64,000 nucleotides of DNA, from IMG/VR virus record IMGVR_UViG_3300025141_000034, positions 32,001-96,000 of that record. One strand, 5' to 3'. This document shows positions 1 to 64,000 of the stretch, one piece after another (within the stretch, counting starts at the first letter, position 1; every line of letters begins with the position of its first letter). Source of the DNA: a virus. Both the position numbers and the translations under genes were made by a program. The notes beneath the pieces are model-generated. The model was not told the origin of the DNA. It searched no databases and saw nothing but the letters and a program-made list of their open reading frames with translations.

Positions 1-1
1 G

Positions 2-148
2 AGTAAGATTCTAGAGAAGCCTGTTTTTTTTGATAGTCTTGAAATTAGACAGGTTATTAAAGATATAAAGGGCTCAAGAGATGCCGTCCTACATGTTGCA
101 AATATTCTCGGATCCATTGATGAAAAATCAGCAGAGACTGAAAAATAA
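2..148 (+). CDS. partial hypothetical protein (C-terminal end)
   Basis: Open frame from the window edge: SKILEKPVFFDSLEIRQVIKDIKGSRDAVLHVANILGSIDEKSAETEK, TAA at 146-148, followed by the SD of the next gene. Confidence 0.65.
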   Translation, partial: SKILEKPVFFDSLEIRQVIKDIKGSRDAVLHVANILGSIDEKSAETEK

Positions 149-165
149 CCTTCTGGAGTGTGGTA

Positions 166-909
166 ATGAGAAATGGAAAAAAGAAGTTTATAAAAATAAG
201 AAGGCGTAGGGGGAAGGGAAAGCGTAATCTATATTTTCATATGGGAACGCATAATGCAATAGTAAAATTTCAAAGTCTGGAATGTCTTAAGGAAAAAGAG
301 AAGCTATATATTTCTGAAATCTTTCCTGCTTTTGATAAATTAGTTGAAAATTTAATCTTTATTCACGGATTTCAATCAACTCACGGATCGTTTGAAGATC
401 TAAAAAATGACTGTGTTGTCTTTCTCTATGAGACTTTAAATAAGTTTGACCATACAAGAGGAACAAAGGCATTTTCTTACTTTAATGTTGTTGCAAAGAA
501 TTGGCTTATAATAAAGAGCAAGCAAAGATCAAAGCAAATTAGGAGACAGCTCAGCCTAGATGATCCTCTTTCAATCAGTAGAAGAGACATGACTGCAATT
601 GAAAGCTATAAGGTGATTCCCTCTCAAGACACAGAAATGATCAAAAAAGAGTCTATCGAAAGCCTATTCGCACTTATGAAGGAGATAAAGAAAAAGCTCT
701 CAGGAGAGAATGAAATTGCGTGTATAAACGCTATCATCGCCCTTTTTGAAAAAATTGACGACATTGACCTTCTCAATAAAAGGGCGATATTCGTGTATCT
801 TAGAGATATATCAAGTCTTAATCCAAAGCAGCTGTCAATAGCAATGTCATCAATAAGAAAGCACTATAAATCACTGGTGAAACAGGACGAGTTCGATATA
901 TTCTTTTAA
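166..909 (+). CDS. phage sigma-factor-like protein (putative late sigma)
   Basis: Region-2-like segment (EDLKNDCVVFLYETLNKFDHTRGTKAFSYFNVVAKNWL) resembles the sigma70/T4 gp55 'KFD...F.SY' motif. GGAG at 155-158 favours the ATG at 166. Confidence 0.7.
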   Translation: MRNGKKKFIKIRRRRGKGKRNLYFHMGTHNAIVKFQSLECLKEKEKLYISEIFPAFDKLVENLIFIHGFQSTHGSFEDLKNDCVVFLYETLNKFDHTRGTKAFSYFNVVAKNWLIIKSKQRSKQIRRQLSLDDPLSISRRDMTAIESYKVIPSQDTEMIKKESIESLFALMKEIKKKLSGENEIACINAIIALFEKIDDIDLLNKRAIFVYLRDISSLNPKQLSIAMSSIRKHYKSLVKQDEFDIFF

Positions 910-919
910 GGGGGCACAA

Positions 920-1285
920 ATGTCAAAAAAAATATCAGATCTTCAAAAGAGAATCGATAAGAAAAATAAGAAGATAGACGATTTTGGAGATATCCTAGAT
1001 GCAATAGAAAGCTCAGAGGATAAGAAAAAGCTGCTATGGAAGGAAATATATGAGAATGCTCTCAATGATAGAGAGAATGCTGGAATCCTATTCATGGATC
1101 TCATGACTCAGTCCCAGGGAAATGCAGGAAATCACACGACATTTGGACCAATTATGGCAAAGTATCTCGAGAGAATGTCAAAGTCAAATGATCAAATTTT
1201 AAGGCTTGCAGAGATAATTGACAAGGCAGACAGGTCCTCTGACGTGATAAACCCTGATGATATCTTTAATGAAATAGGCGGATAA
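920..1285 (+). CDS. hypothetical helical protein
   Basis: 121-aa ORF with a purine-rich SD (GGGGG), tightly packed between its neighbours. Confidence 0.75.
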   Translation: MSKKISDLQKRIDKKNKKIDDFGDILDAIESSEDKKKLLWKEIYENALNDRENAGILFMDLMTQSQGNAGNHTTFGPIMAKYLERMSKSNDQILRLAEIIDKADRSSDVINPDDIFNEIGG

Positions 1286-1287
1286 AG

Positions 1288-2649
1288 ATGTCATATGATG
1301 CTTCAAATCCCTATGGAAATAATTCTGATAGGAGCGCAGGCAGGATATTTTATACCGTTGTTGTTGCTGACTTTATCACAAATCCGGCAAGCATTTCAAA
1401 ATCTAGACTAAAAAGCCTAAGAGCACAGAGCCTTGCACAAGGCGTGTCTAATAGTGACTTTGTTACGAGAATGCCTAGAAATAGCATTTTAGGGTATAAG
1501 GTTAGCGATGGTGAAGGAGATATGGGTCAGCTTGAGATATTTTATCCATTCTTCTCTCCCCACCTGTGTCTTCCAGTTAAACCCGGAGAGCAGGTCTGGG
1601 TAATGTATGAGACAATTAACGGTGATGAGTCGCTTGGCTACTGGATGACCAGGAAGTGTGTAGATCTTCAGGTCGACGATATAAACTACACCCACGCTGA
1701 TAGGATGAACACATATAGGAATAAGAGAGAGACCGACGGTACGACGTCAGACCTCACTGATCCCATCATGCCTGATTTTCCAAATGGTGATACTTTATCG
1801 TCTGAGGGAAGAACGCTTAAGCATAGGGGCGGATATAAGAGAATTCTTCAAAATTCAATAGCACTTGGAAGGGAGGGAAGAAACCAATTCATTGGTGAGC
1901 CAGTCCCAAGAATTAGCAAGGATCCTGGTGATACTGTCCTACAAGGGTCAAATAACACAAGTATAGTTCTTGGTACTGAGGTCAATCCTGCTGGGTCAAA
2001 TACAAATAGAATTTTTCCAAAAAGCACCTCAGATACAAACCAGGGTGCAATTGATATATGCGCTGGGCGCGGACAGACATCAAAGACAGCAACAGCATTT
2101 ACCACAAAAGGTGTTGAGAATGAAAGGGGGTACAGGGAGGCTTCAAAGTATCCAGCTAGAGAGTTTAAAGATAAGGGTGAGAATATAGCTGAGGGATTTC
2201 CAGACTTTACAAATGATCTCTCAAGAATCTACCTGTCAATGAAGACCAGCGCAGATGAGAAATTCTCAATCAACATAGATGGGATAGATCAGACAGAGGG
2301 CGGTCAGCCCGCAATAGTTCTTAAGACTACACAGCTCAGGCTCGTCGCTCACGAGGATCTCAAGATCGTCATCGGTGAGGAGGGTGTGGGCTCAGCAGTC
2401 GTTCTCAAGTCTGACGGAAATATCGTTTTCGTCCCCGGCCCTAGCGGAATCATCAAGCTTGGCGGAGAGGACGCAGATAAGGCAATACTGACAACAACAC
2501 CTCAGTTTACTACAGACCTGGGAGGATCTGTGACACCGTCCACACCTGTCCAGACACCCTCGGGAGGCGTTCTTGGCTTTCCTGAAGAGACAACAGAGGC
2601 CATAGCAGTTCACTTTAGCACGTTTGCAAGTAAGATACTGGTGAAGTAA
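1288..2649 (+). CDS. baseplate central spike, gp5/VgrG-like
   Basis: N-terminal OB-fold-type motif LPVKPGEQVWVM...GYW and beta-helix-like segments (GDTVLQGSNNTSIVLG, SAVVLKSDGNIVFVP). Lies upstream of gp25 and gp6. Confidence 0.65.
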   Translation: MSYDASNPYGNNSDRSAGRIFYTVVVADFITNPASISKSRLKSLRAQSLAQGVSNSDFVTRMPRNSILGYKVSDGEGDMGQLEIFYPFFSPHLCLPVKPGEQVWVMYETINGDESLGYWMTRKCVDLQVDDINYTHADRMNTYRNKRETDGTTSDLTDPIMPDFPNGDTLSSEGRTLKHRGGYKRILQNSIALGREGRNQFIGEPVPRISKDPGDTVLQGSNNTSIVLGTEVNPAGSNTNRIFPKSTSDTNQGAIDICAGRGQTSKTATAFTTKGVENERGYREASKYPAREFKDKGENIAEGFPDFTNDLSRIYLSMKTSADEKFSINIDGIDQTEGGQPAIVLKTTQLRLVAHEDLKIVIGEEGVGSAVVLKSDGNIVFVPGPSGIIKLGGEDADKAILTTTPQFTTDLGGSVTPSTPVQTPSGGVLGFPEETTEAIAVHFSTFASKILVK

Positions 2650-3923
2650 TGGCTACAGCTCTCGGTCCGGAAGGCGCCGGTGTCATAGACGAAGACGGTG
2701 TGATTACAGACACCGAGATAGAGAACTTTAAAACTGCTGCATTTGATATCGTTAGAAACGGAATGAGTTCAGAGTTTGCATATATCATTCCTGGTGTTGT
2801 AATAATACCAATAGAAGATGCAATAGGTTTTTCTCTTACACCTAGCCCAGACGTTGCTGACCTTCTTGAGTCACAAAATAGCACTGAGGGAATAGAGTCA
2901 TTTGAGACAACCATTGTAGGTGCTCTAGAGGCAATGGCAAGCACACTCGACATGAATATTGACAATCCAATTGGTAAGAATTTTGGACTCATAGATCCTA
3001 CTGTTGTTATATCTACAGCAATAGCTCAAATAGCTGCATCTATCGAAGGCATCATGGAAAATATAGAGGATGCTGTAGCTGATGCAAAGGATGCACTCGG
3101 TGACTATCTTCAAAACTTTCTGGATGGCCTTAGTGAAGTTTTTGCATTTGAAATGCCGGGCCTTACAGAGATACTTGACAATCTTGTAGAGCTCTTAGGG
3201 TATATCTTCCCACACCCGATACTTCCTGATGGCCACGGTCCAGATATCGAAGGGCTGTTTGGATTCCTTGGAATACCGACCATTTCAGAGATGATGGATA
3301 AGCTCTTTAATAAGATTTACGAGCTCATAGTAAAAATTACTACACTTGATATCGGTGAAGATCTTATCGATGAAATAGTAAATAGATTATTAAACTTTGC
3401 AGAGATCATCATCTCCACGACTCTAGAAAATATTATAGAAGCAGTCACTGAGAAGATCACACAGCTTATTCAGGCAATTGAGATTCCCACAGTATTTCTT
3501 CCACCATGGGTATATACTCTACCAGAGATTACTGGTGATCTGTTTAATATAGATTTATCCTGGAATGAATTTTTCAACCTTGGCTTCTTAGACCCACCGC
3601 CTATAACATTGCAATTATATAACTTGTTTATTGCAATTATGGATTGGTTTAATAATCTATTCACAGGTGACATTGCAGCATTTGTACTTGGTCTTATTGA
3701 TGCCCTATCTAAAGGCGTCGCAGGGGTTGTAGAGTTTATAATTGAGATAGTTGTTGGCTGGATTGCAACTGCGATGGGGCTTGTAGCTGGTGCTGTTTTT
3801 AAAATAGCTGCATCTGTAGCACTGATAAATAGAACAGTTAGATATCTTGCTGTGTGCCTTGTTGGAAAACTAGTAGGTCAAGGATTGATCTTTGATGCTG
3901 TAGCTGCTGAGCTTTTAGGCTAA
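2649..3923 (+). CDS. acidic, hydrophobic helical protein of unknown function, coupled to the spike gene
   Basis: 424-aa ORF overlapping the spike stop (TAATG). Rich in I/L/E/D, with a hydrophobic C-terminal ~110 aa. Confidence 0.75.
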   Translation: MATALGPEGAGVIDEDGVITDTEIENFKTAAFDIVRNGMSSEFAYIIPGVVIIPIEDAIGFSLTPSPDVADLLESQNSTEGIESFETTIVGALEAMASTLDMNIDNPIGKNFGLIDPTVVISTAIAQIAASIEGIMENIEDAVADAKDALGDYLQNFLDGLSEVFAFEMPGLTEILDNLVELLGYIFPHPILPDGHGPDIEGLFGFLGIPTISEMMDKLFNKIYELIVKITTLDIGEDLIDEIVNRLLNFAEIIISTTLENIIEAVTEKITQLIQAIEIPTVFLPPWVYTLPEITGDLFNIDLSWNEFFNLGFLDPPPITLQLYNLFIAIMDWFNNLFTGDIAAFVLGLIDALSKGVAGVVEFIIEIVVGWIATAMGLVAGAVFKIAASVALINRTVRYLAVCLVGKLVGQGLIFDAVAAELLG

Positions 3924-3970
3924 TAGTGAAGATAGTGAAGCTTAAGGGGTTTGATTATTTAAATAAGCAT

Positions 3971-3977
3971 ATAATTA
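3971..3977 (+). promoter_or_regulatory. putative late promoter ATANTTA (ATAATTA)
   Basis: The same 7-mer pattern recurs about 16-37 nt upstream of start codons in most intergenic gaps. Confidence 0.55.
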
Positions 3978-3996
3978 GTGGTAGGAGCAATCTAAG

Positions 3997-4470
3997 TTGG
4001 CAAGTAAAAGTTTTAAAAGTGTCGGAGATAAGATCTCTGACAGACAGTTTAATAGGGAGTTTGATCCTCTTCCGTTTGGAATCAAGACACCGCTAAGGTT
4101 TGGAACTGGCAGGTCTGGAATCTTTGACATGCACTATGGTCTCGGTGATCAGATACATGATAATCTAAGAAATCTACTGTTGACAAATCACGGAGAGCGG
4201 CTCGGTCACTATGAGTTCGGTGCAAATTTGAGAGCACTTACGACTGAGCGACTCTCAAATGATAGTTTTGACAATGAGGCAATGATAAGAATTAGAGACG
4301 CTGTTTCTCGCTGGATGCCGTTTATTAACTTGGATTCATTTGATTCATCATTTAAGTCTCCTCCAGATGTAGATTCTATTGCTGAGATTAACATAAGGAT
4401 ATTCTATAGTATTCCCAAGCTTAAGATAGTGAATAAGGGAATCGAGGTTATCTTACATTGTATAGGGTAG
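3997..4470 (+). CDS. gp25: baseplate wedge subunit gp25-like
   Basis: QIHDNLRNLLLTNHGERLGHYEFGANL...IRDAVSRWMPFI is a typical GPW/gp25 motif. TTG start after AGGAG. Confidence 0.85.
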   Translation: MASKSFKSVGDKISDRQFNREFDPLPFGIKTPLRFGTGRSGIFDMHYGLGDQIHDNLRNLLLTNHGERLGHYEFGANLRALTTERLSNDSFDNEAMIRIRDAVSRWMPFINLDSFDSSFKSPPDVDSIAEINIRIFYSIPKLKIVNKGIEVILHCIG

Positions 4471-4474
4471 TGTA

Positions 4475-6307
4475 ATGGCAGTAAAGACAAATCTAAAGAA
4501 AGATCAACTAAGATCTTATCTCAATAAAGATTTTAACAGTTTTAGGGCAGATCTCTTGCTATATGCAAAGACGTTCTTTCCAGATCATATTCAGGATTTT
4601 TCTGAAGCCAGTCTCGGAGGTCTTCTACTTGACATGACAGCGTATGTTGGAGATGTCATGAGTTACTATCTAGATCATCAATTTAATGAGCTTGACATCG
4701 AGACTGCAGTTGAAAGCAAGAATATTGAGAAGCTTCTACGATCAGCGGGTGTTAAGATATCTGGTGCATCTCCCGCCGTCGCTGACGTTGATTTTTACAT
4801 CAGAGTTCCATCAGACTCATCTGACACAACTCTTCCTGTCCATAATTATCTGCCAAAGATCAATGAGGGAACAACACTTCAGTCTACAAACGGAATTACA
4901 TTTACTCTCTATGCTGATCTTGACTTTGCAGCGAAGGACGAAGATGGAAATTATCTATTTCAGCAAATTACACCCTCTGGTGCAGGATCTACACCGTCAA
5001 GTTATATACTAAAGATGTCAGGAAGGTGTGTCTCAGGTGACGTAAGCACTGAAAGATTTTCAATACCAAATGTCTTTATACCATTTAGAAAGATAACGAT
5101 ACCAAGAAGTAATGTGACTGAGGTTGTATACGTGTTTGACAGCGAGGGAAATGAGTACCACGAGGTTGGATCTCTTGTTCAGAATATTGTCTACAAGAGA
5201 GTTTCAAATGTCAGCTCTGACTCGTATGAGGTACCAGAAAACTTAGAGCTACTACCGGCTCCATACAGGTATGTTGCTGAGACTAGTGTGGTTGATGACA
5301 GAACTACTATTTTATTTGGATCGGGTCGAGCAGATTCACTCGATGATGATATCATTCCAGATCCTAGCGAGCTATCATTGCCACTATACGGAAAGAAGTC
5401 AGTTAAGAGATTTTCAATTGATCCAAACAATCTTTTAGAAACACAGAGTCTTGGAATTTCACCTATTAATACGACAATAACTGTGAAATATAGAAGGGGC
5501 GGCGGGCTATCTCACAATGCATCTCCTGGTGAAATAAATGCAGTTAGCACTCTCTTAACCACCTTTAACTCTGCAGTTCCTCCCTCAAGAGTCTCATCGA
5601 TAAGGGCATCAGTTGATGTTTTGAATCCACAGGCTGCTGCTGGAGGTGAGAATCCACTCCCACTTGAGGATTTAAAGCGTCTAATGGTGTCTGCTAGAAA
5701 TACACAGTCTAGAATAGTGACAAGGGATGATTTACTATCACATGTGTACATGATGCCTTCAAACTTTGGTAGAGTATTTAGGGCCGGTGTAAGATCTAAT
5801 CCAGACAATCCTCTCTCAACTAGACTTTATATCGTTAGCAGGACTAAAAGCGGGCTACTCACAACATCGCCTGATTCACTAAAAGATAATCTTTCTATAT
5901 TTTTAAATCAGAATAGACTGATATCAGATGCAATTGACATTCTAGATTCACCAGTTGTCAATATAGGTGTTAAGTATAGCGTAGTAATTAATAATATAGC
6001 AAATAAGAATACAGTGCTCCAGACAATAAATTCTAAGATTAAGAATTACTTTGGTACAGCAAATTTTCAAATAGATCAGCCTATATTTCTTACTGAAATT
6101 CAAAATATTATCATCAATACAAGCGGAGTTATTTCATTTTCTGAATTTGGTGTAATAGCACTAAGCGGAGAGTCGTCAGGTAGAATCTATTCTGATGTTA
6201 TTTTTGATGTTGATAATTCAACATTTAAGGGAATTTTAACACCACCAGACGGAGGTATCTTTGAAATGAGATACCCGACAGATGATATTATCGGTGTTGT
6301 GGAGTAG
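4475..6307 (+). CDS. gp6: baseplate wedge gp6 / baseplate J-like
   Basis: YLNKDFNSFR...DFSEASLGGLLLDMTAYVGDVMSYYLD and AAGGEN...QSRIVTRDD are gp6 hallmarks. Follows gp25. Confidence 0.85.
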   Translation: MAVKTNLKKDQLRSYLNKDFNSFRADLLLYAKTFFPDHIQDFSEASLGGLLLDMTAYVGDVMSYYLDHQFNELDIETAVESKNIEKLLRSAGVKISGASPAVADVDFYIRVPSDSSDTTLPVHNYLPKINEGTTLQSTNGITFTLYADLDFAAKDEDGNYLFQQITPSGAGSTPSSYILKMSGRCVSGDVSTERFSIPNVFIPFRKITIPRSNVTEVVYVFDSEGNEYHEVGSLVQNIVYKRVSNVSSDSYEVPENLELLPAPYRYVAETSVVDDRTTILFGSGRADSLDDDIIPDPSELSLPLYGKKSVKRFSIDPNNLLETQSLGISPINTTITVKYRRGGGLSHNASPGEINAVSTLLTTFNSAVPPSRVSSIRASVDVLNPQAAAGGENPLPLEDLKRLMVSARNTQSRIVTRDDLLSHVYMMPSNFGRVFRAGVRSNPDNPLSTRLYIVSRTKSGLLTTSPDSLKDNLSIFLNQNRLISDAIDILDSPVVNIGVKYSVVINNIANKNTVLQTINSKIKNYFGTANFQIDQPIFLTEIQNIIINTSGVISFSEFGVIALSGESSGRIYSDVIFDVDNSTFKGILTPPDGGIFEMRYPTDDIIGVVE

Positions 6308-6309
6308 AG

Positions 6310-7848
6310 ATGTATAGAATACTTACAGCTAGTAAAGATGCTTATATCACAAATAAGATCATCAATAATGACATAAGGGCAACAGATGCTAATACAGGTC
6401 AAGCTGGAACGCTTGATCTATTTAAGCTTTATGCTGAATCTACATCTGGATCAGATACCTCTCCCACTGAGCTTTCAAGAGTGTTGATAAAGTTTGATCT
6501 AGATCCACTTAGGTCGATCACAGGATCATTTTTAGACTATTCTCACTCCTCGTTTAAGTGCTTTTTAAAGCTAAAAGATGTCTACGGTGGCCAGACAACA
6601 CCCTCTAATTTTAGATTATTAGTTGCTCCGCTATCTAAGTCATTTGATGAAGGTGTGGGAAGGGATATAATTTCATTTTCCGACCTTGACTCTTGCAATT
6701 TTGTCACGTCCTCTGTATCCGGTGAGACTCCAGCGACATGGACACTTACGGGATCAAATAAGGAGGGTGTTCTTGGAAGCGATGATCTTGACATCATTAC
6801 AAGTGGCAATCTTCATGATGGTAACGGTGTTACCTTCTTATGGAAAGATCAGCTATTTGAAACCGGAGATGAAGATCTTAATATTGATATAACCACCATC
6901 GTATCCGGCGTCTTGGCTGGACAGATTCCAGATCACGGGTTGAGAATCTCATATTCAGGAACACAGGAGACAGATGAGAAGACTAGGTTTGTTAAGCGGT
7001 TCGGATCTAGACACGCAACTACTTTTGAAAATAGACCTAGCATAGTCATTCACTATAACGACAGGCAGGAGGATCATCACAAGAGCTTCTTCTTTAATCT
7101 CACGGGATCTATATTTTTAAATAACTTTCACAGAAGCCAGCCTGCCAATATGCTATCAGGATCAACTGCAACTGCCGTAAAGGGAGATAATTGTGTAGTT
7201 GTTCGTGTTGTATCTGGATCAAATTCTCAAGGAACCTATTTTTCAAAATCAATAACAGGATCTCAGCACAAGATAGGAGACAGTTATATAACTGGTGTAT
7301 ACTCTGCTACTTTTGCCATATCTGAATTTGCATCAGGGACATTGAGAGATGAGGTAATTAATGCAGCTTCAGCATCTTTTGATGTCTTCTGGGGCTCAAC
7401 TGATTACACACTTGGATATCACACCGGTTCTCTTGTGATTAACAACGTCAGGAGAACAAGCTTTGATAACTCTCCAGATAAGCTATTTTTAAATGTGACA
7501 AATTTAAAGTCTAACTATAGATCATTTGAAAAGGTAAGATTGAGGGTATTTGTGGAAAATCTAGGAAAAGAGGTTGTCTTTAAAAAGGCACCGCTTGAGT
7601 CATCAAGTGAGATATTTACTCAGATGTACTATAGGGTGAGAGATGCATTTAATGGAAAAATTGTTGTTCCATTTGACAAGGCATACAAGTCGACACTTCT
7701 CTCAACTGACTCTGATGGAATGTTTTTTGACTTCTACATGGATACTCTGTCATCAGGTAGGGTATACATCTTTGACTTTCTAATAAAGGATTTCGGAGCT
7801 GATAGGGTCTTTACCAATGTGGGAAATAAATTTCGTGTGGATGAATAA
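6310..7848 (+). CDS. baseplate/virion structural protein (N-terminus resembles DNRLRE-type beta domain)
   Basis: DAYI...ANTG...SRVLIKFD...PLSKSFDEGVG pattern; position inside the baseplate operon; rich in [ST]GS. Confidence 0.6.
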   Translation: MYRILTASKDAYITNKIINNDIRATDANTGQAGTLDLFKLYAESTSGSDTSPTELSRVLIKFDLDPLRSITGSFLDYSHSSFKCFLKLKDVYGGQTTPSNFRLLVAPLSKSFDEGVGRDIISFSDLDSCNFVTSSVSGETPATWTLTGSNKEGVLGSDDLDIITSGNLHDGNGVTFLWKDQLFETGDEDLNIDITTIVSGVLAGQIPDHGLRISYSGTQETDEKTRFVKRFGSRHATTFENRPSIVIHYNDRQEDHHKSFFFNLTGSIFLNNFHRSQPANMLSGSTATAVKGDNCVVVRVVSGSNSQGTYFSKSITGSQHKIGDSYITGVYSATFAISEFASGTLRDEVINAASASFDVFWGSTDYTLGYHTGSLVINNVRRTSFDNSPDKLFLNVTNLKSNYRSFEKVRLRVFVENLGKEVVFKKAPLESSSEIFTQMYYRVRDAFNGKIVVPFDKAYKSTLLSTDSDGMFFDFYMDTLSSGRVYIFDFLIKDFGADRVFTNVGNKFRVDE

Positions 7849-10800
7849 TGTCAAAAGAAGATCGTGTACTTGTTCAAAATAAGCCCAAGCTATTTAAACC
7901 TGCTACAATTAGAGGAATTAAAAAAGGGCCGGGAAGAACCAGAGAGACAAGTCTCTCAGATCTAAAAGATACAAACATAGAGAGTACGTCGTCATTTAGG
8001 TATGATCAGCCTGGTGATGGAATAAAGTCAACACAGCAGCTTGACATAGACTGGAGTGACTTTGAGAATCACACATTCTTTAACTCAGCAGTCTCAAAGG
8101 TAAATGTCGCATTTGATAGAATAATCAATGACTTTCCCTTCGATGGAACGAGAAGGAATATTGAGGCGTACACAGACTCTCTAACGGGATATGAGAAGTA
8201 CATTCTAGACATATTCCCTAGGAATGTAGGATATCTAAATTTTTTGGGAAGTAGCACAGCAGGTCTCGACCAGGGAATCTTTATAAAGGTCAGAGATCAG
8301 GCAGGAAGTCTATTTCCACAGTTTTCAAGTCTCAATACCGGAGAGAACGTCTTAGATCCAAGCACAGGGTCGTTCTCAATTGAGATGCAGCTTCTTTGTG
8401 CAGCAGCCACAAATAATGAGCAGGTCATATGTCAGCGTCTAGTGTCAGATAGCTATGGATTTGGATTACTCCTGTCTGGATCATCTTCAACAACAGAGGC
8501 ACGAATTCTTTTCTCTGTAATGTCTGGATCAAGCACCCAAATAGCATCTGGAACAATTGACAAAGGATCATTTCAACACGTATGCGCTGTGTGTGATAGA
8601 ACAGATGGAGTCAATAAGCTTAGGCTATATTCAAATGAAAAGTTCATTGGTGAGTCAGATGGTCAAGTAGAGATAGGTGACGTGGGATTTACAGCTGATC
8701 ACTACTTTACAATCGGATCAGGATCAATACAGCACCTAAGCGGAACTGATAGCGGATCCGAGACACCCGCTTCGAAATACACTCCTTTGGAAACATTTTC
8801 AGGTTCTATGGATGAGTTTAGATTCTTTAATTCTGTTAGAGCACTTGACGATCAAAAGCGGTATGCTAAGAAGACAATCTACTCATCTCACGATCTTAGG
8901 CTGTACTTTAAGTTTAACGAGCCAAGCGGATCTACAGGCGTCAATGATGTTGTCTTAGACAGCTCTGGTAAGTCACTACACGCTAGGGTGACAAACTACC
9001 TTGATGCTGGTTCCGGAATAGCTCTGAGAAGCTCTAGCTCCTTCTATGGATCAGAAATTAAGTCTCCCATGGTTGATGAGGATATTAACCTCGCACCTGT
9101 GCTATTTCCAAAATTTGAAAGAGTCACTGAGTTAAATACGAAACTTTTAACAACTGCAAGCCTGTACGATAATGAGAATCCAAATCTCATAACGAAGCTA
9201 ATTCCACAACACTACCTCGAGGACGGTCAGTACTTTCAAGGGCTTTCGTCAATAGACGGAGGAATAGGTGGGCACTACTCTGGATCATCCATTCCGGGAA
9301 CAGGCGACCTGGGCTCAGCACAGCTTCTTTCTGCCCTTCTATTCATATACGCAAAACAGTTTGATGAGATCAAGCTATTCATCGATGAATTCTCAAATAT
9401 CATTCACGTCGACTACGATGCCTCAAACTCTGTCTCAGATCCATTTCTTCAATTTGCTGGAAAGTATCTCGGAATAGAGCTTCCTAGAATCTTTAACAAT
9501 GCAAGCATCATTCAAGGTGTAGATGGAGAGAATCTAGGCTTGGATCAGGCAAAGGCTGCTAACTCACTAAACTATGTTCAGAACTTGATTTGGAGAAGAA
9601 TTCTGACAAATATGGGTGAAATTACAAGGTCGAGAGGAACTAAGCACAGCGTCAAGGCGCTTATCAGATCAATTGGAATTGAACCAGATAACATCTTAAG
9701 AATTAGGGAGTTTGGTGGCCCCTCTACAAAGACGCTTAGAAATTTACGCGTCAACAGATCAGAGGTCTCAACCATGCTAGACTTCTCTGGATCACTTGGA
9801 GTTCCTTCCCAGGGCTGGACAGCTTCTAATCTCAACTATCAGGGATTTTCAACTGGCTCATCACAATCACCTAGAATAATGTCACCCTATCTAAGCGCAA
9901 GTAGATTTGAGGTGGGATTTCCAACACCGATCGGAACCTTTGTAAGTAAGCACATAGACTACACCACGACAGTGCTCACTGGGTCAGTTAATTTTTCAGA
10001 TGGTAAGTTTAATCCCATATGGAATCACAGCGTTCACGGACACTCAAATAATAATAATGATGGTCTTTTTACATCTGGCTCCTGGTCCTATGAGGCAATA
10101 TACCAGATTCCAAAGCTTACAACAGGCTCTCACTTCTTAACTCAAAGCCTCGCTAGAATGCATGTTACAGGAGCATCATCACCTTGTGATAAGCATGGTG
10201 TTATTTTTAATTTAATTGCGTACTCTGGTTCAAGAAGAATTGACTTATTTGGAAGACCGGGATGGGCTCAAAATCTAGTTTCATCACCTGAGATGAGACT
10301 TATCTTAACAGGTCCTGATATTTTTGATGGAAATCTCTGGAATGTTTGCTTCGGAAGGTTTAGATCTGATGACCCAACCTCAGGGAGCGGAGTTCACGGT
10401 AGCTCCTCTTTTTATCTACGTTGCTCTAGAAATAATTACGGAGAGCTCAAGGAGTATTTTACCACAGCTAGCCTGTTTAAGGGTGAACGTGATTCAGCTA
10501 GCATCTATCAGGGCGGGCTACAACAGAGAGTCTTATCGTCCTATAACGAGCTAGGATCGTTTATTGTAATCGGCTCTCAGAGCATTGATAGATCAACCAG
10601 GCTTTTAAACGACGTTACTAGACTACCAGATGATGAGTGGTCTGCCGCTAGGTACACACAATTTTCAGGAAGAGTAGGTCACATTAGATTCTGGTCAAAA
10701 GCAGTGACGAATACTGAGTTCGAGGAGCACACTAGAAACTTTAAGTCGCTAGGAGTTGACAATCCAAAGATTAACTTTAACTTTGATAGAACAACAACAG

Positions 10801-11621
10801 GTTCGTTTGGAAAATTAAGACTTGACGTCTCTACAGATCAGCCGACCACAAAGTCAGATGCGCTTGGTACGATAACACTTACAGATTTTTCTCAACATTT
10901 TGTGTTCAGCGGATCAGCCCAGCGTCCTTGGAGCATATTTCAGTCATCTGCAAAGCTCGAAGCCTCCGCTGTAAAGGTAGCCTCAGCCAGCTTCTTTCAC
11001 ATGTCAGGATCAGGATTTGAGCCCAATAGAGAGAGGGTGATTAAGCCTCACACATTTCACTATAGCCATATTTCTCCTCACTTTGACCTATCTGAGACTG
11101 ATAGCAAAGTGAGGGTTAGAAGCTACCTGGAACCAGATAAGATAGAGGCAAGTGACTACGCATATCCCGCACCGCTTTATGACATCCCAAGGTCAGATAT
11201 TCCAGATGATGATATAAGATTTGCCATCGACTTTTCAATTGTCCAGGCATTAAATGAAGATATCATGACTCTCTTTTCCTCACTGGACTTCTTTAATAAT
11301 GCACTCGGCGATCCAAATTTAATGTTCGACGACTACTATCCAGATCTCGAGCAGCTAAGAAAGATTTATTTTAATCGTCTTGTAGATAAGATTAATATTA
11401 AGCAATTTTTTGAGTTCTTTAAGTGGTTTGATACAATGCTAGGTGTCATGATTGAGCAATTAATTCCCAAGAAGACTAATTTTAATGGAATTAATTTTGT
11501 GATAGAGTCTCATGTTCTTGAGCGACACAGGATGAGATATTTATCAGATGATATTTATTTAAAGCTATCTGAAAGAGAGTCAACATTTTCAGATCTTGTT
11601 GACAAGAATCTCGAGGACTAG
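7848..11621 (+). CDS. large baseplate wedge protein with LamG/ConA-like domains (gp7-like position)
   Basis: LamG-type motifs (FQHVCAV..., FSGSMDEFRFF, LRLYFKFNE; FSGRVGHIRFW) and a wedge-type segment WRRILTNM...RGTKHSVKALIRSIGI...IREFGG. Confidence 0.65.
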   Translation: MSKEDRVLVQNKPKLFKPATIRGIKKGPGRTRETSLSDLKDTNIESTSSFRYDQPGDGIKSTQQLDIDWSDFENHTFFNSAVSKVNVAFDRIINDFPFDGTRRNIEAYTDSLTGYEKYILDIFPRNVGYLNFLGSSTAGLDQGIFIKVRDQAGSLFPQFSSLNTGENVLDPSTGSFSIEMQLLCAAATNNEQVICQRLVSDSYGFGLLLSGSSSTTEARILFSVMSGSSTQIASGTIDKGSFQHVCAVCDRTDGVNKLRLYSNEKFIGESDGQVEIGDVGFTADHYFTIGSGSIQHLSGTDSGSETPASKYTPLETFSGSMDEFRFFNSVRALDDQKRYAKKTIYSSHDLRLYFKFNEPSGSTGVNDVVLDSSGKSLHARVTNYLDAGSGIALRSSSSFYGSEIKSPMVDEDINLAPVLFPKFERVTELNTKLLTTASLYDNENPNLITKLIPQHYLEDGQYFQGLSSIDGGIGGHYSGSSIPGTGDLGSAQLLSALLFIYAKQFDEIKLFIDEFSNIIHVDYDASNSVSDPFLQFAGKYLGIELPRIFNNASIIQGVDGENLGLDQAKAANSLNYVQNLIWRRILTNMGEITRSRGTKHSVKALIRSIGIEPDNILRIREFGGPSTKTLRNLRVNRSEVSTMLDFSGSLGVPSQGWTASNLNYQGFSTGSSQSPRIMSPYLSASRFEVGFPTPIGTFVSKHIDYTTTVLTGSVNFSDGKFNPIWNHSVHGHSNNNNDGLFTSGSWSYEAIYQIPKLTTGSHFLTQSLARMHVTGASSPCDKHGVIFNLIAYSGSRRIDLFGRPGWAQNLVSSPEMRLILTGPDIFDGNLWNVCFGRFRSDDPTSGSGVHGSSSFYLRCSRNNYGELKEYFTTASLFKGERDSASIYQGGLQQRVLSSYNELGSFIVIGSQSIDRSTRLLNDVTRLPDDEWSAARYTQFSGRVGHIRFWSKAVTNTEFEEHTRNFKSLGVDNPKINFNFDRTTTGSFGKLRLDVSTDQPTTKSDALGTITLTDFSQHFVFSGSAQRPWSIFQSSAKLEASAVKVASASFFHMSGSGFEPNRERVIKPHTFHYSHISPHFDLSETDSKVRVRSYLEPDKIEASDYAYPAPLYDIPRSDIPDDDIRFAIDFSIVQALNEDIMTLFSSLDFFNNALGDPNLMFDDYYPDLEQLRKIYFNRLVDKINIKQFFEFFKWFDTMLGVMIEQLIPKKTNFNGINFVIESHVLERHRMRYLSDDIYLKLSERESTFSDLVDKNLED

Positions 11622-11624
11622 AAG

Positions 11625-14600
11625 ATGCCAGTATCTCCCTTTAAAGATAGGTTTGGAAAGGCTTTAGCTCTAACCGGCTCAGCTTCAGGATCATCTCCGC
11701 CTTCTGTCGGCGTAAGCTCATCATTTAAGATACTGAATACAGCAGCTGGAGGAATGAAGACAGCTAAGATTGACATCTATAGACAGGGTGTGAGCATAAC
11801 ATCAAGACGATATATCAGGAGAGATTCACCCTCAACAGTTAACGTATCTGGTCAGACTGCAACAATTGGCTCACTTCCAGTCTTAACATCTAACGGCATG
11901 GACGGTGAGACACTAGAGGAGATCCACGCTATTGAGGTTAGGGATTTTGGTCAACCCAAGCTATTCGTTGACGATGAGCCATTTGAAGACATGGCCTCCA
12001 TGAAGATCCATACCAGAATCTCATCAGATATAACCTCCGCGTATGGTGGTGCGATAGCGTATCTAAATGATACCAATCAGCAGCTATATCCAGTAATATT
12101 ATCTAATGTTTCAATGAAATATCCGGATCAGATGGACGGTGTCATCGAGCCATTTCCAATCAGAGAGGTTATAAGTAACAGATCTGCTGAGACTCCGTTT
12201 GTTGCCCACAGGGTAAGGGCAGATATTTTAGATGGAAATATTGAGGAATCTTACGGCTCTGATAGGGTGACACAGATTATGTCTGTGACAGCTTCACAGC
12301 AAATTGATCCATTTATAGATTCTGCTGAGATAGCTATGGCAGATGGTGGTACATTTACGCTATTTGCACCAGGATTTACATCTGATCTTCAGCGAATTTT
12401 ACCACCCTTTCTTGACAGAGGTTCACCCGGTGCTGAGGGTAAGGAGAGATTTTGTAAGATTCTTGTTGGAACAGGATCTCTAAGGGATTTAGGTCTCATT
12501 GACAGCCATCACAAGTCAGCAGGTTCAGGATTCACCTATGGAAATAATCCAGAAGGAACAGATTCACTAGCATTCGGTGGGCTTCTCAGTACAGGCTCTA
12601 CAAGCATGTCAAGATTCTTAAGCAAGCCCCCGCGTCTTGAGTTAAGGGAGACAGACTCTAGAACTGGATCATATCCGACTATCAATAGAACAGGTGATAG
12701 GAGTAGACATGGAAAGTATAGCATTAACTTTGACGATAGAAAGACAGTCATCTTTACATCTGCTTCTGCTGTGTACCCACAGGTTTTAAACTTTGACTCC
12801 CCAAGCTTTATCTTTCCAACGAGCTCACTAGGAAAGGTCACAAGAAATCTAAGAAAAGGTGTGTCAGACATACGTGTTGAGTTTACACCAGGAGAGGCCT
12901 TAGGGCCATATGACGATAGCCTGATATCTCTGGGATCAAGTTCATTCTACATGACAGGAACAACAACCGATATAATGGATGGATTTTCTGGTCCGCTCAA
13001 GAGTAAGACACAGATATTTTTTGACGTCACTCCCAGTGAGACACTTACGCTGACTAGATCGCCCAATAGTAGATTTAGTATATTGGATTCAGGTGCAGAA
13101 TCTACAAAGACAGGATTTGCATACTGGAATAGCACATCTCGACGGTGGGAGCAAATAGGGCTTAAAGATCCTGCAACAGGGGCTGATATTAAGTTTGACT
13201 ACGCAGCAGAAGGCTCCGCAATAAACAATGTCACTAGTGGAACAAACACATATCCCCAGCAGTTTACACCATGTCAGCACACGACATTTACAAAAGGTCA
13301 AATAATTGGAAAACCTTTCAATAGTGTTCTTAGGTCAAGGCTATATCACCTAATAGGTTCTCCAACAGTCTCTTCTTTTGCGCCGTTTAAGACCACCTAT
13401 CACGCAACAAGCAGCCAGACGATAAGCATGTCTGACTATATCTCACACCCATTTCTCTTAGAAAAAATCGTCGTTAAGATGGAGGGGCGTGCACAGAGAG
13501 TGCACCCTAGGGCAAAAGAGGGTGCTGCGATTAGGCATCAAGATGATTACATGTTTTTCATCTACAGACAGGAAAGGAGAAATCCAAGCGGAAGCTTTAG
13601 AGGGGGTGGGCCTGACGATAACTCACCAGGAACGCCGACGCCGTCAAATTTCTTCAGAGTGGATTCTGCGACTGATATCTCAGGAAGCCAACGATTTCTT
13701 GTTTGCAGCGGAGCGATGACATTCTATCAGGGAACTGTTGCTACAACAGATGCAGGATCAAATAGAGTTACTTACGACTATAAGCCAGTTAACTCTCCAG
13801 CATTCTCCTATGATTTTAACATTCTAGCTGCAGGAGCAACACAGAGAGTTGGAGCGTTTACAGGATCCATTAAGCTAGAGATCGAACCAGCAGTGGCAAC
13901 ACAGGGAATAAAGGGTAGGTCAGTTATCTTTGATAGTGATTCTCCAAATGCAGCAACAAGAGGTGCTGGTATCTATCACTACTGGCCCGGTGGAACAACG
14001 TCAAAACCATTTATGCACGGTGGGCATAGAGTCAATATTACAGACTCCTATGACATGGTCAAACCCTCAATATATACAGGAAAGGCTGGAATTGATGCGT
14101 CATACGGCCAGTGGACATTTACTCAAATAACAAATGGTACTGTTCCAAAGTCAAGTCTCGGACCAAGACAGCTTCCAATAACTGAGATAGATTCAAGAAC
14201 CTTTAGGCCTTTAGGCGGACCCATCGGTGACCCTATTGAATTTGGAAATAATACAAATGCAGCTAAGGGAATGGCTCCGAGAAGGGATGCAAATCAGTCA
14301 GCTAAGTCACCCTACATTCTATTTCCTGAAGATAAGATTGTCTTTGGTCTAGAGGCAGCCATTGCGCCAGGAGACATATCAAGCATGACAGGGTCAGGAA
14401 ATGCTGGTGGAGGATTCGGTGGGCAAAATTCACTTACCGGATCTAAGCTTGAGATATTTCAGTCAGACTCTAGACAGACAATTGTATTTTACGGATCACT
14501 CATAAGAGATGGAAAGGAACATCACGACACACTTAACCAGCCGTTGACATCTGACGCCATTCACGAGATGATCTTCGAGCCAGTCGTTGATCAGTGGGAC

Positions 14601-15632
14601 ATATCTTCAGAAGCTGTAAATGCAGGAACATATGCTGACAACTATGTTACAGGGACTATGACATCTGCTCCATATCCTCACAACGCAGATGCAGATGAGT
14701 TCTCTAATAATCTCAATTCAGTTGTTAGAGGTGTGGCTGGAAGCTTTATCAAGGGGACAGCACCTAATCGTGCTGGGTCTTTTCAAAGATCTGTCACCAT
14801 GTTTGACAGCTCTCAGAGATTCTATGACACGATAATGCCAGATCTTAAGACATATGTCAGACGATCAGGCGGATTTCAAGAGCTGCAAGCGTCAGGATCG
14901 ATGAGCACAATAGTCTTTAATCCGACTAAATTTTACATCGAGGGCGACGGTCATAGAATGCCATTCCCATATGATGGAAATCCTACGAGAAATATATCTG
15001 ATTCTACAAACCTATTAGTAATATCAGCCGCAGGATCTAGCTATCTGTATGGATCGTCGCAGTCGTCTCTAATTAGAAGACTTCTCTTTATGATTGGATT
15101 TGAAGGCGGAACATTTGACACGTATACCACATTTACCGGTAAGACGGGAGCAACCACTACAACTATAGCGTCATTTGCTCACGCACACCCACAGTCAACT
15201 GGCGCAATGGGATATAGGTATGGAATACAAAATATCTATCCAGAAAATCCCAGAGCCGTATTTAGAAGAGATAGCTATGGTCAATTTAGAGATATGCTTG
15301 AGCAGAGAAAAGAGGGAAGATTTTTTGAACCATTTTTATCTGACATAGATAATTTAAATCTTAGAGGTAAGAGTGAGAGCACCGTCGGCGATCCAGCTGT
15401 ATTCTGTAAGTTTACTAAACCAAGTTCAGATGAATCAGAAGATCCCTATCTAACAACGTGCTCTAATATGAGCTTTGCCTCAACGTCTTCACTTCCATTC
15501 TTCGATGGTGAGATTGTTAATATTACCAATCCAACTCTACTTAAGACAGTTGCTGTGGTGAAGGGAACAACCCTCCCAGCTGCAGTTCAGACAGCCCTGC
15601 AGACTCCTGGAATTAATTCTAAAAAGGGTTAA
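11625..15632 (+). CDS. large virion structural protein (possible fibre/baseplate; possible two-gene fusion)
   Basis: 1335-aa S/T/G-rich ORF in the structural operon. Confidence 0.7.
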   Translation: MPVSPFKDRFGKALALTGSASGSSPPSVGVSSSFKILNTAAGGMKTAKIDIYRQGVSITSRRYIRRDSPSTVNVSGQTATIGSLPVLTSNGMDGETLEEIHAIEVRDFGQPKLFVDDEPFEDMASMKIHTRISSDITSAYGGAIAYLNDTNQQLYPVILSNVSMKYPDQMDGVIEPFPIREVISNRSAETPFVAHRVRADILDGNIEESYGSDRVTQIMSVTASQQIDPFIDSAEIAMADGGTFTLFAPGFTSDLQRILPPFLDRGSPGAEGKERFCKILVGTGSLRDLGLIDSHHKSAGSGFTYGNNPEGTDSLAFGGLLSTGSTSMSRFLSKPPRLELRETDSRTGSYPTINRTGDRSRHGKYSINFDDRKTVIFTSASAVYPQVLNFDSPSFIFPTSSLGKVTRNLRKGVSDIRVEFTPGEALGPYDDSLISLGSSSFYMTGTTTDIMDGFSGPLKSKTQIFFDVTPSETLTLTRSPNSRFSILDSGAESTKTGFAYWNSTSRRWEQIGLKDPATGADIKFDYAAEGSAINNVTSGTNTYPQQFTPCQHTTFTKGQIIGKPFNSVLRSRLYHLIGSPTVSSFAPFKTTYHATSSQTISMSDYISHPFLLEKIVVKMEGRAQRVHPRAKEGAAIRHQDDYMFFIYRQERRNPSGSFRGGGPDDNSPGTPTPSNFFRVDSATDISGSQRFLVCSGAMTFYQGTVATTDAGSNRVTYDYKPVNSPAFSYDFNILAAGATQRVGAFTGSIKLEIEPAVATQGIKGRSVIFDSDSPNAATRGAGIYHYWPGGTTSKPFMHGGHRVNITDSYDMVKPSIYTGKAGIDASYGQWTFTQITNGTVPKSSLGPRQLPITEIDSRTFRPLGGPIGDPIEFGNNTNAAKGMAPRRDANQSAKSPYILFPEDKIVFGLEAAIAPGDISSMTGSGNAGGGFGGQNSLTGSKLEIFQSDSRQTIVFYGSLIRDGKEHHDTLNQPLTSDAIHEMIFEPVVDQWDISSEAVNAGTYADNYVTGTMTSAPYPHNADADEFSNNLNSVVRGVAGSFIKGTAPNRAGSFQRSVTMFDSSQRFYDTIMPDLKTYVRRSGGFQELQASGSMSTIVFNPTKFYIEGDGHRMPFPYDGNPTRNISDSTNLLVISAAGSSYLYGSSQSSLIRRLLFMIGFEGGTFDTYTTFTGKTGATTTTIASFAHAHPQSTGAMGYRYGIQNIYPENPRAVFRRDSYGQFRDMLEQRKEGRFFEPFLSDIDNLNLRGKSESTVGDPAVFCKFTKPSSDESEDPYLTTCSNMSFASTSSLPFFDGEIVNITNPTLLKTVAVVKGTTLPAAVQTALQTPGINSKKG

Positions 15633-15641
15633 TGAATAGTA

Positions 15642-16253
15642 ATGGCAACAACGACACTATATGATTCTGATCTTAGAAAAGTAGAATCCATTACTGTCAG
15701 GTCAGGATCAGATGAGGGAGATATTGACGTAACAATATTTCCAAACAGGATTCAGATAGGTTTGGATGATAGCGACTTCAATCATGTCAATGTAGTGTCA
15801 GGAAGCCTCAAGGTAACTGACAGGATTAACGGAAAAATACTTCACTATACACATCATAACTTTACCGTTGCATCAACAAGTGTCAACTATATTCCTATGA
15901 GCTCAACAACAGAAACTACAACTGTAACAGATCAACAGGTAGGATTTCAAGCACCCCACAACGGCCAGCTTAAGAAGGTTTTAACTAAGGTAAATGTTGT
16001 GTGGGGAACTAACCTGGCCCATAGCACAACAATTGCATTTCACAAAGGTCCTGACGGAACTGAGAGTGTTAGTGCGTCAGCAACAGAATCTGGCACAGTA
16101 GCGCTGATAGCTTCAAATACTACTAAAACAGCATCTTTCTCAAGCTCAACATTTAGTGCGGGTGATACAGTTGCAATTTCAATAGACCCATATGCAAGCA
16201 CTTCTGGAAAGGTAAGAATGACTTGTGTGTGGGAATATGACACTAACACATAA
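15642..16253 (+). CDS. small beta-rich virion protein
   Basis: 203-aa S/T-rich ORF with a jelly-roll-like C-terminus (FSAGDTVAISID...VRMTCVWEYD). Confidence 0.65.
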   Translation: MATTTLYDSDLRKVESITVRSGSDEGDIDVTIFPNRIQIGLDDSDFNHVNVVSGSLKVTDRINGKILHYTHHNFTVASTSVNYIPMSSTTETTTVTDQQVGFQAPHNGQLKKVLTKVNVVWGTNLAHSTTIAFHKGPDGTESVSASATESGTVALIASNTTKTASFSSSTFSAGDTVAISIDPYASTSGKVRMTCVWEYDTNT

Positions 16254-16256
16254 TTA
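16250..16256 (+). promoter_or_regulatory. putative late promoter ATAATTA
   Basis: Same motif, followed by AGGAG and the GTG start at 16273. Confidence 0.5.
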
Positions 16257-16272
16257 GTGAATAGGAGAGACA

Positions 16273-17253
16273 GTGGCTGGAATACTTGACAACAAACTTC
16301 GGATCATGGACGTTGTAGTAACAGAGGAAGGAAAGCGCCAGATCACATCTGGAAAGATGAATATTGAGTTTGCAACGTTTACTGATGGCCACACATTTTA
16401 TCAGGGAGATGTGGCTAGCGGATCAGCAGATGCTTCAGATAGAATATTTTTAGAGGCTGTGTGCCTTCCAAGGGATCAGATCACGTTTGAGACAGATGAC
16501 TCAGGAAATCTAGTGTCATTTACTGGAGGAGATTACGAGGTCGGATCTGATGGAACTCTCTATCAGGGAACAGACAACAGGAGGCTTGATCCTGTTTCAA
16601 GTGGATCAGTCTTCTCAAGCCTTGTGGATACAGTTCTCTCTTCTTCTATTGATAATTTTAAAAATCTTCAAACAATTGGAACAAAGACAATATTTGATGA
16701 TCATGCGTTTCAAACAGATGTTGACTTTATTGATTTTTATATTTCAGAAAATTCTCCAATGATAGGAGGTGCTGATGATGTTGATGCATCAATTAGCATA
16801 GACATCATAGAGCCGTTATTTTTGGATTATCGAACGTCTCACATCGATAATTTTCAGTTTCTACCTCCAATAATCACGTCTGATAGGTCGTCAACTGGAG
16901 CTGAGGAGTCATTTGGAGAGTACACAGACCTTAATCAGCTTGTGTATCAGGGGACCGAGGCGACGTGGATGACAGCATATGGTTCACGAAGCACATACTC
17001 TACACTTTACGGATATCAGTATTCTGATATTGAGTTTACAAAGAATAGTAAAGATGCAAATATCATGTTTCAAGTCTTTGAGTCAGGTGGAACAGTTGAC
17101 TCGAGGCTGAAGAAGCTTGACGTTATTGATGCAGGTGTGTATGTCACAGATGAGGGACTTTCCTATCAGACATTTTTTGTCGGAAAGGTCTTTATTGATA
17201 GTGTTGGACAGCCTACATTTGTTAACATATTTCAGATAACACTGGCGGAGTAA
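16273..17253 (+). CDS. virion structural protein (N-terminus paralogous to 26585..27292)
   Basis: MAGILDNKLRIMDVVVTEEGKRQI...FATFTD aligns by eye with MGFLDHSTNNIILDAVLTDKGRQLL...YALSD. Confidence 0.7.
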   Translation: MAGILDNKLRIMDVVVTEEGKRQITSGKMNIEFATFTDGHTFYQGDVASGSADASDRIFLEAVCLPRDQITFETDDSGNLVSFTGGDYEVGSDGTLYQGTDNRRLDPVSSGSVFSSLVDTVLSSSIDNFKNLQTIGTKTIFDDHAFQTDVDFIDFYISENSPMIGGADDVDASISIDIIEPLFLDYRTSHIDNFQFLPPIITSDRSSTGAEESFGEYTDLNQLVYQGTEATWMTAYGSRSTYSTLYGYQYSDIEFTKNSKDANIMFQVFESGGTVDSRLKKLDVIDAGVYVTDEGLSYQTFFVGKVFIDSVGQPTFVNIFQITLAE

Positions 17254-17256
17254 AAA

Positions 17257-20040
17257 GTGAAGATAAGTCTACCTGTAATTTCTGCACTTCAAGATGGTGA
17301 TGAGATATGCGAGATTAAAGACTATGCGACAACATCAACTGGAGACATTGTCTATAACTACTCCTTCTCTATTGATGCAACTACAAATGATCTTTTAAAT
17401 AATGACGTCGTAAGCCTAAGAGTTACACTGCTATCTACAAAGACGTCATCACCTACAAATGACTTTAGAAAGTTAGCTTCCGGAGATCTCTCTCCCGTAT
17501 CAGATTCAGTCGGATTGACTATTTCCGATAAGAAAGAGCAGTCATTTTCTAAAAATTCTACAGTCGCAACTTCTATTCTTAAGTCACACATACAGATGAA
17601 ACAGTCAATAAGAGATAATAAAATATCTGAATCACTATCTAGAATTGATTATGCAGAAATTTCTGTTGATTCAATAATGAATGCAGATTCAAAATCTGCA
17701 CTTCTAGAAGGAAAGACTAGGACGGCAATCACGTCAGGAACTGGCGATGAAATTTCGCTGGGCTCAAGAGTTTCTGATATATTTTTTGATGGCGACTTTG
17801 AGATATCAACGCAGAGAAGAAAGAATATATCCGCTGCTAAGTCATCACAGGCTAGCGATATTCCCGTCTTAGATACAATTCTTGTTCAACCGCCTAGCCC
17901 AAGTGCTAGATCGAATCGTGGAAGTTCATCAAAAAACTATGAGACAGATGCTAGCGGAAATGTTGTAGAGGTCTCAGGAATTCCAAACATTAGCCAGTCT
18001 ACAACACAAGATCCTCTCTCTGGAATACTTGAAAGATCTGGAAAGGGAAGTTCTACTCCCTCATCTATTGACTCAAGTCCGCAGGCAGCGAGTTGGACAT
18101 CTGCAATGGCTCACGGTCTGGCTTCTTCACAGATTATTGCAAAGGATATGGGTAGTATCATAAATTCAGCACATGATAACTTTGCAGGTACATCAACAAA
18201 ATTTTCATCAGATGTTAGTGGGAAATCAGCTTTAACAACAGATGACGTTGATCAGCTTGCAGCTTCTCTAAGGTCGGGATTGGAAAAAATTCCAAGTGTG
18301 CCACCGTCAAAGATGTCAGATATCAATGGTAGTGAATATGTCTCAGTCAAGGTTGACACAACTACAGAAAATCTAATATTTAAGACAGATTTAAGTGTTC
18401 CTTCATCGTTACTGTCTAATCCGTCATCTTTTTATGTGGTTTTAGATCTAATGGACACGAATGGAAGAACTGTTCAAACAAAAACAAGAGTTATAGATCA
18501 CGCTAAAAAAGTTTCCGAGCTATATTATTTAACAATTCCGCCATCCATTACAGCAATTCAATCTGAAGATTCAACGATTCGTGTTACTTTAAATCAGATG
18601 GACCCTAGCGGGAAGAAAATCCGTCTGCTTACAAAGGTCATGGATGAGATAACATTTACTAATGGTGATGTATTTCAAACAGTTGGAACATACAATGCAA
18701 CCCATAAGGGTGACTCAGTGAGCATTGGAATCAACCCGCATCCTGGAAATACAATTCTAGTTAGAGCAATTGCAATGTCTTCAGCTGGTGCCTTAGGAAC
18801 ATTTTCAGATGTAATAATAAAATCCGTCTCCAAACCTCCGGCAATATTACTTGGAAATGAGCTTGGTGAACCTGCAATTTCTTCTAAAAATATTTTATCT
18901 GGAATAGAGGTTTCAGCAACAGTTATGATAGGAAGCCCGGTTGCAATATACTTCTTACGCAAGGATCTGACTGCTGGTGAGAGACTATTTACAACTCTAT
19001 CACCTAAGTCTTATGATGCATTCTACAGGGGTGGAAAGAGATGTCAGCTAATTGATACAGCTGTAACAAAAGATCATGTGTATGAATATAAGTGTAAGTT
19101 AATTTTTAAAAATGGTTTAGAGAAAATTTCTAAGAATAGTGCAATTATTTTAAATTTTAAAATTCAGGATAATATTTCAATAGAATCTCAGACTCCCAAG
19201 ATTAAAAAAATAAGCTCAAAAGGTGCATATTCAATTAAGGTTGATATGAAAATTAATATTCCTGAATCAGATGCCGATACTGTTAAATCTATTTTTGACA
19301 ATTTAGGACTGTCAGATATCTTTAGTGACGAAATATCAGATATTAAAGATGAACTTGAAACTATTGCTGTCTTTAGCGTTAAGCGATTTGACTTTAAAAC
19401 TGGAATCGAGCATGACTTAGGAATGTTTCCACAGGGCTTATTTACAGATGAAGGTGATTTAACAAAGGGTATTCCCACACCTGATAGCGGCGGTGAATTT
19501 TTGTATAAGTTTGAGGCATTGATTAGGGTGCCTAGTGAAGCTCTCTCTGACGTTTCTGTAAAGACTGATCCAAACTTTAGTGAGAAATTTATATCACCAA
19601 TAGCAATTCGTGATGGAACACTGTCGTATGGAAGCTCACTTATATCTAACCACGCTGAAAATGTCTTCGAATTAGGTAAGACGGGAATTGTTAAGACTGT
19701 GAGAGTCACAATACCCTCTACAGATTCAGTTCAAATAAATTCTAACAAGATTAAAGTGACAAATAAGAATGATGTGAGAGTTTCATGGACAGTTTCAGGA
19801 AACATTGCCAAGATAGATCACTTTATTATTTTAGCATCTAGAAATGGTGTGACGATCCCAGTGGGAACACATCACAGTTCATCAAGGGGAGGTGGATTCT
19901 CCTATGTAGACACATCTCAGAAAAATATTCTAGGAATGATTAAGTACAGTATTGTACCAGTTTTTTCAGATTTTACAAGAGGCTTACCGTCATCTGTGGG
20001 CTCAGCAGTGATCAGTAAGGAGGTTTCAAATGGCAGGTAG
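17257..20040 (+). CDS. large hypothetical structural protein with Ig/FN3-like repeats
   Basis: 927 aa. FN3-like motifs LIDTAVTKDHVYEYKC and VRVSWTV...YVDT...YSIVPV, plus an S-rich disordered segment. Confidence 0.7.
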   Translation: MKISLPVISALQDGDEICEIKDYATTSTGDIVYNYSFSIDATTNDLLNNDVVSLRVTLLSTKTSSPTNDFRKLASGDLSPVSDSVGLTISDKKEQSFSKNSTVATSILKSHIQMKQSIRDNKISESLSRIDYAEISVDSIMNADSKSALLEGKTRTAITSGTGDEISLGSRVSDIFFDGDFEISTQRRKNISAAKSSQASDIPVLDTILVQPPSPSARSNRGSSSKNYETDASGNVVEVSGIPNISQSTTQDPLSGILERSGKGSSTPSSIDSSPQAASWTSAMAHGLASSQIIAKDMGSIINSAHDNFAGTSTKFSSDVSGKSALTTDDVDQLAASLRSGLEKIPSVPPSKMSDINGSEYVSVKVDTTTENLIFKTDLSVPSSLLSNPSSFYVVLDLMDTNGRTVQTKTRVIDHAKKVSELYYLTIPPSITAIQSEDSTIRVTLNQMDPSGKKIRLLTKVMDEITFTNGDVFQTVGTYNATHKGDSVSIGINPHPGNTILVRAIAMSSAGALGTFSDVIIKSVSKPPAILLGNELGEPAISSKNILSGIEVSATVMIGSPVAIYFLRKDLTAGERLFTTLSPKSYDAFYRGGKRCQLIDTAVTKDHVYEYKCKLIFKNGLEKISKNSAIILNFKIQDNISIESQTPKIKKISSKGAYSIKVDMKINIPESDADTVKSIFDNLGLSDIFSDEISDIKDELETIAVFSVKRFDFKTGIEHDLGMFPQGLFTDEGDLTKGIPTPDSGGEFLYKFEALIRVPSEALSDVSVKTDPNFSEKFISPIAIRDGTLSYGSSLISNHAENVFELGKTGIVKTVRVTIPSTDSVQINSNKIKVTNKNDVRVSWTVSGNIAKIDHFIILASRNGVTIPVGTHHSSSRGGGFSYVDTSQKNILGMIKYSIVPVFSDFTRGLPSSVGSAVISKEVSNGR

Positions 20041-23000
20041 TGATTATATGGCACAGGCATCAGGAGCTGAACCATCAGTGACATCAGGGGATCTTGTTCC
20101 CTCTGAGGTCTTGGATCAGGTTTTAAATATGCCAGCTGTCAACCTCGTCTCTCCAGCTAAGAGTAATATAGACAGCCTGGAAGAATCAACATCTGTCCCA
20201 TCTCAAAGTGACACGTCGACAATTGAGGGAAGCGTTGACTTTATAGATGCAACAGACCAGGCATTGACAAATTTGACAAATCCTGCTGCAGTTGCAGGTC
20301 TATCTACAAAGGCACCCGAGTTGATCGGATCCTTTGACTTCGTTCCGCTCTATCCGTCTGACTCAGATATTCCACACCAGAGCGTCTTTAACGCGATCCA
20401 CATGAATGTCATGCTAGATAGCCTGACAAGGGAGGCTGCTAAAAACTGTCTCAATAAGATTCTTCAAAATGATGGTAACGTGACAGATACACTGATCTCA
20501 TCTCTTCAGCCAAGTTCATTTAACACATACAGTGAGTTCCTAGATGCTTTTGGAAATATAGCAAGATACGCATTCTTTGTCCAGAAGCTATATGGTGTTA
20601 ATTTCGGGTGGGACGATCTATACTCAGCATTTGATGCCATGAGATCTGCACTTAAGTCTAGGTTTAGTATAGATGCCTCTCAATCAACGTGGGAAGAGAT
20701 GGCAGGAGCTGGTCATTCCGGAGCAAGCGCAGTTGCTGACACACAGGGCTACCTATGGGCTGTATCAGGAGGCTCTGGATCTGATGAGCTTAGCACTGGT
20801 CACATATCAAAGCAAGATCACATGTCTGATCTTGTCAATGTAAGTAATAAGAATGAGATATCCGACACAGCGTTTATCGGTCAGATCATTCAGGATCTAA
20901 GAAGAAGCGTTTTACTTATCTCACCTCAAATGAGAGATGGAGATAGGGACGGAGAAGATGTATCTACAGACGGTGCGTATTCTGTCAGAGATGACATGAA
21001 TGATACCGATTCTTTCGTCAACAAGATGATCATGGGACTGAATGCGCTTAATACATCAAGCGATATTGAAGCTACTGTTACATCTCAGGTTGAGCAGATT
21101 TTAATGCTCTCACAGGATGACTACTTGACATTTACGTCAAATCTACTCGGACCGGATGCTGGAACGTCTGGAGCTCAAGACCTAATCTCCATCTGCCACC
21201 TCATCACACGTGATGTGTATATGTCATTTATGAAGAGGACAACAGCTGTGCTGTATGATGCATACAAAGCTCTCGATGCCCAGTCGATTGGAACAAATCC
21301 CTCAGTTGAGCTTCTTGTCAATGAGACTATAGGTAATATCGGAGGAAGTCTTTCAACAAGCACACCCGCATCAGAGTCTATTGCCTCTCTTTTAAACCCA
21401 GTAAGTGATGCAACAGGTGGAGAGAGAACATTCACATTTGAAAGATTCTCAATAGACTCATCATTTGGTCTAAATGCTAGGGCAGGATTTGACGTATTTT
21501 CAGGAGACCTCTTTGACATGCTCAAGACACCACTTTTACTTAGATCCGCTGCAATTTTAGACTTTAGCTTCGGTGTATTTGCTGATGACTTTACCAGAAA
21601 AGCTCAGTCTATAGCACAAATGGTTCCAATTCTTATCGGAGGCGCAAAGGGTTCAAACTCCCTGTGGAAGGCTACAACGACATTGTTGGCAGACTATCTT
21701 TTAGGTCAAAACTTCACAGAGGTCGGTTCGGATCTTGCATTTCATGATATCTCTAGTGATGCCTGGGAAGATGCACTTGGAGGCTACGGAGACTGGTCGG
21801 GAGAACAGGACGAGTATGAGTTTATTAGACTTGGAATCTTCGGACACGCTATCGATAGCGAGGAGATCGGCTATCTATTAACAAGATATCTAGATCTCAG
21901 GCACCTGCTGAAGGTGATGGATGCTAGCTGGGAGTCTAAGATGTCTGGATCTGAGATCTTAGATGAAGGTTCAGTTGAAACTGAATTTGAGGAAAATTAT
22001 GAGCAATTTTATGTGATAGCAAAAGAGCTAGCAGAGAAGGTCACTGAGGTCTTAGGAGTAACAAGCTATGGTGATTTTACAGGTGCAATTGATGAGGCAT
22101 CGTATGATGTATCTTCTGCACAAAGTGTTTCATTCAAGCCTTCCGGGTTTATGACATCAGAGGAAAAAAAGTCATATGCTATTTCAGAGCTAGATGTCAT
22201 GGAGACTCCGATAGGAATAGCCCTCTTGACTAGTGTTAGTAGCTCTGAGAGCATATTTGATCTGCCCTATAGGGTTCTGGCATCATTCTATGACACGCTT
22301 TTAAATGAAGCCTTTGTTTCAGACGAGGGTGATCGAGTTTCATCAACTGATCTCACAGAAGATGATAACACAAGAGTTTCTGCTGCAAAAGCGCTAATGA
22401 GCGCGGGACTTGAGAAGCTGGAAATTACAACTGACTATCGAGGCTGGTCTGACACGCTGAGAAGGCGTGCTATAACTCACATGATAGCCACCCTTATTGA
22501 CAGATTCATAGATCCAAATCTATGGGTATATTCTAGCGCTGTAGTGACAGATGCCGCAGTGGGACCGATGCCAGGTGCCCGAGGCGGCGAGGATTTCACA
22601 ATACTTGGGCAGAATGTATCTGCTCAAATATTTACACAGATCTATCTTATCATTGATAGCATGAAAGTCACACAGTTTACTGCAATCGTGAGAGACATGA
22701 ATGATCTCGGCTACGGCGGAGGCGGATATGTGATATATGATGACGTCATTGACCTCCTTAAGTCACTAGATGATGGTGGAGCATTTGAGGAGACAGAGGG
22801 GTCTATCAAGTATGTTCACACACAGCTTCTCAATGAGTATGCCAAGACTGAGTCATACTGTGAGGCTCTCAAGATAGTCGGAGAGACACTGAAAAATGAG
22901 TATGATGCTGTTTCAGCTACAATCGTGGGTCAGGGTGTATCCAATCTAGTCTCGCTAGTTGAGCTAGCTGCAAGCAATGCTATCAGTAATTCAGATAATC

Positions 23001-24451
23001 CAGTTGCCTCAACACTGACCTCAGACGACGCATTTTCAGCAATATTAAGCACAGCAATGTTTCCTGAGACCCTCAGCGCAAAGACAGTTGCTAAAGAATG
23101 CTCTCGATACGTGTCTTCTGGAGGCTACTACGATAGTGAGATTAGCTCAGGAGAGCAGAATGCGGCTGTAGATCTGCTTATTCCCTCTTCTGAGGTCATT
23201 CCTGCAAATCGCCTATCACAGAGAATAATTCCATCTCTTAAGCTAATGACTGCCCAGGGAAGGGAGCAGACAACAGGTGAAAAAAGTGATCCCATATCAG
23301 TCAAGGGTGATCCTGACAATGACCGAAAGGAGATACTTGCTGTCGGTCTGCCTCCAGGACTCACAGAGAGATTGAGAGAGGAGGCTGCAGTTTTTAGCTC
23401 TGGCGGATATAGCCCAGAGGACTATGAGCAGAGCCCGTTAGTATGCATCAAGGTGTGGAAGAAGGATCTCGACCGAGGTGATGTCGTCTACAAGCCCCAG
23501 AACTACGTTTTTGATACACGTGTGTATCCATCTGTTTACGACGGATGGGATGGCGGAAACACTACAAGCAAGATCGTAGCTAAGGGAATCGGTGCATCAG
23601 CTAAGTTGAGTGAAACTGACTTTGGGGAGCCTGTGTACACAATCGACACTTCGACTGAAGACGTTTCTCTGGACTGGGAGACCCTTATGTCGACAAGAGG
23701 TATGAGTACAGTGGAATACTCAGACCCTTCACAGTTTGTTGATCTATATGATGATCTTCGATTTCGCCTTATTTTAAGATCACCTCTTCGGGGAACATCC
23801 TATGGATGGGTGCAAGAGTCAGGCAGCCTAAATGACATATTTGAAAGCTCCTCTGCAGATGAGATTAAAAAGAATCATCTTCAGGATTACCTTCTAAGTC
23901 AGTACCTTAGGGTTGTCGCAGGAGTGAACGTAGAGAATGTAGCATTTCAATTATTTAAGAAGGGGACGTCCACGATGGCAACAGGTGACGGCGCCGGGCT
24001 TGGAACAGGCGCAGATGATTTTTCATTTATAAGTGACATACTTAGCATGAATCCTTCTTTCTCGGATGACTTCAGGGACGGCGACTATATTAAAAATGTC
24101 AGATCAGACATCTTAAGCATGATAGACAAGGGCATCACAGACGATATTATTAGCAACTTTGGTGTTAGTAGCACGATATCTAAGAATGTTACCTCAAAGA
24201 TCAGTCAGTCCCTTCTATTCTCTCCTGAAAAGTATTTTAATAGACATGTTCTTCCCCGACTCTTTGAGAGGGTATTCTGTATTCTCATTGATCCAGACGG
24301 ATTTGACATAGACACAGATGAGACGACTGGAATTGACACTTCTGATGATAATGTTCTCGCGGCATATAAGTCCGAGATATTTAATTTTTACGTTACAGTT
24401 GAGATTTTACCGGTCCAATCAGGTGACGGATTTGAAACCTCTGCAGACTAA
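20030..24451 (+). CDS. very large acidic hypothetical protein
   Basis: 1473-aa ORF with SD AGGAGG, overlapping the upstream gene. No recognised motif. Confidence 0.75.
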   Translation: MAGSDYMAQASGAEPSVTSGDLVPSEVLDQVLNMPAVNLVSPAKSNIDSLEESTSVPSQSDTSTIEGSVDFIDATDQALTNLTNPAAVAGLSTKAPELIGSFDFVPLYPSDSDIPHQSVFNAIHMNVMLDSLTREAAKNCLNKILQNDGNVTDTLISSLQPSSFNTYSEFLDAFGNIARYAFFVQKLYGVNFGWDDLYSAFDAMRSALKSRFSIDASQSTWEEMAGAGHSGASAVADTQGYLWAVSGGSGSDELSTGHISKQDHMSDLVNVSNKNEISDTAFIGQIIQDLRRSVLLISPQMRDGDRDGEDVSTDGAYSVRDDMNDTDSFVNKMIMGLNALNTSSDIEATVTSQVEQILMLSQDDYLTFTSNLLGPDAGTSGAQDLISICHLITRDVYMSFMKRTTAVLYDAYKALDAQSIGTNPSVELLVNETIGNIGGSLSTSTPASESIASLLNPVSDATGGERTFTFERFSIDSSFGLNARAGFDVFSGDLFDMLKTPLLLRSAAILDFSFGVFADDFTRKAQSIAQMVPILIGGAKGSNSLWKATTTLLADYLLGQNFTEVGSDLAFHDISSDAWEDALGGYGDWSGEQDEYEFIRLGIFGHAIDSEEIGYLLTRYLDLRHLLKVMDASWESKMSGSEILDEGSVETEFEENYEQFYVIAKELAEKVTEVLGVTSYGDFTGAIDEASYDVSSAQSVSFKPSGFMTSEEKKSYAISELDVMETPIGIALLTSVSSSESIFDLPYRVLASFYDTLLNEAFVSDEGDRVSSTDLTEDDNTRVSAAKALMSAGLEKLEITTDYRGWSDTLRRRAITHMIATLIDRFIDPNLWVYSSAVVTDAAVGPMPGARGGEDFTILGQNVSAQIFTQIYLIIDSMKVTQFTAIVRDMNDLGYGGGGYVIYDDVIDLLKSLDDGGAFEETEGSIKYVHTQLLNEYAKTESYCEALKIVGETLKNEYDAVSATIVGQGVSNLVSLVELAASNAISNSDNPVASTLTSDDAFSAILSTAMFPETLSAKTVAKECSRYVSSGGYYDSEISSGEQNAAVDLLIPSSEVIPANRLSQRIIPSLKLMTAQGREQTTGEKSDPISVKGDPDNDRKEILAVGLPPGLTERLREEAAVFSSGGYSPEDYEQSPLVCIKVWKKDLDRGDVVYKPQNYVFDTRVYPSVYDGWDGGNTTSKIVAKGIGASAKLSETDFGEPVYTIDTSTEDVSLDWETLMSTRGMSTVEYSDPSQFVDLYDDLRFRLILRSPLRGTSYGWVQESGSLNDIFESSSADEIKKNHLQDYLLSQYLRVVAGVNVENVAFQLFKKGTSTMATGDGAGLGTGADDFSFISDILSMNPSFSDDFRDGDYIKNVRSDILSMIDKGITDDIISNFGVSSTISKNVTSKISQSLLFSPEKYFNRHVLPRLFERVFCILIDPDGFDIDTDETTGIDTSDDNVLAAYKSEIFNFYVTVEILPVQSGDGFETSAD

Positions 24452-24462
24452 TAGGATTTAAC

Positions 24463-26529
24463 ATGTCGTCTACGCTATCTGATCTAATAGAGAATTATGG
24501 TTATTCATCAATGCCCAGCAAGGGAGTAAATCAGTCTGACATACCAATTCCAGGTGATGTCGAGGCTGAGTTTCAGTACAACTACTTTGTCAAAGATGAG
24601 ACAACGACACGTGATGTATCTATCAGAGGTGACTCGATAACTGCATTCACAACCCTCTCAGATGACGCATCTGAGGCAGAGAGATTAGTTGCCCTTGCTC
24701 AATTTGACGTTCCTCGATTGGTCAATATTAGGTGGACACCTGCAGTTCTGGAGTCAATAATTACTGATGAGGGCTCTGAAACATCTTCTAGTATTGGTGT
24801 GACAATAGGCGATAATTTATCTAATGTGTTATACGAGGAGGTGATGACAAGCAACCAGTATAGCGGAATAGGCCTCCAGGACGCCGAGGGCCTAGGGATG
24901 TTGACAGATATGGCAAAGATATGTGTCAATGCATCTAGCCTTCCAATTGAATTTGTAACATCTGACTCTTCTAGCGAGGCAACAGAGTCAAATCTTGACG
25001 TTGTCAATCAGTGGTTCGATGCACTGAGCTCTGGCCTGGATTCTTCAATGCTTGGGTATGGAGGTGACACTCACGGCGGCAACAGGACATTAGATGGATC
25101 AACTAAGGAGCTTTTAAGAAATGCTCTTGCAAGCTATCAGTCCGAGGGAACATATAGTTTTGCAAATAGGACAGCAGAGAGAGAGGCTGCAATTAATGAC
25201 ACCCTTAGCAATAATCCTACAACATTTGATATCGGAATATCTATTAGTAATGTACTAGCAGATGTCCTTGGTGATAAGTGGTCTTCGGACGGCGGTAGCG
25301 CATATTTTGAGGAATTTAACTCTATCAAGGATGTTCTTAGTATGATAGCCACAGCTGCAATTACACAAGAAACAGCTGGTCAGATAAGCGATAATGATTA
25401 CGACATTAGCGGAACGCCAGTGACATACAGAGTCGTCCAGAGCATCGCAGATCAAACGTCTGATAGTCAGTATGTCGCTCAGGTCACCGGTTATATAATT
25501 GAGAAACAGGAGATAGATGAGAACGGAAATATCCTACAGATGGATCCACTTGTCTGTGAGGGAGGTGACATAGGATCTTTTGTTGATCCGAATATCATGT
25601 ATGGACGGGGATATCGCTACAGGGTCAGAACTGTTACTTATCTAGAGTTTAGCGCAATTAATACCTATCCCGGAAATGAGTCTAGAAACGAGACTGTTGT
25701 TGTGGGGATGTTTGTTGCATCAAAGGCTAGCAAGGCTGTATCTGTAATATGCATAGAGACGACCCCGCCAAAGCCTCCGGCTGACATAGAGTTTAACTAT
25801 GACGGCTTTAACGGATCGCTTGATATATCATGGTCATTTCCCTTAAACAGGCAGAGAGATATTAAGCAGTTTAGGGTATTTAGACGTGCCTCAATAGATG
25901 ATCCATTCGAGCTAATTAAGTGTTATTTCTTTAATGATGCTGACACAGTTCCAAAGACTCCAGAGATTTCTGATCCAGATAGCTTGCTAAGCTCAACATC
26001 AGCAAGGCTAAGCGGTGCATTAATTCAGGTTACAGACTCTGCAGTAGCTCTATGCAGAGATTCTGACTTTAATGAAGACTCTAGGTACATATATGCCCTT
26101 ACAAGCGTAGATGCGCGAGGAATGAGTTCAAACTATTCTTCTCAATATGAGCTCTCATACGATAAGTTTAAGTCAAGGATTGTCCTAGACTACGTGTCTC
26201 AATCAGGTGCCCCAATGCCCTATCCAAATCTCTATCTTAAGCGAGAAGTATTCATTGATGCGCTAAAAACATCAGGATACAACAATATGACAGTTTTATT
26301 TAGACCTGAGACGCTGGTCGTTACAGACTCTAGCGGAACAAGTCTTGATTATCTATCAAATAGTGATGATATGCCTAGCTATAAAATATCAATGATAAAT
26401 CTTGATAATCAAAAGTCTAAGATGATTGATATTTATGTTAGAGATATCAGGGGTGCATCATCTGAGATAGAAGAGGGAGTTGAGTATGAGACGACAACTA
26501 GAGTTGCCACGCTAATAGATTCTTCCTAA
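24463..26529 (+). CDS. hypothetical structural protein with FN3-like domains
   Basis: FVDPNIMYGRGYRYRVRT; PPKPPADI...ISWSFP...FRVFRR; YIYALTSVDARGMSSNYS. Confidence 0.7.
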   Translation: MSSTLSDLIENYGYSSMPSKGVNQSDIPIPGDVEAEFQYNYFVKDETTTRDVSIRGDSITAFTTLSDDASEAERLVALAQFDVPRLVNIRWTPAVLESIITDEGSETSSSIGVTIGDNLSNVLYEEVMTSNQYSGIGLQDAEGLGMLTDMAKICVNASSLPIEFVTSDSSSEATESNLDVVNQWFDALSSGLDSSMLGYGGDTHGGNRTLDGSTKELLRNALASYQSEGTYSFANRTAEREAAINDTLSNNPTTFDIGISISNVLADVLGDKWSSDGGSAYFEEFNSIKDVLSMIATAAITQETAGQISDNDYDISGTPVTYRVVQSIADQTSDSQYVAQVTGYIIEKQEIDENGNILQMDPLVCEGGDIGSFVDPNIMYGRGYRYRVRTVTYLEFSAINTYPGNESRNETVVVGMFVASKASKAVSVICIETTPPKPPADIEFNYDGFNGSLDISWSFPLNRQRDIKQFRVFRRASIDDPFELIKCYFFNDADTVPKTPEISDPDSLLSSTSARLSGALIQVTDSAVALCRDSDFNEDSRYIYALTSVDARGMSSNYSSQYELSYDKFKSRIVLDYVSQSGAPMPYPNLYLKREVFIDALKTSGYNNMTVLFRPETLVVTDSSGTSLDYLSNSDDMPSYKISMINLDNQKSKMIDIYVRDIRGASSEIEEGVEYETTTRVATLIDSS

Positions 26530-26561
26530 GAATTATTTTACCAGAATACAATGTGAATTGT

Positions 26562-26568
26562 ATATTTA
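26562..26568 (+). promoter_or_regulatory. putative late promoter ATATTTA
   Basis: ATANTTA motif upstream of AGGAG and the ATG at 26585. Confidence 0.55.
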
Positions 26569-26584
26569 CAACCAGGAGTAAAAA

Positions 26585-27292
26585 ATGGGCTTCTTAGACC
26601 ACAGTACTAATAATATTATTTTGGATGCTGTTTTAACAGACAAGGGAAGACAGCTTCTTTCAAGAAACGACGGATCCTTTCAAATTGTTAAATACGCGCT
26701 ATCTGACGACGAAGTGGATTATACAATTGTTAAGAAATTTGGACGAACAGTCGGAAAAGAGAAGATAGAGAAGAATACACCAATTCTCGAGGCACTTACA
26801 ACTACAAATGTTGCTCAAAAATATAGGCTGAGAAGCATATCAGTGCCGAATCTCACAAGGCTACCGTCGTTAACACTAGACGGAGTGACGTCTGATACGA
26901 TAACACTGAATGTTGTTAACACTAGAAGCTCATCAGTCACAGTAAAGCAGTCAATCGGCGGTGATCAGCTAGTTCCAACTGAGCTAGTTGACCAGGTCTT
27001 TAGAGTGACAATGAACAACCTATTCCTACAACTATCCGGTGTTAGGCCTGTCACAATTGATTCTGAGAATATTGCAACATATCTTGTTACGAGAGGGTCT
27101 TCACTAGACACTGTAACAGGTGGCGCATCTTTCGCAGGAACAGTTCAGGTTAAATCATCACTCACAACAACGATGTTCAATACATACGGTGTAGCTAGTG
27201 ATAAAACACTAATTAGAACATATGTCACCGTGACTGGTCAACAGTCAGGTGCAGTTAAGAGCTTTTTAATTAAGATCAATAAGACGTCATGA
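26585..27292 (+). CDS. virion/baseplate structural protein
   Basis: LDAVLTDKGRQLL...IVKYALSDDEVDY resembles the N-terminus of fibre-attachment/baseplate proteins. Strong SD. Confidence 0.7.
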   Translation: MGFLDHSTNNIILDAVLTDKGRQLLSRNDGSFQIVKYALSDDEVDYTIVKKFGRTVGKEKIEKNTPILEALTTTNVAQKYRLRSISVPNLTRLPSLTLDGVTSDTITLNVVNTRSSSVTVKQSIGGDQLVPTELVDQVFRVTMNNLFLQLSGVRPVTIDSENIATYLVTRGSSLDTVTGGASFAGTVQVKSSLTTTMFNTYGVASDKTLIRTYVTVTGQQSGAVKSFLIKINKTS

Positions 27293-27309
27293 TTGGTAAG
27301 AGATAAAAT

Positions 27310-28608
27310 ATGGCCACATTTAAAGAAATTTCCGCAGCTGACATTAAGACAAGCAGGTCAGTATTAAATCAGTTAGTTGATATTATTCAAGAGGATATCT
27401 CAGGATCAACAACAAGAAAGAAGTACCAGGTATTTGTAACCGGTGGTGTGGGCCCAGGTGTGACATCATCCCTATTTCAGACTGTATATGACCAGGACTA
27501 CACACTTCAGACTGCAAATCCAATTTTCGATATGACCTTTGGAATGTACTCAGGTAGCGCAGATGTAGCGTCAGCCTCTAGTGGTCAAGACAGCGCGGGT
27601 AAGATTCTATTTCCATCTAACTCACTAATGATGCGTGAGAAGATCAACGTATACAGACAGTTTTCACAGCTGCTTCTCGGTAATGCAACATATCAGTTTG
27701 CGTCGCCCTTTACGACAACACAGCCTCCAACTTCAAATGGAATTGATAACGCTTTATTCTTTACATTCAAGAGGCTATTTGCTCGCGATAAGATTAAGCG
27801 TGAGACCTTCGCTATGAAGTTCTACCAGTCAGCGTCAAGGGCTCCGGGTGATCCCACAGCATCTGGTCAGGGTCCACTGTTTGGAAATATGGGTCCAAAT
27901 ATTAATCTTGCAACAGTCTCTGGTTCAGCCATTTTTACAGATATTGGATCTGCTACAGCCAAGGAGACCTCTATAGGCGGTGAGGTTGGTAACATTGTAG
28001 ACTCGTCTAACACAAACAGAAATGTTGGACTTCTCTTCTACGATATGGGAATTGGAATCCTTGACGTCGACAAGGTGATCTCTGCATCACAAAAGGCATC
28101 AGGAGTCATAGATGCGATGACCAATGCAGCGTTTCAGGGAGCAGCGAAAGGTCAGACCATAATCGGCTACGGTCCTGCAGGTCCTGTTGGAGCACATCCG
28201 GGATTAGACGGAGGAAGGGGAAATAGACAGGCAAAGTTCGTTCCTGACTTCGTGGTTTCAGCGTCAATGGATAACATTCTTGATCACTTCGCCTCAGTTA
28301 GATTCCAGTCAGGATCTCTCACAGCTATCACGTTTCAGAATGTCACAAACATCAATTCAACTTTAATATTCTGCAGGGCGACGTCAGATGAGTTTAACTA
28401 CTCTTCCAATCCAACATTTACTGACTCTACGGGAAGAATTAATGTTATTGATGAGGGTGAGGAGAACACACAGAGAACATTTTCATTCGTTAGCACGATC
28501 GGCCTATATGACGGAAGAAATAATCTACTAGCAGTAGCAAAGCTAAGCAGGCCCGTTGAGAAGAATGACGAGAAGGACATGACATTCAGGATTAGGCTTG
28601 ACTTCTAG
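27310..28608 (+). CDS. virion/baseplate structural protein
   Basis: C-terminal FNYSSNPTF...TIGLYDGRNNLLAVAKLSRPVEK...RIRLDF motif, shared with 28631..31966. Confidence 0.7.
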   Translation: MATFKEISAADIKTSRSVLNQLVDIIQEDISGSTTRKKYQVFVTGGVGPGVTSSLFQTVYDQDYTLQTANPIFDMTFGMYSGSADVASASSGQDSAGKILFPSNSLMMREKINVYRQFSQLLLGNATYQFASPFTTTQPPTSNGIDNALFFTFKRLFARDKIKRETFAMKFYQSASRAPGDPTASGQGPLFGNMGPNINLATVSGSAIFTDIGSATAKETSIGGEVGNIVDSSNTNRNVGLLFYDMGIGILDVDKVISASQKASGVIDAMTNAAFQGAAKGQTIIGYGPAGPVGAHPGLDGGRGNRQAKFVPDFVVSASMDNILDHFASVRFQSGSLTAITFQNVTNINSTLIFCRATSDEFNYSSNPTFTDSTGRINVIDEGEENTQRTFSFVSTIGLYDGRNNLLAVAKLSRPVEKNDEKDMTFRIRLDF

Positions 28609-28630
28609 TCCTAACTGGAGGTTTTAGCCC

Positions 28631-31600
28631 ATGTCAATCATTAAAATAACTCCAGACCTAATTGAACAGGTTACGATGACAACACACCCAAAGAGGGTGT
28701 TTGTCTCATCCTCACAGGGCGGTGTTAATGACAAACCTGTGATGGACTCTGGCGTCTTAAGTCCGACAGGAACCATGGGTCAGGTCAGCCTAATGGCGAG
28801 AAATAACCGTGTGATCAAGGGAATTAGAGAGTTTAATCCTGATAGTGCGCTATTCAATGAAGACTTATCTAAGACGTTAATCTTTTTAGATTCAGCTGCT
28901 AAATGGCCTGCATTAGCAGAAACAATCGGATGGAATCCGTACGACCTCGGAAACTTCTTGGGAGTTGCAACATCAGGATCTCACATATCAACAGATGATG
29001 GAAACTGTGCAGGTGCTCTTGTTACAATTAATAGCATTCCTACAAACGGTCATACACTTATCTTGACAGATGCTGATGGAACTTCTGACACATATACGTT
29101 TAGCACTAGTGTTACACAGGAAGATAGCACAAAATCCAATGTCGGGATATCAGGTGTTGATACGACTTCAGGTGTTGCTACCTCATTAAGAATATCAATT
29201 AATCTCGCCAGCCTAGACGATGATATTCAAATCACAGCAGCTATTCCAGCATCTAATGAGCTAACTGTCTATATGTTGACAAAAGGCACAGCAGGAAATG
29301 GAAAGACGATAACAGGAACTGCGGTATCTGCTGAGTCTATCTCTGTAAGCTCATTTAGCGGAGGTACACCTAAGCTGGACTCTGAGGGCAGATACATGGG
29401 TGCTGTTAGACAGCTAAGCTTACCAGCAAAGAATTCAAAGGCCTTTAGCATCACAAGGTTCAGACCTCCATTTCTATTTCAGAGTGATGAGAATCAAGGT
29501 CAAGGAGGTGATAACTCATCTCCTGAAAGCTTTGACGCCAAGAGGCGGATTGTGAAGAACCAGGTGAGGAATATTCTTCTCCCTCACTACATGTCAAAAT
29601 TCACACATCCCAACTACGCATACACAAACTACCACACGTTAAACTTCTTTACATCATCGATTAACTGGCAGCTCACCAAGCCATACGCCACGTCCACAGA
29701 AATTACTAGCTCACCCTATAAGTGGATGAATGGAAGTGTGCTAGCCTATCCCTGTCTAACAGGATCACTGAATACAACATTTACTAGTAATGAGCAATAC
29801 GCGCTTAGGGCTAAACGATTTGACGGTCGGTACACACCTGAGAGTGCATTTACATTTGACTTCTACATAAATCCCAGGTATGGAAATGATGTTAGACCTA
29901 CAGCTGGAGGTCCCAAGAAAGGAGACTTTAGGCCGGGAACAATCTTCCACATGAGTGGTACATACGCAATAAGTCTTGTTTCAGGATCAAGCAAGGCTGC
30001 AGACGGCTCTGCGAATGGATTTAGGATACTTGTACAGCTATCACAGAGCGCTGAGTATCCTCCCTCAAAGTGGAAGATATTACCGGGTCATGATAGACCA
30101 ATTTTTGGAGCAAACAACTCAAACTATAAGCAAGATCCGTATGGGTATGCCTGGGTCTCACCTGATAACGTTCTTAGGCGAGACCACTGGCATCACGTCG
30201 CGATTCGGTGGGGAGGATCAAAGGTAAATAACGGCACAGGTAGCTTTGTTATTGACGGAAATATTGTCTCTGAGTTTGTAATTACAGGAACAGATAGCAT
30301 CAGGCCTTTTGTAAATCATTCATTTGGAGGTGTTAGGGCTAGGGCAGATAGATTCCTAGCAGGAAGGGCAGATCCGAATGCTCTGTTTATAGGAAACTTT
30401 TATGAGGGAACAAATGTAACTGGCTCTGGTGGAGCAAATACAACAATTGAGAGATTTTTTAATCAGGCCGCTCAAAAAGCAGAGGGATTTACACCAGCTG
30501 TCTCAGGAGTTCTCGGAAGAGGAGGTGACCCTAGCAGCTTTACGTTTAATCATCCTTTAAATGCTGAGGTCCATGATCTAAAGATATTTAACTCACACAG
30601 GACACTCCACCAGATAATGACAAGCTCAGTGGAAGGTCCCACTGATACATCTGATCTTATATTTTATGTTCCGCCATTTTTTATAAATGAAAATAGAAAA
30701 AGAAATTTTCTAGTTACTGCTGTCTCATCATCAAGAAGAGAGTACTTTACTGACACAGGCGGTGCTAAATATGACGATGAGTCAGCTGAGGAGCCCTTTA
30801 ATTATCCGACTGATGTCTTTACACAGCCATATACATCACTTCCGTTCAACGCCGGTCTGTCAATGACAGTTGACGCAACTGATATCAGTGTTGAGAATTT
30901 TACAAAGGATATTGCCAATAATGTATATCCCAGGCTTGTGTATCTTACATCGTCAGTTGACTCATCTCTGGTCACATCAGCTGCAGCAACAAGGGCATCA
31001 AAAGGTGCAGTACAAGACTATCTATTTTGGAATTTTAATACGGGATCTATTAGAAAGAGATCTTTAACAGTTCTTCCATGTGATAATGGAAAATTTAAGC
31101 CGAACTATTCTCTAATCTACACAGGATCAGATACAGATGGCGTAATGCTCACTGGATCTGAAGGATACCTTTATAGGGATGATCTCGGTGAATTTGACGC
31201 AAGTCTGATAAATCTAAGTGACATGTTTGTCACAAGACCACAGCCGCTAACACCAATGATGGGCTGGGATGGGCTTGGTTATAATAGAATATCACATACA
31301 CTATCTGTCTACACAGGCTCAGATCACGCTAGCCCGCCTGAAGCGTCACCCTATAGCCCAAATGCTAAAATTAAAGATGGAACAGCAGATGTTCACTTTA
31401 TAGCATATCAGGCATCACTTGATCAGTCTAGCAATGAGATTGTCTTATTTAACATACCAAATCTATTCTATGGAAATAGAATTGAACCTGGAAGCTTTAA
31501 ACTAGAAGATGAGAACATATCTGGCTCCAATGGAAAGATAAAGATCACACTTCGAGATGATGGTCTGGGAACACTGTATAGGGCAGACTGCGAGACTGCA

Positions 31601-31966
31601 CACGCGACATCTAATGGTGTTGGAAATATCTTTTACGATGAGGGAGTTGTCTTAATTAAGTCACCCCATCTGGCTCAGCTTGGAAAGGAGCAGTTTAAGA
31701 TGACGTTTAACGGCGAGCAAAATACTCATGTTCTATCAATAAGGGTTCCATGTCAGCCAGGTCTCATCAATAGCTCATCAAATCCTGGATTTAAGGTTCT
31801 ATCTGCCTCACTAGACGCAAATGATATTGAATCTGAGTTTGTATACATTACAGGGATCAATTTTCACGATGACAACATGAATGTTATAATGAAAGCTAAC
31901 CTTGCGCAGCCTGTTGTGAAGAGAGACGACGACGACTTTCTATTCAGGGTAAAGATGGATTTTTAA
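28631..31966 (+). CDS. large virion protein with LamG-like domain
   Basis: FTFDFYINP...WHHVAIRW...LNAEVHDLKIF (LamG-like). C-terminal YITGINFHDDNMNVIMKANLAQPVVK...RVKMDF is paralogous to the preceding gene. Confidence 0.7.
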   Translation: MSIIKITPDLIEQVTMTTHPKRVFVSSSQGGVNDKPVMDSGVLSPTGTMGQVSLMARNNRVIKGIREFNPDSALFNEDLSKTLIFLDSAAKWPALAETIGWNPYDLGNFLGVATSGSHISTDDGNCAGALVTINSIPTNGHTLILTDADGTSDTYTFSTSVTQEDSTKSNVGISGVDTTSGVATSLRISINLASLDDDIQITAAIPASNELTVYMLTKGTAGNGKTITGTAVSAESISVSSFSGGTPKLDSEGRYMGAVRQLSLPAKNSKAFSITRFRPPFLFQSDENQGQGGDNSSPESFDAKRRIVKNQVRNILLPHYMSKFTHPNYAYTNYHTLNFFTSSINWQLTKPYATSTEITSSPYKWMNGSVLAYPCLTGSLNTTFTSNEQYALRAKRFDGRYTPESAFTFDFYINPRYGNDVRPTAGGPKKGDFRPGTIFHMSGTYAISLVSGSSKAADGSANGFRILVQLSQSAEYPPSKWKILPGHDRPIFGANNSNYKQDPYGYAWVSPDNVLRRDHWHHVAIRWGGSKVNNGTGSFVIDGNIVSEFVITGTDSIRPFVNHSFGGVRARADRFLAGRADPNALFIGNFYEGTNVTGSGGANTTIERFFNQAAQKAEGFTPAVSGVLGRGGDPSSFTFNHPLNAEVHDLKIFNSHRTLHQIMTSSVEGPTDTSDLIFYVPPFFINENRKRNFLVTAVSSSRREYFTDTGGAKYDDESAEEPFNYPTDVFTQPYTSLPFNAGLSMTVDATDISVENFTKDIANNVYPRLVYLTSSVDSSLVTSAAATRASKGAVQDYLFWNFNTGSIRKRSLTVLPCDNGKFKPNYSLIYTGSDTDGVMLTGSEGYLYRDDLGEFDASLINLSDMFVTRPQPLTPMMGWDGLGYNRISHTLSVYTGSDHASPPEASPYSPNAKIKDGTADVHFIAYQASLDQSSNEIVLFNIPNLFYGNRIEPGSFKLEDENISGSNGKIKITLRDDGLGTLYRADCETAHATSNGVGNIFYDEGVVLIKSPHLAQLGKEQFKMTFNGEQNTHVLSIRVPCQPGLINSSSNPGFKVLSASLDANDIESEFVYITGINFHDDNMNVIMKANLAQPVVKRDDDDFLFRVKMDF

Positions 31967-32511
31967 TGGTTCTCGGTCTGGACATATCTACAAGTTGCAC
32001 TGGGTGGTGCGTAGTTGACACATCTGGCCAGCTAGTAAAAATGGGATATATCTCACTATTAAAAGATAAGTCACCATTTAAAAAAGCAAAAAAAGTCCGC
32101 CAGGCTCTTTCTGATATAAACATAGACTACGAGATTGAAAAGATCTGCATAGAAGAGAACTTACAGGCGTTTAGACCTGGATTTTCATCTGCAAAAACGC
32201 TGCTTACACTAGCAAGGTTCAATGGTGTGGTCAGCTATCTTGTGCAGGAGGAATTTTGTATTGCTCCCAATTTTATAAATGTAAACACAGCTAGAAAGTC
32301 TTTAGGAATAAAAATTCAAAAGCAATCTAAGTGCGGAATATCAACAAAAGATCAGGTTTTAAGCTGGGTTTCGTCAAATGTTCCAAAGAATTTTGTCTGG
32401 CCGTCAAAGATTTTAAAATCTGGACCGAGAAAAGGTAAGACAGTAGTTCAGCCCGGGTGCTATGACATGGCAGATTCGTATGTCATAGCAAGAGCTGGCT
32501 TGATTAATTGA
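31966..32511 (+). CDS. ruvC: RuvC-like Holliday junction resolvase
   Basis: RNase H-fold catalytic pattern: VLGLDISTSCTGW, ICIEE, DMADSYVIA. Confidence 0.8.
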   Translation: MVLGLDISTSCTGWCVVDTSGQLVKMGYISLLKDKSPFKKAKKVRQALSDINIDYEIEKICIEENLQAFRPGFSSAKTLLTLARFNGVVSYLVQEEFCIAPNFINVNTARKSLGIKIQKQSKCGISTKDQVLSWVSSNVPKNFVWPSKILKSGPRKGKTVVQPGCYDMADSYVIARAGLIN

Positions 32512-32536
32512 AAAGTTTAATTTTTAGTGTTATGAT
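32508..32536 (+). promoter_or_regulatory. sigma70-type promoter for primase (extended -10)
   Basis: TTGAAA (32508-13), 17-bp spacer, TG-t-TATGAT (32531-36). Predicted TSS is at or near the GTG start at 32543. Confidence 0.6.
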
Positions 32537-32542
32537 ATACAT

Positions 32543-33517
32543 GTGGTAACATTTACACAAAAGATTAACTTTCTAAGAAGAATTTTTGGTAGTTATGATC
32601 TTGATAGAAAGCAGCAGAATGCCATATTTTCATGCCCAAGCTGTGGCGGTGAAACTCATAAGAAAAAATTCTATATTAATCTAGATACGTGGCAGTGTCA
32701 CTGCTGGTCTTGCAACCTAAGAGGAAAGACAATACTCTCTGTGCTAAGAAAGCATGGAACAAAAAGTGACGTTGAGTCATTTATGTCTCACATCGGTATC
32801 AAAGATAGGGGATTCTCATCTTTAAAGAGTGAATCACAAGATGAAATAGAGAGGATTAGGCTACCTGAAAACTTTATCCTCCTTGCTGATAGTCAGAGGT
32901 CGATAGATCCAGATATCAGGGGATGTATTAAGTATCTAGGGTCCCGAGGGCTATCTGAGAGAGACCTGTGGAGATATAGATTTGGAACTGTGACCAGGGG
33001 AAGGTTTAAAAGAAGGGTAATAATTCCTTCTTTTGACTCCTTTGGTGATCTTAATTTCTTTGTATCAAGGGCTATAGATGATAGTGCTAGAAGAAAGTAT
33101 ATTAACTCCAATAACAATAAAAAGTTTATTATATTCAATGAGATTGATATCGACTGGTCTAGAGAGCTTACACTAGTTGAGGGTCCTTTTGATATGGTAA
33201 AAGCTGGAGAAAATACCACCTGTATTCTCGGTTCTAGCCTAAGGGATGACTATCTTCTATTCTCAAGAATAGTGTCAAATGAGACACCTATTCTTTTAGC
33301 ACTTGACTCTGACATGAAGCCCAAAGAGCAGGAGATAGCTATGCAATTAAATTCATATGGCTGTCAAGTTCGGGTGATGGACTTGGGAGGATTTTCTGAC
33401 GTCGGGTCAATGACAAGAGATGACTTTATCAATCTTAAAAATAATTCAAAAGAATGGAACCCATCTCAGAGGCTTAAAATGAGAATTGGAGCCCTTAGGA
33501 GTGGATCTCTTCTCTAG
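32543..33517 (+). CDS. DNA primase (zinc-binding domain + TOPRIM)
   Basis: CPSC...CHCWSC zinc finger, YLGSRGL, RVIIPSFD, KYIN, LVEGPFD, LALDSD. Confidence 0.85.
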   Translation: MVTFTQKINFLRRIFGSYDLDRKQQNAIFSCPSCGGETHKKKFYINLDTWQCHCWSCNLRGKTILSVLRKHGTKSDVESFMSHIGIKDRGFSSLKSESQDEIERIRLPENFILLADSQRSIDPDIRGCIKYLGSRGLSERDLWRYRFGTVTRGRFKRRVIIPSFDSFGDLNFFVSRAIDDSARRKYINSNNNKKFIIFNEIDIDWSRELTLVEGPFDMVKAGENTTCILGSSLRDDYLLFSRIVSNETPILLALDSDMKPKEQEIAMQLNSYGCQVRVMDLGGFSDVGSMTRDDFINLKNNSKEWNPSQRLKMRIGALRSGSLL

Positions 33518-33523
33518 TTCATA

Positions 33524-33530
33524 ATATTTA
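33524..33530 (+). promoter_or_regulatory. putative late promoter ATATTTA
   Basis: ATANTTA motif 20 nt before the ATG at 33551. Confidence 0.5.
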
Positions 33531-33550
33531 TCTCTGTTTAACGAAGGTGC

Positions 33551-33976
33551 ATGATGAAGGTTAGTAGAAGTCAACTTAGGCAGATGATTAGAGAGGTCAT
33601 GGCTGATCTTGAAGAGGACGCACTCTTTTCAAATCAGGATGTTCTCGGTCTTCAACCTGAAAAAGACATACCTGGACAGACACCCAGTCCGGTTTGTAAA
33701 AAATGTAGAATGAGCCACCCCCACGGATCATGTCCTCACACAGCTGAGATTGGAAGAAATTTAAGCTACGGTCATCAGGGCTCAGGAGATGAAGAAGGAA
33801 GAATGTCTAGAAGCCAGCTATACAAGGTTTCAAAATACGCGCAGAGTCTTCATGACATCATTAGAGATGATGATGATCTACCTGAGTGGGTTCAATCAAA
33901 AATAGCTGTGATGGATAATGATATAGATAAGATAAAACACTATCTTGAGTACAAGCTTAAAAGAATGGAGAAGTGA
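33551..33976 (+). CDS. putative internal head protein
   Basis: N-terminal MKVSRSQLRQMIREVM..LEE motif shared with small head-region ORFs; C-terminal EGRMSRSQL...LPEWVQSKI...HYLEY helical module. Confidence 0.6.
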   Translation: MMKVSRSQLRQMIREVMADLEEDALFSNQDVLGLQPEKDIPGQTPSPVCKKCRMSHPHGSCPHTAEIGRNLSYGHQGSGDEEGRMSRSQLYKVSKYAQSLHDIIRDDDDLPEWVQSKIAVMDNDIDKIKHYLEYKLKRMEK

Positions 33977-34019
33977 CGATATTGTACATCGTTGATTCTA
34001 GTAGAATAATATACCATAT

Positions 34020-37000
34020 ATGAGAGTTATCCATATTGCCGATGTCCACTGGCGTGGTCTTTCTCGACATGATGAATACAGGGAATCTTTCTCAGCCTTT
34101 ATTAAACAGGCTAGAGATTTAAAACCTGATATTATTTACATTGGTGGAGATATAGTTCATTCAAAGACTCAAGGAATATCTCCTGAGCTAATCGACTGTC
34201 TGTGCTGGTGGTTTGATGAATTATCAAAAATATGTCATGTTCACGTGATACTTGGTAATCATGACGGTCTGCTCAACAACAAGGATCGCCAGGATGCCAT
34301 TAGTCCCATTCTATCAGCCCTGGATAACAGGAGAGTTCACCTCTATAAGAAATCAGGCGTATACCCGACGGGTGTAACAGGGTTTAACTGGTGCGTTTTT
34401 TCATGTTTTGATGAAGCAGGGTGGGACAACATCGTGCCTGTCGAGGATGAGATTAATATTGCCCTCTATCATGGATGTGTCTGGGGTTCGAAAACTGACA
34501 TTGACTGGGAGCTCGAGGGTGAGGTCGATGTTGAATTTTTTTCCGGCTATGACTTTGCACTACTTGGCGATATTCATAAGACACAATTCTTAAATGAGAA
34601 AAAGACTGTAGCCTATTGCGGCTCATCAATTCAGCAAAATTATGGTGAGGATCCAGGAAAAGGATTTCTTTTATGGGATATTAGGGGTAAAGATGATTTT
34701 GATGTTAAATTTTATGAGATTCCTCACTTTCAACCATTTGTGACAATTGACTGGCTCGGAAGTGTCGATGCTACATTATCTTCAACAGGTAGTCTTGTAG
34801 ATGGGTCGAGATTTAGAGTTAGATCTGATAAAAAGATACATCAGTCTGATATAACAACCCTATACAAAAGGCTAAAGGATAAAAAGAATGCTACAGAGAT
34901 AGTGTTTAAAATGGATCACGAAGTTGATCCCGGTATAATAGAGACGAATGGAGCATCATTTTCAAAGAAAAATTTAAGAGATTTCTCTGTTCATCAAAAA
35001 TTAATGAGAAATTATTACGAAAATACAGAAATATCTGAAAAAAATTGGTCAAAGATTGAAGAAAAGATATCTAACTATATCAGCAATATTTCCAAGAGAG
35101 ATGTTGTTACTAGAAACGCTAGATGGTCAATTAATAAGCTATCATTTGATAATACATTTGGGTATGGAAAGGAAAATACTTTAAACTTTGAAAAGCTAGG
35201 GGGAATCACAGGTATTTTTGGAAAAAATAGGCAAGGAAAGTCTTCTATAATTGGATCTTTAATGTACTGTCTGTATAACACTACAGATCGCGGAGGAATT
35301 AAAAATATTCACATCATAAACACTAGAAAAAAATATTGTAAAGCATGTGTAGAAATAGATGTAAATGGAATAAGATATAGGATTGAAAGAGGGACAGTAA
35401 AACATCAGGCTAGAAAGGGACATGTTTACTCTACGACTAGCTTAGGAATATCAAAGATTGATAAAGATGGGCTCGTTATAGAAGATATGTCTGGAGAACA
35501 GAGAAGAGATACAGAGAAAATTGTTCAAAAACTGATAGGAACATCAGATGATTTTCTCTTAACCTCTTTAGCATCTCAAGGAGAGATGAATTCGTTCATT
35601 AAGGAAAAGGCCACTTCTAGAAAAAATATTTTAAATAAGTTTCTTGATCTTGAGATATTTGATCAAATGTTTGCAATGGCAAAAGAGGAGTCTTCTGAAA
35701 TTAGATTACGGGCAAAAAATCTACCAAAAATTGACTGGTCCACTGAGATAGAGTCACAAGAGAAAGAAATAAAAGAAAAAAGGGATAAGATTAACAAGAT
35801 TGAGATATTTTTAAATAAATTAAGATCTCAACATCAAGAATTACGAATACAACTGGCAACTTCACCAGAAAGAGACACAGTAACAGCACAAGATGTCTCT
35901 AGCCAAAAGGATCTAATATCAAATATTTTAAAATCGCTAAGTCAGCTTAAAAAAGATTCAAAAAATCTTGAATGTGAAATAGAAGAGTCAGAGAATAAGA
36001 TTAATAAAATTGAATCTGTAAAGTCTGAATTTCCGCTAAGCCAGATAAAGGAGAGACTTTTAGATTTAAGAAATATTAAAACCGAGCTGCTAAAGCTTGA
36101 GCATGAGATAGATCGTCAAAAAACAGTTTTAAAAAATCAGCAAAGGTCGGTTAAAAAACTTGAAGATGTTCCATGTGGAGATAAATTTCCCAGTTGTAAA
36201 TTTATTAAAGATTCTCATAAGAATAAGTTTAAAATAGAAGATCAAAAAGATTTAATTTCTCTACTTTCTTCTCAAGCTAGAGGCGCCAGAAAGAGAATTA
36301 AGTCACTAGAGAGTCAGAATCATGAAGAAAAGATTCAAAAATATGATGATCTCATAAATAAGGAGTCAGAATTAAGAGTTTCAATTTCATCAACAAGGGT
36401 GAGTATTCATGAAATATGCAGTGAGATTTCTGTGCTTGAGAAGAAATTAGAAATTGCCAGAGACTCTCTCTCGCATATGGAGGTACATGTTATTGATGAT
36501 AGTGAAAATAATATAGCTTTGAAACTTAAGAAAAAGATCTCAGAGGCTTCAGATAAGATAGATCAAGCTGATGACAGCAGACTGTCTCTTGTTGAGCAAG
36601 CTGGAAAATATGAAATGAAACTATCAAACCTTCAAGAAGAAAGAGATATATCTGATAAAATTTTTAATGATCTTGAGATATATGATCTTATTATGCAGGG
36701 AGTGTCTAAAAAGGGAATTCCAAGATTAATTATGAGATCTCAACTTCCTCACATTAATAATGAGATTGCAAAAATACTTCAAGGTGTTATGGGATTTACA
36801 GTTGAGCTGGAAGCTGATGTTGATACTAATTCAATGGATGTCTTTATCAACTATGGAGACTCAAAAAGAGTTATTGAGCTAGGGTCTGGAATGGAGAAGA
36901 TGATATCTTCTCTTGCAATTAGGGTTGCATTAATTAATGTATCTTCACTTCCTAAGCCTGATGTGTTTATTATTGATGAAGGTTTTGGTAGTTTAGATGA

Positions 37001-37157
37001 GAATAATATTGCCTCCTGCAATTTGTTGCTTAACTCTATGAGAAAGTGGTTTAAAAATATTATGATTATTTCTCATGTTGACGGAGTCAAGGATGCTGTT
37101 GACAATATACTAGACATATCGCTATGTGGAAAAGATGCCAAGCTCATACACAACTAA
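34020..37157 (+). CDS. fused Mre11/SbcD nuclease - Rad50/SbcC ATPase (T4 gp47+gp46-like)
   Basis: Phosphoesterase motifs HIADVH, GGDIVH, GNHD, LGDIH. Walker A GKNRQGKS, Q-loop ASQGE, coiled coil with CGDKFPSC, Walker B/D-loop IIDEGFGSLD, H-loop IISH. Confidence 0.9.
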   Translation: MRVIHIADVHWRGLSRHDEYRESFSAFIKQARDLKPDIIYIGGDIVHSKTQGISPELIDCLCWWFDELSKICHVHVILGNHDGLLNNKDRQDAISPILSALDNRRVHLYKKSGVYPTGVTGFNWCVFSCFDEAGWDNIVPVEDEINIALYHGCVWGSKTDIDWELEGEVDVEFFSGYDFALLGDIHKTQFLNEKKTVAYCGSSIQQNYGEDPGKGFLLWDIRGKDDFDVKFYEIPHFQPFVTIDWLGSVDATLSSTGSLVDGSRFRVRSDKKIHQSDITTLYKRLKDKKNATEIVFKMDHEVDPGIIETNGASFSKKNLRDFSVHQKLMRNYYENTEISEKNWSKIEEKISNYISNISKRDVVTRNARWSINKLSFDNTFGYGKENTLNFEKLGGITGIFGKNRQGKSSIIGSLMYCLYNTTDRGGIKNIHIINTRKKYCKACVEIDVNGIRYRIERGTVKHQARKGHVYSTTSLGISKIDKDGLVIEDMSGEQRRDTEKIVQKLIGTSDDFLLTSLASQGEMNSFIKEKATSRKNILNKFLDLEIFDQMFAMAKEESSEIRLRAKNLPKIDWSTEIESQEKEIKEKRDKINKIEIFLNKLRSQHQELRIQLATSPERDTVTAQDVSSQKDLISNILKSLSQLKKDSKNLECEIEESENKINKIESVKSEFPLSQIKERLLDLRNIKTELLKLEHEIDRQKTVLKNQQRSVKKLEDVPCGDKFPSCKFIKDSHKNKFKIEDQKDLISLLSSQARGARKRIKSLESQNHEEKIQKYDDLINKESELRVSISSTRVSIHEICSEISVLEKKLEIARDSLSHMEVHVIDDSENNIALKLKKKISEASDKIDQADDSRLSLVEQAGKYEMKLSNLQEERDISDKIFNDLEIYDLIMQGVSKKGIPRLIMRSQLPHINNEIAKILQGVMGFTVELEADVDTNSMDVFINYGDSKRVIELGSGMEKMISSLAIRVALINVSSLPKPDVFIIDEGFGSLDENNIASCNLLLNSMRKWFKNIMIISHVDGVKDAVDNILDISLCGKDAKLIHN

Positions 37158-37443
37158 TATAGGAGACGGATTCATTCAGATCGAGCATAGAATGGGATTT
37201 ACGATAGTTAAGTCATCTAAGTCATCAAATATTCTACCTCTTTTTTGTAACTTGTGTGAGCTTTCAATGAATAGTGCTCTTGACAGGGTGTATCATGATA
37301 AATATAAGTGTTGCTCCTCTTGTGGGATTAAGTGGGCAGATTTAAATCAGGATAAATGGACGCTAGGCTGGCGACCTGATAAGGAAGAAATAGAAGATGA
37401 GATAAATAGAAGAACATCTGTTTCTGTCTATTTCTCTTCTTAG
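37135..37443 (+). CDS. small zinc-finger-like protein
   Basis: CNLC...CCSSC...W..GWRP. Overlaps the end of the upstream gene. Confidence 0.65.
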   Translation: MPSSYTTNIGDGFIQIEHRMGFTIVKSSKSSNILPLFCNLCELSMNSALDRVYHDKYKCCSSCGIKWADLNQDKWTLGWRPDKEEIEDEINRRTSVSVYFSS

Positions 37444-37472
37444 AAAATATATAGAAGAAGAGGTGTGCAATT

Positions 37473-37853
37473 ATGCTAAATTTCCATGAAGTCAATGTGC
37501 TGGGTGGCATTTGTGATTCAACAGTTGGTAGGTCTTCAACAGTTAACTCTCCTACAATGTCAATTAAAACAACCTTGCAAAGTGATAAATTTTCTGTTAC
37601 ATACATGACTATTGTAAACTTAGGATCTGTCCGTGAAATGAGAGATCTTGCAAAGAGATATGAAGAGGAATCTTCAAAGCTTATTAATGAATATATGAAG
37701 CATGTTAAGAAGGATTTTAAGGTGGGAGCAGGTAGGTCACTTAAGGTTAAAGAGCTGTCTTCAAATGATACATTTGATATAATTACTGTGTCAGCTTATT
37801 CGCCAAGAAGGAATGCTTATTATAAAAGAACAGTAACATTTCGTGTGGAATAA
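37473..37853 (+). CDS. hypothetical protein coupled to the terminase gene
   Basis: 126-aa ORF, SD GAGGTG, TAATG overlap with terL. Confidence 0.7.
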   Translation: MLNFHEVNVLGGICDSTVGRSSTVNSPTMSIKTTLQSDKFSVTYMTIVNLGSVREMRDLAKRYEEESSKLINEYMKHVKKDFKVGAGRSLKVKELSSNDTFDIITVSAYSPRRNAYYKRTVTFRVE

Positions 37854-39478
37854 TGGCATCTGCTAACAAGTCACGTCAGATTAAGGAGATCATTAAGTGT
37901 GGAAAAGATCCAGTCTACTTCTTTAATAAGTATACAAAGATTCAACATCCAGTTAGGGGACTAATACCCTTCGACACCTATGGGTTTCAGGATGACTGTG
38001 TTAGTGATTTTATTGATAATAGATTTACAATAATCGTTAAGTCAAGACAGCTTGGTCTTTCAACCCTAACAGCTGCATATGCTACGTGGCTTTGTATTTT
38101 TCAAAAAGATAAAAATATCTTAGTCATTGCAACAAAGCTTAGCGTTGCACAAAACTTTATTAAAAAAGTTAAAACTATCTTAAGAAATCTTCCACCATGG
38201 CTTGTATTACCACAACTTGTTACCAACAATAAGCAACTTTTAGAATTTAGTCACGGATCATCAGTTAAGGCAATTCCAACATCTGAAGACGCAGGTCGCT
38301 CAGAAGCGCTATCACTGCTAATTGTAGACGAGGCAGCTTTTGTTAGAAATTTTGATGATCTGTGGATGGGGCTTTATCCAACAATCTCTACTGGTGGAAG
38401 AGTTGTCATTCTATCTACACCGAACGGTGTTGGAGGACAATATCATGAGCTTTTTACAAATGCTGAGGCAGGATTAAATGAGTTCAAAGCAATTAGGCTT
38501 CCATGGGATGTTCACCCCGAGAGGGATAAAGAGTGGTTTGATAAAGAAACTAGAAACTTTTCTGCTAGAAAAGTTGCTCAGGAGTATCTTTGTGACTTTG
38601 CATCATCAGGAGAAACGTTTCTCACTGATAATGATATAAAGTTTTTACAATCTCAGATCATGGGACCAGTTGATAGGGGTGGAAGAGATATGAATGTCTG
38701 GATCTGGAAATATCCCCTATCGGATCACAGATACGTTTTATCTGCAGATGTTGCGAGGGGAGATTCTAAGGATTATTCAGCTTTTCATGTTATTGATGTT
38801 GACGAGGGAGAGGTAGTTGCCGAGTATAAGGGAAAGATACCCCCAGATGATTTTGCTGTTCTTATAAATGAATTTGGTCTCAAGTATAATAAGGCAGTGG
38901 TCTGTCCTGAAAATAATAGCTATGGATTTGCTACAATTATAAAATTAAAAGATTTAAACTATCCAACGCTATATTATAGAAGACGAAAGGCTGTTACAAT
39001 TGGCGGCTATATTCCGCCAGGAGATACATCTATAGCTGGATTTACTACCAGTGGAAAGACAAGGGGAATGATTCTAACAAAATTAGAAGAGGTGATTAGA
39101 AATAAGCAGATAAAGATCTATTCATCAAGATTCTACGAAGAGATGAAAACATTTATCTGGAAGGGAAATAAGGCACAGGCAATGAGAGGTAATTACAATG
39201 ATGATCTCGTCATAAGCCTTGCCATCGGATTGTGGCTCTATGATTCAGCATCAGATCACAGTAGAAACTCAGCTGCACTTAACAAGGCTATGCTAGAGGC
39301 AATGTCTGTAAAGACAAATACATTTGATATGCCACGCGACGTTCCGTCTGCTGTCACTGACGGTCGACCATATAATCCTATAAGAACAGACTCAACCGGA
39401 GGAAATAATGGTCGATGGGAAGACAAGTGGGGAGAAAAGAGTGCTATACCCCCTGAACTAGAATGGGTGTATAAGTAA
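37853..39478 (+). CDS. terL: terminase large subunit (T4 gp17-like)
   Basis: CGKDPVYF, Walker A KSRQLGLST, Walker B LLIVDEAAF, STPNG, QEYLCDF, nuclease motifs ADVARG..DYSA, ENN and DDLVISLAI. Confidence 0.95.
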   Translation: MASANKSRQIKEIIKCGKDPVYFFNKYTKIQHPVRGLIPFDTYGFQDDCVSDFIDNRFTIIVKSRQLGLSTLTAAYATWLCIFQKDKNILVIATKLSVAQNFIKKVKTILRNLPPWLVLPQLVTNNKQLLEFSHGSSVKAIPTSEDAGRSEALSLLIVDEAAFVRNFDDLWMGLYPTISTGGRVVILSTPNGVGGQYHELFTNAEAGLNEFKAIRLPWDVHPERDKEWFDKETRNFSARKVAQEYLCDFASSGETFLTDNDIKFLQSQIMGPVDRGGRDMNVWIWKYPLSDHRYVLSADVARGDSKDYSAFHVIDVDEGEVVAEYKGKIPPDDFAVLINEFGLKYNKAVVCPENNSYGFATIIKLKDLNYPTLYYRRRKAVTIGGYIPPGDTSIAGFTTSGKTRGMILTKLEEVIRNKQIKIYSSRFYEEMKTFIWKGNKAQAMRGNYNDDLVISLAIGLWLYDSASDHSRNSAALNKAMLEAMSVKTNTFDMPRDVPSAVTDGRPYNPIRTDSTGGNNGRWEDKWGEKSAIPPELEWVYK

Positions 39479-39523
39479 TTTATGTAGAGATGCCCATGCT
39501 GTATGGTAGATCTGGAGAGTTTT

Positions 39524-41656
39524 ATGGCTGAAAATAGACAACAAGGCCTCTTTAGAAGGCTAACAAGCCTTTTTAGAAGCGGACCCGTTGTAAAGAGAAG
39601 AATTAAATCAACAAAGGGTGATAGTCCGTCATCTGCATTTGACATATTTGGAAAGTCACAAAGTCACGTCTACAGCACAGCTATGAGCGCATATGGCACA
39701 TATGATAGAATGGCTAGATATAGTGACTTCTCAGAGATGGAGTATACACCGGAGATAGCAAGCGCATTAGATATCTATGCAGAGGAATCTGCTGCAACTG
39801 ATGAAAACGGGTATGTTCTTCACATACACTCAGAGAATCAAAAAATTAAACAGCTTCTTGAAGATCTTTTCTTTGATACAATCAATGTTGAATTTAATCT
39901 AACATCTTGGGTTCGAAATCTATGCAAATACGGTGATTTTTTTCTTTTTAATGATGTGTCTCCAGAGCACGGTGTGATCAATGTCATTCCAATTCCAGTG
40001 AATGAGATAGAAAGAGAGGAGGGCTTTGATCCAGAAGATCCCATGGCTGTGAGATATCGGTGGGTCACTCAGGGAAACCAGGTATTAGAGAACTGGCAGG
40101 TGACACACTTTAGGCTTCTTGGAAATGATGCATTTCTGCCATACGGCTCCTCTGTGCTTGAGTCTGCTAGAAGAATATGGCGTCAGCTTATTCTAGTTGA
40201 GGATGCGATGCTTGTCTATAGGGTCGTCAGGTCTCCCGAGAGAAGGGTATTTAAGATCGATGTTGGAAATGTACCGCCAGAGGATATCCCAAACTACATG
40301 GAACAGGTTCAAACAACGTTAAAGCGGGCACAGGTTGTTGATAAAAATACAGGAAGAGTTGATCTAAGATATAATCCTCTGTCTGTTGATGAGGATTACT
40401 ATCTTCCAGTACGGGGATCTGAGTCTGGAACAGAAATTACTACACTTGCTGGCGGTACAAACGCTACAGCGATTGAAGACGTTCAGTACATTCAGAAGAA
40501 GTTATTCGCTGCGCTTAAGATTCCAAAAGCATATCTTGGATATGATGAAGGACTCGGAGCTAAGGCAACTTTGGCACAGGAGGATATTAGATTTTCACGT
40601 GCGATTAACAAGATCCAGAGAACTCTTATATCTGAATTAAATAAGGTTGCCATTATCCACCTATACTCATATGGATTTGATGGAGAGGATCTCCTAGATT
40701 TCAGCCTTCAGCTTTCTAATCCCTCTACAGTTGCCCAACAGCAGAAGTTGGAGCTATTTCGGTCTAGATTTGAGATTGCAAGTGGACCCCCTGAGGGTCT
40801 TGTTGATAGAAACTTTTTAAGAAAGACAATACTTGGACTAACAGATAAGCAGATAGAAGACATAGAAAGGGGCAAGATTCATGACAAGATTATAGATCTT
40901 CAAGTTGAAGAGACAAAGCTTCCAGTATCAGATGAAGAAGGCGGCGAAGAAGGCGGTGAGGAAGAAGGCGACGAAGACATGGGCGGCGAGGAAGAAGAAA
41001 TGGCCGCTGATGATAGAAATACCCTAGGATTACCAGTCCTAACAGGTGATAAGTCAAAATACTCTAGATCTTTAGGCGAAATGGATGATTTTGATGATAA
41101 TATAGTGACGTTTAAGCTAGATGACGAGAAAGGTCCAATAAGAGCTCAAAATAAGATTAAGAAATATTCAAATTTAATTTCTGAGGATGATGAAAGAGCT
41201 GAAAGAGATGAGGAAGACGACGTAGACATAGATGTAGACATAGATGTAGATGTAGATGTAGACGATTATTCATCTAAAGAAAAAGAGAGAAGAAATCGAC
41301 GCCGCAGGGTGAAAAATGCTGCAACTGTAGCAGGTGACAGGGGTCTTTTTCCAAACTTAGCAAAGATGACTGGAATTGATAGAAAGAGAGGTTCAAATAC
41401 AGGTGATCCGTATGGTACTCAATCTCTCGGTAGAGCTATGAAAAATCTTATAGATCCAAATCCGCTAAGAGAGGAAGATGAACAACTAACATCAGATGAT
41501 GAGTCATTCTTTGAGAGCTTCTTTAGCAAAAAGATCACTCAGCAGGCCAAGATGACCTCAGATGTAAGATCAACATTGAAATCACTTGGGAATAGTATAA
41601 ATATTGATAGCAGCAAGGTTCTTGTTGAATCACCAGACGAAGAAGAGACGGGTTGA
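39524..41656 (+). CDS. gp20: portal protein (T4 gp20-like) with long acidic C-terminal extension
   Basis: EDAMLVYRVVRSPERRVFKIDVGNVP, EDYYLPVRG...EITTLAGG, DVQYIQKKLFAALKIPK. GGAGAG SD favours the ATG at 39524. Confidence 0.93.
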   Translation: MAENRQQGLFRRLTSLFRSGPVVKRRIKSTKGDSPSSAFDIFGKSQSHVYSTAMSAYGTYDRMARYSDFSEMEYTPEIASALDIYAEESAATDENGYVLHIHSENQKIKQLLEDLFFDTINVEFNLTSWVRNLCKYGDFFLFNDVSPEHGVINVIPIPVNEIEREEGFDPEDPMAVRYRWVTQGNQVLENWQVTHFRLLGNDAFLPYGSSVLESARRIWRQLILVEDAMLVYRVVRSPERRVFKIDVGNVPPEDIPNYMEQVQTTLKRAQVVDKNTGRVDLRYNPLSVDEDYYLPVRGSESGTEITTLAGGTNATAIEDVQYIQKKLFAALKIPKAYLGYDEGLGAKATLAQEDIRFSRAINKIQRTLISELNKVAIIHLYSYGFDGEDLLDFSLQLSNPSTVAQQQKLELFRSRFEIASGPPEGLVDRNFLRKTILGLTDKQIEDIERGKIHDKIIDLQVEETKLPVSDEEGGEEGGEEEGDEDMGGEEEEMAADDRNTLGLPVLTGDKSKYSRSLGEMDDFDDNIVTFKLDDEKGPIRAQNKIKKYSNLISEDDERAERDEEDDVDIDVDIDVDVDVDDYSSKEKERRNRRRRVKNAATVAGDRGLFPNLAKMTGIDRKRGSNTGDPYGTQSLGRAMKNLIDPNPLREEDEQLTSDDESFFESFFSKKITQQAKMTSDVRSTLKSLGNSINIDSSKVLVESPDEEETG
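41222..41263 (+). repeat. 7 x RTAGAY hexamer microsatellite (VDIDVDIDVDVDVD)
   Basis: gtagac atagat gtagac atagat gtagat gtagat gtagac, inside the portal C-terminal tail. Confidence 0.85.
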
Positions 41657-41657
41657 T

Positions 41658-42500
41658 ATGAAAAATTCTCACAATAAAAAGAGAAATATTGGAATAATTT
41701 ATGAATTACTTCTGCGTCATGTCTCCGATAGGCTTATTGAGGGAAGAAGCGAAGATGCACAGACTGGCCTTAATATCATTGAAAATTATTTTAATGAAAA
41801 TACTGAAATTTATAAAGAGTTTAGACTCTTTAACGCTCTTGTTAAGTCGACAGTTAGTGCGACATCTGTTGCTGCTGCAATATTAACTGAAGCGAAAGGT
41901 GCAGCCAGAAGATGTAATTTTGAAAAACTTGATAGAGAAAAATCACTTCTTATTAGAGAGATTAACCATGGTCTCAATGATAATGGTTTTTACTATAGAA
42001 GAATACCAGACTATACGACATACGCAACAATTCAAACACTTTTAAATGAATGGAGAAGGGGTGATAGATCTGATCTATCAAAGCTTGTTATCTATGAGTC
42101 AAAGGTTGTTGAGTGGCTATTAAAGGAAAAGAAAGAAGAATCTATTGATGATCACTATGATCCAAATGTTGACAATCTTGTTGTTAAAATCTTAACTGAA
42201 AAATTTAATAAAAAATATATTGACAGGTTAAATGAAGAGCAAAAGGATATCATTAAATCGTACGTTTTTTCAATGAATTCAGATGGTGGTAGGTCAATTA
42301 AGTCGAAGCTAGCCCTAATAAAGGAAAATACAATTAATCAAATTGATGAGCTCAAAAGAACAGCTAACAGTCAGGTTATCTTAGAAAAGATAGATGAAGT
42401 TAGATGTAATATTCAGGGTATAGATTTAGAAATAATCAGTGATTCAACTATTTCTAGATTTCTCTTGATGTCAAAGCTTAAAAGTGAATTAGTGGAGTGA
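41658..42500 (+). CDS. head-assembly-region protein between portal and protease
   Basis: MKNSHNKKRNIGIIYELL...; the ATG at 41658 directly follows the portal stop. Helical. Confidence 0.75.
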   Translation: MKNSHNKKRNIGIIYELLLRHVSDRLIEGRSEDAQTGLNIIENYFNENTEIYKEFRLFNALVKSTVSATSVAAAILTEAKGAARRCNFEKLDREKSLLIREINHGLNDNGFYYRRIPDYTTYATIQTLLNEWRRGDRSDLSKLVIYESKVVEWLLKEKKEESIDDHYDPNVDNLVVKILTEKFNKKYIDRLNEEQKDIIKSYVFSMNSDGGRSIKSKLALIKENTINQIDELKRTANSQVILEKIDEVRCNIQGIDLEIISDSTISRFLLMSKLKSELVE

Positions 42501-43117
42501 TGATGGATAATAAGTTAAAATTATTAACAGAGTGGATGCCCCTTAAATATGATGCAGAGATGATAGAAGAGAATATGAGAAGGGACGGAGGAAAAATTAT
42601 TCTAAAAGGTGTTCTTCAAAAGGCAGATACACTTAATCAAAATGGAAGAATCTATCCAAAGTCAATCTTGGAAAGAGAAGTAAAAAACTATCAAAAATTT
42701 ATTCGTGAAAACAGGGCATTAGGTGAGTGCGACCACCCAGATTCATCAGTAGTGGAGCTTAAGAATGCATCTCATATCGTTAGAGAGGCTCACATGGATG
42801 GTGATATCTGCTATGGTTCTGTTGAGCTACTTAATACGCCTAGCGGCCAAATTCTCCAAAGCCTTGTCAAGTCCGGTGTAACCCTTGGAATCTCGTCTAG
42901 GGGTGTTGGTACGACAAGAAGTCAGGGAGACACACAGCTAGTTCAAGATGATTTTCAGCTAATCTGTTTCGACATGGTCTCGGAGCCTTCAACTCCAGGT
43001 GCATTTATGATGAATGAGGGAAAAGAGATCAATGCTAGTGAATTAGATAAGACTTTTACTAAGAGTGACAGGGTTGATAGAATATTTAATGAAATACTAT
43101 CATGGGGAGATGAGTAA
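42497..43117 (+). CDS. gp21: prohead core protease (T4 gp21-like)
   Basis: QKADTLNQNGRIYP, GECDHP, ASH, catalytic GISSRGVG, FDMVSEPSTPGA. True start may be the ATG at 42500 or 42503. Confidence 0.92.
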   Translation: MMMDNKLKLLTEWMPLKYDAEMIEENMRRDGGKIILKGVLQKADTLNQNGRIYPKSILEREVKNYQKFIRENRALGECDHPDSSVVELKNASHIVREAHMDGDICYGSVELLNTPSGQILQSLVKSGVTLGISSRGVGTTRSQGDTQLVQDDFQLICFDMVSEPSTPGAFMMNEGKEINASELDKTFTKSDRVDRIFNEILSWGDE

Positions 43118-43560
43118 TGGGTGAATATTATCCAGAAAGAGGCGCTGGACCAAATTTCGTTCCAGCATATCAGGCTTCAGGTGTTCCTTTTGTGACTTCA
43201 TCGCTTTCAAGTGATCTAACAACAACACCTGTTCAGATAGATTTTCCATATGTGACTCGTTTCTTTGTTGTTAATAACATAGGATCTGTTCCAATAAGGG
43301 TTGGATTTACAGAAAACGGTGTTAATGCAAAGGGATCTGGTAACTCTAGCAACTATTTTCTTCTCGAGGCGTCTGGATCAACTGGACGTCTTGAGCTAAG
43401 GTGCAAGTCTTTATTCATAAGAACATCAAATTCAACAGGCGGATATACACTTCTTGCTGGATTGACCGGTATCAGCTCAGGGCAATTTCCAGTTTTAACT
43501 GGAACTGTCTCAGGATCTGCTCCTGGTCCTGTAGATGAAAAATTCCAGGGTGTCGGATAA
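43117..43560 (+). CDS. small beta-rich virion protein
   Basis: 147 aa (AYQASGVPFVTSS, FPYVTRFFVV), translationally coupled in the head operon. Confidence 0.7.
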   Translation: MGEYYPERGAGPNFVPAYQASGVPFVTSSLSSDLTTTPVQIDFPYVTRFFVVNNIGSVPIRVGFTENGVNAKGSGNSSNYFLLEASGSTGRLELRCKSLFIRTSNSTGGYTLLAGLTGISSGQFPVLTGTVSGSAPGPVDEKFQGVG

Positions 43561-44072
43561 TGGCAAAGCTTTCAAGAAATGACCTTAAAGGAATTGTTAA
43601 GGAGTGCTTGATTGAAATATTAAATGAGGGAATTTCAGGAGATATGCCCGTAAGAAGGCCACAGATTTCAGAATCAAGATTGAAATCTAGAACTTCTCGA
43701 GCAAGTGTAGCAGCCTCTTCATCAACACCGAGCAGATCTGTGCTTGATTCTATAACGTACGGAAATAAGAGAAAGAGTAAGGGTAAGCAGGTTGCAAATG
43801 AAAAATTTGATAGAAATGTAAGTAATACTATTGAAAATCTTACAAGTGATCCCATCTTATCTTCAATATTTCAGGATACTGCAAGAACAACACTTCAAGA
43901 GCAGAAAGATGCAAGAGTTGCTGATAGCGGAATGATGTCACATGAAGCTGCTGTTCTTACTCAAGGAGACTCAGCAGCAAGAGTTGCTTCACAATCAGAT
44001 CCAATGGATATGTTTTCCGAATCGTCTGAAAAGTGGGCACAGCTTGCTTTTTCATCTCCTACTAGCAAGTAG
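43560..44072 (+). CDS. putative internal head protein
   Basis: N-terminal LSRNDLKGIVKECLIEILNE motif; C-terminal KWAQLAF. Confidence 0.65.
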   Translation: MAKLSRNDLKGIVKECLIEILNEGISGDMPVRRPQISESRLKSRTSRASVAASSSTPSRSVLDSITYGNKRKSKGKQVANEKFDRNVSNTIENLTSDPILSSIFQDTARTTLQEQKDARVADSGMMSHEAAVLTQGDSAARVASQSDPMDMFSESSEKWAQLAFSSPTSK

Positions 44073-44138
44073 ATTGAGTATTTTTAACTCGACATAATAT
44101 GTATAGTTGTGATTCAATATCTCAATAGGAGAGCTTAA

Positions 44139-44375
44139 ATGTCCAGATCTAAAAAACTTACTCCCAATCTTCTTAAGCAGCTTGTGCTAGAAGAGAAGCA
44201 GAAGATTGAGAAAGAGGCAAAAGAGGTTAAGGCCAAAGATATGGCTAATACCCTTGCAAATAAAGTTGATTATCTAAAGGTTCTTAAGATTCATGAAGCA
44301 AAGCTTGCTAGAAAGCTTAAGAAAGTTATGAGAGAAAGAGCAAAGATTAAAAAGTTAATTATGAAGGATCTCTAG
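44139..44375 (+). CDS. small basic coiled-coil head-region protein
   Basis: SD AGGAGAG; LTPNLLKQLVLEE motif. Confidence 0.7.
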   Translation: MSRSKKLTPNLLKQLVLEEKQKIEKEAKEVKAKDMANTLANKVDYLKVLKIHEAKLARKLKKVMRERAKIKKLIMKDL

Positions 44376-44376
44376 A

Positions 44377-44910
44377 ATGCCGACTCATAAGCAAGGAACT
44401 GTGGTATCCGTCGGACCAGTTGGAGACGGCGGCCTTGGAAGTAGAAAAGATTCTAATCTTAAGGCACTATTTCCTGGATCACCATTGTATGATGGAGGCT
44501 ATGATGAGCAATCTGTTTTCAATATCGGCATATCAGCATTTAATGGAAATGGAGGTAAGGGAGATAAGCCCACTGGAACAACAAACGGAGTTGTTAATGA
44601 TAGCGGTCACACATTTGGAACATTTGATCTGAACTATGGATCTGCTCCTGCAATAACTGATGTAAAGACAGGCGGAGGAGGGCTTCCCTCATCTCCCTAT
44701 ACACCAAATCCAACATCTCCAGGGCCGGGCAGTGTTTTTGCAAATGATCAAGATGCGTTTACAGGAGAGATTCCTGATCCTGGTGTAGAGTTTGGATCTG
44801 GACTGGGCGGATTAGCTCTACCATCTGAGACATCAAAGGGTATATCAGAACAGACGATCGGATCATACATATCTGGAAGATCTTACGAGGGATCTGACGG
44901 TAAGGTATAG
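44377..44910 (+). CDS. G/P-rich hypothetical head-region protein
   Basis: 177-aa ORF packed in the head operon. Confidence 0.7.
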   Translation: MPTHKQGTVVSVGPVGDGGLGSRKDSNLKALFPGSPLYDGGYDEQSVFNIGISAFNGNGGKGDKPTGTTNGVVNDSGHTFGTFDLNYGSAPAITDVKTGGGGLPSSPYTPNPTSPGPGSVFANDQDAFTGEIPDPGVEFGSGLGGLALPSETSKGISEQTIGSYISGRSYEGSDGKV

Positions 44911-44912
44911 AG

Positions 44913-45602
44913 TTGATGCGACGCTATTGTCGAATCAGAAGGCTAATACGGTCCATTCTTAATGAAGGAGGATTGCCAGGCCCACCATCAACATCCTATG
45001 TTCCGTATGACAGTAGAAAGGGTCATGGATATGGAACAATTGATCCAGAATTTGACATCACTTATAAGATGGGATCAATATATCCCTACACAGAACCGCC
45101 TGAAAGCGATGTTGATGAAGATTCTGATGATATCTCTGATATCTTTAGTGGAAATACGTCGTCTATTGATAAATTTGTCAGAATGATAAATAAGAATGTA
45201 ATGAGAAATGATCCGTCTAGAAGGGCAGACCGAGCTTCATTTGTATCAAATCAGAGAATTAGTGTTCGTGAGACTAATATCCCTATGAGAAAGGGAGACA
45301 GTCTTCACGGAACAATGTCTCCAATTCCCAAGAAGGCTCTGTATGGTAGCTTTGATGGTCCTGCCATTGGCGGATCATCTGCAAACGTTGCGTTTAATCC
45401 CGGTCCCCTTAAGCGAACAGGAACACAATACGGAACAAGTAGGGCACCACTATATCTAGGCTCAGAGCAAGATGATCCAGGTGATGACATTGCTGCATAT
45501 ACACTCGAGGATATACTTGAGCCAGATGTAAAAGCTGTCGTAAAACAGAGAAGAAGGGCTAGAAGAGAAACGAGAAGAAGGGCTAGAAGAGAAACACAGT
45601 GA
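44913..45602 (+). CDS. hypothetical head-region protein with Arg-rich tail
   Basis: IRRLIRSILNE N-terminus; RRRARRETRRRARRETQ C-terminus. Confidence 0.65.
   Translation: MMRRYCRIRRLIRSILNEGGLPGPPSTSYVPYDSRKGHGYGTIDPEFDITYKMGSIYPYTEPPESDVDEDSDDISDIFSGNTSSIDKFVRMINKNVMRNDPSRRADRASFVSNQRISVRETNIPMRKGDSLHGTMSPIPKKALYGSFDGPAIGGSSANVAFNPGPLKRTGTQYGTSRAPLYLGSEQDDPGDDIAAYTLEDILEPDVKAVVKQRRRARRETRRRARRETQ
45548..45595 (+). repeat. perfect 24-bp tandem duplication
   Basis: GAGAAGAAGGGCTAGAAGAGAAAC x2. Confidence 0.9.
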
Positions 45603-45645
45603 CTAATTAAAGTTAATAGTCAATTGTAGTTTGCAACAGAGATGA

Positions 45646-45652
45646 ATAATTA
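45646..45652 (+). promoter_or_regulatory. putative late promoter ATAATTA (scaffold/capsid operon)
   Basis: ATANTTA motif 22 nt before the ATG at 45675. Confidence 0.55.
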
Positions 45653-45674
45653 AGATTGTTGAAGGAAATAGGGA

Positions 45675-47165
45675 ATGTCTAAGACTCTTTATGATGAAGC
45701 GATTGCAGAAGCTAGACAGCTAAGAGAGCTAGCAGAAAAAAATGCCAAGCAAGCCATTGTTGAAGCTGTAACTCCAAAAATTAGAAAATTTATAGAAGAT
45801 CAGCTTATTAGTGAGTCAAGAGAAGACTCTCTAGAGCTTAGTGATTCTGCACAAAATTTAATTTCTGAATCATCTAAAGATAAAGATGATGTAATTCTTG
45901 ATGAGTCAGCTTTAAATACTTTGCTTAGGCTTACTGGGCCAGTAGATGAGATGGATGCACACATAAAACAAAGATTTTTTAATGCGTTCAGCGATTCAGC
46001 CAATCTAATAGGAAATCAAAGAAGAGAAAAACTTTTAGAGATAGCAAAAAAGCTTCAGAATGATTCTGGAACTTTATCCTCTGGTGGCATAGTTATAGAC
46101 CAGGAATTAAATTCTATTCATATTAAGGAGAATTCTGATATGTCGAGAAATCGTGAGACACTTTACGAAGTTGATCTTAATGACATCGTTAGCAGTCTTT
46201 ATGAGTCTACTGAACCTAGTCATGGAGACCTCTCTAGTGAAAGTAGCATTAGAGAGATGCTTCGTGAGCTTGAGGATGGGGAAGCAGGAGAGGCATATGA
46301 CCCATTGCAAGAGTATGATCTCTTCTTTGAACAAGATGAGCCTGAATCTGAGGTCGAGGAAGAAGAGGTCGAGGAAGAGGCGCCTGAGGGTGAGCTTCCT
46401 CCAATGGACGAGCCTGAGGGCGGTGAGCTCCCACCAGATGTCGAGGAGCGCCTCGATGATCTTGAAGACGCTATCATGGCAGCACTTGCAGGCGGCGGCG
46501 GAGAAGCTCCAGAAGGCGCCGAGCCAGAAGATCTAGAAGGACTTGAGGATCTTGAGGGCGGTGAGGGAGAGGAGTCTCCTGAGGAGCTTGCTGAAGTTCT
46601 CGATGTTGATCTCAATATGCTTAAATCAGAGATCCGTCGCATGAAGCGACTTTCAGAGACAGGACGCGATACAGATCCTGATGCAATGGAAGAAGAGATA
46701 TATTATGAGGAAGGGGACGAAGAACAGCCCCCAGTTAAAGAAGAAAATAGAAAACTGCGTAGAGCGATATTAAATCAGGGCCGAAGTAATCGTGCCATGC
46801 GCTCTAAGCTCGATGAATACAGAAGTGCCGTTGGATCACTTCGTGAGCAACTTACAGAGATGAATCTATTCAATGCGAAGCTACTTTATGTTAATAAGAT
46901 GCTTCAGAATAGAGATGTTTCATCAGCGCAGCGTCGTTCCGTAATTGAGGCTCTCGATAGCGCGAGAAGCCTCCGCGAGGTTAAGCTCCTATATAAGAGC
47001 CTAACCGAGTCTATTGGAAATAGAAAGAGCGGAAGAACGCTGACTGAATCAGCTGTTCGAAGAAATCTTGGATCAGCATCCCGTACCACCACGCAGTCTT
47101 CATCAACCAATAGTCAGGTTGCTGAGGTCGGCAGGTGGGCCAAACTCGCGGGAATCACAGAGTAA
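45675..47165 (+). CDS. prohead scaffolding protein
   Basis: Directly upstream of the MCP. Coiled-coil termini (LYDEAIAEARQLRELAEKNAK; EMNLFNAKLLYVNKML...RWAKLAGI) flank a very acidic disordered middle with many [ILV]xE sites. Confidence 0.8.
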   Translation: MSKTLYDEAIAEARQLRELAEKNAKQAIVEAVTPKIRKFIEDQLISESREDSLELSDSAQNLISESSKDKDDVILDESALNTLLRLTGPVDEMDAHIKQRFFNAFSDSANLIGNQRREKLLEIAKKLQNDSGTLSSGGIVIDQELNSIHIKENSDMSRNRETLYEVDLNDIVSSLYESTEPSHGDLSSESSIREMLRELEDGEAGEAYDPLQEYDLFFEQDEPESEVEEEEVEEEAPEGELPPMDEPEGGELPPDVEERLDDLEDAIMAALAGGGGEAPEGAEPEDLEGLEDLEGGEGEESPEELAEVLDVDLNMLKSEIRRMKRLSETGRDTDPDAMEEEIYYEEGDEEQPPVKEENRKLRRAILNQGRSNRAMRSKLDEYRSAVGSLREQLTEMNLFNAKLLYVNKMLQNRDVSSAQRRSVIEALDSARSLREVKLLYKSLTESIGNRKSGRTLTESAVRRNLGSASRTTTQSSSTNSQVAEVGRWAKLAGITE

Positions 47166-47195
47166 TCAATTCATCAAACTTAGGAGTAAATTAAG

Positions 47196-49127
47196 ATGAG
47201 TAAATCCTTTACGTTAAATCAACTAACAGAGGGTATTCGCCAGAGACATCTAGGTTCTCAAAACAAGCGTCTCGTTGAGAAGTGGTCTCGTACCGGTCTT
47301 CTTAGAGGCCTTGACGGACAGCACAGAGAGAATATGGCGGGCCTTCTTGAAAATCAGGCTGCACAGCTTCTTAGAGAAGCTAACTCGATCGGCACAGGTG
47401 CCGGTGGAGGTACAGCCTCCGGAGACCTTAACGGTTTCACAAATATCGCATTTCCAATTGTTCGTCGTGTTTTCGGCGGTCTAGTGGCAAATGAGCTAGT
47501 TTCAATCCAGCCGATGAGCCTTCCTTCCGGACTGCTTTTCTACCTGGACTACACATACGGCTCACGAGTCGGTGGTGATACAAACCTCGCCACAGGCGCT
47601 GCTGGAACAGTAGATGCACAGACATATAAGATTGGTCAGTCAATCTATAACAACCCTGCTGGAAAGGGTATCCGTTCAGGATCTCTTGGTGTCGGTGGTC
47701 AGTATGACCTCGTCGGAGCAGGATTCTCGAAGGTTCACACGTCTTCAGAGACAATTACCACAAAGGCCTCAGGTGCTTATGGTGTCGGCGGTTCTTCAAT
47801 GACACAGGATACACTAGCTGTTGCAACAGGTACAGACGGTAAGCTTCTGCAGTTCGACCCTCAGGTCACAAGACTTATTGAGGATGACCCCGGTCAAAAT
47901 AACACCGGAAGATTCTCATTCATTCTATGGAATCTGAGCTCATTCCCTGCAAGCATTGACCTTACACAGGCGAAAGAAGTTGCACTATTCAGCGGGCAGA
48001 CTGTTTCAGATGCTGATGCTACCACATTCAACTATAAGAATCTTCCTGTGACAATTCAGGGCGGTAACGGAATTAAGAATGTTCGTCGTCTCAACCAGAT
48101 CGGTACATACGATGCTGGATCAGGTGTCTTTACAGCAGATCCATTTGCCAATAGAAACACCACAAACGGTGTTCTACTAACAGTCGTGTCCGGTGTTAAT
48201 GCAACACAGGCTGCTACAGGTCATCACATTACAGCATCGTTTGTTATCGCACCGACGCTGGGTGTTGACAGTAGTGATGGTTCCACACTTACGATTCCTT
48301 CGTTTGAGTCGAACTTCAGCTCATCGTCACCCTCACCGATAATCCCAGAGATCGACATCAAGATCGAGTCCATCGCGGTTACAGCGGTTACCCGTAAGCT
48401 ACGTGCTCGCTGGTCACCAGAGCTCGCCCAGGACCTGAACGCCTACCACAGCCTTGACGCTGAGGTTGAGCTTACTCAGATCCTCTCCGAGCAGATCGCA
48501 CTCGAGATCGATAGAGAGATCTTGAATGACCTACTGGTCGAGGCACAGGGAGCTAACTTCTACTGGTCGCGTCTACCTGGTAAGTTCGTTAACAAGCGGA
48601 CAGGTTCCGAGGCACTTAAGGCTAGCACACTAGCTTCAGGTCCTCAGTTCACAGGTACAGTCCGTGAGTGGTATGAGACTCTTGTTGAGACTCTTATCGA
48701 TGTTGCTAATGAGATCCATCGTAAGACACTTCGTGGTTCGGCTAACTTCATTGTCTGCTCACCTGATGTTGCAACAATCTTCGAGGCATCCGTGCTCTAT
48801 AAGCCGGCTCTCAAGATTGATGGCGACGGACAGGTTGGTGCTCCATTCTCACTGGGTGCTGCGTCAATCGGTTCTCTAAGTAACCGCTTCACAGTCTACA
48901 AGGATCCCTACTTCCCACGGAACAAGTGTCTCGTCGGATATAAGGGTGGAAGCTACCTAGAGACAGGCTATGTATACGCACCTTATGTGCCGCTGATCGT
49001 CACTCCCACTATCTTCCAGCCGGAAGACTTCACACCCCGTAAGGGCGTGATGACCCGCTACGGCAAGAAGATGGTTCGTGCTGACTTCTACGGTACAGTT
49101 ACAGTCATGGATATGGACGTTATCTAA
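47196..49127 (+). CDS. gp23: major capsid protein (T4 gp23-like)
   Basis: KWSRTGLL, LLENQ, FPIVRRVF...VSIQPMSLPSGLLFYLD, TRKLRARWSPELAQDLNAYH..DAEVEL..ILSEQIALEIDREI, YAPYVPL, FTPRKGVMTRY. Confidence 0.96.
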   Translation: MSKSFTLNQLTEGIRQRHLGSQNKRLVEKWSRTGLLRGLDGQHRENMAGLLENQAAQLLREANSIGTGAGGGTASGDLNGFTNIAFPIVRRVFGGLVANELVSIQPMSLPSGLLFYLDYTYGSRVGGDTNLATGAAGTVDAQTYKIGQSIYNNPAGKGIRSGSLGVGGQYDLVGAGFSKVHTSSETITTKASGAYGVGGSSMTQDTLAVATGTDGKLLQFDPQVTRLIEDDPGQNNTGRFSFILWNLSSFPASIDLTQAKEVALFSGQTVSDADATTFNYKNLPVTIQGGNGIKNVRRLNQIGTYDAGSGVFTADPFANRNTTNGVLLTVVSGVNATQAATGHHITASFVIAPTLGVDSSDGSTLTIPSFESNFSSSSPSPIIPEIDIKIESIAVTAVTRKLRARWSPELAQDLNAYHSLDAEVELTQILSEQIALEIDREILNDLLVEAQGANFYWSRLPGKFVNKRTGSEALKASTLASGPQFTGTVREWYETLVETLIDVANEIHRKTLRGSANFIVCSPDVATIFEASVLYKPALKIDGDGQVGAPFSLGAASIGSLSNRFTVYKDPYFPRNKCLVGYKGGSYLETGYVYAPYVPLIVTPTIFQPEDFTPRKGVMTRYGKKMVRADFYGTVTVMDMDVI

Positions 49128-49148
49128 GATAACAATCAATTAAATCTT

Positions 49149-49178
49149 GAGGCGGCTCTTTGAGCCGCCTCTTTTTTT
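49149..49178 (+). terminator. intrinsic terminator after MCP
   Basis: GAGGCGGCTC-TTT-GAGCCGCCTC (10-bp perfect stem) followed by T7. Confidence 0.9.
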
Positions 49179-49216
49179 GTCTGTTAACTGATTGACGTGA
49201 ATTGATACCATTTATA

Positions 49217-50092
49217 GTGATCATCTCTCACAAGAATAGATTTGTCTTCTTTAAGCCTATGAAGGTCGCCGGATCTAGCGTGGAAGTAGCACTTAGTGAG
49301 CACTGCGATGATGGTGATATTTTAACAGGAACTAATCACGTAGATGAGATTTCGTCAGATGAATATGAGTATCCTACAAGAAATAACATCGTAAAGCATA
49401 CACATAAGGGAGATGTTGCATTAGCAATAATGAGGAAGACAGGAAATATTCACAAGGTCACTCCTGAGATGATTGAGGCGGGATTAAGAATAGAGATCTT
49501 AGAGCCGAGATTTCACATGCATGCGCTTCCAGAGCAGATCTTAGATCAGGACATTCTTAAAGAAGGGTATAGAAAAATAACTGTTGTGAGAAATCCGTGG
49601 GACATGATCATTTCATTTTTTTGGTGGTCATTCTATACATCTCCAAGCGGATATGTTGACTCTGGTGGCACCGTTCATGAGAGCAATGGTGACTTAGGTT
49701 TTACTCCGAGAAGTCATCCAGAAGCTGCTCCTCGACCGTTAGACGATGCAGATACGCTGAGTCGTAAGCTAGAGATCTTTTGTCAGCTGACAGGTGACTT
49801 TAAGGGTCCCTTGGGTGTTGAGAAAGATAAGAATGTTCTTGATTGGTTCATAGAGACGAATAAAAAGTATTATCAGATTGATTACGATTATGTGATAAGA
49901 CACGAAAGCCTCCAGCATGATTACAATCAACTCTGTAGTGATCTCGATCTGCCTCCTTCAAGACTGCCTAGATTAAAAAGCAGTCAGAGAAAGATAAGAC
50001 TGCCATATCAGGATTACTTTAACGAGTGGACTAGGTCTCACATTGATGATAGGGTAGCAATGTGGATTGAAAAATTTGGATACTCATTTTAA
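49217..50092 (+). CDS. sulfotransferase (Sulfotransfer_2-like, PAPS-dependent)
   Basis: IISHKNRFVFFKPMKVAGSSVE (5'-PSB loop), TVVRNPWDMIISFF (3'-PB motif), DYVIRHESLQHDY, and C-terminal YQDYF...IEKFGYSF. Start is probably the GTG at 49217 (ORF open from 49202). Confidence 0.8.
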   Translation: MIISHKNRFVFFKPMKVAGSSVEVALSEHCDDGDILTGTNHVDEISSDEYEYPTRNNIVKHTHKGDVALAIMRKTGNIHKVTPEMIEAGLRIEILEPRFHMHALPEQILDQDILKEGYRKITVVRNPWDMIISFFWWSFYTSPSGYVDSGGTVHESNGDLGFTPRSHPEAAPRPLDDADTLSRKLEIFCQLTGDFKGPLGVEKDKNVLDWFIETNKKYYQIDYDYVIRHESLQHDYNQLCSDLDLPPSRLPRLKSSQRKIRLPYQDYFNEWTRSHIDDRVAMWIEKFGYSF

Positions 50093-50110
50093 TTTAATGA
50101 TGATATCTTA

Positions 50111-50117
50111 ATACTTA
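50111..50117 (+). promoter_or_regulatory. putative late promoter ATACTTA
   Basis: ATANTTA motif, here about 90 nt before the start codon, immediately before a structured leader. Confidence 0.5.
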
Positions 50118-50120
50118 GCG

Positions 50121-50183
50121 TTAAGCCCGATGCACGGTATAAGGCGGAACCTACACGTTAGCATTGGAAGCATGTAGGCTTAA
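50121..50183 (+). ncRNA. candidate structured 5'-leader RNA (pseudoknot)
   Basis: CCGATGC(50127-33)/GCATTGG(50161-67) crosses CCTACA(50150-55)/TGTAGG(50173-78), and both are enclosed by TTAAG/CTTAA. A GC-richer patch in an AT-rich gap. Confidence 0.5.
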
Positions 50184-50207
50184 ACACAAAAAATAAAAGG
50201 AGAAATT

Positions 50208-50687
50208 ATGCCAAAGGTAAAATATACATCATCTGCGGGACTAGTTCAGTCAGCAGGAGATGATGTTCAAATCGAGGGAACACTTCGTCTTCGAGCCACG
50301 AGTGCTCCAAGCCTGACAGTCAAGTATGCTGCAGCAGCTGTTCCAGGTACTTCAAATCAGACTATCACCATTGCCCAGCTAAAGACCGGCATTCTATATG
50401 ACGATCCTGAAGGTGCAGGAACATGGACGCTTCCGACAGCAACGTTGCTTTTGGCAGGTCTTCCAGGATATGCTGTCGGTGATTGTCTAGACTTTTCTGT
50501 CATTAACAATGCTACGACAGGTGCAGACGAGATAATTACTATGGCAGTGGGAACCGGTGGCACAGCTGCTGGAAATATGCTAGTTGCTGCTCCAAATGTT
50601 ACTGAGGACCAGGAAAATTCCGGAAGTGCAATGTTTAGAATTAGAATTACATCATCTTCAGCGTATGTGTGCTATAGATTAGCATAG
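50208..50687 (+). CDS. putative head decoration / small virion protein
   Basis: 159-aa A/T/G-rich beta protein (TWTLPTA...GDCLDFSVIN) with strong SD AAGGAG, near the MCP. Confidence 0.6.
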   Translation: MPKVKYTSSAGLVQSAGDDVQIEGTLRLRATSAPSLTVKYAAAAVPGTSNQTITIAQLKTGILYDDPEGAGTWTLPTATLLLAGLPGYAVGDCLDFSVINNATTGADEIITMAVGTGGTAAGNMLVAAPNVTEDQENSGSAMFRIRITSSSAYVCYRLA

Positions 50688-50709
50688 TACATCTGATTAA
50701 TTGTCCCAT

Positions 50710-50741
50710 TAAAAGCACCTCTTTTTACAGGGGTGCTTTTA
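50710..50741 (+). terminator. intrinsic (possibly bidirectional) terminator
   Basis: TAAAAGCACCTCT-TTTTAC-AGGGGTGCTTTTA hairpin with A/T flanks. Confidence 0.8.
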
Positions 50742-50773
50742 TCATTTTCATATTTCACAAGTTGCACAGCTGA

Positions 50774-50780
50774 ATAATTA
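50774..50780 (+). promoter_or_regulatory. putative late promoter ATAATTA (tubulin gene)
   Basis: ATANTTA motif between the terminator and the ATG at 50797. Confidence 0.5.
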
Positions 50781-50796
50781 TCTATAGGGCTGCTTT

Positions 50797-52029
50797 ATGG
50801 CGTCTAGCATGAGAACCCTTAAGAAAAACTACAGGAAAGAACCACCAAAAGAGCGTAAGAAGAAAGAAACTAACTCTAAATTTTACGCCGACCAGGACAT
50901 GGTGGAAAATAACCTAACGCTAGACGATAATAGCAAGCAAGAGCGAAAGCCAGCCTCACCTAAAGGGGAGATTAAGAGAGATATGACCAGTACTAATGAC
51001 GATTTTGATTTTGTAGCAGACTATGATGATGCTGTGGTCGGAGAGAGTGAAACTCTTCTTCCTGGAAACACAGCACCTTCGTCACTTTCCGTCGGTTTTG
51101 TCGGTGTAGGTGGGGGTGGCGGAAAGATGGCAAAGGCCTTTATAGATCTAGGATTTACTCAGACTCTGGTTGTGAATACCACAGACAAGGATCAGCCAAC
51201 TGAACTGGGAGAGGATCACTTCCTTCTCATTCCAGGTGCAGACGGTGTAGGAAAGAATGTTGAGTTAGGTCGTCAGATTCTATCTAATAATAGCGCACTT
51301 GTTGAGGATCATCTTAGATCTAAGGTTGGAAGAGTTGACTGGCTATTTGTTCTTGCAGGCGGCGGCGGTGGGACAGGAAGCTCTTGTTACTCACTGGACT
51401 CAGCACTTCAGCGATATCTTAAGTCAGTATCTGCTTCTGGAAATGTTGTCTATGTAGTGACATCGCCTACAGCGCAGGAGCTCTTGAACCCGACGATTAA
51501 GAAGAACTATGAGTCATTACTGTCAGATGTCACAGGATCAGCGCATGTGGTTATAGACAATGAGAGACAGCTACAGCTACTTAGAGGAAAGGTTGGCATG
51601 CTCGGGCTCTATCCTTCTGCAAATAAGAACTTTGCAAAATTGATTGCACAGGTTCTTAAGCTATCTTCAGAATCTTCACCAATTCAGACATTTGATTCCA
51701 AAGATCTTGAAGTTTGTCTCTCAACAAAGGGAAGACTCTTTCTCGGAACAACAGTTGTTAAGGATCCAAGCGATCTAAACCTGGGATCGATGATTTATCA
51801 GAACTGCATGACGAAGTCTCCATGTCCCTCACCTAGCGGTAAGATAAAGACAGGTGTTTTGTTGCTTGTAGTTACTGAGGCGATGGCCTCCGATCCGGCA
51901 ATAAGCACTCAGCTCGAGGCTGCAATATCTTATGTCGGCGGAAGAACTGATGCACTATTCTCAGGTGTCTACGTTAGAGAGGGATTGCCGGGGCTTGTTG
52001 CTATTTCTGCCCTAGGCGGAATTGAGTAA
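50797..52029 (+). CDS. tubulin/FtsZ-superfamily GTPase
   Basis: T1 loop FVGVGGGGGKMA, VNT..D, T3 GADGVGKNVELG, signature LAGGGGGTGS, VIDNE, T7 loop FDSKDL, and a C-terminal activation-type domain. Confidence 0.88.
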   Translation: MASSMRTLKKNYRKEPPKERKKKETNSKFYADQDMVENNLTLDDNSKQERKPASPKGEIKRDMTSTNDDFDFVADYDDAVVGESETLLPGNTAPSSLSVGFVGVGGGGGKMAKAFIDLGFTQTLVVNTTDKDQPTELGEDHFLLIPGADGVGKNVELGRQILSNNSALVEDHLRSKVGRVDWLFVLAGGGGGTGSSCYSLDSALQRYLKSVSASGNVVYVVTSPTAQELLNPTIKKNYESLLSDVTGSAHVVIDNERQLQLLRGKVGMLGLYPSANKNFAKLIAQVLKLSSESSPIQTFDSKDLEVCLSTKGRLFLGTTVVKDPSDLNLGSMIYQNCMTKSPCPSPSGKIKTGVLLLVVTEAMASDPAISTQLEAAISYVGGRTDALFSGVYVREGLPGLVAISALGGIE

Positions 52030-52130
52030 AAAATAAGAAATATTTATATACCCCGCTTTCAAAGATGCTGAAGACTTTACTCTGTACTCTTTGTTAAATA
52101 TTTTCATCATTGAATCTCCCGTTTAAGTCC

Positions 52131-52147
52131 ATATTTATGGATAGTTA
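52131..52147 (+). promoter_or_regulatory. tandem putative late promoters ATATTTA / ATAGTTA
   Basis: Two ATANTTA copies upstream of the neck operon; a third copy at 52040-52046. Confidence 0.5.
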
Positions 52148-52167
52148 TCTTAGTAACCGGAGTGTCA

Positions 52168-53352
52168 ATGGCAACATTTACAAATACAACTAATCCCACA
52201 CCTTTTGGATTTTTTGACTCTGATGGTGACTTTAAGGCGGAAGCTGATAATGTAGTTACATTTGTCAAGAGAAAGATGGGAGATGATATTCTATCTGTTG
52301 AATTAACAAAAAAGCAGATCTGGGCAAATCTTGAGGAGTCATGTCTAGAGTATGGCTCAATATTAAATCAATATCAGGCAAAGTCACAGCTAATTCAGTT
52401 TCTTGGAATGCCAACAACAGGCTCAGATGGTCACATGTCAGGGTCAGAGAGCAAGTATCCAAGAGAGAATCTTGAGTACCTAATCAGATTTGCAGAGCCG
52501 TATGCCATGGAAGCTGGCGTGGGAGGCTCATATAATATGATCTCAGGCTCTATACAGCTAGAAATGAATAGACAAGATTATGACATCTACTCAGAGCTTA
52601 AGAATTTTGACGGTGACGTTATATTCACGTCTGGATCAAATACTAGACCGAAGACAAAGCTTAAGATTAGCGAGGTCTTTCACTTTGGACCTGAGGCTGC
52701 ATATAGATTCTTTGACACGACAAGTGCTATTAATTACTTGAATAATGAATTTTCATTTGAGTCGTTTACTCCAGAGACTATATTCTATGTTCTTCCTGTC
52801 TTTGAGGATATTCTTAGAGCTGGACAGCTAGACTTATCAAATAGAGTTCGTAGATCAAATTACTCTTATAAGATTGTAGGAACAAATATTAGAGTGTATC
52901 CCACACCCTCTAGTGCTAACCCGGCAAAGCTTTATCTGAGAGTGATGTACTATCCAGATCCTCTAAATCCATCATATCATGATGAGACAATAGGCGGCGT
53001 ATCTAATTTGTCTAATGTTCCATTTGGAAATCTAGTGTACAGTAAGATTAACAGCATCGGAAGACAGTGGATTAGACAGTATTCACTTGCTCTATCTAGA
53101 GAGCAATTAGGTCTAATTAGATCAAAATTTGGAAGTATCCCTGTTCCAGGGGCTGAGGTATCTTTAAATGGAGGAGAGCTTATAACACAGGGAAGGGCAG
53201 ATAGAGATGCTCTTATCACTCAGCTAAAGGAGATGCTTGATACACTTACATACGATAAGATCATGGAGACAGCTGCATCTAGAGCTGAATTTATTCAAAA
53301 GCAGCTTAGGTTCTCACCCATGCCAAATGGGTGGACAATTTTCATGGGATAG
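52168..53352 (+). CDS. neck / head-tail adaptor protein (T4 gp13-like)
   Basis: KRKMGDDILSVELT..QI, QWIRQYSLALSRE.LGLIRSKF.SIPVPGAEVSLNG.EL. First gene of the neck-tail block. Confidence 0.8.
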   Translation: MATFTNTTNPTPFGFFDSDGDFKAEADNVVTFVKRKMGDDILSVELTKKQIWANLEESCLEYGSILNQYQAKSQLIQFLGMPTTGSDGHMSGSESKYPRENLEYLIRFAEPYAMEAGVGGSYNMISGSIQLEMNRQDYDIYSELKNFDGDVIFTSGSNTRPKTKLKISEVFHFGPEAAYRFFDTTSAINYLNNEFSFESFTPETIFYVLPVFEDILRAGQLDLSNRVRRSNYSYKIVGTNIRVYPTPSSANPAKLYLRVMYYPDPLNPSYHDETIGGVSNLSNVPFGNLVYSKINSIGRQWIRQYSLALSREQLGLIRSKFGSIPVPGAEVSLNGGELITQGRADRDALITQLKEMLDTLTYDKIMETAASRAEFIQKQLRFSPMPNGWTIFMG

Positions 53353-53355
53353 TAG

Positions 53356-54021
53356 ATGGCTAGACTTTTTATTACACCGCGTGAGATAGATTTCATCAAT
53401 GATACAGCCAAGGAGCTTGTCAAGGACGTCATCGGTCAGAGAATATATTACTTTCAGATATCTGAGATAAAGACAAATGTCCACGATGTCTATGAGGAGG
53501 CTCCAGAGAAGATCTTCGAAACTCCGATAGCAATTGATGCTCTAGTTAAGTACGAGCCCCAGACAATCAAAACAAATAGATTTGGTAGTGAGGAGTATTA
53601 TTCAATAGAAGTGTATATTCAGAAAAGAGATTTAATTGACAAGGGGGTCAAGATACTTGAGGGTGATTTTTTTAGCTACGGAACTGTATTTTTTGAAGTC
53701 ATAACAGCACCAGATTCTCAGAATATTTTCGGAGAAATTGAGTATAAGAGCTTTATCACAGTTAAAGGAAAACAGGCTCGAGCTGGACAGTTTGTTTCGA
53801 AAGTGTTCGGACCTACAAGTGAGGAGTATACAGATACCGACGCTGTCCAGGAGACATTTGTTCAGCAGCGAGGATTTAAAAATAATAGGCTTGGATCAAC
53901 AGAAGATGTGCGAGACCTACGTAAGAAGGGTGTTCTAGATGAGCCGATCTCAGGTCCGTCTGAGGTTTCAAGAAGAGGCATCGCAGGAAAAACTGGGTCA
54001 AGCTTTTATGATGAAAAATAG
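53356..54021 (+). CDS. neck / head-closure protein (gp14-like)
   Basis: ELVKDVIGQRIYYF...HDVYEEA..K.F..P...EGDFFSYG..FFEV; position after the gp13-like gene. Confidence 0.7.
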   Translation: MARLFITPREIDFINDTAKELVKDVIGQRIYYFQISEIKTNVHDVYEEAPEKIFETPIAIDALVKYEPQTIKTNRFGSEEYYSIEVYIQKRDLIDKGVKILEGDFFSYGTVFFEVITAPDSQNIFGEIEYKSFITVKGKQARAGQFVSKVFGPTSEEYTDTDAVQETFVQQRGFKNNRLGSTEDVRDLRKKGVLDEPISGPSEVSRRGIAGKTGSSFYDEK

Positions 54022-54032
54022 TGAGGTGATAT

Positions 54033-55244
54033 ATGGCTGAGGGAATTCCTCCAAAATTTGAAGGAACTAACGTACCTAGTGATTTTCAAATCCCATCATG
54101 TGGAATAGAGGATATTGACAGGGCTGTGTTTCAGCTGTTCGACGATAGGCTTAATTTTTCTATTGAGGTTGACGGAGAGTCAAAAAAGGTTCCTGTCGTT
54201 TTTGCCGCTGGTGAAAGATTTGCTCTTACTAGAAGGTCGGCAAATTTTAGAGATGTCAATAATGCACTAATCTTACCGATTATTTCAATAGAGAGAGGCG
54301 TGATAGACTACTCACCAGGACTTGGTGGGTATGGAACACCTATCGCCTCTAGGGACCAGATATCATACACAATTAAGAGAAGACTTAGTGAAGCTGACAG
54401 AGATTATCAAAATATAGTTAACAAAAAGAGACTAAAGCATCAGTCAAATGTTGCCACCAGGGGAAATTTTGGAAATACGTCTGCGTTTCCTGGGTTAGGT
54501 GCAAAGCCAGGAAAAATTGCATCAAGGAGAAATGGAACAAATCTTTCATTTATAGATAGCCCACCTGGATCTCTATTTGAATCTGATATCGGAAATAATA
54601 TATTTGAAATCATCACTGTTCCATATCCTGAGTTCATATTGATTGAATACAATGTGACATTCTGGACTCAGTATATGCAGAATATGAATAAGCTTCTAGA
54701 ATCCATGTTAATTCAATTTGATGGTCAGGAAAAAGCCTTTCAGATTATTACAAGAAATGGATATGAGCTCGTTGCTTATTTTCAGGGTCAGTTTACTGCA
54801 GATACTAATTTTAGCGATTACACAGATAGTGAAAGGGTGATTAAGTATAACTTCAATATAAAGGTTCCAGGATGTATTATTGCGCCAGACGTTGAAGGAT
54901 TACCAAGTCCGTTTAGAAGATTTCTCTCAGCACCTCAGATAGAGTTTGGTGTTGATCAAGTCAATACACAGGTCTCATCAACAGCAGATAAGGGACCTAG
55001 TCAAAATAATATTAATAAATTTATATTAAGTGACGTAGAGGAATTAGGATCAGATGGTGAGCAACCAACACAGAGGGGTCAACGAGGTGTTAGACTCTTA
55101 GAGACAATTCAAAATCCATTCACGGGTGAGAAAACTCAAAAATTTGTCAAGGTTATAACAAGAAATCAGAGATCGGGAGAAACTGTTGCTAGCTCTAGAA
55201 TTGTTGTCAATCTTGAAACAATAAACGATACTGATACTGAATAG
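54033..55244 (+). CDS. tail terminator / sheath stabiliser (gp15-like)
   Basis: IEDIDRAV, KVPVVFAAGERF, LPIISIER, VPYP..I.YNVTFWTQYMQNMNKLLE; directly upstream of the sheath. Confidence 0.7.
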   Translation: MAEGIPPKFEGTNVPSDFQIPSCGIEDIDRAVFQLFDDRLNFSIEVDGESKKVPVVFAAGERFALTRRSANFRDVNNALILPIISIERGVIDYSPGLGGYGTPIASRDQISYTIKRRLSEADRDYQNIVNKKRLKHQSNVATRGNFGNTSAFPGLGAKPGKIASRRNGTNLSFIDSPPGSLFESDIGNNIFEIITVPYPEFILIEYNVTFWTQYMQNMNKLLESMLIQFDGQEKAFQIITRNGYELVAYFQGQFTADTNFSDYTDSERVIKYNFNIKVPGCIIAPDVEGLPSPFRRFLSAPQIEFGVDQVNTQVSSTADKGPSQNNINKFILSDVEELGSDGEQPTQRGQRGVRLLETIQNPFTGEKTQKFVKVITRNQRSGETVASSRIVVNLETINDTDTE

Positions 55245-55264
55245 GACATTTGAAGTTCAGGTCA

Positions 55265-55271
55265 ATAGTTA
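55265..55271 (+). promoter_or_regulatory. putative late promoter ATAGTTA
   Basis: ATANTTA motif upstream of the SD GAGGAG of sheath 1. Confidence 0.5.
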
Positions 55272-55307
55272 TATGTGTGTATAGACTGATTTAGAGGAGA
55301 ATGATCT

Positions 55308-58300
55308 ATGGCCGAACAGACCTTCAGATCACCAGGATTTTTTGAGAGAGAGATCGACCTATCCGGGAGAGTTCAGGAAGTTGCAGGAGTCCCCGCAGGT
55401 ATCATTGGAACATCAGAATTTGGTCCAGCATTTATTCCCGTGACACTTGGATCGTTTGCAGACTTCAAAGAAAAATTTGGTGACTTAGACTCAACCAAAT
55501 TTGGGCCCTACGCTGTTAATGAGTTTCTTAAGAATAGATCTGCAGTGACATTTATAAGGGTTCTTGGTGCCGGAGCAAATTCAGAAAGCACTGATATTCA
55601 AAATACTGTAAACCAGGGAACTGTTAAGAATGCAGGATTTAGAATTAAAGGGTCTGCTGCAACAGAGGCACCTGGTGAAAAGGGACATAAGGGTGCAGTT
55701 CAATTTATAGCTGCAAAACACGCCCTACAGACAAATGAGGCATTTGGCTATCCGATCTTTACTGATAATGATAGTTTTGATGTATCTGCCGGTGGTGATG
55801 TCTTTCTTGTCAGGGGGATGATCTTTACGTCAACTGGTAGCCGTGTACAGATTCTTCCATACTATGCAAATTATCCCGTTACAGCGTCTGTTGAGGATAT
55901 TGCAGCAGTTGGACCTGATATCAATGATTCCGTAAGCTATAAGAAGTTTAAAATAGTTCTTTCAAGCTCCGCGGGAGCAACATTTGCCAATGATGATGGA
56001 GTTGCTGGAATTAGAATCTACACAGCGTCACTTAACCCAACAAGCGATGACTACATTGGAAAGACATTAAATACAGACCCCACTAGATTTCAGGAGGAGC
56101 AGCACCTGCTCTACGCTGACTTCGCTGTAGAGGATGAGGTTGCATCTGTTACATCCTATGTTGCAATTCTTTCAGGATCAGCGTCAACATCTGCTGGGTC
56201 AGGAGATACCTCACAGACTTATCGTGATATGTACGGTAGATTTGACACAAGATATAGTCCATCAAAGACAACGTTCTTTACGTCGCAGTTATTTGGAAAT
56301 GTTAAGTACAATCTCTTTCACTTTGAGACCATCTCTGACGGAGCAAATACATGTGACAAGTATAAGATCTCAATATCAAACCTTAGAAAGTCAACTGACC
56401 CCAGTGTTGAGTATGGATCGTTTACAGTTTTGGTAAGAAATTTTGGTGACTCTGATACAAGTCCAGAAATCTTAGAGCAGTATCCCCTTTGCACACTTGA
56501 CCCAACTGATGAAAATTTCGTTGGAAGAAAGATCGGTGACCTTAGTGTTAAGTACAATTTTGATGCACTAAGTGAGGATGAAAGAAGATTTGTTGTGAAG
56601 GGAGATTATCCAAATGTCTCTAGCAGGATTAGGATTGTCTTTAGTGACGATCTAAAGAATGGAAATGTTCCAGCTAGCGCACTACCCTTTGGATTTAGAG
56701 GTCTACCAGCGCTGAAGACAAATAATCTGCTTTCTGATACGACATCGACATCAGACGTAAGGCAAATTATTAAAGACGTCTTAAACGGAGGCTCAGACGG
56801 AACAAGACTGGCATTCATTACCGGATCAAATTCAGGGCGACCTGGAATTGCAGACGGTGGTGTAATAGTAGGGTCAATTGTTCCACCAGTTCCGATGACG
56901 TTTAAAGCAACTCAGGGAACCATGGGAACTTCTGGATATGCCGGGAAGCCAGGAACTAATGAGAGGGTTAATTCAAAGTACTACTGGGGTGTGAAGACAA
57001 CACGAGTCCCACTGACAGGATCTCTGTCTAATGCTGTGTTGAATTCAAACGCATCATCAGAGACAAATGAGCTAGTCAGAAGTTATACAAAGCTCTTAGG
57101 TATTCAAAAGCTAGATGCTCTTGTTACCGGCTCAGGCGCAGATGTCTTCTGTAGTAATGAGTTTACCCTTAATAAGGTTGCTTTAAGCACAACACTTGAA
57201 AGCGGTGCAACAACAAGAACGTTAATTAATACAATTGTACAGAGCCTTACTGGAACTGCAGATGAGCACATGCTAGAGGCTGCGTATATTAGAGATGGAA
57301 GAATCAGCAAAGGAAAGAGTTACACAGTTAGAGAGAAGGGTGTTGCAGACCACAGAGTATCGCTAGGTTCTCTCTTAACGTTGACATCGTCAGTATATTT
57401 TAACAGGTTTACAAAGTACGCAAAATTCACTAACATCATGCACGGCGGATTTGATGGAAATAATATTCTAGATCTGGACATGTCAAGAATGAATGATAGA
57501 GCAACAACAGTTGACTCTAGAGGAAAGGCCGGAAGGTCCAGACCGGAAGGTTCGACAGATCTTGATACCGGTCTAGATGCAACATCTACAAGTGGAGCAG
57601 GAAAGAATAACAATGCTGTCTTCTCATACAGATCAGCAATTGATATCATGACAGATCCGATGGTGACAAGAATTAATATTCTAGCTGTTCCTGGAATTAG
57701 AGAAGGCTTTGTGACTGATCACGCAGCTGATAAGACAAGGGAGTATAGCCAGGCAATATATCTGATGGATATTCCAAGCTACACAGACGGTGATGTTAGG
57801 ATATTTACCAGCGATGACTTTAGGCCCAATGTCACAAAGACGCGAGACAGGCTTGATAGAAGATCAATAGATAACAACTACGCTGCAACCTATTTTCCTG
57901 ACGTCACAATCACAGACGATAGGAATGGAAATGCTGTTAGGGTTCCATCTTCTGTTATAGCGCTTTCTGCACTTGGATTCAATGACGCAGTTTCTTATCC
58001 CTGGTTCGCACCCGCAGGATTTAATAGAGCTGCTTTGTCAAATGTTGTCAACGTTGCAACAAGATTAAATAATGCTGATAGAGATGATCTGTACGATTCC
58101 AGAATTAATCCGATAGCATCTTTCCCACAAGCTGGGTTTGTTATATTCGGTCAGAAGACGCTACAGCAGGCAAAGTCTGCGCTAGACAGGGTAAACGTGA
58201 GAAGAATGCTTCTGGAGGTTAAGAGAATAGTCTCTAATGCAGCTAAAAAGCTGGTGTTTGAACAAAATACACCTGCCACAAGATCAAAATTCATAGCTCA

Positions 58301-58499
58301 GGTAACTCCCATGCTAGCAACAATTCAAAGCCAGCAGGGAATAGATAAGTTCCGTGTAGTTATGGATGAGAGTAACAATACTGTAGAGGATATTGAATCT
58401 AATAAGCTGAACGGAAGAATAGTTCTAGTTCCCACAAGAGCAATTGAATTTATTGCTATTGATTTCATTATCACTAATTCAGGTGTAAGCTTTGAGTAA
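55308..58499 (+). CDS. gp18: tail sheath protein 1
   Basis: SPGFFEREIDLS, GPAFIP, PWFAPAGFNRA, LYDSRINPI, FGQKTLQ..SALDRVNVRRML, FEQN, PTRAIEFIAIDF. Confidence 0.93.
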   Translation: MAEQTFRSPGFFEREIDLSGRVQEVAGVPAGIIGTSEFGPAFIPVTLGSFADFKEKFGDLDSTKFGPYAVNEFLKNRSAVTFIRVLGAGANSESTDIQNTVNQGTVKNAGFRIKGSAATEAPGEKGHKGAVQFIAAKHALQTNEAFGYPIFTDNDSFDVSAGGDVFLVRGMIFTSTGSRVQILPYYANYPVTASVEDIAAVGPDINDSVSYKKFKIVLSSSAGATFANDDGVAGIRIYTASLNPTSDDYIGKTLNTDPTRFQEEQHLLYADFAVEDEVASVTSYVAILSGSASTSAGSGDTSQTYRDMYGRFDTRYSPSKTTFFTSQLFGNVKYNLFHFETISDGANTCDKYKISISNLRKSTDPSVEYGSFTVLVRNFGDSDTSPEILEQYPLCTLDPTDENFVGRKIGDLSVKYNFDALSEDERRFVVKGDYPNVSSRIRIVFSDDLKNGNVPASALPFGFRGLPALKTNNLLSDTTSTSDVRQIIKDVLNGGSDGTRLAFITGSNSGRPGIADGGVIVGSIVPPVPMTFKATQGTMGTSGYAGKPGTNERVNSKYYWGVKTTRVPLTGSLSNAVLNSNASSETNELVRSYTKLLGIQKLDALVTGSGADVFCSNEFTLNKVALSTTLESGATTRTLINTIVQSLTGTADEHMLEAAYIRDGRISKGKSYTVREKGVADHRVSLGSLLTLTSSVYFNRFTKYAKFTNIMHGGFDGNNILDLDMSRMNDRATTVDSRGKAGRSRPEGSTDLDTGLDATSTSGAGKNNNAVFSYRSAIDIMTDPMVTRINILAVPGIREGFVTDHAADKTREYSQAIYLMDIPSYTDGDVRIFTSDDFRPNVTKTRDRLDRRSIDNNYAATYFPDVTITDDRNGNAVRVPSSVIALSALGFNDAVSYPWFAPAGFNRAALSNVVNVATRLNNADRDDLYDSRINPIASFPQAGFVIFGQKTLQQAKSALDRVNVRRMLLEVKRIVSNAAKKLVFEQNTPATRSKFIAQVTPMLATIQSQQGIDKFRVVMDESNNTVEDIESNKLNGRIVLVPTRAIEFIAIDFIITNSGVSFE

Positions 58500-58502
58500 T
58501 CT

Positions 58503-58509
58503 ATATTTA
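58503..58509 (+). promoter_or_regulatory. putative late promoter ATATTTA
   Basis: ATANTTA motif in the gap between the two sheath genes. Confidence 0.5.
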
Positions 58510-58537
58510 ATGATTAGAGTTTTTAGAGAGGATTGGA

Positions 58538-61500
58538 ATGGCTGAGCTGACATTCAAAAGTGCTGGAGTTAGCACGAGAGAAATAGATCTTTCATCGTCT
58601 AGCGTAACGGGTCCGGTAGGAGTTCCTGCTGGTGTCATTGGAACAGCTGATCAGGGACCAGCGTTTGTTCCCGTAACAGTTGCTAATTTTACTGAGTTTG
58701 TATCAACATTTGGACCAACAGATGGTGAGAAATTTGGACCGCTTGCTGTTAATGAGTGGCTGAAAAATGCACAGTCGTGCACATACGTCCGTGTTCTCGG
58801 TGTGGGTGATGGTAAGAAGAGAAATACGTCTACAGGAAAGGTTACAAATGCAGGATTCATAGTTGGTGCCAAGCAGGTTCAACCAAACGGTCTTGTAGGA
58901 ACTAATCCATACGCAAACACACACGGTGACAGAGGAAACGTTCACTTTCTCGGATGCTACATGTCAGAGTCGGCTGGTAGTACAGTGTTTAGTAGTGCTG
59001 GAGGTCCACAGGCTTCACTTGCTTTTGCAAAAGCAAAGCTCACTATGGCAGACGGTGATAATAATACTAACGGACAGTTTACAGAAGGCGAATATGTCAT
59101 AATCGTATCCCAGGACGGTACAAAAAGGGTATATGTTCTTTCTGATGGTAGTGAAAGTGGTGCAGCTGCAACCGGCGCTGTTTGTACCACTTCCACTGAC
59201 ATGGGCTCAGCAAATCTTTCCTCCGATGTTGCAGCTTTGGGTACATGTATAGCTGTAAACAACAACCTGAACACACATGGGCAGTATTTAATTTTAAATG
59301 AACTTAAAGCTGCAATTTCTCACGCAAACGGTCACAATGGAAAGATTACATGTAGCTCTGATGTAGCCAACACTGACGGCCCAGTATCAATTACACTAAC
59401 ACAGGCAATAGCAGGTGTTGACGGAAACACTGTAATAACTACAAATATAAGTCAGCTAACTACTGTTAATTTTGGAGGCGGGGGTGCAATTGCAGTTCCC
59501 ATCCTCCGCGGAATTCTCATGTCGGCATCCGGTGTCATGCCGCTTCTCTCAGGAAATTTCCAGGTTACAGTCCCGGGATCAGGACCATCGTCAGCTGCAA
59601 TCGGCAGAGACAAAGATGCCACCCTAAGGGGAGGTCTAACTGGATCGATGATACTAAGCAGCCAGGACTTTGTTCTATTCCTCAACGGTCACAAGGGATT
59701 GGGTTCTGATCCTAGAATCATCACTGCGTCGATGGATCCTAACTCTCCTGCCTATATGTCTAGAGTTCTAAACACAGATCCCGCGATGATTGAGCAGAAG
59801 GGTCACCTACTCTACGCTCACTACGACGTTCATCCAGCGATGGCAGTTCCTACAGGTTCTGGTATCCTGACTCCGGGTGCTACAGAGTTTCATAATAGTG
59901 AATATAATGATTGTATATTCATCACAACGGGATCACTGAGCGCTGTGAACTTTGAAGGAAAGGGTCAAGCTGGCGGAAGCGCCACAGTTCCGGAGTATAG
60001 GTCGTGGGAGGATAGATTCACATCAGCAAAGTCACCCTACGTGATCTCACAGGACTTTGGTGGAAAGCCGTATGATCTATTTAGGGTAGAGTCACTATCT
60101 GACGGATCAGGCGTCAGCACTAAATATAAGATCTCAATTGAGGGTCTAGCTAAGTCTAACTCTGACGTTAATAAATTTGGAAAGTTTGACCTCGTCGTTA
60201 GGGACTTTTACGACACAGACAATGACAAGGTTGTCCTTGAGTCATTTAGGGGTCTAAGCCTAGATAATGAATCTGATAGATACTTTGCCAGGGTCATCGG
60301 TGATCAGAAGACATACTTTGACTTCGATCAGTCGTCAGACTCTCAGAAGATAGTCGTCGACGGCGATTTCACGAATCAGTCAAGATATATTCGTGTCAAG
60401 GTGAGCAACACACAGAGAGCAGGTGAGGTTCCTGACAACGCCCTCCCACTAGGCTTCAGAGGTCCTAGCCACCTGGTGACATCAGGCTCAGATCTTGTAG
60501 CGACTCTCGGTCACGGTGCTGCTAACTTTGTTACTGTTCAAACAGGATCAATGAAAGAGCTTACTGAGCTACCAATTCCATACAGGGATAACTTGGCTCT
60601 CGGGACAGGTGACAAGAAGAGGGTTTCATCTCAACTATACTGGGGAATCCAGACAACAAGAAAGACAGATCCCACAGAGCCCAATAAACCTGATCTCTTC
60701 GACAGGTCGTTTGAAGGATTCGCGAAGTACTTCCCAGACTTTGCACTAAGCTATCAGAAGTTCTCAATTGGAAATAATGCAGGAAAAGCAGATACATTTG
60801 CAAATGGAATTCTAGACTCTGATAGGTTCAATAATAACAAGTTCACGCTTGAGAATGTCAAGGTCACAACAGGATCAGACACATACGCTAATCCTCGGGA
60901 ATGGGCTAGCGCATCATACACACGTGCCGGCGGCGTAGGAACTGATAGAGATAATAAGACGCGGGCATTTAGCGTAGACGATCTAGGTATCGTTGGTAAT
61001 AGAACATATGCCAAGTTCACATTCCTTCTTCAGGGAGGGTTTAACGGAACGAACATCTTCAACAAGGATAGGTCTAACCTATCTGACAATGCTGCCAAGA
61101 GAGAGATGGATGACTCCACAAATCAAGGCGGAAAGGACGGTTGCACAGTCGCATCATTCAGAAAGGCTGTAGATGTAATGGGCAATAAGTCTGATGTTGA
61201 GATTAAGCTTCTAGCAATTCCCGGCATGAGAGACGAGGCCATTACAGATTACGCAACTGATGCAGTTGAGAATAGGTTTGACTCACTCTACATCATGGAT
61301 ATTGAGGAGAAGGATGTTCTTAACAATGTTGTAACATCGTCAGCACAGGACATAAGTGTTAGCGACACAGTGACAACGTTTAAGAATCGTGCTCTCGACT
61401 CATCGTTTGCAGCTGCATACTTCCCAGATGTTGTGATTCAGGATCCAAATAAGAGAACAAATGTTAGGTGCCCTCCGTCAGTAGCTGTTCTTGGAGCATT

Positions 61501-62023
61501 CTCCCTCAACGACGCTATCGGTCATCCGTGGTTCGCTCCTGCAGGATTCTCCCGAGGTGCGCTGACATCTGTCATACAGGCATCAGTTGACCTTAACAGG
61601 GCAAATCTAGATAATCTCTACGACGCTGACATCAATCCGATTACGGATTTCCCAGGAACCGGTGTCGTTGTCTGGGGTCAGAAGACGCTTCTAGCAGCTG
61701 CATCTGCTCTTGACAGGGTTAACGTAAGAAGGCTTCTGATAGACATCAGAAGAAAGGTGAGAGCTATCGCAAACACCCTTCTATTCGAACCCAATAGGGA
61801 GTCCACCCTGGAGAAATTCTCCGGTCTTGTCAATCCAATCCTGCAGAAGATCCAGGAGAAGAGCGGTCTGGCTCGCTACAAGGTGATCATCGATACGACC
61901 ACCACGACACAGGCAGACATAGAGAATAACACACTTCGAGGAAAGATCTTCGTTCAACCCACAAGAACTGCAGAGTTCATAGCACTAGACTTCGTTGTTT
62001 CAAATGCAGGCGCAGAAGTCTAG
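58538..62023 (+). CDS. gp18: tail sheath protein 2
   Basis: SAGVSTREIDLS, GPAFVP, PWFAPAGFSRG, LYDADINPI, WGQKTL..SALDRVNVRRLL, FEPN, PTRTAEFIALDF. Confidence 0.93.
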   Translation: MAELTFKSAGVSTREIDLSSSSVTGPVGVPAGVIGTADQGPAFVPVTVANFTEFVSTFGPTDGEKFGPLAVNEWLKNAQSCTYVRVLGVGDGKKRNTSTGKVTNAGFIVGAKQVQPNGLVGTNPYANTHGDRGNVHFLGCYMSESAGSTVFSSAGGPQASLAFAKAKLTMADGDNNTNGQFTEGEYVIIVSQDGTKRVYVLSDGSESGAAATGAVCTTSTDMGSANLSSDVAALGTCIAVNNNLNTHGQYLILNELKAAISHANGHNGKITCSSDVANTDGPVSITLTQAIAGVDGNTVITTNISQLTTVNFGGGGAIAVPILRGILMSASGVMPLLSGNFQVTVPGSGPSSAAIGRDKDATLRGGLTGSMILSSQDFVLFLNGHKGLGSDPRIITASMDPNSPAYMSRVLNTDPAMIEQKGHLLYAHYDVHPAMAVPTGSGILTPGATEFHNSEYNDCIFITTGSLSAVNFEGKGQAGGSATVPEYRSWEDRFTSAKSPYVISQDFGGKPYDLFRVESLSDGSGVSTKYKISIEGLAKSNSDVNKFGKFDLVVRDFYDTDNDKVVLESFRGLSLDNESDRYFARVIGDQKTYFDFDQSSDSQKIVVDGDFTNQSRYIRVKVSNTQRAGEVPDNALPLGFRGPSHLVTSGSDLVATLGHGAANFVTVQTGSMKELTELPIPYRDNLALGTGDKKRVSSQLYWGIQTTRKTDPTEPNKPDLFDRSFEGFAKYFPDFALSYQKFSIGNNAGKADTFANGILDSDRFNNNKFTLENVKVTTGSDTYANPREWASASYTRAGGVGTDRDNKTRAFSVDDLGIVGNRTYAKFTFLLQGGFNGTNIFNKDRSNLSDNAAKREMDDSTNQGGKDGCTVASFRKAVDVMGNKSDVEIKLLAIPGMRDEAITDYATDAVENRFDSLYIMDIEEKDVLNNVVTSSAQDISVSDTVTTFKNRALDSSFAAAYFPDVVIQDPNKRTNVRCPPSVAVLGAFSLNDAIGHPWFAPAGFSRGALTSVIQASVDLNRANLDNLYDADINPITDFPGTGVVVWGQKTLLAAASALDRVNVRRLLIDIRRKVRAIANTLLFEPNRESTLEKFSGLVNPILQKIQEKSGLARYKVIIDTTTTTQADIENNTLRGKIFVQPTRTAEFIALDFVVSNAGAEV

Positions 62024-62040
62024 AAAAACAAAATTGACGA

Positions 62041-62047
62041 ATACTTA
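62041..62047 (+). promoter_or_regulatory. putative late promoter ATACTTA
   Basis: ATANTTA motif upstream of the tail tube SD AGGAG. Confidence 0.5.
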
Positions 62048-62077
62048 GGATAGTATACTCTCAGGAGAAATTTAGAG

Positions 62078-62569
62078 ATGGCAGAAACACTTTCAGTTAA
62101 CGACTTACTTCCCAATAAGTTTGAACCCAAGAGAAAATTTAGATGGGTCTTTGCTATAGAGGGAATAGACTCCTTCTTGATCAAGACGGCAAGTAGGCCT
62201 GGGTATGTGATAGCCGAACAGCCAATTAAGTTTATTAACTCAATTAGATATGTTGCAGGTCGTCAGACATTTGATCAGGTTACCATTACCATGCACGATC
62301 CCATAGCGCCCTCAGGCGCTCAGCAGGTGATGGAGTGGATAAGGCTCCACTACGAGTCAGTCTCAGGTAGGGCAGGATATGCAGACTTCTACAAGCGTGA
62401 CTGCCAGCTCAAGATGCTTGATCCAGTCGGAACAGTTGTTGAGCTGTGGGACCTAAAGGGCTGCTTTTTGATCGGCGCAAAGTATGGTGATCTCAGTTAC
62501 GATGATGACTCAACTATGATGGATGTCACTATAACAATGAGATTTGATAACTGCGTCCTGCAGTACTGA
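62078..62569 (+). CDS. gp19: tail tube protein (gp19-like)
   Basis: FEPKRKFRW, RYVAGR, DPIAPSGAQQVMEW, GYADFYKRD..LKMLDPVGTVVELW.LKG. Follows the sheaths. Confidence 0.88.
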   Translation: MAETLSVNDLLPNKFEPKRKFRWVFAIEGIDSFLIKTASRPGYVIAEQPIKFINSIRYVAGRQTFDQVTITMHDPIAPSGAQQVMEWIRLHYESVSGRAGYADFYKRDCQLKMLDPVGTVVELWDLKGCFLIGAKYGDLSYDDDSTMMDVTITMRFDNCVLQY

Positions 62570-62594
62570 TATATCCTTTTCTGATACTCTACCA

Positions 62595-62623
62595 AGGCCC
62601 ACGTTTGTGGGCCTGACTTATTT
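62595..62623 (+). terminator. hairpin / probable terminator after tail tube
   Basis: AGGCCCAC-GTTT-GTGGGCCT followed by an imperfect T-tract (GACTTATTT). Confidence 0.55.
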
Positions 62624-62664
62624 ACAACTTCACTTCTTATGTTTAAAGTTACATATGTGAGGAG

Positions 62665-63525
62665 ATGACTGTGTCAGATAGTAGAAAAGAGAGGAATAAG
62701 GTCTTTGGCGGCGATAACATAGACCACAACGTTCCAGCGAGAAATGTCATGGTAGATGACTTTAACTGGGAGGTTCCAGTTGAATCTGTCCCAGTCCCTT
62801 CAGAGGGGAAGGTCTACCCACCAGACAGTCCTCTTCACGGAAGGAAGACAGTGAACATTAAGGCGATGACAGCCAAAGAGGAGGACATCTTATCGTCTCG
62901 CGCTTTGATAGGCAGCGGAACTGTTATCTTGGAGCTTCTAAGGTCTTGTATAGTTGACGGCGATGTTAGTGCCAGTGACATGTTAACTGGAGATAGAAAT
63001 GCACTCATGGTGGCTGTCAGGATCACAGGCTACGGTCACGAGTACCCAGTTGTTGCTACATGCCCAAAGTGCTCAAATTCAGATCAACACACATTTAACC
63101 TTGCTGACATGCCGATACGTCGCCTATCAATAGACCCTGTTGTACCTGGAGATAACTGCTTTGAATTCCTTCTTCCTGTGACAAAGAAGACAGTTTACTT
63201 TAAATTTCTTACAGGTAGAGATAATGATATCATGGAGGCTGAGGCTGAGAAGATGAAACGTCTATTTCCAGAAAGCAAGATTGAAAATAACGTGACAAGG
63301 AGGCTCCGGACCTCAATCATCTCAGTCGATGGTGTGGCTGATAGAAATAAGATAGCAAAGTTTGTAGAGAACATGCCGGCAATGGACTCAAGAAAATTAA
63401 GGGCATATATCGAAAATAATGAGCCTGGAATTGAGATGTCTGGAAAAATGAACTGTAATGCCTGCGGCCAGGAATCGGAGGTGGGCGTTCCGCTAGGTGC
63501 CTCATTTTTTTGGCCTAAGTTCTGA
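62665..63525 (+). CDS. baseplate hub / tail assembly chaperone (T4 gp26-like)
   Basis: VPVPSEGKVYP, MTAKEEDIL, GDRNALMVAVRITGYG, CPKC, CNAC, ends FFWP; lies between tube and tape measure. Confidence 0.8.
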   Translation: MTVSDSRKERNKVFGGDNIDHNVPARNVMVDDFNWEVPVESVPVPSEGKVYPPDSPLHGRKTVNIKAMTAKEEDILSSRALIGSGTVILELLRSCIVDGDVSASDMLTGDRNALMVAVRITGYGHEYPVVATCPKCSNSDQHTFNLADMPIRRLSIDPVVPGDNCFEFLLPVTKKTVYFKFLTGRDNDIMEAEAEKMKRLFPESKIENNVTRRLRTSIISVDGVADRNKIAKFVENMPAMDSRKLRAYIENNEPGIEMSGKMNCNACGQESEVGVPLGASFFWPKF

Positions 63526-63748
63526 TCATAGGGTCCATGTACTTGAGGAGATATACCAGCTAATTAGACACCTCGGCGTGGGATACGAGGAGTGTCGACG
63601 GATGCCCATCAGATATAGAAGGTGGTTCATAGATAGGATTGTTGAGGATTTCAACAAAAAGAAGAAACAGCGTGAGAAGGATGTGATCACGCAGGACACG
63701 GGTCCGACAGTCAATCTTATGGGAACTGATAAGAGAAGTTTCTCCTGA
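63506..63748 (+). CDS. gp51-like segment, probably translated as a frameshift extension of the upstream chaperone
   Basis: FFGLSSDHRVHVLEEIYQLIRHLGVGYEECRRMPIRYRRWFIDRI in the +1 frame, entered at the T7 run 63505-63511. No well-spaced SD for the GTG at 63497. Confidence 0.65.
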   Translation, partial: FFGLSSDHRVHVLEEIYQLIRHLGVGYEECRRMPIRYRRWFIDRIVEDFNKKKKQREKDVITQDTGPTVNLMGTDKRSFS

Positions 63749-63764
63749 TCTTCTCTCGGTCGAA

Positions 63765-63771
63765 ATACTTA
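63765..63771 (+). promoter_or_regulatory. putative late promoter ATACTTA
   Basis: ATANTTA motif 19 nt before the ATG at 63791. Confidence 0.5.
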
Positions 63772-63790
63772 ATAGTGTAGGGGAATCTCC

Positions 63791-64000
63791 ATGCCAACAG
63801 ATCAAGAAACAGATCAAGAAAAAAGAGATAAATTAGTAGCTGAGATCTCTGCCCTAGAGACACAGATGGCAGGACTTGACAAGACGACCGCCGAGTGGAA
63901 AAAATACAACAAGGAACTCGGAAAAGCTAGAGAGCAGCTAGTAGAGATTAGCAAGGATGCAGATACGGCAGCTAGTAGCCTATCTGCACTTGGAGCATCC
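63791..64000 (+). CDS. partial gene, probable tape measure protein N-terminus
   Basis: MPTDQETDQEKRDKLVAEISALETQMAGLDKTTAEWKKYNKELGKAREQLVEISKDADTAASSLSALGAS is coiled coil, open to the window end, and in the canonical position after the tail chaperones. Confidence 0.6.
   Translation, partial: MPTDQETDQEKRDKLVAEISALETQMAGLDKTTAEWKKYNKELGKAREQLVEISKDADTAASSLSALGAS

Follow-up and report, generated by a model that had tools for sequence, protein, structure and literature searches.

Layout of the leader

Analysis of the window, i.e., the whole 64,000-nucleotide stretch of viral DNA under study, revealed a leader at positions 50111 to 50207 that lies between a sulfotransferase gene and a gene encoding a 159-aa protein. 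Three helices can be drawn in this leader. P1 (7 bp) is followed by J1, an A/U-rich bulge of 9 to 11 nt, and by a hairpin with a 4-bp stem, P1b. The P1b loop contributes its last 4 to 6 bases to a pairing with a strand located 5 to 6 nt downstream of P1; this pairing (P2) crosses P1 and forms a pseudoknot. The features of the locus are as follows.

50111-50117, plus strand: late-promoter-like box ATACTTA, at -12 to -6 relative to the inferred start
50123, plus strand: inferred transcription start, an A after a pyrimidine, 6 nt after the box
50127-50133, plus strand: 5' strand of P1, CCGAUGC, paired with 50161-50167; 97.9% paired family-wide
50134-50142, plus strand: J1, A/U-rich asymmetric internal loop ACGGUAUAA, 9 to 11 nt in all parsed copies
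50143-50146, plus strand: 5' strand of P1b, GGCG, paired with CGUU at 50156-50159
50147-50155, plus strand: hairpin loop, of which the last six bases (50150-50155) are the 5' strand of P2, CCUACA
50156-50159, plus strand: 3' strand of P1b, CGUU, paired with GGCG at 50143-50146
50161-50167, plus strand: 3' strand of P1, GCAUUGG, paired with 50127-50133
50168-50172, plus strand: J2 linker AAGCA (family consensus, AAKCWU)
50173-50178, plus strand: 3' strand of P2, UGUAGG, forming the pseudoknot with the hairpin loop
50179-50196, plus strand: variable A-rich linker (15 to 40 nt from the end of P2 to the ATG in 41 copies)
50197-50202, plus strand: Shine-Dalgarno (SD) sequence AAGGAG, read from the sequence and aligned in all 41 leaders
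50208-50687, plus strand: open reading frame of the 159-aa protein, with a conserved N terminus of about 20 aa and a fibre-tip-like beta domain
50710-50741, plus strand: intrinsic-terminator-like hairpin ending the unit, a 13-pair stem followed by a T run

In the window copy, P1 consists of six Watson-Crick pairs and one G-U pair, and P1b consists of two G-C and two G-U pairs. The hairpin loop comprises 9 nt in the subfamily of the window (8 copies) and 7 nt in most other copies. The helices are G+C rich and the joining strands are A/U rich; the GC content is 0.73 in the helices compared to 0.28 in the unpaired bases and 0.275 in the upstream flanks, which indicates that the leader fold is stable. 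The A-rich linker and SD sequence that had been noted after the motif are present in the window, but the linker is not conserved across the family.

Conservation and covariation of the three helices

The family comprises 69 distinct copies with P1 and a crossing P2, all from marine phage contigs. The search model was built without P2. Four alignments are referred to here: A4, the whole family with 41 distinct sequences; A5, the window's own subfamily with 8 sequences; A3, also with 8 sequences; and A6, copies retrieved independently of the downstream gene. The original prediction, made from a single sequence, gave the strands of P1, P2, and an enclosing helix (UUAAG/CUUAA), and their letters and coordinates proved exact. 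It had proposed covariation in homologous leaders as a check, and the relatives revealed conserved and compensated pairing. In A4, 98.3% of 605 cells were paired, with double changes in 14 of 15 pairs. None of 500 shuffles of A4 was as high on all five measures, and sliding the pairing partners by 1 to 3 columns gave 18.5 to 37.2% pairing. The corresponding values in A3 were 99.2% paired cells and 12 of 15 doubly changed pairs. A6 was 99.6% paired overall; further pair types in A6 were not above shuffles (376 of 500 reached the same count). The A6 set has little breadth, since the outer part of P1 had been fixed in its retrieval pattern.

P1 (50127-50133/50161-50167) is conserved and covaries across the relatives, with 97.9% of cells paired and six of seven pairs doubly changed in A4 (98.2% and three of seven in A5). 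P2 (50150-50155/50173-50178), which had been predicted to cross P1, was 100% paired with compensatory changes in all four pairs of A4 and 100% paired with changes in three of four pairs of A6. Pairing of P2 was 87.5% in A5, with two of six pairs doubly changed, and the outermost pair (50150/50178) is kept in only two of the eight A5 sequences. P1b was 100% paired in A5, 97.5% in A4, and 100% in A6, with all four pairs doubly changed in both A4 and A6. Over the 69 copies, 948 cells were Watson-Crick, 78 were G-U, and 9 were mismatched. The 78 G-U pairs assign the structure to the sense strand.

RNAalifold applied to a plain MAFFT alignment recovered P1 and three of the four P1b pairs, with compensation in 9 of 10. 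The top four column pairs in a mutual-information scan were helix pairs, and the highest two were P2 pairs. The window leader fitted a three-helix descriptor taken from the relatives only with 15 of 15 pairs; among 1,000 mononucleotide shuffles, 15 pairs were reached in none and 14 pairs in 12. The nested minimum-energy fold of the window sequence alone was not unusual (z = -0.93; 35 of 200 shuffles folded as well).

Two other proposed pairings did not hold. The enclosing helix (50121-50125/50179-50183) can be formed in the window and is not conserved in A5: it was nominally 69.7% paired, consistent in only two columns, with one pair having letters in one of the eight sequences and another unpaired in six of eight. 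In addition, two of the five bases of its 5' strand fall upstream of the inferred start site. The alternative fold, an extension of P1 by ACG/CGU with an inner AGG/CCU hairpin, was paired in 68.8% of cells, which equals the shuffle mean, and showed no compensatory changes; the same figures leave the suggested competition of this hairpin with P2 unsupported. P1b (50143-50146/50156-50159) is the conserved helix that supersedes both of these pairings, and it is compatible with P2.

These results indicate that the structured RNA family to which the segment 50127-50178 belongs is almost certainly real. The leader appears to be a member of a previously uncatalogued family of pseudoknotted RNAs of about 60 nt, with which a late phage transcript would begin.

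Conserved joining bases

Comparison of the 59 type-B copies revealed conserved unpaired positions. In J1, both the first base and the fifth base from the end are A in 55 of 59 copies. J2 has A in 57, A in 56, C in 59, and a final U in 59; these bases were fixed by the retrieval pattern in 28 of the 59 copies. The conservation of about 10 unpaired bases suggests a specific tertiary fold or an added recognition by a protein. The mutual-information scan revealed no further base pairing of J1, J2, or the 5' overhang. A lineage-bound correlation links the first P1b pair with the second base after P2 (five copies of one subclade).

Two candidate functions of the P2 strands were rejected. An SD-like or anti-SD mimic was ruled out because P2 covaries freely, and a CsrA-type GGA site was ruled out by the last P2 base, which is A in 26 of 59 type-B copies, so that GGA is lost. 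The CUC box of long linkers could pair weakly with the SD sequence; it is absent from the short-linker copies and from the window.

Promoter box, start site, and transcript ends

The T4 late promoter is TATAAATA, and by analogy the box at 50111-50117 may act as a promoter. Among the 41 distinct leaders, T at -11, A at -10, and T at -7 each occur in 37 and A at -6 occurs in 38, and the spacing from box to motif is identical. The inferred start is A at +1 in 41 of 41, preceded by C or T at -1 in 41 of 41 and followed by a purine at +2 in 41 of 41 and G at +3 in 40 of 41. P1 starts at +5, i.e., 4 nt behind the inferred start site, in all 41 copies. With a box that precedes the inferred start by about 6 nt and recurs before late genes, the arrangement has the appearance of a T4-type late unit. 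The original prediction had remarked that most ATANTTA motifs lie shortly before a start codon. This was found for 13 of 34 plus-strand copies, which are located 10 to 40 nt before an ORF start, a range covering 1,426 of the 64,000 positions (2.2%), but the motif is not enriched overall in the window (53 found versus 50.85 expected). The unusually long gap at this locus was confirmed, with 90 nt from the box to the start codon.

No terminator was found in the window between the upstream sulfotransferase gene and the leader; a read-through transcript would carry the motif internally. Terminators are located upstream of the motif in several other loci.

Downstream genes and cassette organization

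The cassette is located between capsid and neck genes. The proteins encoded downstream of the motif have only an N terminus of about 20 aa in common (MPKV..T..KGL.Q), which is not notably basic, and their C-terminal domains are swapped. The AlphaFold2 model of the 159-aa protein had a pLDDT of 78.2. A Foldseek search with this model revealed the capsid spike of Pseudomonas phage Pa223 (E = 1.6e-5) and, in BFVD, many uncharacterised viral proteins. The model thus points to a predicted fibre-tip- or capsid-spike-like virion-surface protein. The nearest cultured capsid proteins are 39 to 47% identical.

The arrangement of motif and genes varies among the loci. At L079, one box and motif precede two paralogues, the second of which has neither of its own, and at L206 an unrelated 144-aa ORF stands between the motif and three paralogues. 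Duplicate motif-bearing units were found at L102 and L218; at L102, the gene bodies next to identical leaders differ. The 61-nt cores of L009 and L210 are identical, and the N termini of the encoded proteins differ at several residues. RNAalifold analysis of the 41 leaders, from the motif to codon 11, found no conserved helix and no SD-occluding helix.

Among five large motif-bearing records, two contain a NUDIX gene, which is a circumstantial observation. Ribosomal protein S21 was not found in the window's own record; since this record is only 37% complete, the absence carries no weight.

Database and literature searches

The Rfam search found no family on the motif, in agreement with the earlier view that the leader matches no known riboswitch or ribozyme. 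Rfam 15 at gathering score gave no match in the whole 64-kb window. At E values up to 10, the region 49900-50400 gave weak matches to unrelated eukaryotic or staphylococcal models, two of which reach into the motif: SCARNA7 (50027-50130; 13.4 bits versus a gathering score of 65) and HOTAIRM1_4 (50051-50155; 17.6 bits versus 40). In 16 related loci, 16 Rfam matches were obtained, none of which overlaps the motif. L20_leader and MicX matches in L001, L012, and L107 were rejected, as they are weak and fall on the terminator-bearing 3' end of the capsid gene.

Cultured phages gave no match to the 159-aa protein, the leader DNA, or a 30-aa N-terminal query. None of 50 pattern matches in bacterial and archaeal genomes was a true copy, and the best model score there was 15.2 bits (E = 0.64). 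A literature search found no description of the motif. Fremin, Bhatt, and Kyrpides (2023) reported 8,495 candidate structured RNAs from IMG/VR (PMC10690425), and these may include the motif. That catalogue has the same source collection and a class of cis-regulatory candidates upstream of genes, and the contexts named in the available part of its text are GP20, GP32, and a few others, not the leader of a surface-protein gene (PMC10690425). With 69 covarying copies and no Rfam overlap in the window and the 16 loci, the proposal that this is a structured, cis-acting leader RNA not described before has good support.

Function of the leader

Sequence comparison identifies the leader at 50111-50207 as an evolutionarily conserved pseudoknotted RNA, with which a late mRNA would begin in a large group of marine T4-like phages that are uncultured; protection or control of this mRNA is its probable role. 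Its site of action is expected at the 5' end and not at the ribosome site, because P1 begins at +5 in every copy, the pyrimidine at -1 and the A at +1 are invariant, P2 and the ATG are 15 to 40 nt apart, no conserved helix occludes the SD sequence, and L079 and L206 have operon-like arrangements. Among the three functions originally considered (autoregulatory operator, nuclease-blocking stabiliser, and small ribozyme), the stabiliser fits this anatomy best, given the fixed distance to the inferred start, the variable distance to the ribosome site, and the operon cases.

Our preferred reading, to which we give a little less than an even chance, is that the leader is a 5'-terminal nuclease-blocking or stabilising shield that acts in cis and may also bind a protein. 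A compact pseudoknot from +5 would act as a shield or roadblock for the whole transcript. It would oppose decay that depends on the 5' end, either entry and scanning by RppH/RNase E or a 5'-to-3' exonuclease such as RNase J, and the result would be a long-lived late mRNA for an abundant virion-surface protein. In T4, the gene 32 pseudoknot is described as lying 67 nt upstream of the AUG, and an RNase E cut at -71 leaves it near the 5' end of the processed message (PMC3014915). The xrRNAs of plant viruses are described as a stem-loop in which a pseudoknot closes a ring of about 15 nt, and bacterial RNase J1 is also stopped by them (PMC8374639).

Several points speak against such a shield. Protection of a 5' end would require no more than a plain hairpin, and a conserved pseudoknot with about 10 conserved unpaired bases is at least as compatible with a ligand or protein site. 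P1 follows four unpaired 5' bases, and for E. coli 5' stem-loop stabilisers this number is the upper edge of tolerance. A read-through transcript, if made, would contain the motif internally. In a stronger form of the shield, which by analogy is conceivable and which we consider improbable, the motif would be the first exoribonuclease-resistant-type RNA of a DNA phage. On the late mRNA it would be a 5'-end roadblock against RNase J or scanning RNase E, latched by the pseudoknot and needing no protein. Its build would be like that of plant-virus xrRNAs and its origin independent, and it would form part of a portable cassette of promoter, shield, and anchor peptide before exchangeable virion-surface domains.

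Translational control would explain the conserved unpaired bases differently. A phage protein that binds the pseudoknot could determine how much surface protein is made, in the manner of gp32 at its own leader. Candidate binders are the encoded protein, via its conserved N-terminal 20 aa or so, and other conserved late proteins. Conservation extends jointly to the RNA and the N-terminal peptide, with the C-terminal domains exchanged; the motif is followed in the window by an unstructured A-rich linker, and T4 gene 32 offers a precedent (PMC3014915). An operator is nevertheless unlikely: the linker to the ribosome site is neither constant in length (15 to 40 nt) nor conserved, the first gene after the motif in L206 is unrelated, one motif serves two genes in L079, the peptide is not notably basic, and the identical cores of L009 and L210 precede N termini that differ. 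The originally suggested operator of the T4 gene 32 kind is thus possible as a function, but the different gene and the three helices set the leader apart from that system.

A compact H-type pseudoknot with conserved joining bases might also be the aptamer of a riboswitch that tunes late expression to a small molecule or ion. We regard this as quite improbable. Pseudoknot riboswitch classes of similar size are preQ1-I and -II, SAM-II and -V, fluoride, and guanidine-III; neither the class consensus nor the expression platform of these or of preQ1-III was recognised in the leader. No Rfam riboswitch model matched at E values up to 10 in the window and 16 related loci, no conserved expression platform, terminator, or SD-sequestering helix lies downstream, the spacing to the ribosome site is variable, and no metabolite is an obvious signal for what is presumably a virion-surface gene.

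It is very improbable that the leader is a self-cleaving ribozyme or an RNase processing signal that trims upstream read-through and makes a defined 5' end. Such trimming could be of use in the window, where no terminator precedes the leader, and the order of elements is loosely HDV-like (a 7-bp P1, a hairpin with a 7-nt loop, the P1 return strand, and a loop-to-tail pairing). No Rfam ribozyme family matches, 37 of 41 copies open P1 with a C-G pair, the loop pairing lies 5 to 6 nt after P1 and has 4 to 6 bp, and J1 is without a 3' partner. Several loci have terminators upstream, and the promoter box at fixed spacing makes cleavage unnecessary. The small-ribozyme option has gained no positive support from the sequences compared.

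An effect of the promoter-proximal RNA on RNA polymerase (put-like antitermination or anti-pausing), or a role as ribosome standby or enhancer site, is scarcely probable. The motif adjoins the inferred start and stands at operon level in L079 and L206. For antitermination, a strong terminator-like hairpin only 23 nt after the window gene is unfavourable, and the architecture differs from that of HK022 put, which consists of two stem-loops; for a standby site, the ribosome site is already strong. Least credible of all is a DNA-level recombination linker for cassette exchange without RNA function: the identical leaders with different gene bodies (L102) and identical cores with different proteins (L009/L210) would suit it, as would the PeSL cassettes of promoter and stem-loop, proposed as shuffling mediators in T4-type phages (PMC2839356, PMC4122927), but such a linker needs identity and not pairing, so that compensatory changes in all three helices including the pseudoknot speak against it, as do the 78 G-U pairs, which are A-C mismatches on the other strand. 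A role in recombination could coexist with the RNA structure.

Pseudoknotted leaders are rare in phage biology; a 2010 review of T4 considers gene 32 as possibly the sole viral case of a pseudoknot in translational autoregulation (PMC3014915). The present leader adds a second, unrelated pseudoknot, with unusually clean covariation over 69 copies from ocean-wide, uncultured large T4-like phages, and couples it to a fixed inferred start site and a modular surface-protein family. Should the leader prove to be a nuclease roadblock, the reach of the xrRNA principle would grow to include bacteria and DNA phages, and a portable 60-nt mRNA stabiliser would be at hand; should it be an operator or an aptamer, a new class of regulatory RNA would result. 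Either way, the motif marks exchangeable virion-surface genes in these genomes and can aid their annotation.

Comparison with known systems

The T4 gene 32 leader has a similar setting, namely a T4-type phage mRNA whose 5' leader carries a pseudoknot a few nucleotides behind the RNA 5' end (PMC3014915), and in the window copy an unstructured A-rich stretch likewise follows the motif. The two differ in the gene (a protein that binds single-stranded DNA versus the 159-aa fibre-tip- or capsid-spike-like protein), in the fold (two coaxial stems versus P1, P1b, and P2), and in the stretch before the ribosome site (a conserved A+U-rich tract versus a nonconserved linker of 15 to 40 nt).

The xrRNAs of Tombusviridae and Luteoviridae have the same succession of outer stem, internal loop, inner stem, apical loop, return strands, and a 3' strand pairing with the loop. 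The element order is compatible, and the pseudoknot-closed loop has about 13 to 14 nt here versus a ring of about 15 nt as described for the plant-virus xrRNAs (PMC8374639). These RNAs are known from RNA viruses of eukaryotes, where they are located in 3' untranslated or intergenic regions. They have no sequence or Rfam similarity to the leader.

The effect of ompA-type 5' stem-loop stabilisers is independent of the distance to the ribosome site. The leader resembles them in having a structure a few nucleotides from the 5' end and no fixed distance to the ribosome site; unlike the leader, they are plain hairpins without conserved loops or pseudoknots.

HDV-like and theta ribozymes form a nested double pseudoknot of P1, P1.1, P2, P3, and in some cases P4, with a G-U pair at the cleavage site, and in HDV-like ribozymes the 2-bp P1.1 directly follows P1. 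Shared features are a P1 of 7 bp close to the 5' end, a short hairpin whose loop has about 7 nt, and a pairing of this loop with a downstream strand. The leader is without P1.1, a J1/2-to-3' P2, and P4 with J4/2, its first P1 pair is not G-U, and Rfam gave no match; the original prediction had noted that P3/L3 is lacking.

PeSL cassettes are similar as compact units of promoter and structure that are repeated before exchangeable genes (PMC2839356, PMC4122927). They consist of an early promoter and a terminator-like stem-loop, whereas in the leader a late-type box is combined with a pseudoknot that lies after the start site.

Genomic localization of the leader

The window comes from an IMG/VR virus record of 125 kb, which CheckV estimates to be 37% complete. 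Genes for a T4-type head, neck and tail lie on the plus strand of the window. Among cultured phages, the closest capsid proteins are those of Flavobacterium phage immuto (47%), Microcystis phage Mel-JY01 (46.5%) and Rhodothermus phage RM378 (39%). RM378 is described as the cultured representative of the "Far-T4" phages, for most of which no host is known (PMC4360716). The following features surround the leader.

Features around the leader
47196-49127, plus strand: gp23-type capsid gene upstream of the leader (Pfam Gp23, E 4e-76)
49149-49171: strong terminator-like hairpin after the capsid gene
Upstream of the leader: sulfotransferase-like gene
115-nt gap directly before the 159-aa ORF, plus strand: leader containing the motif
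50208-50687, plus strand: 159-aa ORF
50710-50741: strong terminator-like hairpin after the 159-aa gene
50797-52029: tubulin/FtsZ-like gene downstream of the cassette (Pfam Tubulin, E 4.3e-6, which does not reach the cut-off of the family)
Downstream of the 159-aa ORF: neck gene

The cassette lies in the capsid-to-neck interval in nearly all loci with enough flanking sequence. Terminator-like hairpins precede the promoter-like box of the leader in several loci; in the window, no such hairpin separates the leader from the sulfotransferase-like gene. Weak Rfam matches to L20_leader and MicX (E 0.15-3.8) fall at the 3' end of the capsid gene in three related loci (L001 2099-2230, L012 1148-1279 and L107 2432-2561) and most likely represent the capsid gene terminator. 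In L169, L173 and L177, homologues of the tubulin/FtsZ-like gene are found in the corresponding interval. Each of the two most complete motif-bearing records encodes a NUDIX hydrolase (G001:C1:33916-34188 and G003:C1:134181-134498).

The leader forms a conserved three-helix pseudoknot

Homologues of the 159-aa protein were collected from viral and metagenome contigs together with the flanking DNA. In homologues starting MPKV..., the leader is laid out in the same way, but its helices differ in sequence. Eight of these leaders were used to build a covariance model that contained nested helices only and omitted the pseudoknot; it gave 18 matches in 97 sources and 41 in 95 sources. The window copy scored 20 bits (E 0.035 among the 97 sources, E 0.01 in its own genome). 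It is one of 8 copies that form a minority subfamily, in which the loop has 9 nt, an additional base stands between P1b and P1, and P2 is 5 to 6 bp long.

The original prediction, made from the window alone, had placed helix P1 at 50127-50133/50161-50167 and the crossing helix P2 at 50150-50155/50173-50178, and had called for a covariation test on the upstream regions of homologues. Both helices are present in the sequence, and this test showed P1 and P2 to be compensated among relatives. Two other proposed elements did not hold. In the MAFFT alignment of the window subfamily (A5), the enclosing UUAAG/CUUAA pairing does not persist as a helix, and the putative start site described below would remove two of the five bases of its 5' strand. 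The alternative ACG/CGU plus AGG/CCU fold paired no better than shuffles and displayed zero compensation. In place of an inner hairpin competing with P2, the conserved inner helix is P1b (GGCG 50143-50146/CGUU 50156-50159), which coexists with P2 because it closes the loop bearing the P2 5' strand.

The nested minimum-energy fold of the window leader alone is not unusual (z = -0.93). A three-helix descriptor derived from relatives found 15 of 15 pairs in this leader; among 1,000 mononucleotide shuffles, none reached 15 and 12 reached 14. In a MAFFT alignment of 8 sequences (A3), 99.2% of the cells were paired and 12 of 15 pairs were doubly changed, compared with 32.5 to 45.0% pairing for partners slid by 1 to 3 columns. 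The model-aligned set of 41 distinct copies (A4), which was fitted to the nested helices, gave 98.3% of 605 cells paired and 14 of 15 pairs doubly changed; slid partners paired at 18.5 to 37.2%, and none of 500 shuffles matched the observed value on any of five measures. P2 had been left out of the model, yet in A4 all its cells were paired and 4 of 4 pairs were doubly changed, one of them occurring as A-U 18, G-C 16 and C-G 6 times. The corresponding values in A5 (8 sequences) were 98.2% for P1, 100% for P1b and 87.5% for P2, the outermost P2 pair forming in only 2 of the 8.

RNAalifold was given 41 leaders, each spanning the inferred start to codon 11, in a plain MAFFT alignment; it recovered P1 and three P1b pairs (9 of 10 compensated) and predicted no further helix over this stretch. 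An unguided mutual-information scan of 59 of the 69 distinct copies had at its top two pairs from P2 and one each from P1 and P1b. Over the 69 copies, the pair cells comprised 948 Watson-Crick, 78 G-U and 9 mismatched cells; here, as in the alignments above, cells do not count independent events, since the copies are related. From the G-U pairs, the structure can be assigned to the sense-strand RNA. The helices are G+C rich (0.73) within an A+T-rich setting (0.28). The three-helix pseudoknot is shown to be under purifying selection.

A gene-independent scan of viral contigs was performed with a pattern built from RNA positions only. It matched 49 stretches, of which 11 were already known, all of them matching the model. 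Another 38 loci were new, and 35 of them carry 36 strong model matches (47 to 77 bits); L215 and L230 (one sequence; 16.8 bits) and L227 (no model match) were chance hits of the pattern. Within 40 nt downstream of 35 of the 36 strong matches, an ORF begins whose N-terminus is the shared one or a diverged version (MPR., MPA., MPT., MV.. or MGV.); three ORFs are cut by contig ends, and the exception is L206. In this set (A6), likewise fitted to nested helices, 99.6% of the cells were paired, with 4 of 4 P1b and 3 of 4 P2 pairs doubly changed, and further pair types were not above shuffles (376 of 500 reached the observed number). Across 185,579 bacterial and archaeal species, each represented by one genome, the same pattern gave 50 matches and no true copy. 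Five large records (115 to 273 kb) contain one strong copy each, and the window's record contains one copy; L102/L127 and L218 contain two each.

The motif precedes genes that share only an N-terminus

The proteins encoded behind the motif have only MP[KR][VI]..T..KGL.Q..G.G in common (first ~20 residues; window 50208-50270). Beyond it they are wholly different, ranging from 87 to 302 aa with unrelated C-terminal domains (e.g., in L099, L163, L177 and L135). A profile of the window protein family recovers only some of the motif-associated proteins, and homologues of its C-terminal domain with other N-termini lack the motif. The window protein is predicted to form a beta domain (pLDDT 78.2), and the model resembles the phage capsid spike 9ny6_C (E 1.6e-5, TM 0.37) as well as the terminal parts of longer viral proteins, some of which have tail or fibre annotations or collagen repeats. 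In T4, the collar-fibre gene wac adjoins gene 13. From these resemblances and the capsid-to-neck position, we interpret the products as small proteins of the virion surface that combine a conserved anchor with interchangeable tips; the GL.Q shared by all may serve as an anchor or be cut by a protease.

Tandem cassettes occur in L102 (2540-3215), L127 and L218 (121-847). The two copies in L102 are identical, over the stretch compared, from the box into the first codons and have different gene bodies behind, a pattern suggestive of a recent duplication or of gene conversion at the leader. L079 has a second paralogue behind the first, with no box or motif of its own. On the minus strand of L206 (9231-10806), an unrelated 144-aa lysine/proline-rich ORF comes first after the motif, then three paralogues (108 to 111 aa) with the shared N-terminus and then the neck gene. 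There is one motif per transcription unit, also where several genes or an unrelated first gene come next.

Putative promoter and function of the motif

The T4 late promoter has a consensus box at a 6-nt distance from the start site. Directly upstream of the motif, a box (A/C)TAnWTA (ATACTTA, 50111-50117, in the window) occupies positions -12 to -6 with constant spacing, followed by R at -3, Y at -1 (41/41), A at +1 (41/41), R at +2 and G at +3 (40/41). In the window, 13 of 34 plus-strand ATANTTA copies sit 10 to 40 nt 5' of ORF starts (e.g., 16250, 26562, 45646, 50774, 52141, 58503, 62041 and 63765), positions that make up 2.2% of the window. The 13 sites lie 15 to 37 nt from the ORF start, much more often than expected from the density of the heptamer, and are probably the late promoter of the phage. 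By analogy, we read the box as a T4-late-type promoter, which would set the start at A50123 and P1 at +5.

The motif is fixed in its spacing to the box and the Y/A dinucleotide, whereas the distance from P2 to the ATG varies (15 to 40 nt) and no second structure is conserved toward the ribosome site. Long linkers (L009, L125, L149, L082, L137 and others) contain a recurring AAUCUC or AACUCU box 8 to 25 nt 5' of the SD, which could pair weakly with GGAG and is missing from short linkers and the window. On our reading, the motif would be the 5' end of the late mRNA, acting on the whole transcript, and its most economical function would be protection from 5'-end-dependent decay. A stabiliser or roadblock is our tentative choice, held at somewhat less than even confidence. 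Conserved unpaired bases keep two other readings alive, a protein operator, which we consider unlikely, and a riboswitch, which appears distinctly improbable. A ribozyme is less likely than either, an element directed at the polymerase slightly less so again, and a purely DNA-level linker the least probable.

Comparison with known systems

A search against Rfam, as the original prediction had advised, found no family matching anywhere in the window at the gathering score. At E values up to 10, only weak unrelated matches were obtained around the leader, two of which reach the motif with 13.4 and 17.6 bits, far under the gathering scores; the motif is absent from Rfam 15. Our literature search found no description of it. 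Fremin et al. (2023) screened IMG/VR and reported 8,495 candidates, with GP20, GP32 and a few other contexts named in the cited portion of that article (PMC10690425); the unnamed candidates may include the motif. The motif is a new, well-supported RNA family of a broadly familiar type, the function of which we infer.

The leader of T4 gene 32 is described as carrying a pseudoknot 67 nt before the AUG and being cut by RNase E at -71, the transcript portions upstream of the cut being rapidly degraded (PMC3014915). In xrRNAs, as outlined in PMC8374639, a pseudoknot closes a ring of ~15 nt around the 5' strand, and bacterial RNase J1 is stopped too; plant-virus xrRNAs make this ring with a stem-loop plus a pseudoknot. 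The motif has the same element order as these plant-virus RNAs, and its P2-closed loop, consisting of the P1 3' strand and the linker 50168-50172 (J2), measures 13 to 14 nt compared with their ring of ~15 nt. The motif would work most like a 5' stabiliser, an xrRNA or the gene 32 leader, and probably belongs to none of these groups.

Follow-up and report, generated by a model that had tools for sequence, protein, structure and literature searches.

A divergent family of tubulin/FtsZ-superfamily GTPases encoded among the virion genes of uncultured marine T4-like phages

A 64,000-nt stretch of uncultured viral DNA (positions 32,001 to 96,000 of IMG/VR record IMGVR_UViG_3300025141_000034; hereafter the window) encodes a protein that, judged by its modeled fold and its loops, is a complete but very divergent tubulin/FtsZ-fold GTPase. 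It falls outside FtsZ, TubZ, and PhuZ and probably outside CetZ, and it is the founding member of a large virus-only family. Its architecture is that of FtsZ inverted, with an N-terminal peptide, a variable disordered linker, and a DDFDF motif followed by the core, and this core is under very strong purifying selection. We give about even chances to the reading that this is a cytoskeletal GTPase of the phage, made late, which polymerizes and is anchored to a partner through its N-terminal peptide.

So far, phage tubulins have been associated with two cases, PhuZ in nucleus-forming phiKZ-like phages and TubZ in plasmid-like prophages. Excerpts of a marine jumbo phage survey describe tubulin as unique to the phiKZ-like cluster (PMC9123017), and PhuZ is the sole tubulin mentioned in excerpts of a 2026 jumbo phage review (PMC13282480). 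The words "phage", "viral", "virus", and "PhuZ" are absent from a 2023 phylogeny of the FtsZ/tubulin family (PMC9871819). Our literature search returned no description of a tubulin/FtsZ family in T4-like phages, although the supplementary tables of PMC9123017 may list such genes. The proteins reported here make up a third, much larger viral tubulin set, which is carried by abundant uncultured marine T4-like phages, has an inverted domain plan, and is encoded among virion genes.

Fold, core motifs, and N-terminal architecture

The features of the locus are collected in Table 1. The first-pass annotation had placed the start of the gene at 50774, which is wrong, as the ATAATTA motif begins there and the start codon lies at 50797. 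The sequence elements that it had named (the GGGGGTGS signature, the T1 loop, a T7 loop with both acidic residues, and a tail-less C-terminus) are all found in the translation. The charged N-terminal extension is likewise present, residues 1 to ~90 being charged and predicted by AlphaFold2 to be disordered. A tRNA scan detected no tRNA genes in the window.

Table 1. Features of the tubulin locus (window coordinates)
Feature	Position	Strand	Remarks
gp23-like major capsid protein gene, 643 aa	47196..49127	+	phrog_138, E 2.6e-71
Terminator-like hairpin	50710..50741	+	13 pairs, then T-rich tail; after upstream 159-aa gene
ATAATTA, one ATANTTA copy	50774..50780	+	23 nt before tubulin start codon
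Tubulin/FtsZ-superfamily GTPase gene	50797..52029	+	ATG start; 410 aa plus stop
Conserved N-terminal peptide MASSMRTL	50797..50820	+	Family pattern M-[AP]-S-[TS]-[VM]-[KR]
Variable charged disordered linker, residues 9–67	50821..50997	+	pLDDT 47–62
Acidic-aromatic DDFDFV motif, residues 68–73, then YDD...LLPxN	50998..51015	+	Short model helix at 72–76
Globular tubulin/FtsZ core, residues 94–410	51076..52026	+	GTPase domain and activation domain, without C-terminal tail
T1 loop GVGGGGGK, residues 103–110	51103..51126	+	G105, G108 invariant in 85/85
T4 signature GGGGGTGS, residues 188–195	51358..51381	+	G192, G194 invariant in 85/85
T7 loop FDSKD, residues 299–303	51691..51705	+	Both acidic residues present
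Neck/head–tail adaptor-like gene, 396 aa	52162..53352	+	phrog_211, E 1.1e-8

The AlphaFold2 model (mean pLDDT 89.3, pTM 0.80, core ~98) shows the two-domain tubulin/FtsZ fold, with a Rossmann-like GTPase domain, H7, and an activation domain. Foldseek matched it to FtsZ, CetZ, and TubZ at E-values of 1.8e-20 to 1.1e-19. In the structural comparison, CetZ is ahead of TubZ by less than 1 Z unit, and we therefore regard the two as tied. The Pfam profile PF00091 scores 27.6 bits (E 4.3e-6), under its cut-off of 33 bits; this score reflects divergence and not an absence of homology. Among PDB sequences, S. aureus FtsZ chains are matched at E 2.3e-7, and FtsZ is also the best sequence match of the family profile (E 1e-8). 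Pfam, PDB, AlphaFold2, Foldseek, and the neighboring head genes thus agree with the original proposal of an intact superfamily GTPase in a phage with T4-type morphogenesis.

Assignment to FtsZ, TubZ, or PhuZ finds little support. FtsZ_C gave no match, and the FtsZ equivalog TIGR00065 reaches 32.1 bits against a cut-off of 295.2; PF13809 (Tubulin_2) reaches 10.8 bits (E 0.28) against a cut-off of 27, and PF22453 (TubZ-like_C) is not found in the window protein at E up to 1. No PHROG matches at E up to 0.1, including the PhuZ profile phrog_4733, which recovers phiKZ PhuZ at 4.6e-118. With hhalign, the comparison to PhuZ yields 89% probability over 99 columns, and that to TubZ of Clostridium phage c-st 99.4% (E 3.2e-21). 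In BFVD, PhuZ models are matched at E ~6e-11, versus 1.2e-25 for an uncultured-phage "FtsZ". Sequence identity is 17–24% to FtsZ or CetZ and 16–21% to FtsZ structures. Because the scores fall far under the curated cut-offs and the fold ties CetZ, TubZ, and FtsZ, we place the protein outside FtsZ, TubZ, and PhuZ and probably outside CetZ; the annotated distinction from PhuZ and TubZ is thereby upheld.

The catalytic loops are conserved. In an 85-sequence alignment with only 20–29% identity outside the family, G105, G108, N127, D132, G150, K153, G192, G194, N255, N276, and D300 do not vary, and at least 90% of the sequences retain D303. FDSKD aligns with LDFAD, the T7 loop of S. aureus FtsZ, whose aspartates we take to be D210 and D213 by chain numbering. 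In FtsZ, TubZ, and tubulin, the T7-loop aspartates complete the active site of the neighboring subunit. The sequence IDNE (residues 253–256) had been read as tubulin-like. We attach no weight to it, since both sequence and fold are nearest to FtsZ, CetZ, and TubZ and no eukaryotic tubulin is among the best 60 of 63 sequence matches. At the C-terminus, ...ALGGIE comes right after the last predicted strand (E400–409 in the AlphaFold2 model), and the protein is therefore without a tail. All 18 aligned family members likewise stop 1–3 residues past the last conserved glycine; in a wider count, the marker motif could be located in only 36 of 120 family proteins.

The region ahead of the core has a recurring layout. 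Across 120 family proteins, the N-terminal peptide, of which 6–8 residues are conserved, has S at position 3 in 89, V at position 5 in 58, and K or R at position 6 in 70. Within the 125-kb record, the tubulin ORF alone carries this pattern. Its conservation could instead reflect translation initiation. The linker that follows is enriched in E, K, D, S, and P across the family, and pLDDT is 47–62 over the first 70 residues. Linker length varies widely, as DFDF starts anywhere from position 11 to 145 (median 60), yet the motif is found in 113 of the 120 proteins and always 34–35 residues N-terminal of the T1 loop. F70 and F72 are invariant in 18/18 aligned sequences.

These features can be set against those of the characterized families. 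FtsZ is the bacterial and archaeal cell-division GTPase, and its C-terminal peptide binds membrane anchors. The phage protein shares with it the GGGTG-type signature, loops T1–T6, the T7 DxxD, and a short conserved peptide joined by a variable disordered linker, but peptide and linker are N-terminal with none at the C-terminus, and the gene is phage-encoded in a head-gene module whereas FtsZ is cellular with a division context. CetZ proteins (PDB 4b45, 3zid, 4b46) are archaeal tubulin/FtsZ-like cell-shape proteins and hence cellular, unlike the viral family described here. In the proteins compared here, the N-terminal peptide, linker, and DDFDF motif were seen in the window family alone.

TubZ (PDB 4ei7, 2xka, 4xcq), the type III partition GTPase of Bacillus plasmids and Clostridium phage c-st, resembles the family in being phage- or plasmid-borne, and the wider viral clade carries PF13809 and PF22453. 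In contrast to TubZ, whose C-terminal tail is the TubR-binding part, the window protein has no C-terminal helix or tail and nothing after the core. The carriers of the family are moreover T4-like and lytic in appearance, and the neighbors of the window gene are capsid, sulfotransferase-like, 159-aa, and neck genes. PhuZ, the tubulin of the nucleus-forming Chimalliviridae, is likewise a tubulin-superfamily protein of jumbo phages, but the window phage has virion genes of T4 type and not of phiKZ type. The acidic terminal segment of PhuZ contacts neighboring subunits and is a possible analogue of DDFDF.

Extent, conservation, and genomic setting of the family

The viral tubulin set described here includes 996 proteins at E ≤ 0.001 (from 8,000 scored candidates) and 917 representatives at 50% identity, and IMG/VR contains 125 and 506 matching stretches for the two tiers. 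The carriers of the family are uncultured viral contigs, mostly marine. With tblastn against 50,697 deposited phage records, neither the window protein (E ≤ 0.01) nor a sister-family protein (E ≤ 0.001) found a match. Scanning prokaryote genome collections with an 18-sequence family alignment gave five matches, all on MAG contigs. One of these five contigs and one IMG/VR viral contig are both 101,404 nt long.

The nearest relatives outside the family are other virus-borne tubulins, which score 100–150 bits and carry PF22453 TubZ-like_C and PF13809; the best FtsZ scores 37.7 bits. Two possibilities raised against the original proposal are thereby answered. Recent acquisition from a host FtsZ or CetZ is contradicted by the low identity to these proteins and the far nearer viral tubulins, and absence from relatives by the many that carry the gene. 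In a superfamily tree, the family forms a clade whose branch to the second tier has 97% support and a length of 1.9. The outgroups, a single FtsZ, TubZ, and PhuZ, sit on branches of 5–10 substitutions per site and are not reliably placed. Not every member of the wider clade carries the gene. Of 14 records picked by TerL similarity, only one has a strong tubulin match. Two of the 14 are at least 90% complete; one of these has no tubulin and the other only a stripped-down 284-aa homologue.

Selection on the core and the linker differs in degree, with dN/dS of 0.018–0.037 for the core in all three close pairs and 0.18–0.35 for the linker. We also ranked the conservation of the tubulin against that of its neighbors at loci whose tubulin is <70% identical to the window protein. 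It is more conserved than TerL (27/27 loci), portal (16/16), and protease (7/7), as well as g403 (12/13) and sheath (11/12), and about level with the capsid protein (more conserved in 6/15) and the neck protein (9/16).

The 125-kb record is 37% complete according to CheckV, and relatives reach 195–281 kb. It carries T4-like, lytic-type structural and replication genes, and a Pfam scan of 82 ORFs of this 37%-complete record found no integrase or partition genes. A sulfotransferase-like gene and the 159-aa gene lie between the capsid and tubulin genes, and the neck gene is directly 3′ of the tubulin in relatives with the same arrangement. Across 80 family loci, which are phylogenetically non-independent, 50 have a TerL, portal, protease, capsid, or neck gene no more than 6 kb from the tubulin, in four arrangements. 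The placement between capsid and neck genes noted in the first-pass annotation holds at the window locus but is no rule, being found at 20 of the 80 loci. At 30 loci the tubulin is elsewhere in or beside the head/packaging module, and at 13 it adjoins PhoH and tail-fiber genes. The remaining 17 have no recognized head gene within 6 kb; in the three of these that are annotated, the tubulin sits among GroEL, sigma factor, ClpP, HD-hydrolase, or sugar-metabolism genes. In one relative (L115), it lies away from head genes and adjoins those for a DNA-binding protein and a sigma factor. Both sides of the family tree (81 rows) include loci with the order capsid–tubulin–neck. In the sister tubulin family, the gene is upstream of TerL in 69/81 loci, at a distance of 1.3–1.6 kb in L042 and L027.

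Chimallin was not detected in any of five records, either by a single-sequence search or with the PHROG profile phrog_4795. Among the five are records of 195 kb (100% complete) and 281 kb (92% complete), and the same profile finds phiKZ chimallin at E 1.8e-232.

Signals ahead of the tubulin gene

The gene stands, as first annotated, behind a terminator-like hairpin and a motif common to other structural genes. The hairpin is found at the same place in six close relatives (L006–L011) and probably ends the transcript of the upstream 159-aa gene. The surrounding 3.3-kb region contains four terminator-like sites versus 1.9 expected from shuffles.

ATANTTA is a promoter-like element common to the tubulin, neck, sheath, and tube genes. 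Of its 48 plus-strand copies in the 125,024-nt record, 15 fall within the 2,254 intergenic bases (1.8% of the record), versus 0.9 expected if copies were uniformly spread; the other 19 permutations of its letters give 2–6 intergenic copies. The intergenic copies lie 12–43 nt ahead of the neck, both sheath, tube, gp25-like, and other gene starts, baseplate genes also among them. We examined its occurrence at 33 of the 80 loci, the others having been dropped by a start-codon rule or for having <70 nt upstream. The element is present within 70 nt upstream in 8/11 evaluable relatives with the same gene arrangement, in 2/8 PhoH-type loci, and in 0/8 evaluable loci of the "upstream of TerL" type. 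ATANTTA may act as a late promoter. The longer word GAATAATTA was also considered as a signal, but its two copies in the window, versus 1.26 expected, are at chance level.

Possible roles of the protein

In the cytoskeletal reading given at the outset, the protein would polymerize head to tail and hydrolyze GTP within the polymer. At the end of its flexible linker, the N-terminal peptide would attach the filament to a partner, be it the membrane or a component of the capsid or packaging machinery, and so take the role of the FtsZ C-terminal peptide or the TubZ C-terminal tail. The DDFDF segment may touch the core or a neighboring subunit. The gene would be transcribed late from its own ATANTTA element, alongside virion genes, and the filament would spatially organize a late step of virion production in a T4-like jumbo phage that lacks a phage nucleus, for example by positioning or transporting proheads or the site of packaging. 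The family suggests that a cytoskeleton is also made by phages that have no "phage nucleus". If the protein does polymerize, it would be a minimal cytomotive filament of a new kind, could serve to test how filaments are coupled to cargo by terminal peptides, and would offer a way into the assembly of very large capsids in small marine cells.

A more specific version is tentative and, in our estimate, somewhat unlikely to hold. Here, a late tail-first tubulin filament grips proheads or packaging machinery by its N-terminal leash in nucleus-less marine T4-like jumbo phages. If true, a viral filament would spatially organize capsid assembly, filling, or head–tail joining, and tubulin-based organization would be widespread in large phages and not a specialty of the Chimalliviridae.

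Other roles have to be weighed against the tethered late filament. A role like that of TubZ, in the partition of a plasmid-like prophage or a pseudolysogenic genome, appears highly improbable to us. The hhalign match to c-st TubZ, the tie of TubZ structures for best fold match, and the PF22453 of relatives outside the family speak for it; against these stand the missing C-terminal tail, neighbors that are capsid and neck genes instead of a small DNA-binding adaptor, and the T4-like lytic-type gene content, with no integrase or partition gene in 82 ORFs of the 37%-complete record. The phage proteins known to block division are small and made early. The tubulin gene carries a late-type signal, which argues against a tail-less FtsZ look-alike that co-assembles with or caps host FtsZ and stops the host from dividing. 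Such an antagonist would fit a protein that lacks the C-terminal peptide linking FtsZ to membrane anchors and has FtsZ as its best PDB sequence match, but the identity to FtsZ structures and the TIGR00065 score are both low, and conservation across diverged phages better suits a self-interacting polymer than a mimic tracking host FtsZs. We consider it very improbable and, among the three roles originally offered (capsid trafficking, factory positioning, and FtsZ mimicry), the least likely.

Packaging into the virion, with the protein loaded into the prohead and either injected to act at the next infection or kept as internal capsid structure, is improbable but less so. T4 internal proteins and Alt are prohead-loaded cargo, and a gene in the head module with late-type signals, encoding a conserved N-terminal peptide and then a dispensable-looking linker, would be in keeping with this. 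Targeting tags of the T4 type are, however, common to several cargo proteins, whereas the peptide occurs in no other ORF of the 125-kb record. Downstream of the peptide there is no conserved (L/I)xE cleavage site; LLPEN comes closest, but in several members, the window protein among them, its E is replaced by G, D, S, or A. The intact T7 catalytic residues and the extreme conservation of the core also better suit a working polymer. PhuZ-like centering of replicating DNA, in which the cargo to be positioned is a replication or assembly factory and not capsids, is unlikely on balance, despite a jumbo-sized genome and the location of the tubulin gene away from head genes in some relatives (such as L115). 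Excerpts of the 2026 review describe this activity for PhuZ, the best-studied phage tubulin (PMC13282480), but the PHROG profile detected chimallin in none of the five records, the protein resembles PhuZ only weakly, and the promoter-like motif is common to structural genes. Centering of this kind overlaps with the tethered late filament that we favor, and the cargo alone differs.

Fold and superfamily membership

Every motif quoted for the tubulin ORF in the first-pass annotation is present in its translation. The start proposed there, 50774, instead opens an ATAATTA motif; the start codon follows 23 nt downstream, at 50797. Scores against curated models were low: Pfam PF00091 gave 27.6 bits (cut-off 33), PF13809 an E-value of 0.28, and NCBIfam TIGR00065 32.1 bits (cut-off 295.2), while PHROGs returned no match at E ≤ 0.1. 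A single-sequence search of the PDB retrieved S. aureus FtsZ (E = 2.3e-7), and a search with the family profile retrieved FtsZ (1e-8), CetZ 3zid (1.1e-6), and c-st TubZ (1.3e-4); neither PhuZ nor eukaryotic tubulin is among the best 60 of its 63 matches.

The AlphaFold2 model, built from 85 sequences, has a mean pLDDT of 89.3 and a pTM of 0.80, with the core near 98 and residues 1 to ~70 at 47–62. Foldseek matches it to B. subtilis and S. aureus FtsZ (1.8e-20), CetZ (6e-20), and B. cereus TubZ (1.1e-19). The best match among viral structure models is an uncultured-phage "FtsZ" (1.2e-25), with PhuZ models at ~1e-10. In profile–profile comparison, c-st TubZ (99.4% probability, 233 columns) and E. 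coli FtsZ (99.2%, 298 columns) align over longer stretches and with higher probability than phiKZ PhuZ, which reaches only 89.3% over 99 columns. Because the sequence models recognize the superfamily without assigning a named family, and the fold matches FtsZ, CetZ, and TubZ alike, the tubulin ORF is a full superfamily member that is equidistant from these three and belongs to none. It is almost certainly an intact GTPase of this superfamily.

A viral family under strong constraint

Of 8,000 candidates scored in a word-indexed search, 996 proteins passed E ≤ 0.001. For the best 120 of these (E ≤ 7.6e-147, 56–92% identity), the source contigs reach 288 kb and derive from metagenomes, marine and other; names in the source, where present, are the automatic JGI "cell division GTPase FtsZ". 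An exhaustive profile search of 1.84 billion representatives, in which this first-tier family collapses to a few representatives, gave 917 matches at E ≤ 0.001, 350 at ≤ 1e-10, and 41 at ≤ 1e-30. A second tier, at 100–150 bits and 20–29% identity to the first, carries PF00091, often with PF13809 and PF22453 (37 representatives scanned). Both tiers are viral. In IMG/VR, at least 125 of 601 pattern-matched stretches encode first-tier proteins and 506 of 549 encode second-tier proteins, and the nearest ESM-Atlas clusters are 87–100% viral. Scanning a single genome for each prokaryote species yielded five loci, all on MAG contigs, one of which (101,404 nt) is identical in length to an IMG/VR viral contig. 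Neither tier was matched by tblastn in 50,697 deposited phage records.

Residues G105, G108, G119, N127, D132, G150, K153, G192, G194, N255, N276, and D300 are invariant in the 85-sequence alignment, and D303 is nearly so; even proteins at 20–29% identity therefore retain the nucleotide pocket and the T7 catalytic pair. Against three close relatives, dN/dS is 0.018–0.037 in the core and 0.18–0.35 in residues 1–66, with dS in those pairs (0.5–1.5) partly saturated. Among relatives whose tubulin is less than 70% identical, the protein is more conserved than TerL (27/27), portal (16/16), protease (7/7), g221 (11/15), g403 (12/13), and sheath (11/12), and roughly level with the capsid (6/15) and neck (9/16) proteins.

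Ten large records selected because they carry a tubulin each hold one full-length copy, versus a strong match in 1 of 14 records, most of them fragments, picked by TerL similarity; the gene is thus widespread but not universal. Two of these 14 records are at least 90% complete: tubulin was not found in one (322 kb), and the other (186 kb) holds only a stripped-down homologue of 284 aa.

In the literature, the available excerpts of PMC9123017 tie marine jumbo-phage tubulin uniquely to a phiKZ-like cluster, and those of PMC7824862 associate tubulin in phages with multisubunit RNA polymerase and mention two phage representatives of the family. The excerpted text of PMC12484599 describes an FtsZ/CetZ-like gene in phage G, which the tubulin ORF did not match in tblastn. 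PhuZ is the only tubulin mentioned in the accessible part of PMC13282480, the corresponding part of PMC12625630 holds nothing bearing on a phage tubulin family, and the words phage, viral, virus, and PhuZ do not occur in PMC9871819. No description of a tubulin family of T4-like phages was found in full-text literature, supplementary tables aside.

Gene neighborhood, protein architecture, and putative late signals

The window is one-directional phage DNA and spans positions 32001-96000 of an IMG/VR virus record of 125,024 nt, which has a CheckV completeness of 37%. PHROGs annotation of 19 ORFs reveals a T4-type morphogenesis block.

Features of the morphogenesis block around the tubulin ORF
Feature	Position	Strand	Source or remark
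TerL	37853		PHROGs
gp20-like portal	39503		PHROGs
gp21-like prohead protease	42497		PHROGs
gp23-like major capsid protein, 643 aa	47196-49127		PHROGs
Sulfotransferase-like gene and 159-aa gene	49202-50687		between capsid and tubulin genes
Terminator-like hairpin	50710-50741
Tubulin/FtsZ-like ORF, 410 aa	50797-52029	+
Neck/adaptor-like gene	52162		PHROGs
Tandem tail-sheath paralogues, 1063 aa and 1161 aa	55308-58499 and 58538-62023		PHROGs (phrog_23)
Tube	62078		PHROGs
Baseplate hub	62665		PHROGs

The sulfotransferase-like and 159-aa genes form a variable insert; in more distant relatives that lack it, tubulin directly follows the capsid gene. Both sheath paralogues match phrog_23 only in their C-terminal third, and the pair is kept in relatives. 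Phrog_138 matches two stretches of the capsid protein in total; because the best gp23-like stretch spans only residues 370–626, some of the sequence ahead of it (~370 residues) may be additional. Elsewhere the record encodes a family A polymerase fragment, a gp32-like SSB, RecA, a DnaB-type helicase, RNR, and ClpP. Upstream of the window lies a glycan-biosynthesis block of ~32 kb (G000:C1:1-32000 of the full record; loci L002 and L003) with many glycosyltransferases, GDP-mannose 4,6-dehydratase, NeuB, a cytidylyltransferase, a carbamoyltransferase, and methyltransferases.

The virion genes are of the T4 type rather than the phiKZ type. A chimallin search, which the first-pass annotation had suggested, was run with profile phrog_4795 and found none in five records (the window's own, 37% complete, and relatives at 73%, 92%, 78%, and 100%); the positive control, phiKZ chimallin, scored 1.8e-232. 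Judged by gene content, the phage is probably not nucleus-forming.

Across 120 first-tier proteins, the N-terminus follows the consensus M-[A/P]-S-[T/S]-[V/M/L]-[K/R], with MASTVK the commonest start (17/120) and Ser at position 3 in 89. Next comes a linker enriched in E, K, D, S, and P; depending on its length, the motif after it starts at position 11 to 145 (median 60). This acidic-aromatic motif, [DE][DE]F[DG]F[VLI], occurs in 113 of the 120, always 34–35 residues before the T1 loop. The family alignment and the AlphaFold2 model both lack a C-terminal extension, in agreement with the tail-less end described in the first-pass annotation. FtsZ is ordered as core, variable linker, and conserved C-terminal peptide. 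The plan here is reversed, with the conserved peptide and linker N-terminal, and we therefore read the peptide, by analogy, as a putative tether to a partner. Nowhere else in the 125-kb record does an ORF begin with this peptide, which speaks against a shared capsid-targeting tag.

Both signals that the first-pass annotation had placed ahead of the gene, a terminator and an ATANTTA motif, were recovered, the former as a terminator-like hairpin. Six close relatives carry a hairpin at the corresponding position. The motif, with a copy at 50774, is strongly concentrated between genes: 15 of its 48 plus-strand copies in 125,024 nt fall within 2,254 intergenic bases, versus 2–6 intergenic copies for each of 19 control permutations. 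It stands 12–43 nt before the starts of the gp25-like gene, genes at 26585 and 33551, a 496-aa gene at 45675, and the tubulin, neck, both sheath, tube, and further genes. T4 late promoters consist of a single AT-rich −10-like element, and by this analogy the concentration of the motif supports probable late co-expression of tubulin with the virion genes. A further copy of the motif (ATACTTA, at 50111) sits where the long leader of the 159-aa gene begins, and the 132-nt gap before the neck gene (52030-52161) contains three ATANTTA copies, at 52040, 52131, and 52141.

Among 33 evaluated family loci, 11 have the motif within 70 nt upstream of tubulin: 8 of 11 capsid–tubulin–neck loci, 2 of 8 PhoH-type loci, 1 of 5 without a recognized head gene, and none of the 8 upstream-of-TerL loci or the single portal–tubulin–protease locus.

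Position in relatives and proposed role

We surveyed 80 first-tier loci, including as much as 6 kb of flanking sequence per side. The placement between capsid and neck genes, noted at first pass, holds in the window and in 20 loci (counting tubulin–neck at a contig end) but not in the other 60: tubulin lies upstream of TerL in 23, in the order portal–g298–tubulin–protease in 6, protease–tubulin–capsid in 1, and tubulin–PhoH–tail fiber in 13, and no head gene was recognized in 17. Three of these 17 were annotated, with GroEL, a sigma factor, a ClpP-like protease, a DNA-binding protein, HD hydrolases, an ATPase, or sugar-metabolism genes nearby. In a quick maximum-likelihood tree of 81 proteins, with the midpoint used to define sides, capsid–tubulin–neck occurs on both sides and well-supported branches force at least five changes. 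The upstream-of-TerL class is one clade, and 18 arrangement changes are needed versus a shuffled mean of 47. Of 81 second-tier loci, 69 have the tubulin gene upstream of TerL (1.3–1.6 kb away in the two checked, L042 and L027), and four more have it upstream of portal, protease, and capsid genes; in locus L018 it follows portal and protease. Tubulin thus changes place, though in most cases it stays in or next to the head and packaging block; since the loci share ancestry, the locus counts overstate independence.

The tubulin ORF is a real and intact viral homologue of tubulin/FtsZ that is under strong constraint, represents a new family, and has an inverted tail architecture. It appears to be set among the late virion genes of a T4-like jumbo phage without a nucleus. 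Its fold, catalytic residues, constraint, architecture, and genomic setting are established; its function we infer. The protein probably polymerizes; assembly would be GTP-dependent and head-to-tail, with hydrolysis activated by T7. The N-terminal peptide would serve as a partner or membrane tether, the gene would be expressed late, and the filaments would organize virion production in space. We see an even chance that the combined explanation, a late-made, polymerizing phage cytoskeletal GTPase tethered through its N-terminal peptide, is correct, and consider its capsid-handling version less likely than not. The competing readings are that the filaments center DNA or a factory, or that the protein is packaged, antagonizes FtsZ, or acts in partition.

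TerL-related phages also encode, flanked by a mini family A polymerase and a gp32-like SSB, a stripped-down tubulin/FtsZ-like ORF of ~288 aa that lacks the GGGTG signature (L266:1255-2121; G004:C1:162051-162887; G006:C1:40209-41054; G016:C1:75406-76236). Neither the window's record nor genome record G002 yielded this ORF; in two complete genomes it accompanies a full-length tubulin, and in a third it stands alone. Inteins with LAGLIDADG endonucleases interrupt two viral-type tubulins of the second tier; a PilM/FtsA-like actin-fold domain is fused to one protein and an AAA+ lid domain to one (proteins P0220, P0262, P0266, and P0233).
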